NCBI GenBank assembly: GCA_002269645.1
Contig: NIVC01001001.1
Span: forward strand, 124,001-188,000
Origin: Macrostomum lignano
Lineage: Eukaryota
Length of the DNA: 64,000 nt
Direction of reading: 5' to 3'
Shown here: positions 1 to 64,000 of the stretch, piece after piece
Position numbering within the stretch: the stretch's first letter is position 1
Layout of the letters: each line of letters opens with the position of its first letter
The notes under the pieces: model-generated
Told to the model about the DNA's origin: nothing
What the model saw: the letters and a program-made list of their open reading frames with translations, nothing else
Databases searched by the model: none
Position numbers and translations under genes: made by a program

Positions 1-1600
1 GATTGCTAATCTACTCTATATTTATCACAAATTAGAATGGATTGCTAATCTACTCTATATTTATCACAAATTAGAATGGATTGCTAATCTACTCTATATT
101 TATCACAACTATTAGAATGGATTGCTAATTTACTCTATAATTATCACAACTATTAGAATGGATTGCTAATCTACTCTATATTTATCACAAATTAGAATGG
201 ATTGCTAATCTACTCTATATTTATCACAAATTAGAATGGATTGCTAATCTACTCTATATTTATCACAAATTAGAATGGATTGCTAATTTACTCTATAATT
301 ATCACAAATTAGAATGGATTGCTAATCTACTCTATATTTATCACAACTATTAGAATGGATTGCTAATCTACTCTATATTTATCACAAATTAGAATGGATT
401 GCTAATCTACTCTATATTTATCACAAATTAGAATGGATTGCTAATTTACTCTATAATTATCACAAATTAGAATGGATTGCTAATCTACTCTATATTTATC
501 ACAACTATTAGAATGGATTGCTAATCTACTCTGTATTTATCACAAATTAGAATGGATTGCTAATCTACTCTATATTTATCACAAATTAGAATGGATTGCT
601 AATTTACTCTATAATTATCACAACTATTAGAATGGATTGCTAATCTACTCTATATTTATCACAAATTAGAATGGATTGCTAATCTACTCTATATTTATCA
701 CAAATTAGAATGGATTGCTAATCTACTCTATATTTATCACAAATTAGAATGGATTGCTAATTTACTCTATAATTATCACAAATTAGAATGGATTGCTAAT
801 CTACTCTATATTTATCACAACTATTAGAATGGATTGCTAATCTACTCTATATTTATCACAAATTAGAATGGATTGCTAATTTACTCTATAATTATCACAA
901 ATTAGAATGGATTGCTAATTTACTCTATATTTATCACAAATTAGAATGGATTGCTAATCTACTCTGTATTTATCACAACTATTAGAATGGATTGCTAATT
1001 TACTCTATATTTATCACAACTATTAGAATGGATTGCTAATCTACTCTGTATTTATCACAACTATTAGAATGGATTGCTAATTTACTCTATATTTATCACA
1101 ACTATTAGAATGGATTGCTAATCTACTCTGTATTTATCACAACTATTAGAATGGATTGCTAATCTACTCTATATTTATCACAACTATTAGAATGGATTGC
1201 TAATCTACTCTATATTTATCACAACTATTAGAATGGATTGCTAATCTACTCTGTATTTATCACAAATTAGAATGGATTGCTAATCTACTCTATAATTATC
1301 ACAACTATTAGAATGGATTGCTAATCTACTCTATATTTATCACAAATTAGAATGGATTGCTAATCTACTCTGTATTTATCACAAATTAGAATGGATTGCT
1401 AATTTACTCTATATTTATCACAAATTAGAATGGATTGCTAATCTACTCTATATTTATCACAAATTAGAATGGATTGCTAATCTACTCTGTATTTATCACA
1501 AATTAGAATGGATTGCTAATCTACTCTATATTTATCACAAATTAGAATGGATTGCTAATCTACTCTATAATTATCACAACTATTAGAACGGATTGCTAAT
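1..1600. repeat. Minisatellite, 39/41-bp unit GATTGCTAATCTACTCTATATTTATCACAA(CT)ATTAGAATG; runs off the window start
   Basis: Directly visible tandem array. Confidence 0.97.
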
Positions 1601-2164
1601 CTGTTCTATATACTAGGCAGATTTTAATGGATTGCTAATCTATTGCGTGTCAGAATCATAACTTACCGCTGACATCTCAAGCGCAGATAAATCAAATATA
1701 TATTGTAAAACAAGTTTTTATTGACAAAAATACGTTGCAAATTTTTCTGACTGAAGCCTTTGATATTTTAGAGTTAGATAAGCTAATAAATCACTGCTTG
1801 TCAAGAGCAACCTGTTCTATGCAGCTGGCAGTTACAGGCTGAATTATTGATTAACAATGCTGCTCATAAATCTTAATCACGGAGACCAGCCTTTTTCTTG
1901 TCCTGAACGGGTGCCAGATTTATTCAATTCAAAGCATCTGGGACTTGGATGCATTTCTGCGAAGAAAGATGTTTTTTCTGTTAGATAATTAAATCTCTAA
2001 TTTATCCGAATCGTTATAGGAATATGGTGAGCGAGATTAGTGCGCAGGCAGGTGATAATTTGATGATGAATACTGATTTCTTTGATTGGGCATCTCTGCA
2101 ATCAATTATTCAAACTGTTTTTCTTATCTGGCTATTTATAATTTCATTTGTCTGACTGTCTGCG

Positions 2165-3255
2165 TCACTCACTCTGCATCTCTAATCTCACTCTGAGTCT
2201 CTAATCTCTCAGTCTGAGTCTAATCTCTCAGTCTGAGTCTAATCTCTCAGTCTGAGTCTTATCTCTCAGTCTGAGTCTCTAATCTCTCAGTCTGAGTCTC
2301 TAATCTCTCACTCTGAGTCTCTAATCTCTAAGTCTGATCTCTAATCTCTCGGTCTGAGTCTCTAATCTCTAAGTCTGAGACTCTAATCTCTCAGTCTGAG
2401 TCTAATCTCTCAGTCTGAGTCTAATCTCTCAGTCTGAGTCTTATCTCTCAGTCTGAGTCTCTAATCTTTCAGTCTGAGTCTCTAATCTCTCACTCTGAGT
2501 CTCTAATCTCTCACTCTGCGTCTCTAATCTCTCACTCTGAGTCTCTAATCTCTCACTCTGAGTCTCTAATCTCTAAGTCTGAGTCTCTAATCTCTCGGTC
2601 TGAGTCTCTAATCTCTCACTGTGGGTCTAATCTCTTAGTCTGAGTCTCTAATCTCTCAGTCTGAGTATCTAATCTCAGTCTGAATCTCTAATCTCATACT
2701 CTGCATCTCTAATCTCACTCTGAGTATCTAATCTCTCAGTCTGAGTCTAATCTCTCAGTCTGAGTCTAATCTCTCAGTCTGAGTCTAATTTCTCAGTCTG
2801 AGTCTTATCTCTCAGTCTGAGTCTCTAATCTCTCAGTCTGAGTCTCTAATCTCTCACTCTGAGTCTCTAATCTCTAAGTCTGATCTCTAATCTCTCGGTC
2901 TGAGTCTCTAATCTCTAAGTCTGAGACTCTAATCTCTCAGTCTGAGTCTAATCTCTAAGTCTGAGTCTCTAATCTCTCAGTCTGAGTCTAATCTCTCAGT
3001 CTGAGTCTAATCTCTCAGTCTGAGTCTAATCTCTCAGTCTGAGTCTAATCTCTCAGTCTGAGTCTTATCTCTCAGTCTGAGTCTCTAATCTTTCAGTCTG
3101 AGTCTCTAATCTCTAAGTCTGAGTCTCTAATCTCTCGGTCTGAGTCTCTAATCTCTCACTGTGGGTCTAATCTCTTAGTCTGAGTCTCTAATCTCTCAGT
3201 CTGAGTATCTAATCTCAGTCTGAATCTCTAATCTCATACTCTGAATCTCTAATCA
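2165..3255. repeat. Minisatellite, ~19-21-bp unit TCTCTAATCTCTCAGTCTGAG
   Basis: Directly visible tandem array with internal higher-order duplications. Confidence 0.95.
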
Positions 3256-3726
3256 CCTAGACTGCACTTGCATTCTCCATCACCCTCTCACTAATCCTAT
3301 TCGGTATTAATATCTATTTATAACTGTCCCATTATCAGCGAACTCTACCTAGCTCGCACATGCAGCTGTCAGCATCATATTTTTTATCTTGTTCGATTCG
3401 AAGTTTGTCAGAAAATGAGTGGCAGCCTGAATGCTTCTGCAAATATGGATTATTCAAAGCATTTGACCATGGCTTCGCCTGGGCCAGGGCCGTCGCTAAA
3501 AGGCTTCTATGTGTCAGATATGATCCTGGAGTTGACAAAAACTAGTCATCTTTTCTTGTACATGTAGCTTAAAATTAACTGTGTTCTCGTCCGAGTGTGT
3601 ATGGTGCCTGATGATAAACTGCATTAGTTACTGCTAAATCATTGAGTCAGTTTTATTGCGCGAATGTACATATCGCTCAATGTACATTAACAGGCAGTCT
3701 ATGGCATTGTGCTAACCATCCTCTTA

Positions 3727-3817
3727 GGGCCGGTTCACATTACCACAAGTAGCTCTTTGGATCACATATCACACAAATCAATCTGGGACCCACAGAGCTA
3801 CAATTGTGAACCAGCCT
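3727..3817. mobile_element. Possible ~90-bp Harbinger-type MITE
   Basis: Inverted ends GGGCCGGTTCACA / TGTGAACCAGCCT flanked by TTA and TAA. The putative TSD copies are not identical. Confidence 0.4.
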
Positions 3818-3914
3818 TAATGCTGCATGGGTTAGTGATACTGTAAATGTATTTATATTTTCATTTTTATAGGTAGAGATGAGAGTTGAATCGAAGACAC
3901 ACTAAGGCAGGCAG

Positions 3915-4430
3915 ATACTATGTAAGACACACTGACACTGAGGCAGACGGACAGGCAAACAGTCAAACGGACAGACAAACAGACAGACACAGTAGACAGA
4001 CAGACAGACAGACACAGTAGACAAACAGACAGACAAACAGTCAGACAGACACAGTCGACAGACAGACAGACAGACAGACACAGTAGACAGACAGACAGAC
4101 ACAGTAGACAGACAGACAGACGAACGGCAGACAAACAGACAGACAGACAGACAGACGAACGGACAGACAGACAGACAGACGAACGGCAGACAGACAAACA
4201 GACAGACAGACAGACGAACGGCAGACAAACAGACAGACAGACAGACAGACGAACGGCAGACAAACAAACAGACAGACAGACAGACGAACGGCAGACAAAC
4301 AGACAGACAGACAGACAGACGAACGGCAGACAAACAAACAGACAGACAGACAGACGAACGGCAGACAAACAGACAGACAGACAGACAGACAAACGGACAG
4401 ACAGACAGACAGACAAGCAGACAGATAGAC
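3915..4430. repeat. (AGAC)n-derived compound microsatellite
   Basis: Visible; accounts for the SVCL-repeat ORFs. Confidence 0.95.
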
Positions 4431-5169
4431 CATGCAATTATCTGATATTTAATATTGCTTTAGATAGACATGTACGATCGTACAAGAAATTAGTGCCAAT
4501 AAAATTTTTAAACGCCAAAGGGTGTCTCTTGTTTTATTTAAGGGTTATAGCTTACAGATGTCAATAATTTGAGGTTTTTACACAGCAAATGTGTGTAGGT
4601 AAATACGCCTGTAGTGTAGAAATATTATTGCATGCGAAATCAGGTGGTGCAGAACAATCAAGTGGCAGTTTTACTCCAACTCCCCACTCTCTCCTCACCA
4701 GCCTAAGCTGAAGCCTTACGACACAAAATGCACCAACTCCAGGTGAGACGAATCAATTGGTGATTTGATCATTTGGTGCTGAAATTTGAGAAAAGCTGCA
4801 TCACTGGTTCCTCTAAAGGGTGGAAACTTTAACATTTGTTGCTGCTGGGTGCATGTACATAATGAGCAGTGAGCATTGCACGAGTATGCATGACAAGAAA
4901 TCGCGATAATACCGTAAGTCATTCTTCGTATAACTAGCCATTGCATGGATGCTGCTGAGGAAGTGTAGTAATTTCTATTCCTTCTTCCATGAGCAAGCTG
5001 TGTCATAAGTCCCCAGGAAGCGACACTCAAAGTTGACGTCTTATCAGTTTATTATGATCCCAATCAGACAGAGTGAGAGGGCGGGCATTGAAAGCGTATT
5101 TTTTTAGAAAAAAACCGACCATTTTTCTGAGTTGGGTCTACTGTACTTTTGACTGTCCCAAATTGACTG

Positions 5170-5298
5170 CCTAACCTAGCCCTAAACCTGACCTAAACCC
5201 CAACTCCAACCTAAACCCTAACCCCAACCCCAACCTAAAACCCAACCCCAATCTAACCTAAACCTAAACCACAACCTAAACCCCAACCCCAACCTAAA
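5170..5298. repeat. Degenerate CCCTAA/CCCCAA-like low-complexity tract
   Basis: aaccctaaccccaaccccaacctaaa; too degenerate to call telomeric. Confidence 0.6.
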
Positions 5299-5484
5299 TC
5301 ATTGCCAGTCATAAGTCGGGGAAATGCTTCTGAGATTTCTAAGAAAGAATAGACAGGGTCACCATAGAACCACCGCGTACAATCTCGTGGGCATAGTAGA
5401 AGCCACCCTGGGCTGTACATTTAAACAGATTGATTGAGTGCCGCAGTTGCTGACAATTTTCTACATAAAAAATCCAACTGGGTG

Positions 5485-6778
5485 TTAAACATCGGCTACG
5501 CTTTCAACCGTGTCCTGAGCCACCAGCAGCCGGTGCCGTTGGCTCTGCACCACCAGCAGGCCCTGCAGACTGTAGCCCTCCTCCTCCTCCCCATCTTCAT
5601 CATCATCATCATTTTCTTGCTCGCCACGGCCTCTCCGTCGGCGTCGCCTTCGCCTTAGCCGGTTGAGAATCCTGGCCCGCAGGCAGCAGCCAGTGGCGAC
5701 GCCGATGACACACACGGCCGCGGGCAGGGTCAGGAGCAGCACGGATGGGTGGATCGGCAGCGATGGGAATTTGCGAGGAAGCAGGGCGATGGCGAGCGCC
5801 AGTAGGATGGCAAAACTGATCAGGCTGATCCAGATATACCGGCTGGCGATTGACAGCTCCTGACGGTCTGTGTCGCTCAGCTGAAGCTGACGATCCGAGC
5901 GAAGGAGTCGGCAGCGGGTCAGGCGGGTCAGGACCGATCCGAGCCGGGAGGTCGGCTTGGTGCGAGCACCGGCGCTGGCGCTGCTGGGGCTCTGCTGTAG
6001 TTTGGAGGAGGGTTAGTTGATGAAGAGGGCGGTTTCTATGGCTGAATGCGGCGGTGTGGGGCGGATCTAGCTAGGGATGGGGGCGGATCTAGCTAGGGAT
6101 GGGGCGGATCCAGCTACGGATGGGGGCGGATCTAGCTAGGGATAGGGCGGATCTAGCTACGGATGGGGGCGGATGTAGCTAGGGATAGGGCGGATCCAGC
6201 TGGGGATGCGGCGGATCTAGCTACGGATGGGGGCGGATCTAGCTAGAGATGGGGCGGATCTAGCTAGGGATGGGGGCGGATCTAGCTACGGATGGGGGTG
6301 GATTCAGCTAGGGATGGGGGCGGATCTAGCTAGGGATGGGGGCGGATCTAGCTAGGGATGGGGCGGATCTAGCTAGGGATGGGGGCGGATCTAGCCAGGG
6401 ATGGGGGCGGATCCAGCTGGGGATGGGGGCGGATCTAGCTAGGGATGGGGGCGGATCTAGCTAGGGATGGGGCGGATCTAGCTAGGGATGGGGGCGGATC
6501 TAGCTAGGGATGGGGGCGGATCTAGCCAGGGATGGGGGCGGATCTAGCTACGGATGGGGGCGGATCTAGCTACGGATGGGGGCGGATCTAGCTAGGGAGG
6601 GGTATTATGTCAGTAGATTCTGTCCTCGGGTCAAGACGCTGACACATCAGTCAGCTGAAGGACTAACAAGATACGCCACGCAGTCGCAGTTTGCCAATGC
6701 ACTTACCTGTACCTTCACCTGTTCAACAATTAAATCAGCATTGCTTGCAGTCGTTGGTGGCGAGTTCAGATGCTCCAT
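5485..6778 (-). CDS. Two-exon gene for a ~193-aa protein with two predicted TM helices; function unknown
   Basis: Exon1 6778-6707 (MEHLNSPPTTASNADLIVEQVKVQ, donor CAG|gtaagt) joins in phase 0 to exon2 5994-5485 (acceptor actaac...ctacag|). Exon2 encodes YIWISLISFAILLALAIALLP...VLLLTLPAAVCVIGVATGCC, then a poly-Arg run and an acidic tract. Start codon assignment uncertain. Confidence 0.75.
6058..6597. repeat. Intronic minisatellite, 22-23-bp unit GGGGCGGATCTAGCTAGGGAT
   Basis: Visible array filling most of the intron of the two-TM gene. Confidence 0.95.
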
Positions 6779-7249
6779 GACATTCAGCTTAGTGATGTGG
6801 CAGCAAAGAATCAGATTGCTAATGGAGAACTCTCTTATAGTGTATTGTGTATAGTGGAAATTTTCCTATCAATTTCCTATCATTCGCCTTGGGGCTAAGG
6901 AGGGTTCCCACCGTTTGTGTCTGTCTCTCTGTCTCTCTCTCCAGATGCCTACCCCTCCGTCTCTTTTCTCCCCTCTGATACGACAGAGCGGTGCAGTCAG
7001 CAGCGCATTTGCTAGATTCGCCACGCCACGTCCAAATGCACTGCCAGCGCATACCCCAGCCCTGGAGGTATGACAGCGCTGCTTCAGCCTGAGAGAGATG
7101 AGCTACTGAGCAATGCGACTCTGTCTCTGGCTGCCATGAGGCAAGCAAACATTCATGCTTTACAGTGCCGCATGGCAGATGAGAGTGAACTTATGGGAAT
7201 GGATTTTTTTGCGACTCTGAGCTGACACGAGAGAGCGATACTGGACGGC

Positions 7250-7680
7250 AGACACTGAGGCAGACACTGAGGTAGACACTGAGACAGACACTGAGACAGA
7301 CACTGAGACAGACACTGAGACAGACACTGAGACAGACACTGAGACAGACACTGAGACAGACACTGAGACAGACACTGAGACAGACACTGAGACAGACACT
7401 GAGACAGACACTGAGACAGACACTGAGACAGACACTGAGACAGACACTGAGACAGACACTGAGACAGACACTGAGACAGACACTGAGACACTGAGACAGA
7501 CACTGAGACACTGAGACAGACACTGGGACACTGAGACAGACACTGAGACACTGAGACAGACACTGAGACACTGAGACAGACACTGAGACAGACACTGAGA
7601 CAGACACTAAGACAGACACTGAGACAGACACTGAGACAGACACTGAGACAGACACTGAGACAGACACTGAGACAGACACT
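7250..7680. repeat. 12-bp tandem repeat GAGACAGACACT
   Basis: Visible; same unit in the opposite orientation at 12545-13185. Confidence 0.95.
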
Positions 7681-8224
7681 ACATTGTCGAGTGATGGTCA
7701 CAGGTCACAAACAGGCAATCCGCCCTATTTGAGTTCAGTAAGCTAAGATACGAGTTGATGGTTGGAAAACTGATTAGAAGGGATAGAATTGTGGAGGGGG
7801 TTGTTGGACAGCGCAGATTGACAGCTGGACGGAGACGTTGTCAGCAGCTATCTGTGCTCAGGTAGCAGCCAGGTACTGCATTTTTATCAGGAAGTTTGTT
7901 AAAGAAGGTGCTGTATTTTTGAACTTGTAGGTTCTTACCGCAGCTACAGAGTGTACGAAGCAGGCTGCATGTTATGCAAAGCCACTATGGCTCTTTTTTC
8001 TATGGCTGCATGCAGCCCCGGCTTTACGCCCAAGTTACACTTGAACCCATTTTTTCTCTTGTCTGTCTCTCCGATAGGTTTCATAGCCAGTTTTTTTATC
8101 AGAGATTCTAAGCAGTGCCGACAATTTGATTGACAGTCTCGCTTTGCTGGCTTTGCTTTTGTACCTTTTCTGTCGCAGTTATTGGCTAGAGAGGCTGAAT
8201 CAGCTGCGCTGTGGGAGAGAGAGA

Positions 8225-9372
8225 CTGACTGGAAGGTAAGAGGGAGAGGGGGAGACTGGAGGGGAAAGATGGAGATGGTTATAGACTGGAGGAGGGTAAG
8301 AAGGAGAGGGTTAGACGGAAGAGTAAGAGGGAGAGGGAACATTGGAGAGTAAGAGAGAGAGAGAGGGGAGACTGGAGGGTAAGAGGGAAGACTGGAGGGT
8401 AAGAGGGGAGACTGGAGGGTAAGAGGGGAGACTGGAGGGTAAAAGGGGAGACTGGAGGGTAAGAGGGGAGACTGGAGGGTAAGAGGGGAGACTGGAGGGT
8501 AAGAGGGGAGACTGGAGGGTAAGAGGGGAGACTGGAGGGTAAGAGGGGAGACTAAAGGGTAAGAAAGGAGACTGGAGGGTAAGAGGGGAGACTGAAGGGT
8601 AAGAGGGGAGACTGGAGGGTAAGAGGGGAGACTGGGGAGACTGGAGGGTAAGAGGGGAGACTGGAGGGTAAGAGGGGAGACTGGAGGGTAAGAGGGGAGA
8701 CTAAAGGGTAAGAAAGGAGACTGGAGGGTAAGAGGGGAGACTGAAGGGTAAGAGGGGAGACTGGAGGGTAAGAGGGGAGACTGGAGGGTAAGAGGGGAGA
8801 CTGGAGGGTAAGAGGGGAGACTAAAGGGTAAGAAAGGAGACTGGAGGGTAAGAAGGGAGACTGGAGGGTAAAAGGGGAGACTGGAGGGTAAGAGGGGAGA
8901 CTGAAGGGTAAGAGGGGAGACTGGAGGGTAAGAGGGGAGACTGGAGGGTAAGAGGGGAGACTAAAGGGTAAGAGGGGAGACTAAAGGGTAAGAAAGGAGA
9001 CTGGAGGGTAAGAGGGGAGACTGGAGGGTAAGAGGGGAGACTGGAGGGTAAGAGGGGAGACTGGAGGGTAAGAGGGGAGACTGGAGGGTAAGAGGGGAGA
9101 CTGGAGGGTAAGAGGGGAGACTAAAGGGTAAGAGGGGAGACTAAAGGGTAAGAAAGGAGACTGGAGGGTAAGAGGGGAGACTGGAGGGTAAGAGGGGAGA
9201 CTGGAGGGTAAGAGGGGAGACTGGAGGGTAAGAGGGGAGACTGGAGGGTAAGAGGGGAGACTGGAGGGTAAGAAGGGAGACTGGAGGGTAAGAGGGGAGA
9301 CTGGAGGGTAAGAGGGGAGACTGGAGGGTAAGAGGGGAGACTGGAGGGTAAGAGGGGAGACTGGAGGGTAGG
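8225..9372. repeat. Purine-rich 20-bp minisatellite ACTGGAGGGTAAGAGGGGAG
   Basis: Visible array. Confidence 0.96.
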
Positions 9373-10139
9373 AGGGAAGTGCGGAAGAGTTTTAACTATT
9401 TGTAGTGAGCTTAGTGAATGAACAGCTCTCATTATTTATTTTCTACATTTAATTTTCTCTAACTTTTTCTGTGACATTACTGGCAGTAGCACTTTAGACA
9501 AGCATATTAACTACAACCATTATGCATTATGCGATGCCGGCCGCAAATCAGTAAAAGTTTCGGCAAAAGTAATCTTCTAATCTCTTCAAGTGATTTTTCC
9601 CGACGATTTTGTCTATGGCAAAACCACATTGATTCAACGAGTGTTTCGAAGTTTGTTTCTGTAGAGTTGCAAATCAATCTGAGACGAAATTCGCAAGTCG
9701 GAAAGATGAGATTTTAAGAATTTTGTTGGTCAACCTGTCACAGATTAGCAATTGATTTATAATCCGAAATTTGGCTAATCCGATTGAGCAGCAATCAACT
9801 CAATCAGGCTAAGCATTCAGCACCCAGCGGGAAATCCTTTCGGCCTTTAATTCTCAAATTGCCCATAATCTCGATAAAATCCTGCATATCTCGTTAAGTG
9901 CCGTAGGGATCAGGAAGGGATTAAGTAGGAAAATTCGACTACTATGCAGTCAATTCAATTAGCTTCATCAGCGCGGCAGCTGGACAGTGGACAGTTATTA
10001 ATTAGCGAAGTTCTTGCAATTTAATAATAACAGAAAATAATATTTTTTTTTCAGAGGCCTCGTCAATAAGGTCAATACGCTGGGACTACTGCAGGCTTCA
10101 CATTTTCCATTCTTTAGAAAAAGTTTCGAACTTGTGAAT

Positions 10140-11535
10140 TATGATTATCATTGCGTCACTGATTCATGATTATCAATGCGTCACTGAATCATGATTATCA
10201 ATGTGTCACTGATTCATGATTATCAATGCGTCACTGAATCATGATTATCAATGCGTCACTGATTCATGATTATCAATGCGTCACTGAATCATGATTATCA
10301 ATGCGTCACTGATTCATGATTATCAATGCGTCACTGATTCATGATTATCAATGTGTCACTGATCACTGATTCATGATTATCAATGCGTCACTGATCACAG
10401 ATTCATGATTATCAATGCGGCACTGATTCATGATTATCAATGCGTCACTGATTCATGATTATCAATGCGTCACTGATTCATGATTATCAATGCGTCACTG
10501 ATCACTGATTCATGATTATCAATGCGTCACTGATCACAGATTCATGATTATCAATGCGTCACTGATCACAGATTCATGATTATCAATGCGTCACTGATTC
10601 ATGATTATCAATGCGTCACTGATTCATGATTATCAATGTGTCACTGATCACTGATTCATGATTATCAATGCGTCACTGATCACAGATTCATGATTATCAA
10701 TGCGTCACTGATCACAGATTCATGATTATCAATGCGTCACTGATCCATGATTATCAATGCGTGACTGATTCATGATTATCAATGCGTCACTGATTCATGA
10801 TTATCAATGTGTCACTGATCACTGATTCATGATTATCAATGCGTCACTGATCACAGATTCATGATTATCAATGCGGCACTGATTCATGATTATCAATGCG
10901 TCACTGATTCATGATTATCAATGCGTCACTGATCACAGATTCATGATTATCAATGCGGCACTGATTCATGATTATCAATGCGTCACTGATCACAGATTCA
11001 TGATTATCAATGCGTCACTGATCACTGATTCATGATTATCAATGCGTCACTGATTCATGATTATCAATGCGTCACTGATTCATGATTATCAATGCGTCAC
11101 TGATCCATGATTATCAATGCGTCACTGATTCATGATTATCAATGCGGCACTGATTCATGATTATCAATGCGTCACTGATTCATGATTATCAATGCGTCAC
11201 TGATTCATGATTATCAATGCGTCACTGATTCATGATTATCAATGCGTCACTGATCCATGATTATCAATGCGTCACTGATTCATGATTATCAATGCGGCAC
11301 TGATTCATGATTATCAATGTGTCACTGATCACTGATTCATGATTATCAATGTGTCACTGAATCATGATTATCATTGTGTCACTGATCACTGATTCATGAT
11401 TATCAATGTGTCACTGAATCATGATTATCATTGTGTCACTGATTCATGATTATCAATGTGTCACTGATCACTGATTCATGATTATCAATGTGTCACTGAA
11501 TCATGATTATCATTGTGTCACTGATTCATGATTGT
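10140..11535. repeat. 25-bp minisatellite GATTCATGATTATCAATGCGTCACT (with 32-bp variants)
   Basis: Visible array ending ~360 bp upstream of the neuropeptide TATA box. Confidence 0.96.
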
Positions 11536-11894
11536 CAGTGACATGTTAATAATCATAGTGACCCAGAAGCTGTTAAATAAATATGTCAGTAACGTTGATG
11601 ACGTGACGATTGAAAACTTTTTTTTCTTAAAATAGCGTTTTTAGCAGGACTTATATCCTGCTCGGAGAAATTCAATCCAACATCCATTAGCGCCAATTCT
11701 AATCTCGCAGAGTCCAGCACAGCTCAATTAAAGCTGCGGAACTTGAAGTGGCTTAGTTGGATTCTTGTTGCTTAGGTCATTGCAGCCGCATCCTTGATGT
11801 AACCCTATTATCCAAGCATTTTTCCATGCAGTGCTCCGACAGAGCTGTCCAATAACAGCGGCCGAAGCTATCGGGAAAACTGCCTGCTGCGAGC

Positions 11895-11904
11895 ATATAT
11901 AAAA
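11895..11904 (+). promoter_or_regulatory. Putative TATA box of the neuropeptide gene
   Basis: ATATATAAAA about 100 bp upstream of ATG 12004. Confidence 0.5.
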
Positions 11905-12003
11905 CTGCCCAGCAACTGACGCGGAACCGGGTACCGCTTTGCAGACCATTGCGAAAGGAAAGTCTCACCCCCGTAAACCTTGAATTGAACGGCCTTAGAG
12001 AAA

Positions 12004-12327
12004 ATGGAAGTTGCTTCCAGATCCGTCAGGCTATTTCTGCTTTTAGCTTTAGTCGGCGTCTTCGCGGATGCTGCTGTCGCACCTTCGGCTGGCTCTAAAC
12101 TGCTTGAGCAGTGCTGGCGACCCAATATGAGACATCGTTCACCGGCCGAGTTCAGAGACTGCGCCATCCGTATGCTGCTGAGCCACCGTCAGCGTCGCGG
12201 CAGCTTCAGCTTTGTCTCTCCGCTGCTCCGCAACCTGCACCACGTGCGCCTGCAGCCTGAGCAGCCTCAGAACTACGGAACAGGCAGCAGCTCAGCCTAT
12301 GGACCCAGTGTGATGCGGTTCGGCTGA
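12004..12327 (+). CDS. Secreted RFamide neuropeptide precursor (NKY/sNPF-like), 107 aa, single coding exon
   Basis: Hydrophobic signal peptide (VRLFLLLALVGVFADA), a Cys-Cys propeptide, dibasic RR, then a 41-aa peptide ending ...GPSVMRF-G-stop (Gly amide donor at the C terminus). Confidence 0.85.
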   Translation: MEVASRSVRLFLLLALVGVFADAAVAPSAGSKLLEQCWRPNMRHRSPAEFRDCAIRMLLSHRQRRGSFSFVSPLLRNLHHVRLQPEQPQNYGTGSSSAYGPSVMRFG

Positions 12328-12544
12328 TCAAACAAGCAGCGATTGTGCGAAACATGTTTCAGAGACTGAAACTTTTTGAAACTCGACCAGAAATTGACCC
12401 CCCCCTCAGAAACTTGTAGCCACTCTGAATGAGAATCTCAAAGTGTTAAAATTTCGAGACCCAAACAGCTGATGTCTCAGATCGAGGCGGTTGGCTCTTG
12501 ACGAAATATATTGTTAAAGAAAAGCCTATTGCCGATTTCAATTT

Positions 12545-13185
12545 AACTGTCTGCCTTTGTGTCTGCCTTTCTGTCTGTCTCAGTGTCTACTTTAGTGTCT
12601 GTCTTAGTGTCTGTCTTATTATCGATTTAAGTGTCTGCCTTAGTGTCTGCCTTAGTGCCTGTCTTAGTGTCTTTCTCAGTTTCAGTCTCAGTGTCTGTCT
12701 CAGTGTCTGTCTCAGTGTCTCTTAGTGTCTGCCTTAGTGTCTGTCTCAGTGTCTGTCTCAGTGTCTGTCTCAGTGTCTGTCTCAGTGTCTGTCTTAGTGT
12801 CTGTCTCAGTGTCTGTCTCAGTGTCTGTCTCAGTGTCTGTCTCAGTGTCTGTCTTAGTGTCTGTCTCAGTGTCTGTCTCAGTGTCTGTCTCAGTGTCTGT
12901 CTCAGTTTCTGTTTCAGTGTCTGTCTTGGTGTCTGTCTCAGTGTCTGTCTCAGTGTCTGTCTCAGTGTCTGTCTCAGTGTCTGTCTTAGTGTCTGTCTTA
13001 GTATCTGTCTTTGTGTCTGTCTCAGTGTCTGCCTCAGTGCCTGCCTCAGTGCCTGTCTCAGTGTCTGCTTTAGTGTCTGTCTCAGTGTCTGTCTCAGTGT
13101 CTGCCTTAGTGTCTGTCTCAGTGTCTGTCTCAGTGTCTGCCTTAGTGTCTGTCTCAGTGTCTGCTTTAGTGTCTGTCTGTCTTCC
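12545..13185. repeat. 12-bp tandem repeat AGTGTCTGTCTC
   Basis: Visible; reverse complement of the 7250-7680 unit. Confidence 0.95.
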
Positions 13186-41800: not shown

Positions 41801-44800
41801 ACAGCCAATGACAGTCAGACTGTAAACTTTATATAATCGAGACAACTTTTTCCATCTCAGTCGATCAATCAATCAGCAGTAGAAGCAGTTCTACTAGAAG
41901 AAGATCGAGGAAGCCAGCTACACGGAGGTAAGTCTTACTTCCATCTTAAGCCTATTATGGCGCTTTCTAGTCCAACGTGTCTCATTATTAGTACCCGTTG
42001 TACTAAAGAGTGGTCCATAACAAAGTTTATTAATCGACTGCTTTATTATTTTTATATTTATTACATATAAATAAGGCGCTTTATCAGAACTGCTTCAACT
42101 TTCCTTACATTGTACACGCACTGATTTTATTAGGTAAGAGTTGGAATAGTCGCCTTAATTCGACGTTTTCAAGTTCCTAAATAATCAGTATTAGTGATAC
42201 AGTCAGTTTGGCTAACCATGGTTGCACAAACAAGAGATTTTGAAGCTTGGTGTACATGGGAAGCCTACTGTCTGGTCACTATGAGCAGCACAGTTAATCC
42301 TAATCCCTATACTAAGCGGACACTACTATCGCAGGGTCCTTCTCTGAGTACACGTGAAGGCAAAAGTCCATGTGTACAGAGTAAGCGCCCTACGTTTTTA
42401 TCCGTTAAGCACCTAGTAACCCCTCATCAAATGCTGGAATAACATTGTGGCGCTTTATAGTCCAACGTGTCAGCTATCAGTGACCGTTTGACTGCGAAGC
42501 GGTCACAATGTCATTCCTTAATCGACTGGATCAGTTTGTAAATATTGCAATAGAAATTATAACTCTGTGGCGCTTTATAGTCCAACGGGTCAGATATTAG
42601 AGTCAGGTTAATGACTCGCCGCGACCGTTGTACTACAAAGTGGTCACAGAGTGGTTTCTAAATCAACTGCCCTACCTACCCAACTGACCTGTCCACCCGA
42701 GTTTAAACGAGTCAAATATGGCGCTTTATAGTCCAACGTGTCTGCTATATGATAAAAGTGACCGTTGTACTATAGAGTGGGCTATATTGCAGGCTTGTTG
42801 ATCAGCGATCAGGACCTTAACCCTTATGTTCAGTACACTGCGAATCCTCCATACCGCTCAACATCCAAACTGCTACTTGTCATCTATACCATCTATACAT
42901 ACTATATATAGGTCATTATTTATGATCTATATCATCATCGTCATCAATACCAGCAATCATTTATTCCAGCCATCATTTATAACATTTATGCAAGTAATCC
43001 ATTATCCATACTGCTCATTATCCAAAGTGCTGCTAGTCAATATCCATACTGCTCATTATCAAAAATACTGCTAGTAATTATCCATACTGCTCATCATCCA
43101 TACTGCTCATTATCCAAAGTACTGCTAGTCATCATCCATACTGCTCATTATCCAAAGTACTGCTAGTCATTATCCATACTGCTCATTATCAAAAATACTG
43201 CTAGTCATTATCCATACTGCTCATTATCCATGCTGGTCATTATCCCAAGTACTGCTAGTCATTATCCATACTGCTTATTATCCATGCTGGTCATTATCCC
43301 AAGTACTGCTAGTCATTATCCATACTGCTTATTATCCAAAGTACTGCTAGTCATTATCCATACTGCTTATTATCCAAAGTACTGCTAGTCATTATCCAAA
43401 GTACTGCTAGTCATTATCCAAAGTACTGCTAGTCATTATCCATACTGCTCATTATCCAAAGTACTGCTAGTCATTATCCATACTGCTCATTATCCATGCT
43501 GGTCATTATCCCAAGTACTGCTAGTCATTATCCATACTGCTAGTCATCATCCATACTGCTCACTATCCATACTGCTCACTATCCATACTGCTCACTATCC
43601 ATACTGCTCATTATCCAAAGTACTGCTAGTCATCATCCATACTGCTTATTATCCAAAGTACTGCTAGTCATTATTCATACTGCTAGTCATCATCTATAAC
43701 CATGCTGGTCATTATTTATACTGCTTAGATCCAACAGAATCCTCAGACTACCCAAAAATTTACCGTAATCCTACTAATGATTTGCGAAGTAAAACGAACA
43801 GTCTCGCGTTGTTTGTGCGAAAATTTCAAATTCATCGAATAATATCGACGAAAATAATCGTGACACCGCTCTAGAAAAACGGAAACAAAGTACATTAACT
43901 TCTACTAATGAAAGTAGTATAAAAAGCGTTTAACAATAACAAGGGAGGTTGCACGGGCTCAGATGCTTACAACAAGGGTGTGCCTAGCGCTGGCTATGTA
44001 GCTATTTAAGGTGGTCACTCGCTCCTCTTCTAAGAATTTCCTTCGCATGTTTTTGTACACAACAGTGCGCAAATAGAAATTGTTAGCTTCTGTAAGTGAA
44101 ATTGAGATTTTCATTAATTTTTAATATAAATTTAGATAGTAGTTTATTGTAAAAAACCACAGGGTCTCTCATTGACATAGATACACATTTTCTAGAAATT
44201 ATAATTTATGGACTGACATTATGGACTGCCATATAAACTAACATATGGATGGAAGTCATAGGATGGAAGTGAACTAGAAAAGCCACCCAGGCGTCTTAGT
44301 GATTTAGTAAAACAGCTTTCTACTTTCAGTTCAGTAGCAAAGAAGAACATGCCTTCTATTTTTCATTATTTATATAAAATAAAGGCAGCTGCAGTGACTT
44401 TGATAAGTTTGCAGCTTGCTAATTGGTTCAGCAATAATGTACATTGGCCAGTCCACTGAAATGTACATAGCAGCTGTAGGCTGGAATTCCGATAATAAAA
44501 ATTAGGGCCGGGCTGGGGGGGTAAGGGCCAATAAATGATGGCTTTTAAATAAGCTACTACTAATAATTATCTAGTTATTCTAGTATCTGTGGTTTCTACT
44601 GAGAGAGGGGCATCTTTCTTTGTGTGGATGTCTATGGTCGAATTGTCAACTTGTCTATGGGCAAGAATGTCTTTGACTATGTCATAGAACTTAGAAGAAA
44701 TCGAAATAGAGAACAGCAGTCTTCTATGGTCTAAAGCCAAAGCTATCTACCAAGCAGCATTATTTCATCTCACACTGAAAGTGGCCACGCGTGTATTCAA

Positions 44801-47800
44801 TAACGAATGTAGCTTCCGTTCTCTGGCCAAAGCTGAATGAGATTGTTTCAATGATTTGAAGAAATTGTACTGAAAATATCGCTTAGATGAGCCTGTAATG
44901 TGTCAATTTTTCGTAACATAATAAATAGCTATTTAATTTACAATTTACTAGGAGTCAATACGTTTCTTAAAAAAACGTACAGAAGTCCTGAATAGAACAC
45001 TGCAGGGTTTTTTTAAATTTGGGAGATTTCCTCGACACTACTTATAGTAAAATGTTATAGCATTTCCAAACTGCCATTTCCAAGAAAAGTATAATTAGTA
45101 GTTAAATTAAGAGTTGACTTGCGTACGGAATAAGTGTTGATAAGCTTATTGGATTTCAATCGATTAGCTTCCAGCGAATAGGACTTCCTTAGCGTGTCTC
45201 TATAGTAAGTGCCGGTGTACTTTTGAATGGCGACTGTAAGCAAAAGTGCATAACAATGTATAAATATTTTGTTAAAGTACTTTAGACGCCCACGATTATT
45301 AAAATACTGAAGAGGATGCTGCAGGTCTAAATAAATCCCTTAGATTAATCTCAACTCCCCATTGATAATAAAAGATAAAATTTTTAATTACAAATATTCT
45401 CTGCATATTTGAGCTGAGATTTTTGTTTAACTGCGTTGTACGAAATTTGCACTTCAAATTGTGATCAAAATGATAGCGCATGTACTTCAGTGCCGGCTCT
45501 AAAAAGGTGTATAAATTAAAAAAAATTACACACTGTCTAATGATCAAATGATTAGAATTTCTTGAACAAAGACAGTTGCAGAGATTTGTAATATTGAATG
45601 AATTTAATTACAAAAATTTGATGCATTTTCATCCTGGCCAAGGTTTGCTTGTTGCGAAATTTCAAATCCCTATAGTAGACAGTCAGGTATTTGAAACCAG
45701 CTTCTAAAATAAAATAAATTATCATAAATCTAGATTTAATATCCTACTGAACTGTGTAGTTTAGTCAATCAAATTACAGTCTGCTCAAGGACGGAGCGTG
45801 GTGCTTTAATGAACGATTTCTACAATTCACTAGGTCGCCACACACAGCCTCAATTACCCCAGCTAATGCTGGCACCCATTTTACAGCTGGGTGAACTGAA
45901 GCAATGCAGACTTAAGTGTCTTGCTCAAGGACACAAATTGTTCCGAGCGGGTCGAGATTGTAGGTCAAGTGTGACGCTTTAACCACTAGGCTACAACCGC
46001 CCTTGATTACTTACCAACGACTGTCTTAGCTGCCTCATCACCGAGGCCCCAGCATCAATAGTCTTCTGCCGATATTTCAAATAAGTACTGTAGTAGTTTC
46101 TCAAATATTTCGATGCTAAGTCTATAAAGCATTGTTTTCATTATGTTAGAATCAATTATCTTAGAACACAGCTCAACACAACAGCTCAATTGCCAAAGAT
46201 TTTAGCAGCAACAAGTAGAAACAATGATTAACTTACAAAAACAGAGTAGAATCGGTTTTTAGCCCTGCTTCGATTGTAATCCGATTTTAAGAAACCGTAA
46301 TACCAACTATTCAGGTATTTGATACCTAGGCCTGATCGATTATTAATAGACTGTGTACATTATATAAGAATAAGGATTTTTTAAAAAATGGGAAAAGCCA
46401 TTTCAGGGCCAAATATTCTCTAGTTTATTGACCACAAGCAAGAATTTCTCAAGTATTACGCTTGTAAAGTTTAATTAGTTAATTAATGCATAGTTGCGAC
46501 AATAACGTGAGCAATTTTGACCATTCAATCCTGGTCATGTTTAACAGTCCCAGCACAAACACTACACTATATAGTCTGAAACAAATAAAAAACTTTCTAA
46601 CTTTCCCAAACTCTGTCTCAATGAGAGAGCCCTGCAACGTCCTTTCACAATTGAGGCGCAAAAACTTTAAATAATAATAATCGGAATTTTATGTTAAATA
46701 TGCTACTGGTTTGCTTCATAAGTAGAATTAAACGAATATTGCAACAATATTTAAAAAGGAGCAGAACTTACTGGTCCAAGCGGCAATGTTAGTGGGCTTG
46801 TAGCTGGTGATTTGCAAAGCTTTGTCAATTACTTTCTTGGCGGCCTCCATGTTAACGGGGGCGGAGTAGGGCAGGGAGAAGTCGAATACGTTTGAACCGG
46901 TTTCGTCTTTGAGCTGGCGGTAGGCTTTACGGAGTATGCCCTGGGATTAGTAGGATATTGGAATGGTAGGATTGTTTGATTTTTAGATGCTTATTATGCT
47001 TTTGGACGAATACGAACGTACTTTACATCGAGGTGTGAAAGTTACAAAGTGTGACAGGCCCATAGCAACCGAGGATCTGTGAGTGTGACAGGTCCATAGC
47101 AACCGAGGATCTGTGAGTGTGACAGGCCCATAGCAACCGAAGATGGGTGTGACAGGCCCATAGCAACCGAGGATCTGTGAGTGTGATAGGCCCATAGCAA
47201 CCGAGGATCTGTGAGTGTGACAGGCCCATAGCAACCGAGGATCTGTGAGTGTGACAGGCTCATAGCAACCGAGGATCTGTGAGTGTGACAGACCCATAGC
47301 AACCGAGGATCTGTGAGTGTGACAGACCCATAGCAACCGAGGATCTGTGAGTGTGACAGACCCATAGCAACCGAGGATCTGTGAGTGTGACAGACCCATA
47401 GCAACGGAGGATCTGTGAGTGTGACAGGCCCATAGCAACGGAGGATCTGTGAGTGTGACAGGCCCATAGCAACGGAGGATCTGTGAGTGTGACAGGCCCA
47501 TAGCAACCGAGGATCTGTGAGTGTGACAGGCCCATAGCAACCGCCAGATAGCCCCCTACCTTCCACTCAGCGGACAGTTCGCCAGTATCGCTAAGGTCTC
47601 CACCGCTAGTTCTGGCAATCTTTGCCGGGCTACCAGCCGACGCACCGAAGGCGGCGCCGCTGCCGCCCGGAGCGCCGACAATGTCAAAACTGCCGAACAT
47701 GCTGCCGCTAGCGTCGTCGTCCAGAATCTGACAATCGTCATCAGAGTTGTACTCTCGTTTTAATGAGCCAGCCGACATAAAGTCGGCGACAGCGCCGCTG

Positions 47801-48147
47801 CTTGACGGCTGCTGCTGCATCTTCATAGCCGAGTTGCCGATTTGCGATCCAGATGATCCAATATTCGCCGTCGGCGGAGGCGGAGGCGGCGGACATCTGG
47901 CGTGAGCATCGGCCGTGTCGGCAATCCTGACAAATTGCGGTTCCATAGCTTCGACTAGATGAGAATTCAATTGGGTGACGATTTTGAAAGCGACCATCAG
48001 ATCTCTAGCAGCCATGCTGTCAATCAGCATAGTGGCATTAGTGATGGTGCACTCGAACAGTGTCAAAGGCGAGAATGCGCCTCCGCCGCCGGCGCCACCG
48101 CCGGCACCCATCTGCTGCGGGGTCATCATAGCAATGCTGGCCGCCAT
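32870..48147 (-). CDS. Gene Y: 4-exon, ~397-aa paralogue of gene X
   Basis: Exons 48147-47560 (phase 0), 46940-46772 (GILRKAYRQLKDETGSNVFDFSLPYSAPVNMEAAKKVI), 46121-46015 (107 nt, same as X exon 3), 33199-32870 (KLNRRQKA..DFTSSDEE..VKQLPWESDE..LDQ..SSRPPPSECPGWA). Phases 0/1/0 as in X. The 12.8-kb intron 3 link is inferred from homology to X. Confidence 0.8.
33252..33497. repeat. 33-bp minisatellite TCATCCTGAAGTGACCCTGAAGCTTATTAATAC
   Basis: Visible. Confidence 0.92.
33710..34560. repeat. 32/36-bp minisatellite GAAAGCAACTCAGAGATGGGAGACAGAAGACT
   Basis: Visible. Confidence 0.95.
35080..38515. repeat. 21-bp-based satellite GACAGACTGAGACACATGAAT with higher-order blocks
   Basis: Visible; source of the >1000-aa CLSLSF/VSQSVI ORFs. 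Confidence 0.97.
38995..39720. repeat. CT-rich low-complexity tract with a triplicated internal block
   Basis: Visible. Confidence 0.85.
40430..41460. repeat. GA-rich repeat GAGGATGGAGACTGGGA and related low-complexity sequence
   Basis: Visible. Confidence 0.85.
41652..41862 (+). promoter_or_regulatory. Putative Pol II promoter: four CCAAT boxes (~49-bp repeat), TATA box, Inr
   Basis: CAGCCAAT at about 41656, 41705, 41754 and 41802; TATATAA at 41831-37; TCAGTC Inr with A at 41859, 28 bp after the TATA. Confidence 0.7.
41859..41927 (+). ncRNA. Putative non-coding first exon of a pri-miRNA host transcript
   Basis: No ATG; ends in a consensus donor GAG|GTAAGT at 41928, about 20 bp before the first hairpin. 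Confidence 0.55.
41948..42028 (+). ncRNA. pre-miRNA-like hairpin A1 (5p UGGCGCUUUCUAGUCCAACGUG at 41958)
   Basis: Hand-folded long stem; apical UGU; CGAC at 42035 (+16 from the predicted 3p end). Confidence 0.75.
42200..42274 (+). ncRNA. pre-miRNA-like hairpin B (different arm sequences)
   Basis: CAG-CAGT-GGCT-CCATG-TGCAC-CAAG pairs with CTTG-GTGTA-CATGG-AGCC-ACTG-CTG. Confidence 0.55.
42330..42394 (+). ncRNA. pre-miRNA-like hairpin C
   Basis: CGCAGGGT-CTT-CTCT-GTACACGTG pairs with CATGTGTAC-AGAG-AAG-GCCCTACG. Confidence 0.5.
42436..42517 (+). ncRNA. pre-miRNA-like hairpin A2 (5p UGGCGCUUUAUAGUCCAACGUG at 42448)
   Basis: Lower stem GGAATAACATTG / CAATGTCATTCC; upper stem about 20 bp; UGU; CGAC at 42523 (+16). 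Confidence 0.8.
42551..42660 (+). ncRNA. pre-miRNA-like hairpin A3 (5p UGGCGCUUUAUAGUCCAACGGG at 42568)
   Basis: Lower stem TAGAAATT..ACTCTG / CAGAGT-GGTTTCTA; enlarged loop containing its own GAGTCA/TGACTC stem; CAAC at 42664 (+16). Confidence 0.75.
42706..42799 (+). ncRNA. pre-miRNA-like hairpin A4 (5p UGGCGCUUUAUAGUCCAACGUG at 42719)
   Basis: Lower stem AACGAGTC-AATA / TATT-GGCTTGTT; UGU; CAGC at 42803 (+17). Confidence 0.75.
43000..43700. repeat. Compound repeat TCCATACTGCTCATTA / TCCAAAGTACTGCTAGTCATTA
   Basis: Visible. Confidence 0.92.
45785..46002 (-). mobile_element. tRNA-derived SINE with a CORE/MIR-like central domain
   Basis: Minus strand: GGGCGGTTGTAGCCTAGTGGTTAAAGC (A box), degenerate B box (CTCGACCC), TGTGTCCTTGAGCAAGACACTTAA, CCCAGCTGTAAAATGGG; these blocks recall the MIR core. 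Confidence 0.75.
47045..47542. repeat. 34-bp minisatellite GTGTGACAGGCCCATAGCAACCGAGGATCTGTGA in gene Y intron 1
   Basis: Visible. Confidence 0.95.
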
Positions 48148-48334
48148 TTGTTCTGCTGTGCTGGTAGTGGGAAATTATTAAATTCTGCGATTGTCTTTCA
48201 AATTCGATTATTGATCAGCTTGTTATTGAGGCGAGGCACGCTTGAGAACAGTGCTTGTTGCTAATGCATGCAAGCGAATTTATTTGTTTTATTAAACTCG
48301 AAACAGTGCGATTGGAGATTCACTCTGATCTAGA

Positions 48335-49235
48335 TTGAGAGTCACTCTCTGACTTGGATTGAGAGTCACTCTGACTTGGATTGAGAGTTACTCTGACCTG
48401 GATTGAAAGTCACTCTGACCTGGATTGAGAGTCACTCTGACTTGGATGAGAGTCACTCTGACTTGGATTAAGAGTTACTCTGACCTGGATTGAGAATCAC
48501 TCTGACCTGGATTGAGAGTCACTCTGACTTGGATAGAGATTCACTCCGACTTAAATAGACATTCCCTCTGACTAGGATAGAGGTTCACTCCGAATTGGAT
48601 AGAGATTCACCCTGACTTGGATAACGATTCACTCTGACTTAAGAGATTCACTCTGAATTGGATATATTCTCTGACTAGGATAGAGATTCACTCTGACTTG
48701 GATAGAGATTCACTCTTAGATTGAAATACACTCTGACTTGGATTGAGAGTCACTTTGACTTGAATAGATATTCACTCGGATTTGGATAGAGATTCACTCC
48801 GACTTAGATAGAGGTTCACTCTGACTTGGATAGAGATTTACTCTGACTTCGATAGAGATTCACTCTGACTTGGATAGAGATTCACTCTGACTTGGATAGA
48901 GATTCACTCTGACTTGGATAGAGATTCACTCGGAATTGGATTGAGATTCACTCTGACTAGGATAGAGATTCACTCTGACTTGGATAGAGATTCACTCTGA
49001 CTAGGATAGAGATTCACTCTGAATTGGATAGAAATTCACTCTAACTTGGGTTGAGATTCACTCTGACTTCGGTTGAGATTCACTCTGACTTTGGTTGAGA
49101 TTCACTCGGAATTGGATAGAGATTCACTCTGACTCAGATAGAGATTCACTCCGACTTGGATAGATTGACTAGATAATAGAGTCACTTTGACTAGATAATA
49201 GAGTCACTCTGACTAAATAATGGAGAGTCACTCTC
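48335..49235. repeat. 22-bp minisatellite GAGATTCACTCTGACTTGGATA
   Basis: Visible. Confidence 0.93.
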
Positions 49236-49679
49236 ATAATCAAGGGCAGTCACTTACAACTAAGTTCTGCAGGGTTAATGTTAAGTCACAGATAAACTGT
49301 CGAATGAAAACAGATTAAAATTTCAACAAATTTATGGAACAATACATGTAGACACTAAATAAACAAGTATATGAGAAAAATAAAAAAAACCTCCGCATAT
49401 TATAGACAATTGCATCAGAATAATTCAACATTGATTGGTAAACATGGATCTGTTAGTTACAAGTAATTAAAAAATCATAAGCGACAAATATTTTTTTTCA
49501 CAGAGCACAATCTCACTTCGATAAATTGCAAACCTATAAATCAATACGTTGTGTCCGTGCGGTTTTACTAAATTAAAATTATTCAGGAAAATAACAAAAA
49601 CAACAACTAGCAGGGCGACATACCTACACACAACGCCATTTACTTTCAAGAATTGTCAAATCGCGAAATTTAAAAATAT

Positions 49680-50092
49680 CTGCCAATTTCAACCTACCAA
49701 CTGCCAATTTCAACCTACAAACTGCTAACTTCAACCTACAAACTGCCAACTTCAACCTACAAACTGCCAATTTCAACCTACAAACTGCCAATTTCAACCT
49801 ACAAACTGCCAATTTCAACCTACAAACTGCCAACTTCAACCTACAAACTGCCAACTTCAACCTACAAACTGCCAACTTCAACTTACAAACTGCCAACTTC
49901 AACCTACCAACTGCCAATTTCAACCCACAAACTGCCAACTTCAACTTACAAACTGCCAACTTCAACCTACCAACTGCCAATTTCAACCCACAAACTGCCA
50001 ACTTCAACCTACCAACTGCCAATTTCAACCTACAAACTGCAAACTTCAACCTACAAACTGCCAATTTCTACCTACAAACTGCCAACTTCAAC
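49680..50092. repeat. 21-bp minisatellite TTCAACCTACAAACTGCCAA(T/C)
   Basis: Visible. Confidence 0.94.
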
Positions 50093-50624
50093 CAATCAAT
50101 AATAAAACGAAATAATTTAAGGAATGCAACCTACGATTTTCGTATGAGTACAAATATGATTTACAATTTTACTGATTTACTGAATATTAATTAATATAAT
50201 TTCCAGTCAAGAAATTACTTCAAATGGAGATTAAAACTATAGTCAGGTACGCAACAAAAAAGTTAACGCAAAGTTGCAATTGGTTTGCAGTGAAAATATA
50301 GCATTTGTATTTATATTTCGTTTTGACAAGAATTTACTAGCTTAAAATGTAAATCAACAGATTAATACCTACGTATTGAAACAGTAACGGTGCTTTGTGT
50401 ACCCGCTGGATAAAAAATTGAACTGATTTTATAAGTTGAATAATAAACCAAACTAATATTGGCATGTCTAACGTTAATAATATCGATGGTCGCGCTGATA
50501 CATGCTGACAATACAGTATAACTAAATTAAACTGCACTGAAGGAAACATTTCGCTGACTCAAATTCAAATATTGTTGTCTCATCACGGATGACAATTACA
50601 TAGGTGAATGGGAAACCTCGGGAT

Positions 50625-50890
50625 GAGGGACATCTAGTCTCTAGATGAGGGAAATCTAGTCTCTAGATGACGGACACGTAGTCTCTAGATGAGGGACACC
50701 TAGTCTCTAGATGAGGGACACCAAGTTTCCAGATGAGGGATACCTAGTCTCTAGATGAGGGACAACTAGTCTCTAGATGAGGGACACCTAGTCTCTAGAT
50801 GAGGGAAAACGGGTCTCTAGATGAGAGTCATTTAGTCTCTGGATGAGAGACACTAAAGTCCATAGATAAAGGACACCTAGTCTAACTGTT
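50625..50890. repeat. 22-bp minisatellite TAGTCTCTAGATGAGGGACACC
   Basis: Visible. Confidence 0.9.
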
Positions 50891-51210
50891 AGTCTCTAAA
50901 TGATAAGTGACACTTTCTGTAGATCTATAGCCAGTCTCTACATGAGGGACAGTGGATATAGAGATGCCACAAAACAAAGACAACTCAAGATATAAGCAAA
51001 AGCGTATTATTCAATAATAGAGATAAAAATAGCCAATGATAATCGCATAAAGATCTTGAGAGCATCAGACAGACGGAGGACCAATACACGGTTGACGGAG
51101 TACTTAAATAGCATCTGTAATTTTGCACTCGAGCCCTAAAATATACTTTATAATATGAATACGCCACAATGTAAAGAATACGAGTAGGCAATAAATGAGA
51201 AGTAAATAGA

Positions 51211-53041
51211 TTAGTTATTACTTCGAACAGACAGATAAATCACCAACCCGATGACAAGTAGTACAACTAGAACTATGATAGCCAATATAATCTTCTTGCG
51301 TCTGGCTGATCGCTTGTAACTAACAGCTTTGCCCAGCTGTTTGTTGCCGGTTTCTACGTGCATGACAGCCTCGCTGACGTGGTCCTCGATGCTGTCCAGC
51401 ATCTCACCTTGGTCGTGCACCATGTGGGCCAGGTCCTTGAATAGCTCGTTGATGCCTGCAAGGGAGAATTAAGATAGGGATGAAATGACAAGCTGCTGTG
51501 ACGACAAGGGGATCTGGGAGGCTGGCCCAGCAACTGAGGATCTGGGAGGCTGGCCCAGCAACTGGGGATCTGGGAGGCTGGCCCAGCAACTGAGAATCTG
51601 GGAAGCTGGCCCAGCAACTGGGGATCTGGGAGGCTGGCCCAGCAACTGAGAATCTGGGAGCCGTGGGAGGCTGGCCCAGCAATTGACACTCTGGGAAGCT
51701 GGCCCATCAACTGGGGATCTGGGAAGCTGGCCCATCAACTGGGGATCTGGGAAGCCGGCCCATCAACTGGGGATCTGGGAGGCTGGCGCAGAAACTGGGG
51801 ATCTGGGAGGCTGGCGCAGAAATTGAGGATCTGGGAGGCTGGCCCAGCAACTAAGGATCTGGGAGACTGAGGATTTGGGAAACAAGCACAATACCGGAAC
51901 GCACCAACAATATCCTGCTCCAGCTGATGCAGCTGCTGTTCCCGCTGCTCAGCAGCCTGAAGATCCAGCTGCTGTTGCTGCTGCTGCTGCTGACCGCCCA
52001 GTCTGAACGGGCTGTCTGCATCAACAAGCTGAGCAGGTTGCTGCTGCTGCTGATCAAACAAGGAGTCCAGCCCACTCCCGCCAGCTTCGCGCCGCTGTTT
52101 AGCTGCGGCCTCCTTCTCTCGGGCCTGGACGAGGCGCTGCACCTCTTGAAAATCGCCAGCCACTTTGGTTACCTGGTTAAAGAAAACGAATTGAGCCTGA
52201 TGAATTACCGAGGGAAGTGTCCAATCTCAACTATTTGAAAATAGCTATCATTTTTTAATCTAATCCTACTTGAATTAATCTTGCCAAAATTTAAATTTAA
52301 ATATCGAATTAAATCTATCTCACTCGATCTAATTTAACCAATCTTGATCTATTCTCGCCCGATCTAAAATAATCACTCTGGATCTAATCTCATTAGATTT
52401 AAACCGATAAATCTTAATCTAATCTCCATCGATCTAAACTTATCAACCTTGATCTAATCTCACGCCATCTAATCTAACCAATATTGATCTAATCTCACTG
52501 AATCTAAACCGAACGATCTTGATCTAATCTTACTCAATCTAAACCAATTAATCTTTATCTAATCTCACTCAATCTAAACCAATAAATCTTGATCTAATCT
52601 CACTCAATCTAAACCAATAAATCTTGATCTAATCTCACTGAATCTAAACCAATCAATCTTCATCTAATCTCACTAAATCTAAACAAATAAATATTGATGT
52701 AATCTCTCAATCTAAACCAATCGATATAAATCACATAGTAAAAGATGCAGTACACTCCGCACCTGATCCACCAAGCGATCCTTCTGCACTCGCCGCATAG
52801 CCGCAGCCATGCCCTGACACATTGGAGTCAAATCTCTCTTCAACTGTTCAGTAGCCCGCTGGCATTGAGACAATGTTGTATGCGTCAGCGAGTGAATCTG
52901 AGAACGCAATGCTTCGGAATCTCGGTCCGTACCAATTTTATTAGACAAATTGCGTATCTGGCCAGTGTTAGTCTGTACGCCAGTTACTAGTTGACTAATC
53001 TCGGCGGCCAGATTAGCAAAACGCTCATCGTCTGTAGACAT
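51211..53041 (-). CDS. stx7/12: Syntaxin-7/12-like endosomal Qa-SNARE, ~263 aa
   Basis: Exons 53041-52763, 52172-51905, 51455-51211, GT-AG and in frame. Habc region (KIGTDRDSEALRSQIH..KDRL), SNARE motif [40 protein letters not shown] then a C-terminal TM anchor. Confidence 0.93.
51505..51875. repeat. 28-bp minisatellite GAGGATCTGGGAGGCTGGCCCAGCAACT in syntaxin intron 2
   Basis: Visible; same unit as 18230-18366. Confidence 0.93.
52300..52715. repeat. ~35-bp repeat AATCTCACTCAATCTAAACCAATAAATCTTGATCT in syntaxin intron 1
   Basis: Visible, degenerate. Confidence 0.85.
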
Positions 53042-55329
53042 CTTTGATGATTTATTGATTGTACTGAGTATTCAATCAGATGAATGAGTTGAAATTTTTA
53101 TTGCACAATAATGGCTGAAAAATAGAATGGTAACTGGTTGCTATTACTTTAAGTAGTAGCATGAGAAATTTAGTTCTTTAGTTTTAAACTAATTACAATT
53201 TGCTATTATAATTATAATTTGCTATAGTACGAGCTATGTTATATATCAATAAATTTAGTGAATGAGAGCTTTGTTTTACAAAAAAATTGCGTCACAAATC
53301 ATCATTAATATAAATGGATGCATTTAGGATAGAAAGATTTTTAACATGTTTTTTTCATTGCATGTTTATTGACTAAATGCACAATAAATATAAAACAGTG
53401 ACTTATAAAGTAAAAGTTAAAGTTAAGGATCACAACTACTTTTAGGCCTATGCCAGAATAAATATATAATATCTTAGCTCAATTTGTATAACCCTAACAA
53501 ATTATCTTCAACAAGACTTTTAGGCTGATCCTTATTAATTGCCTTATAAATTCATTATTACAAAAAGTAGCTATGTTATATTGTATCTCTTTATTTTTAT
53601 TTTTATTATATAGATACATATAAAAAATATTTTATTAGCATAGTTATTGTTTATTTCTTTGGCATTTTTAGTACCTACACATCTAAAACCCTTGTTATAT
53701 ATGGGACTTTTTCTTTATTTAGTCTGTGCATTCTTTCTATTTCCTAGGTTTTATCTTTCTAATTCAGTGCTTCTAATAGTAACTTGCATGGTACTTATTG
53801 TGTCACTGTATTTTGCTATAGTAAAACAATTTGTTTTGATTTACACATAAATGTAGACTAGACAGCACATCAATTCAAACTTTTGAATAGAATAGAAATA
53901 GGGGAACTGGTTGCAAAGGAAAGTGGGTTGGTGGCGGGCCAACAATGGGGGTACAAATGTAATACATAATTGTTAAAAGCTGACTGTACAGTGGAATTGG
54001 ACTTTCTAAGAATGCATCAAATAATGATAAACTTGTTTTTTAATTTTCTTTTTCAGTAATAAATATTTTAGTCCATTAGTAGTGCAACAAAAAAATTGTT
54101 AAAGGGGGCAGATTCTGAAGAGTAAAGGGGTGGGTTTCACAAACGCAAAATTTCATAACCGCTAAAAGCACTAGCTTTCATAAATGCAAAACTTCACAAC
54201 TGCTAAATTGTTTGCAGTCACTTTCATAAACATGAAACTTCACAACTGCAAAACTTCATAACCACTAAAACACCTACTTTCATAAGTGCTAAATTTCATA
54301 AATGCGAAACTTCACAACCACTAATTTTTTTGCAGTCACTTTCACAAACTCGAAACTTCACAACCGCTAAATGTCACCTACTTTCACAACTGCTAGATGC
54401 CATCTACTTTCACAACTGCTAAATGTCATCTACTTTCACAACCGCTAAATGTCATCTACTTTCACAACCACTAAATGTCATCTACTTTCACAACCGCAAA
54501 ATGTCATCTACTTTTACAACCGCTAAATGTCATCTACTTTCAAAACTGCAAAACTTTACAACAGCCAAATGTCCTTCAAGTAATCATTTCTGCAGGTTTC
54601 TGTGGTTTAAGAATTAGTTTTAACACAAATGCATATTGTATTGAAAAAACTACATGACACTGCAGGCTATACAATGCGGCGCATAGCCCATAGGCTGCGG
54701 ATTTTATTTTTTAAAGGACATTTTGAAAAAGCTACCTACTTACATTACAAGCCACAACTGATGTGGTAAGCTAAACCATAGAATTATAGATAATATGGAA
54801 GTGAAGTCTTTTAAAAAGGGTTTGAAAAAATTTATATAACTGGGCTCTGGCTGGCCGACTGTTTTTTCTTATTCCCTTTGGCTTTGACAAAACTGGGCCA
54901 TTGCTTCCCATTCCATAAAAGGGGTATTGAGTGAGGGGCTGAGGGCCAATGAAATGTGGATACTAGAATATGAGCACTGAGCCGTTGTACATGGGTCCGA
55001 AACAACTTTTTAGGGTTTAGGGTTAGGTTATAGGAATATTGTAAAGATAGTGATAACTGCCATTTGAGTGCAATAAGAAAACTTGCTATGTAGTTTCAGT
55101 CATTCTCACATCAAGTTAAACTGACAAAGAACGGGTGATGGCTATATAATGTGCTTGGGGAATCGATTCAAAAGAAACCCTTTCTATAAACAGCTAACTG
55201 TATAGCTATTCACTACCCTCTGCAAAAAGAAATGCAGGACCATGGAGGGGCAGGAGGGGATGCAGGTAAGAGAAATAAACTGTACAGTTACAAGCTAGCT
55301 TGTATATACACAAGTCTTTGTTGTGTTGG

Positions 55330-55790
55330 TAAGATATAAGAAAACTTACAAGAGTTGCCAGAGAAAAGAGCAGCTCTGCTTTTATCACAGCAGGTTTCAG
55401 TCACACCAAGAGCTTCAAAATCTGCCAGGCTCCTTACAGATTGCAAACTCTGGTTTAGATAGTACTGTTAAGCTTCCTTGGTTAATCTTTCACAGGAACA
55501 TAGAAGGGGCTTTGTTAACACCTCCTTCATCTTCAACAGCAACCAGCAGTTTGGCACAGGCTCGCTTGACAGTTTTTTTTTGCACTGAAATTGACTTGGC
55601 AAACTTGCCTGCAACATAGAAAGTGACGATGTCATCAGCATCTCACAATTCACCCACTGCCTCCAGTTCGCAAATGGATTCCTTGACTTCTTCATCTATG
55701 CCTCGGTGCTGCTTGATGATTCCGCAGCAAGGTAGGTACTGAATATCCCGAGGCACAACTCCACTGAACTGCTTTTACAGTTTTTCTAGT
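55330..55790 (-). pseudogene. Fragment of a P-element/THAP9-type transposase C-terminal region, with in-frame stops
   Basis: Hand translation: DADDIVTFYVAGKFAKSISVQKKTVKRACAKLL...SMFL*KINQGSLTVLSKPEFAIC resembles the YIAGY..K...C..L...F......GGL..PS...C pattern. Confidence 0.5.
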
Positions 55791-56084
55791 TGCGCACGTA
55801 GTTTTTCTACATCATTAAGATGGCATAGCTGCCAGTCCATATCTGATCTGACTTGATCTCGGCTGGCAATCTTTCCTGTGCCTATTGATTGTACTTGTCC
55901 TCACATTATGAACATGCCAGCGTGGAACAATGGATCAAACAAAAATTGCTGTCTCATTCCACTGCTTGCCTTGATTTTGATTTTTTAAACGCTCTTTTGT
56001 TCAATCATGCTGTAAGTCAAATTTGAAGCCAGTTTCAAAGGCTTTTGCTCTTCAATGTTTACATGTTTACAATGTCTACGTAGG

Positions 56085-58790
56085 TGATTTGAATTTGTTG
56101 AAGGCCATAGGGGCTCAAGGCTTCTCCTAATAGACCAGAATGCATACAGGTGCAAAAGAACATTGAACAAGAAGTACTATTTTACATGTCGTAATGAAGA
56201 CTGCTTCGCCAAAGTTATGCTAAGTGGTGAGACTGCCACACACAGTGGGACTCATAAAGATGGTCCAATCCCTGATGAAGAAATTGAAAGATGAAGTTAA
56301 AGCGACGACTAAATGAAGCTGAGACAAAACAGCCAGAAAAGTGCCTATGAGTAGTTTTTGACAAAATAACAAATGATAAAGCAGCTAGGCCAGATGTTGG
56401 ATTTCCAGAAATGGAGCTCCGCATGTGGCGAGCAAGATGAGCTGTACAGCCTCGAATCCCAACATCTGTTGATGAGGCTGTCGAACTTCTGCATGACATG
56501 GACATGCATTTGCAAAACTGCGGAGTAGATAGCAAGAAAGTTTTCCAGAAAAGCAGTCAAGTTGACCAGCATGCTGCTGTTTTTTTTGCTCACCCTGAAC
56601 TCCTGGCTGAGCTTCAAAATGCAAACAACATTTTTGTTGATGGCACATTCCGAGTTGTGCCTTGCCTGTTTTTTTCAATTAGTGACCATTGGAATCATTA
56701 AACAAGGTTTCTTTTTTCCTTGCTTTTTTGTGCTACTTACTGGCAAGACAAAGGCCCTCTACCATTTAGTGTGGTCGAAGGTAAAGCAGCTGTTTCCTGC
56801 CTTTGAGCCACTGAGTGTCATGATGGATTACAAAATTGCACTGCGAGATTCTCTACTGGAAGCGTTTCCAACATCAACCGCTCATGGATGTTGGTTTTAC
56901 AAGCTGTCCTCACGAAGCTAAAAAAGCTTGGACTATGGAGTGAAGTGTGCCACAACACTAACGTTTGCAGCTATGTGAGACTGCATTTGTGCTTGCCTCT
57001 GCTTCCTGCGCAACACCTTGCTGCACTTCATGCTGTCCTGCAACCTGAGACATTTGTTACAACACTTGCCAATGACAAGATGGAAGCACTGCATCGAGCC
57101 TACATGTACATCCGGACCTATTGGCTAGAGAGGGTTGGTGCAGCCATCCTCTCTGTGCACAACTGCAAAGACAGGACCAATAATAAGCAGGAATCCTACC
57201 ATAGTCATTGGAGGACCTTTGTAGAGACCACTCATCCCAATATGTGGGATTTCATTGTAGTGCTTTATTCCTCAACAAAAAGAAGCAGTTGTTCAACCTA
57301 TGCAGCTGACCTAAATAGGCTAAAATGTGGTGTTCCAATCCACCGAGTGCGAGGAAAGTGCAGTGTACTAAAAAGTATCCGCATTCGGCAGCAGTATGAC
57401 CTACTACGAGGGGTGTCCAAAAAGTAGTGATACTTTTAACCGTAGCTCTCGTTATGTAGCTTCCTGTGATTTAAAATTTTATGAACTGATAGTGGGAAAT
57501 CTCTTCTACAGACTGCTTTTTGAATTTTTAAAATTGATACCAGAGAACAAAAGTTATACCCACAAAAGTAACAGTACCTGTACCATAGAGTTACACAGAT
57601 TATATCAAAATTTATGATAGTCGACTTCTGCACTTATTCATTAAGAAGGCATCGATAAATGTCTTGTTTAAGCAATACCAAAGCCCAATTGCAAAATTAT
57701 GCTCACTGCGACTGACTGAAATTTGTCTATGGACAGAATCATGCGCAGAAAAATAAAGCATTAAATTCATTACTTTACTTGCAAACAGAGGAGCTTGCAT
57801 TTTGCAATTGATTTCATTGCCTATACTCGATAACACACATGGATGTGCACTCAGTTGTTGCTCAGCAAAGTACTATCTTCACTCTTTGGGGTGCTGGCCA
57901 TAGTGCCTCAGAAATTCATGCAAAACTTTGCTCTGCGCACGGATTCTCTGCAGTCAGCAAAATGACATGAGTTTATCGATGGATGGAGCAGTTCAGCAAG
58001 GGAAGGACTGACTTGGCAGATCAGCATCGGACGGGCGGCCATACATTCATCGACCTGGCGGACTCCATTCTGAATCTTCTTGATGAGGACTCCCGAATGA
58101 CCATTAGAGAGATTGCTGACAGGTTGGACAAGCCGAAATTAACAATTCATAGAAGCTTACTCGGCATGGATCTCGTGAAGCTCAGCCTATAATTTGTGTA
58201 ACTCTATGATACAGGTACTGTTACTTTTGTGGGTATAACTTTTGTTCTCTGGTATCAATTTTAAAAATTCAAAAAGCAGTCTGTAGAAGAGATTTGCCGC
58301 TATCAATTCATAAAATTTTAAATCACAGGAAGCTACAGAACAAGAGCTACGGTTAAAAGTATCACTACTTTTTGGACACCCCTCGTATTAAGCAGTGGAC
58401 GGGCAACTGCTCTGGAGGTTCTACGCAATTTGAGTGTATCAGCTGGTCTCCCTCTAGACAACCCACATGATGCTGCTGAACTAGCTGTAGGTCAGTTGCC
58501 AGATGTTGCCCAGCCGGCCCTTGGCAACGCCAGCAGGCAGCCGCAAGTCATCGCCCAGCCAGCCCTTGGCAGCTCCAGGTCATTGCCTAGCCGGCCCTTG
58601 GTGATGCTAGTGGGCAGCCGCAAGACATCACCTAGCTGGCCATTGGTGGCACTGGTGGGCAGCTGCAAGACGTCACCCAGCTGGCCATTGGCGGCGCTGG
58701 TGGGCAGCCGCAAGACGCCGCCCAGCATTTCATGCACATTTTTCTGTTTTGTTGTTGTTATCTTGCCGTTTGTCAAATACAACCTTTAGA
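56085..58790 (+). pseudogene. FLYWCH + MULE transposase pseudogene; frameshifts and stops, interrupted by a mariner
   Basis: EFVEGHRGSRLLLIDQNAY..YYFTCRNEDCFAK..HSGTH (FLYWCH); FVDGTFRVVP..FFQLVTI; VMMDY; HGCWF; RTNNKQES..HPNMWDFI. Reading frame resumes after 58387 (QQYDLL|LSSGRATALEVLRNLS). Confidence 0.9.
57407..58385 (+). mobile_element. Non-autonomous mariner, 979 bp, nested in the MULE transposase
   Basis: TA TSD; ~190-bp TIRs beginning CGAGGGGTGTCCAAAAAGT. Internal 57839-58192 encodes only the HTH region (ASEIHAKL..VYRWMEQFSKGRTDLADQHRTG..DSRMTIREIA) with one stop and no DDD domain. Confidence 0.92.
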
Positions 58791-60264
58791 CTCTGGCAGT
58801 TTGTACCCCCGTTTCCCTGCTACCCCATCAATGTAGAGCTAGAACCTGCTATGGCCAGTGAGAATTGAGAAAGGCACAAGGGCCAGCAAAATAAAACAGT
58901 ACGAGTATGCTCTCTTCCCAAATGGGAAACAAGTGTTCTTTCATTGAAAACATGGTCAAAAAACCTGCCTCTGTTCTGAGTTCCGAGTTCTAGATCTATA
59001 TAATTATAAACTGTTTTATTATTAATATATTTAGACTACTCTATCATTTCTGTATTATTCCTAAATTTCTGAGTCTTAAGTACTGCCCTGTACTTTACAG
59101 TTCAAACATTAAGAAATTTTGGTCTTATGAAGCCTCCACCGAGAAGACGAATGTATAATAGCTTCATTACATATACAAAATGTACGAGTATCTGCCTTTA
59201 CTTAACTGAGAATAATTATTGACGTCACTGTTATGGAACATAAAACCTACCACTTGGTATCTGTGCCCAGTTGGCAATGGAACTCTACTATAATAAGAAA
59301 GTAGATGACATATGCTCGTATTTAGCGACTATAAAGTTTCGTGTAGACAACATTTAGCAATTGTGAAAGTAGATAACATTTAGCAGTTGTGAAAGTAGAT
59401 GACATTTAGCAGTTGTGAAAGTAGATGGCATTTAGCGGTTGTAAAGTTTTGCGGTTGTGAAGTTTTGCGTTTGTGAAAGTGACTGCAAAAAATAGCGGTT
59501 GTGAAGTTTCGCATTTGTGAAATTTAGTGCTTATGAAAGTAGGTGATTTAGCAGTTGTGAAGTTTCGCGTTTATGAAAGTAGGTGATTTAGTGGTTATGA
59601 AATTTTGCATTTGTGAAAGCAACCAAGGTAAAGACCTTAGGGGCCATGAAGTAATGGGGGGGGGGTGACCTGTGGCCTGTGGTCTTGGACTGAAAACCTC
59701 ATCTTGCTCTTAAGTGGAAAAAGGTTGCCAACCCCTAAATTTACAAGGACACTATATTTGATTCTATATAAGCCCCCTAAAATGATTTTTTCTACTAATT
59801 ATCTATAGATATATTTTTTGTTTACCAGCCTCTACTAACTGTCTAGATATATTTTTGATCAATATATATACACTTTCTACAATTCTACATAGTTTCCATT
59901 CATACTAGAGTAGCCTAATATCATGTGTAATTTGAGAGATAAGAATTGGGTATATATGAAATCTACATTCTACAATACTGTTTAATAGGGTGGAAGAGTG
60001 GCTCTATATTTTGGTAAAGGCAGCCCTTCTGACACCCCCTACCCCTAGTTGCACTATAAAAATCAGTGTATATATGAATATACATTTTGTGTAGGCAAGT
60101 ATAAACTAGGTTTTTGGTTTCTTTTTTATATTAATCAAATAAAATCAATCAATTAGCGTAGATAGACTAGCAACAATTCAGAATTAAGCTAGGCTATATA
60201 TATTGATATATATCTATTTATTTATTGCAATTAGCATCAACTATATCTATTTTTATAATAACAA

Positions 60265-61318
60265 AGTTTGGCATTCTTCTCAAATTGTTCATTTAACTAT
60301 TTTTCAGTGTTTTTCATATTTTCTCTACTTTAGAAGCTGATTTTAGCATGTTTGTATATACCTCAAGCTATTAAAATAGTACAATTAACAACTTTGTTTT
60401 TTAAGCACTTTTTCTATCTTTAGCAATTCCTAATGATTCCTAACAATTTGAGGGCAGCCTCCTGGCATGGTGTTATAGACTTAATGGTTGGTTAATGGTC
60501 TTAGCAAGAACTAATTAGTAGCAAGAAAAGAAGTCTGAGTGCTTAGACTTCCTTTTCCTCTAACCAACTCATCCCTTTGGACCATATATATTCCCAACAA
60601 GCATAAGCATACATGCGCGACAGTTGGCCGATCCGGCTGACCGATTTGGCGGCCAACCAAGGAAGTCGCAAAAATGCCCACCCGAAAAAATAATCAAGTA
60701 GTAGTACTAAGTAGCTGACGAGGCATTTTGGCTTAATAAGACAATCATAGTTACTCCTGCCATTTACTCAAAGTTGCGTTAATTTTGCTTTAGGGTTTTT
60801 TTACATGTAAGTCACATTTTTGGCCAAAAACTACGTCGCATTTTTGTTAAAACTAAGTCGCATGGCCGACCAAATTTCAGAGGTTGCGCATGTATGAGCA
60901 TAAGTGCCATATTAAACAACATGTGTTAGATTTGTATTTTCTGTTTTGCAATATTTTCTGTTTTGCAATTCAGCCTCGTACTTTTCAGTTAGCCAACTCT
61001 TTTCATCTACTATGCTCTTCCCATAGACAATCTGAGCCAATAATTTACTATAGATATTTAAGCTAACCTGTTTGCTATGTTAGTATAAATATAAGTTTAA
61101 CTTGTGGCCTAGGCTTTTCACTTCTTTTTTGCCCCACTCTAGGGAGTCTAGTCTAAAGATGGAAAAAGTTGTCAAAAAAAAATTAATTTTACTGTTTTAA
61201 TAGCTTAGGGGATGTCTAAACATGCTAAACTCAGCTTCTAAAGTGGAGAAAATATAAAACATTGAAAAAATAGTTGAATAAATGATTTGAGAAGAATGCC
61301 TAAAGTTTAGAAATGTCC
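60265..61318. mobile_element. Probable non-autonomous DNA element with ~160-bp diverged inverted repeats (60265-60423, 61152-61318)
   Basis: GGCATTCTTCTCAAAT..TTTAGAAGCTGA..TTAGCATGTTT..AGCTATTAAAA present in inverted orientation at both ends; TSD not identified. Confidence 0.6.
60608..60896. mobile_element. 289-bp MITE with 8-bp TSD
   Basis: TIR CATACATGCGC(G/A)AC; AGCATAAG duplicated at 60600-07 and 60897-904. Confidence 0.8.
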
Positions 61319-62949
61319 CAAGATGAAATTTTTGTATGAAATCCTAGACACATTTTATGCACGCTGACAAAAACGTGTACACACATTTCTGGCTAACTTG
61401 CATAACTTAAAAAGGTTTACATGTGCACAACTGATAACTTATTATTCTAAGAAATCTTACAAAACTTCATTTAAAATTTTAAATATTGCACTTGTTGTTG
61501 AAAAAACAAAGTTATTACATATCTAAAAATTACATTAAAAGTACATTAGCCTCTGCAAACTACATTAAACTCAAAAGAGAATTATAAAGTTTATTTTTAA
61601 AGATTTATTTAAACTTTAACAAAACATTGTAAAAAAGTTGCTTAAAAATTATTGTGCCAAAAAACTTGCATGGTTTTGGGTAAAAAACTTGCATGAAAAA
61701 AATGTGCATAACTTTTTGTTTCAAAATTGTTATGCAAAGATTCTATCCTATGTAATGACTATCAAAAGCTGTGGATTATGATAGATATAAATTATGGTAG
61801 CATAATAGGACTTATCATAGGCCTATTGGCATTAGTCAATAGGAATATGGGTTAATAGGGCCCATACAAAAATGAGTTTTTATTCTATAATAGGCCTATA
61901 CTTTTAGATTAGGGCCTATATACTACAAACTATAGATATGTTACATTAGATATTTATACTCTGTAATCATATACAGGTGAGCTTTAGCTTGAATGTATTA
62001 TCATATATGTCTAGCCCTAGCTGTCCCCTGGCTGAAGCTTTAGATAAACTTAGTAAGCTCTCTTCCCTAGTAGTGCATACCATGTATATATAGTAGGCCT
62101 ACATAGTACTAAAAACTAGGCCCTAGATCTAGACCACCTAAGACATTGTTGTTGCATTTGAGAATTTTTCCAAAAGAACTGTATCTTTGTAAGTATAAGT
62201 CATAGAGTTGTTGACGTTCCTGGACACTTTGTCATTGAATAGGGCCTAGGCCTAGGGACTAGTACGGCCTAACGTCTAACGAATTGGCCATGAAAATAAT
62301 GGCAGGAGAAACAAGGATAAAGGCAAGACTAGGCCTACCAATCGTTAAAGTTATAGAGCCTAGTTTCTGCCGAAGAGCAGGAGTTAGAGTAGGCCTACAA
62401 GTACAACTACAACTAGAAGTATAGATAGGCTGATGATAGGCATTTGCTTGTCTCTTCTCGAATTTTTTATTCTTCTTGAACCCCGCTTCAATCAGAGGGA
62501 TAGTAAATTTGTTTACTTTAACTTTAAACAATTGTTTAATTTAAACTTTTTACCATTTCTTTGCAACACCACTGGAAGTACACGACCCGAGGTGGCTGGG
62601 ATACGCTTGTCCACTCGTCATGCCATGCAACCGAACCTGTCGTAGAAAAAATACTTTTGAATAGAAATTTGAAACCTAAAACTTATGTAAAACAGGCTTA
62701 AAAACAAATAAATAAAAAAATGCATATAAAAATTCAAAATAAATTTGGTAGTTTTTTAGGTTATCTGACATTTTTTTAATCAAAGAAAGAAACTATTTTT
62801 GTTTTAAAACACAAACATATTTTTAGGCCTGGCAATTTAACACTATATATTTCAAAAGGGAAAAATAAAAAATAAAAAATAAAGAATAAAAATACTTCAA
62901 TTGTTTCATACGATGGCGCAAAAAAACCTTATTACATTGCATTTGAAAT

Positions 62950-63136
62950 CAGGGGCGTAGCCAGGAATTTCCTACGGTGGGGATACACCAAGGTGAATTT
63001 CCTACGGGGGGATACACCAAGGTAAAAGTGCTCACATGGTTGCATGTATAGCGAAAAAGGGCAACAAAAAAGTTTTGGTCAGGCTCTTCGGGGGGGGGGA
63101 TACATCCCCCCTGATCCCCCCCTCCCAACGCCACTG
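62950..63136. mobile_element. 187-bp hAT-type MITE
   Basis: Ends CAGGGGCGTAG / CAACGCCACTG; 8-bp TSD TTTGAAAT on both sides. Confidence 0.85.
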
Positions 63137-64000
63137 TTTGAAATGGAAATAATGGCTGCTTCAGTCCGAGTGCAAAACCTTACAGAGATAGATTTTTCCC
63201 AGATAACTTGAGCAAAGTTAAAACCAACAATATATTATTTAAACTGGTGGTTTATAGCTAGCTGCTAGTTTTTTGGCTATTCGCTCAAACAAAGTTAACC
63301 AATTGTTTAAGAACTTCATCCTAGTAGTTTAAAAAACTGTGTTTCCGGGTTTTTTAACAGATACAAAACGGAAAGAGATTTAATTTAAAAAGGGGGATTT
63401 CTACGAAACTGAAAGAAATTAACTCCTATAGGCTTTTCACGAAGATCGGTTCCAGAACCAGAATAATACCGATTCCAGAACTAGAATCGGAAAAAATGAA
63501 AAGCGTCGAATTTTTCTATTCTATTTCTGTCCTATTATATTACTTCTTAAAAGATAAAAACATTTTTTTCTAAAATCGAGAAACCAGTATTCTCTTTAAA
63601 ATTTTTGAAATGTTATTTCAAAGCCGCGGGGTTAGCAAAGTTTATTACCACCTTTTTGCACCTCTTCAGGTCCCTCAATCTTGCAATATTTTTTAATACT
63701 CATAGAAAATTTGAGCAAAATAGCATAAAATATTCGCTGTTATTCTTACCTCAATGCTCAATACACCATTTTTAAAATAAAAAATAAATATACACTTTTT
63801 GGACTATTTAAGATTTTATTAGACTTCCTTGTTGTCAAAATTTTTTTGATATATTATAATATTATAGGGCTTTTTTCTTTCTTGTGAAAATCATGCCACT
63901 TGCTCTGTTTTAGAATATCTTGCTATTACTAAGTTGTACTAGGCCTGTGTGCTTTCTATTATGGCTATGAATATAATTTATCCTTTTAATCTTACGATAC

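What the first reader, a model, noticed from the sequence alone, without database searches (positions are those of the whole stretch)
41948..42806. Cluster of four paralogous pre-miRNA hairpins with an unfamiliar seed (GGCGCUU)
Seen: a 22-nt block UGGCGCUUU(A/C)UAGUCCAACG(U/G)G recurs at 41958, 42448, 42568 and 42719, while loops and flanks have diverged. In each copy it is the 5' arm of a ~33-35-bp imperfect stem. The lower stems differ in sequence yet stay paired (ACATTGTG/CACAATGT, ACTCTGTG/CACAGAGT, TTATGG/CCATAA, AATATGG/CTATATT), which is covariation. With a 2-nt 3' overhang, a CNNC motif falls at +16, +16, +16 and +17, and UGU follows the 5p arm in three copies. Established: CNNC about 16-18 nt downstream and apical UGU are Microprocessor (Drosha/SRSF3) determinants in bilaterians. 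Inference: this is a lineage-specific, tandemly expanded miRNA family with the 5p arm mature. I do not recognise the seed among deeply conserved families; from memory, unverified, miR-2722 begins similarly (UGGCGCC) but has a different seed. No ORF or tandem repeat explains this block.
Basis: partly seen in the sequence, partly recalled or inferred. Interest (0 to 1): 0.88.

Follow-up and report, generated by a model that had tools for sequence, protein, structure and literature searches.

The report
Macrostomum miR-2160 family microRNA cluster
The four repeated hairpins look like a real microRNA gene cluster in the flatworm Macrostomum lignano, but their "unfamiliar" seed GGCGCUU is that of miR-2160, a known flatworm family, so they are new members of a known family rather than a new family.

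Summary
The 22-nt block occurs exactly four times, on the + strand (41958, 42448, 42568, 42719). Each copy is the 5' arm of a stable hairpin. Among the copies the 5p arm is 95% identical and the 3p arm 72%. Flanks and basal stems are at shuffled-sequence level, yet the basal stems stay paired through compensatory changes. A CNNC lies 16-17 nt after every inferred 3p end.

The window is Macrostomum lignano. The seed is not new: UGGCGCUU starts the 5p arm of the flatworm family MIR-2160 (sme-miR-2160, sma-miR-8437, Fhe-Mir-2160-P1, and two Echinococcus clusters with six copies in 5' arms).

A paralogous M. lignano locus (L001/L002) carries a homologous gene. It has CCAAT boxes, a TATA-like box, a ~70-nt first exon, a GTAAGT donor, then a GGCGCUU-seed hairpin, again with CNNC at +16.

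The cluster is not a dispersed repeat in the roughly 150 kb I could search.

Verdict: a polycistronic miRNA gene of the MIR-2160 family, 5p arm mature, + strand. Expression was not testable here. It is a new member of a known kind and of moderate interest. It places the family in Macrostomorpha, and the cluster also holds a second conserved hairpin type with no known relative.

The parts
41646..41809 (+). Putative promoter: a 49-nt tandem repeat (3.3 copies) carrying four CCAAT boxes. The last one (CAGCCAATGAC, about 41798-41806) lies about 60 nt before the predicted start site.
   Evidence: Tandem repeat and repeat family D7; sequence. The paralogous locus L001 also has three CCAAT boxes upstream. 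Function is inferred.
41830..41836 (+). TATATAA box, 29 nt upstream of an initiator-like TCAGTC (A at 41859).
   Evidence: Sequence read. L001 has ATAAAAA at the equivalent place. Inferred, not shown.
41859..41928 (+). Predicted non-coding first exon (about 70 nt, no ATG), ending at the consensus donor GGAG|GTAAGT (GT at 41929).
   Evidence: Sequence. L001 has a first exon of similar length and a GTG|GTAAGT donor at 13077-13072(-). Splicing itself is not shown.
41947..42029 (+). Hairpin 1. 5p is UGGCGCUUUCUAGUCCAACGUG at 41958-41979. The inferred 3p is 41996-42019. CNNC (CGAC) is at 42035-42038.
   Evidence: 73.6 bits.
42072..42158 (+). Decayed fifth copy: AGGCGCUUUAUCAG starts at 42074 and is closed by CGCCUU, followed by AAUUCGAC. 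The fold is weak, so it is probably not processed.
   Evidence: Repeat D10; fold of -20.1 kcal/mol with z -2.2; GGCGCTT at 42075; model score of 9 bits.
42112..42281 (+). Two further stable hairpins (42105-42205 and 42185-42285) unrelated in sequence to the family. They are possible additional precursors.
   Evidence: -29.2 kcal/mol (z -5.3) and -36.9 kcal/mol (z -4.05). No conservation evidence.
42326..42398 (+). Hairpin of a second conserved type ('B'). Its 3' arm CAUGUGUACAGAGUAAGCGCCCUA is conserved in two hairpins of the paralogous locus.
   Evidence: -28.8 kcal/mol, z -3.95; BLAST block; alignment A5; L001 folds.
42436..42517 (+). Hairpin 2. 5p is UGGCGCUUUAUAGUCCAACGUG at 42448-42469 and 3p is 42486-42507. 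It has an 11-bp basal stem. CNNC (CGAC) is at 42523-42526.
   Evidence: 84.1 bits.
42551..42660 (+). Hairpin 3. 5p is UGGCGCUUUAUAGUCCAACGGG at 42568-42589 and 3p is 42626-42648. The apical region is 36 nt with its own small stem. CNNC (CAAC) is at 42664-42667.
   Evidence: 85.3 bits.
42706..42799 (+). Hairpin 4. 5p is UGGCGCUUUAUAGUCCAACGUG at 42719-42740 and 3p is 42764-42786. CNNC (CAGC) is at 42803-42806.
   Evidence: 88 bits.
43962..48147 (-). Neighbouring convergent protein-coding gene (UniProt A0A1I8FQ20 of M. lignano). Exons are 48147-47560, 46943-46743 and 44093-43962. It is not part of the miRNA gene. It anchors the synteny and identifies the species.

Best explanation
This is a polycistronic microRNA gene of the flatworm family MIR-2160 in Macrostomum lignano.

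RNA polymerase II probably starts near 41859, downstream of a CCAAT/TATA promoter. A short non-coding first exon ends at a GTAAGT donor. The hairpins follow within about 900 nt.

Each of the four intact hairpins has roughly 11 bp of basal stem, roughly 22-25 bp of upper stem, and a CNNC 16-17 nt after the 3p end. That is the substrate form of Drosha/DGCR8. Dicer would then release a duplex whose 5p strand, UGGCGCUUUAUAGUCCAACGUG, is loaded into Argonaute. All copies share the seed GGCGCUU, so the cluster raises the dose of one targeting specificity: mRNAs with AAGCGCC sites.

Shown here:
- the repeats and their folds;
- the conservation profile and the compensatory pairing;
- strand asymmetry;
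- seed identity to published MIR-2160 members;
- a homologous gene at a paralogous locus.

Inferred, not shown: transcription, the exact cleavage sites, arm choice, the targets and the biological role. In planarians miR-2160 is enriched in neoblasts.
For: - The four copies are exact or near-exact and none is expected by chance.
- The hairpins are stable, with z-scores from -3.8 to -6.7.
- The identity profile among copies is 5p 0.95, 3p 0.72, apical 0.52 and +10..+22 0.67. The 5' flank, both basal-stem halves and the distal 3' flank equal the shuffled null of 0.41-0.51. The copies are therefore old and only the miRNA-relevant parts are held.
- 94% of cells are paired. Four basal-stem pairs have compensatory changes, and no shuffle out of 500 reaches the covariation score.
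- CNNC lies at +16/+17 in all four hairpins and at +16, in a different sequence (CACC), in the paralogous hairpin. The chance per hairpin is about 0.097.
- The + strand is favoured. It has lower energy in all four hairpins. Ten G:U cells would become A.C mismatches on the other strand.
- All six GGCGCTT in the 64 kb lie within 41959-42726, against 2.2 expected across the whole window.
- Seed and 5' nucleotide match published MIR-2160 members:
  - sma-miR-n3/8437, UGGCGCUUAGUAGAAUGUCACCG;
  - Fhe-Mir-2160-P1, and -P2 (AGGCGCUUU...), which shares the seed but starts with A;
  - egr-new-7, UGGCGCUUUCUAACUUUACUGA, annotated 5P. Its first 12 nt equal those of hp1.
- Echinococcus has clusters of 4 and 2 such hairpins with the seed in the 5' arm.
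- The species is M. lignano, a platyhelminth. Drosha, DGCR8, Dicer and Exportin-5 have been reported in it (PMC4604429).
- The paralogous locus L001/L002 has the same gene architecture and a GGCGCUU-seed hairpin.
Against: - No small-RNA reads could be examined, so expression, 5' end precision and arm choice are unproven.
- Similarity to published members beyond the seed is weak. Shuffle p-values are 0.02-0.3 and uncorrected.
- Hairpin 1 is the least stable, at -22.4 kcal/mol.
- No Rfam family matches, so there is no model-based confirmation of family membership.
- The 22-mer is absent from the supplementary tables of the one M. lignano small-RNA paper held. Those tables list only sequences identical to miRBase entries.
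Confidence: 0.82

Rival explanations
1. A genuine miRNA cluster, but of an independent Macrostomum-specific family whose seed converged on GGCGCUU. Under this reading it is not homologous to MIR-2160.
For: Similarity beyond nucleotide 8-12 to the fluke, schistosome and tapeworm members is not significant after multiple testing. No synteny with other flatworms could be tested.
Against: - An identical 8-mer at the very 5' end of the same arm, within the same phylum, and in the same multi-copy cluster organisation.
- hp1 shares its first 12 nt with egr-new-7.
- The L001 copy and Fhe-Mir-2160-P2 share UGUCCA at the same positions.
- Published members are just as divergent from each other outside the seed.
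Confidence: 0.07
2. Copies of a small foldback or MITE-like transposon, or a local palindromic satellite, possibly feeding siRNA or piRNA pathways rather than the miRNA pathway.
For: M. lignano is repeat-rich and the window is full of tandem repeats. The arms are near-palindromic, and the only weak Rfam similarity is to plant MIR814, at 18-25 bits against a threshold of 90.
Against: - The covariance model finds only the four copies in 64 kb, and nothing convincing in 86 kb of paralogous loci.
- BLAST of the cluster against the rest of the window and the loci finds no repeat.
- Divergence is not uniform: the 5p arm is at 95% identity while the flanks are at the random level.
- All copies are on one strand within 860 nt.
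- Stems of about 33 bp are pre-miRNA sized, not hpRNA sized.
Confidence: 0.04
3. The functional strand is the minus strand. The hairpins would be structures in the 3' region of the convergent protein-coding gene that ends at 43962.
For: The minus strand also folds, at -19 to -41.5 kcal/mol. The gene's stop codon is only about 1.15 kb away.
Against: - The + strand folds are more stable in all four hairpins, strongly so for hp4 (-38.3 against -19.0).
- There are ten G:U cells on the + strand.
- The conserved seed sits at the 5' end of the 5' arm only on the + strand.
- A CCAAT/TATA promoter and a donor site lie upstream on the + strand, and they are conserved at the paralogous locus.
Confidence: 0.03
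4. A decaying, no longer expressed relic of a MIR-2160 cluster.
For: One clearly decayed copy exists at 42075. hp1 is weakly folded. No expression data are available.
Against: Four copies keep a near-invariant 5p arm and paired stems although their flanks are saturated with change. That pattern requires continued purifying selection.
Confidence: 0.04

Closest known systems
MIR-2160 family (sme-miR-2160 of Schmidtea mediterranea; sma-miR-8437 / sma-miR-n3; Fhe-Mir-2160-P1 and -P2; Opisthorchiid Mir-2160-P1/P2)
   Same: - The seed GGCGCUU at positions 2-8, usually after a 5' U.
- The mature strand is on the 5' arm.
- The phylum is Platyhelminthes.
- There are several paralogues per genome.

   Different: - The 3' half of the mature sequence differs: UAUAGUCCAACGUG here.
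- The host lineage is Macrostomorpha, outside the planarian and neodermatan species for which I found the family reported.
- Expression is unverified here.
[quoted passage not shown]
   Same: They are tandem clusters of four and two homologous hairpins, each starting UGG(C/A)GCUU in the 5' arm. The authors read this as dosage copies of one seed. egr-new-7 shares its first 12 nt with hp1.
   Different: - The Echinococcus precursors are shorter (53-63 nt).
- The two tapeworm clusters lie on opposite strands about 8 kb apart, whereas all four copies here are on one strand within 860 nt.
- The tapeworm paralogues differ much more from each other in the mature 3' half than the M. lignano copies do.
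Seed-sharing polycistronic miRNA clusters in other animals (for example C. elegans mir-35-41, zebrafish miR-430, the protostome mir-71/mir-2 cluster); from my own knowledge, not tested here
   Same: Several hairpins with one seed are made from one primary transcript, which raises the dose of a single targeting specificity.
   Different: The seeds and families are unrelated. This is a comparison of organisation only.

Membership tests
MIR-2160 | Mature strand has the seed GGCGCUU at positions 2-8 (usually UGGCGCUU at the 5' end) | tested here: met
   All four blocks begin UGGCGCUU. This is identical to sma-miR-n3/8437, Fhe-Mir-2160-P1 and egr-new-7/12/22/24/61. The position as a true 5' end is inferred from hairpin geometry, not from reads.
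MIR-2160 | The seed-bearing strand is the 5' arm of a pre-miRNA-type hairpin | tested here: met
   The folds place the block in the 5' arm of stems of about 33 bp. Echinococcus members are annotated 5P.
MIR-2160 | Sequence homology beyond the seed to named members | tested here: inconclusive
   hp1 and egr-new-7 are identical over nt 1-12. A GUCCA block is shared with Fhe-Mir-2160-P2. Shuffle p-values for nt 9 to the end are 0.015-0.3 and uncorrected. Named members are equally divergent from one another.
MIR-2160 | Occurs in Platyhelminthes | tested here: met
   The window encodes M. lignano protein A0A1I8FQ20, apart from a frameshifted stretch in the database entry. The lineage is given.
MIR-2160 | Multi-copy, often clustered paralogues | tested here: met
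   There are four intact copies and one decayed copy within 860 nt, plus one copy at the paralogous locus. Compare.
MIR-2160 | Orthology by conserved genomic neighbourhood with other flatworms | not testable with these tools
   No other flatworm genome could be reached. Only M. lignano loci were retrievable, through proteins.
Canonical animal miRNA (Drosha/Dicer product) | Hairpin with about 11 bp of basal stem plus about 22 bp of upper stem and single-stranded flanks | tested here: met
   hp2 has 11 paired bases below the inferred cut. hp1 has 8, hp3 has 14 and hp4 has 18. The upper stems are 22-25 nt and the apical regions 16-36 nt.
Canonical animal miRNA (Drosha/Dicer product) | Conservation profile: mature arm > star arm > loop and flanks, with structure kept by compensatory change | tested here: met
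   Identities are 0.95, 0.72, 0.52 and about 0.5. Four compensatory pairs.
Canonical animal miRNA (Drosha/Dicer product) | Downstream CNNC at about +16 to +18 | tested here: met
   +16, +16, +16 and +17 in the window, and +16 at L001. Whether flatworm Microprocessor uses the motif is not known to me.
Canonical animal miRNA (Drosha/Dicer product) | 21-23-nt reads with a homogeneous 5' end from both arms and 2-nt 3' overhangs | not testable with these tools
MITE / foldback transposon | Dispersed copies with uniform divergence, terminal inverted repeats and target-site duplications | tested here: not met
   There are no copies outside the cluster in 63 kb of window plus 86 kb of other M. lignano loci. 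Divergence is strongly non-uniform. The sample is small relative to the genome.
Any Rfam 15 family | Score at or above the family's gathering threshold | tested here: not met
   There are no hits at gathering thresholds. The best sub-threshold hit is plant MIR814, at 18-25 bits against 90.

The most novel reading that the evidence does not exclude
This is the first evidence that MIR-2160 exists in Macrostomorpha, the earliest-branching rhabditophoran lineage. That would make the family, and its habit of forming seed-sharing clusters, at least as old as Rhabditophora. The same primary transcript also carries a second, undescribed conserved hairpin family (3' arm GUGUACAGAGUAAGC). It may have arisen from a MIR-2160 hairpin by divergence and arm switching.
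Probability: 0.4. Interest if true: 0.4.

Novelty: new member of a known kind. Interest (0 to 1): 0.3.

Why it matters
- Macrostomum lignano is a laboratory model for stem cells and regeneration. I found no published catalogue of its lineage-specific miRNAs; the one small-RNA study held reports only miRBase-identical sequences.
- miR-2160 is neoblast-enriched in planarians, and the related Echinococcus clusters are expressed mainly in adult worms. A defined four-copy locus with a compact, apparently conserved promoter gives a concrete handle for reporter, knock-down and target studies.
- It dates the family to at least the common ancestor of Macrostomorpha and the other rhabditophorans.
- CNNC lies at +16/+17 in five hairpins whose flanks are otherwise randomised. 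This is indirect evidence that the determinant is used in flatworms.

Tried and rejected
- **Rfam.** The gathering-threshold and E-value scans gave no family. The weak plant MIR814 hits come from palindromic similarity.
- **Literature, whole block.** Searches for the 16-mer and the 13-mer found nothing. UGGCGCUUUA occurs only inside mosquito miR-79-5p. There it is not at the 5' end, and the 3p arm is unlike miR-9/79, so I rejected it.
- **Literature, first eight letters.** Searching these is what led to MIR-2160.
- **Pattern search in the paralogous loci.** The 22-mer with up to 3 mismatches, and model R1, missed the paralogous hairpin because its 3' half has diverged. A plain GGCGCTT search found it. 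The GGCGCTT sites in L003/L004 are GC-rich coding sequence, not hairpins.
- **An inverted family member.** I considered that the hairpin at 42326-42398 is an inverted member, because its 3' arm contains AAGCGCC. I rejected this because the two homologous hairpins at L001 have AAGCAUCC and AAACGUCC there.
- **Weak model hits.** The hits at 18981 and 15100 are unrelated near-perfect palindromes.
- **Metagenome scan.** The 19-mer gave four hits, all in GC-rich bacterial coding DNA with no hairpin, so they are chance matches.
- **Reaching another copy of this exact locus.** P0001 and P0004 are not on record. Two protein searches entered as letters returned nothing.
- **Supplements.** The supplementary tables of the M. 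lignano small-RNA paper do not contain the sequence.
- **miR-2722.**
Full report
**Observation.** The 22-nt block TGGCGCTTTMTAGTCCAACGKG occurs exactly four times, at 41958, 42448, 42568 and 42719, all on the + strand. None was found in 100 dinucleotide-preserving shuffles. Each copy sits in the 5' arm of a single hairpin. Energies are -22.4, -41.9, -46.7 and -38.3 kcal/mol, with z-scores of -3.8, -6.6, -6.7 and -5.2. I placed the 3p end by a 2-nt overhang opposite the first base of the block. On that basis a CNNC starts at +16, +16, +16 and +17. Hairpin 2 has 11 paired bases below the inferred Drosha cut. The apical regions are 16, 16, 36 and 23 nt. UGU spans the end of the 5p arm in three copies.

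**More than chance, and under selection.** I split each copy into regions and compared all pairs.

| Region | Mean identity | Shuffled null |
|---|---|---|
| 5p arm | 0.95 | 0.51 |
| 3p arm | 0.72 | 0.50 |
| +10..+22 (holds the CNNC) | 0.67 | 0.48 |
| apical region | 0.52 | 0.43 |
| 5' flank, both basal-stem halves, distal 3' flank | 0.41-0.51 | 0.41-0.51 |

The duplications are therefore old enough for neutral sequence to be randomised. The 5p arm has nevertheless changed at no more than 2 of 22 positions. The basal stems are randomised in sequence but still pair. Over 26 pairs, 94.2% of cells are standard pairs and four pairs have changes on both sides. No shuffle out of 500 reaches the observed covariation score, and sliding the partners drops pairing to 31-60%. 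This is the classical conservation profile of a miRNA precursor.

**Copy number.** A covariance model built from the four copies and run without filters finds only those four in the 64-kb window, at 73.6-88 bits. The next hits (21 and 16 bits) are unrelated near-perfect palindromes. All six occurrences of GGCGCTT in the window lie between 41959 and 42726, against 2.2 expected for the whole window. BLAST of the cluster against the rest of the window and 86 kb of other loci gives no repeat. Within this limited sample it is not a dispersed element.

**Strand.** The minus strand also folds but is less stable in every copy: -21.0, -39.2, -41.5 and -19.0 kcal/mol. Ten pair cells are G:U on the + strand and would be A.C mismatches on the other strand. 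Only on the + strand does the conserved block lie at the 5' end of the 5' arm. A plausible promoter lies upstream on the + strand (see below).

**Organism and neighbourhood.** An open reading frame at 47563-48147(-) matches Macrostomum lignano proteins. The best, UniProt A0A1I8FQ20, is identical to the window's three exons (48147-47560, 46943-46743, 44093-43962) except for a stretch that is frameshifted in the database entry. The window is therefore M. lignano or something extremely close to it. This gene is convergent with the hairpins and ends about 1.15 kb from hairpin 4. A syntaxin gene lies further on. M. lignano has been reported to have Drosha, DGCR8, Dicer, TRBP and Exportin-5 and an abundant ~22-nt RNA population. 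Only sequences identical to miRBase entries were listed for it (PMC4604429). The block is not in those tables.

**Identity of the seed.** Rfam has no match, and no paper in the library holds the whole block. Searching for the first eight letters led to the answer.
- sma-miR-n3 of Schistosoma mansoni is UGGCGCUUAGUAGAAUGUCACCG. [quoted passage not shown]
- Fasciola hepatica has Fhe-Mir-2160-P1 (TGGCGCTTAGTTATATGTCATCG) and -P2 (AGGCGCTTTGATTGTCCACACTGA) under MirGeneDB naming (PMC7878377).
- Opisthorchiids have Mir-2160-P1 and -P2 (10.1101/146654).
- Echinococcus granulosus and E. multilocularis have two nearby clusters: four hairpins on one strand and two on the other. [quoted passage not shown] Their sequences all begin UGG(C/A)GCUU.
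- egr-new-7, UGGCGCUUUCUAACUUUACUGA, is annotated 5P with about 37,800 mature reads against 3 star reads. It is identical to hairpin 1 over its first 12 nt.

Beyond the seed, similarity to named members is weak (shuffle p 0.015-0.3, uncorrected). The named members are no more alike among themselves. I therefore file the hairpins as members of MIR-2160 on four grounds: seed, arm, phylum and cluster organisation. Homology of the 3' half is left open.

**A paralogous copy of the whole gene.** Two near-identical M. lignano contigs (L001, L002) hold a paralogous region: syntaxin, then a paralogue of the neighbouring gene, with about 70% nucleotide identity in coding exons. My first searches missed anything there. 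A search for GGCGCTT found one site, in the expected place and orientation. Reading that strand shows, in order:
- three CCAAT boxes;
- an ATAAAAA box;
- about 70 nt of non-coding sequence ending in GTG|GTAAGT;
- 59 nt later, a hairpin whose 5' arm is UGGCGCUUCGUAUGUCCAUUUG (-32 kcal/mol, z -4.4), with CNNC (CACC) at +16.

Its tail resembles the window copies (p about 0.005-0.03). Apart from these elements the two loci do not align. Gene architecture, seed and CNNC position have thus survived a divergence that erased the surrounding sequence.

**Transcription unit in the window (inferred).** A 49-nt tandem repeat at 41646-41809 carries four CCAAT boxes. TATATAA lies at 41830-41836. An initiator-like TCAGTC has its A at 41859, 29 nt after the TATA box. 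The ATG-free stretch 41859-41928 ends in GGAG|GTAAGT. Hairpin 1 begins 18 nt after the donor, so the hairpins may be intronic in a non-coding host transcript. None of this is shown by transcript data.

**Other elements in the cluster.**
- A fifth GGCGCTT at 42075 starts a copy that has lost most of its stem (-20.1 kcal/mol, z -2.2). It still carries an AAUUCGAC like the conserved 3' flank, so it is probably a dead paralogue.
- Between hairpins 1 and 2 lie three more stable hairpins.
- One of these, at 42326-42398, has a 3' arm whose core AUGUGUACAGAGUAAGC recurs identically in one L001 hairpin and with two changes in the other. The invariant block is GTGTACA.AGTAA.C..CC. This second conserved hairpin type has no Rfam or literature match. 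The AAGCGCC it contains in the window is not kept in the paralogues. I therefore do not read it as an inverted MIR-2160 copy.

**Rivals.**
- Convergent seed in an unrelated family: it cannot be excluded without intermediate taxa, but it is unlikely given phylum, arm, 5' nucleotide and organisation.
- Transposon or satellite: contradicted by the copy-number results and the non-uniform divergence.
- Minus-strand function: contradicted by energies, wobble pairs and the conserved upstream promoter.
- Dead relic: contradicted by the strong constraint on four copies.

**What is not shown.** No small-RNA or transcript data could be examined. Expression, cleavage sites, arm choice, targets and function are therefore inferred. 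I could not query miRBase or MirGeneDB directly. No paper in the library that mentions miR-2160 concerns Macrostomum, and none that combines MirGeneDB with Macrostomum reports a Macrostomum miRNA catalogue. A database entry may still exist.

**Verdict.** This is a real feature and very probably a functional polycistronic miRNA gene. It belongs to the known flatworm family MIR-2160, not to a new family. Interest is moderate. It extends the family to Macrostomorpha, supplies a candidate stem-cell miRNA locus in a tractable model, and reveals a companion hairpin family of unknown affinity.

Noticed in passing
window 42326-42398 (+); L001 12898-12826 (-) and 12748-12676 (-): A second conserved hairpin type inside the cluster. 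Its 3' arm holds the invariant block GTGTACA.AGTAA.C..CC across the three hairpins, while the 5' arms vary. There is no Rfam or literature match. It may be an undescribed miRNA with a 3p mature strand, perhaps a distant derivative of the MIR-2160 hairpins.
   Followed up: partly
L001 13300-12940 (-), identical in L002: The paralogous M. lignano locus carries a homologous pri-miRNA gene: CCAAT boxes, ATAAAAA, a first exon of about 70 nt, a GTAAGT donor, and a GGCGCUU-seed hairpin (5p 13018-12997) with CNNC at +16.
   Followed up: yes
window 42072-42158 (+): A decayed fifth family copy: AGGCGCUUUAUCAG..., closed by CGCCUU and followed by AAUUCGAC. It folds poorly (z -2.2).
   Followed up: yes
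window 42105-42205 and 42185-42285 (+): Two further stable hairpins between hairpins 1 and 2 (z -5.3 and -4.05). They have no sequence relation to the family and no conservation evidence.
   Followed up: partly
window 41646-41809: A 49-nt tandem repeat whose unit carries a CCAAT box (AGCCAATAGGAA) lies directly upstream of a TATATAA. This looks like a promoter amplified by tandem duplication.
   Followed up: partly
window 15100-15161 and 18970-19060: Near-perfect palindromic hairpins (-46 and -43 kcal/mol, z about -8 to -9), unrelated to the miRNA family. They may be small inverted-repeat elements.
   Followed up: no
window 16862-17254 and 20293-20652 (+): Two tandem fragments of invertebrate-type lysozyme (Pfam Destabilase) genes.
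   Followed up: no
window 29522-30556 (-) and 47260-48147 (-): Two paralogous genes of an uncharacterised Macrostomum protein family (shared motif FSPLTLFECT) flank the miRNA cluster. The UniProt entry A0A1I8FQ20 for the second gene contains a frameshifted stretch relative to the window.
   Followed up: partly
whole window: Mini- and microsatellites are extremely dense: long arrays at about 3.8-4.4, 7.1-7.7, 12.6-13.3, 21.1-23.7, 24.9-26.2, 31.5-32.9, 35.0-38.5 and 43.0-43.7 kb. They create long spurious open reading frames.
   Followed up: no
L005-L008 (metagenome contigs): The 19-mer GGCGCTTTNTAGTCCAACG occurs four times in JGI metagenome contigs. All hits are in GC-rich bacterial coding sequence without a hairpin, so they are chance matches.
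   Followed up: yes
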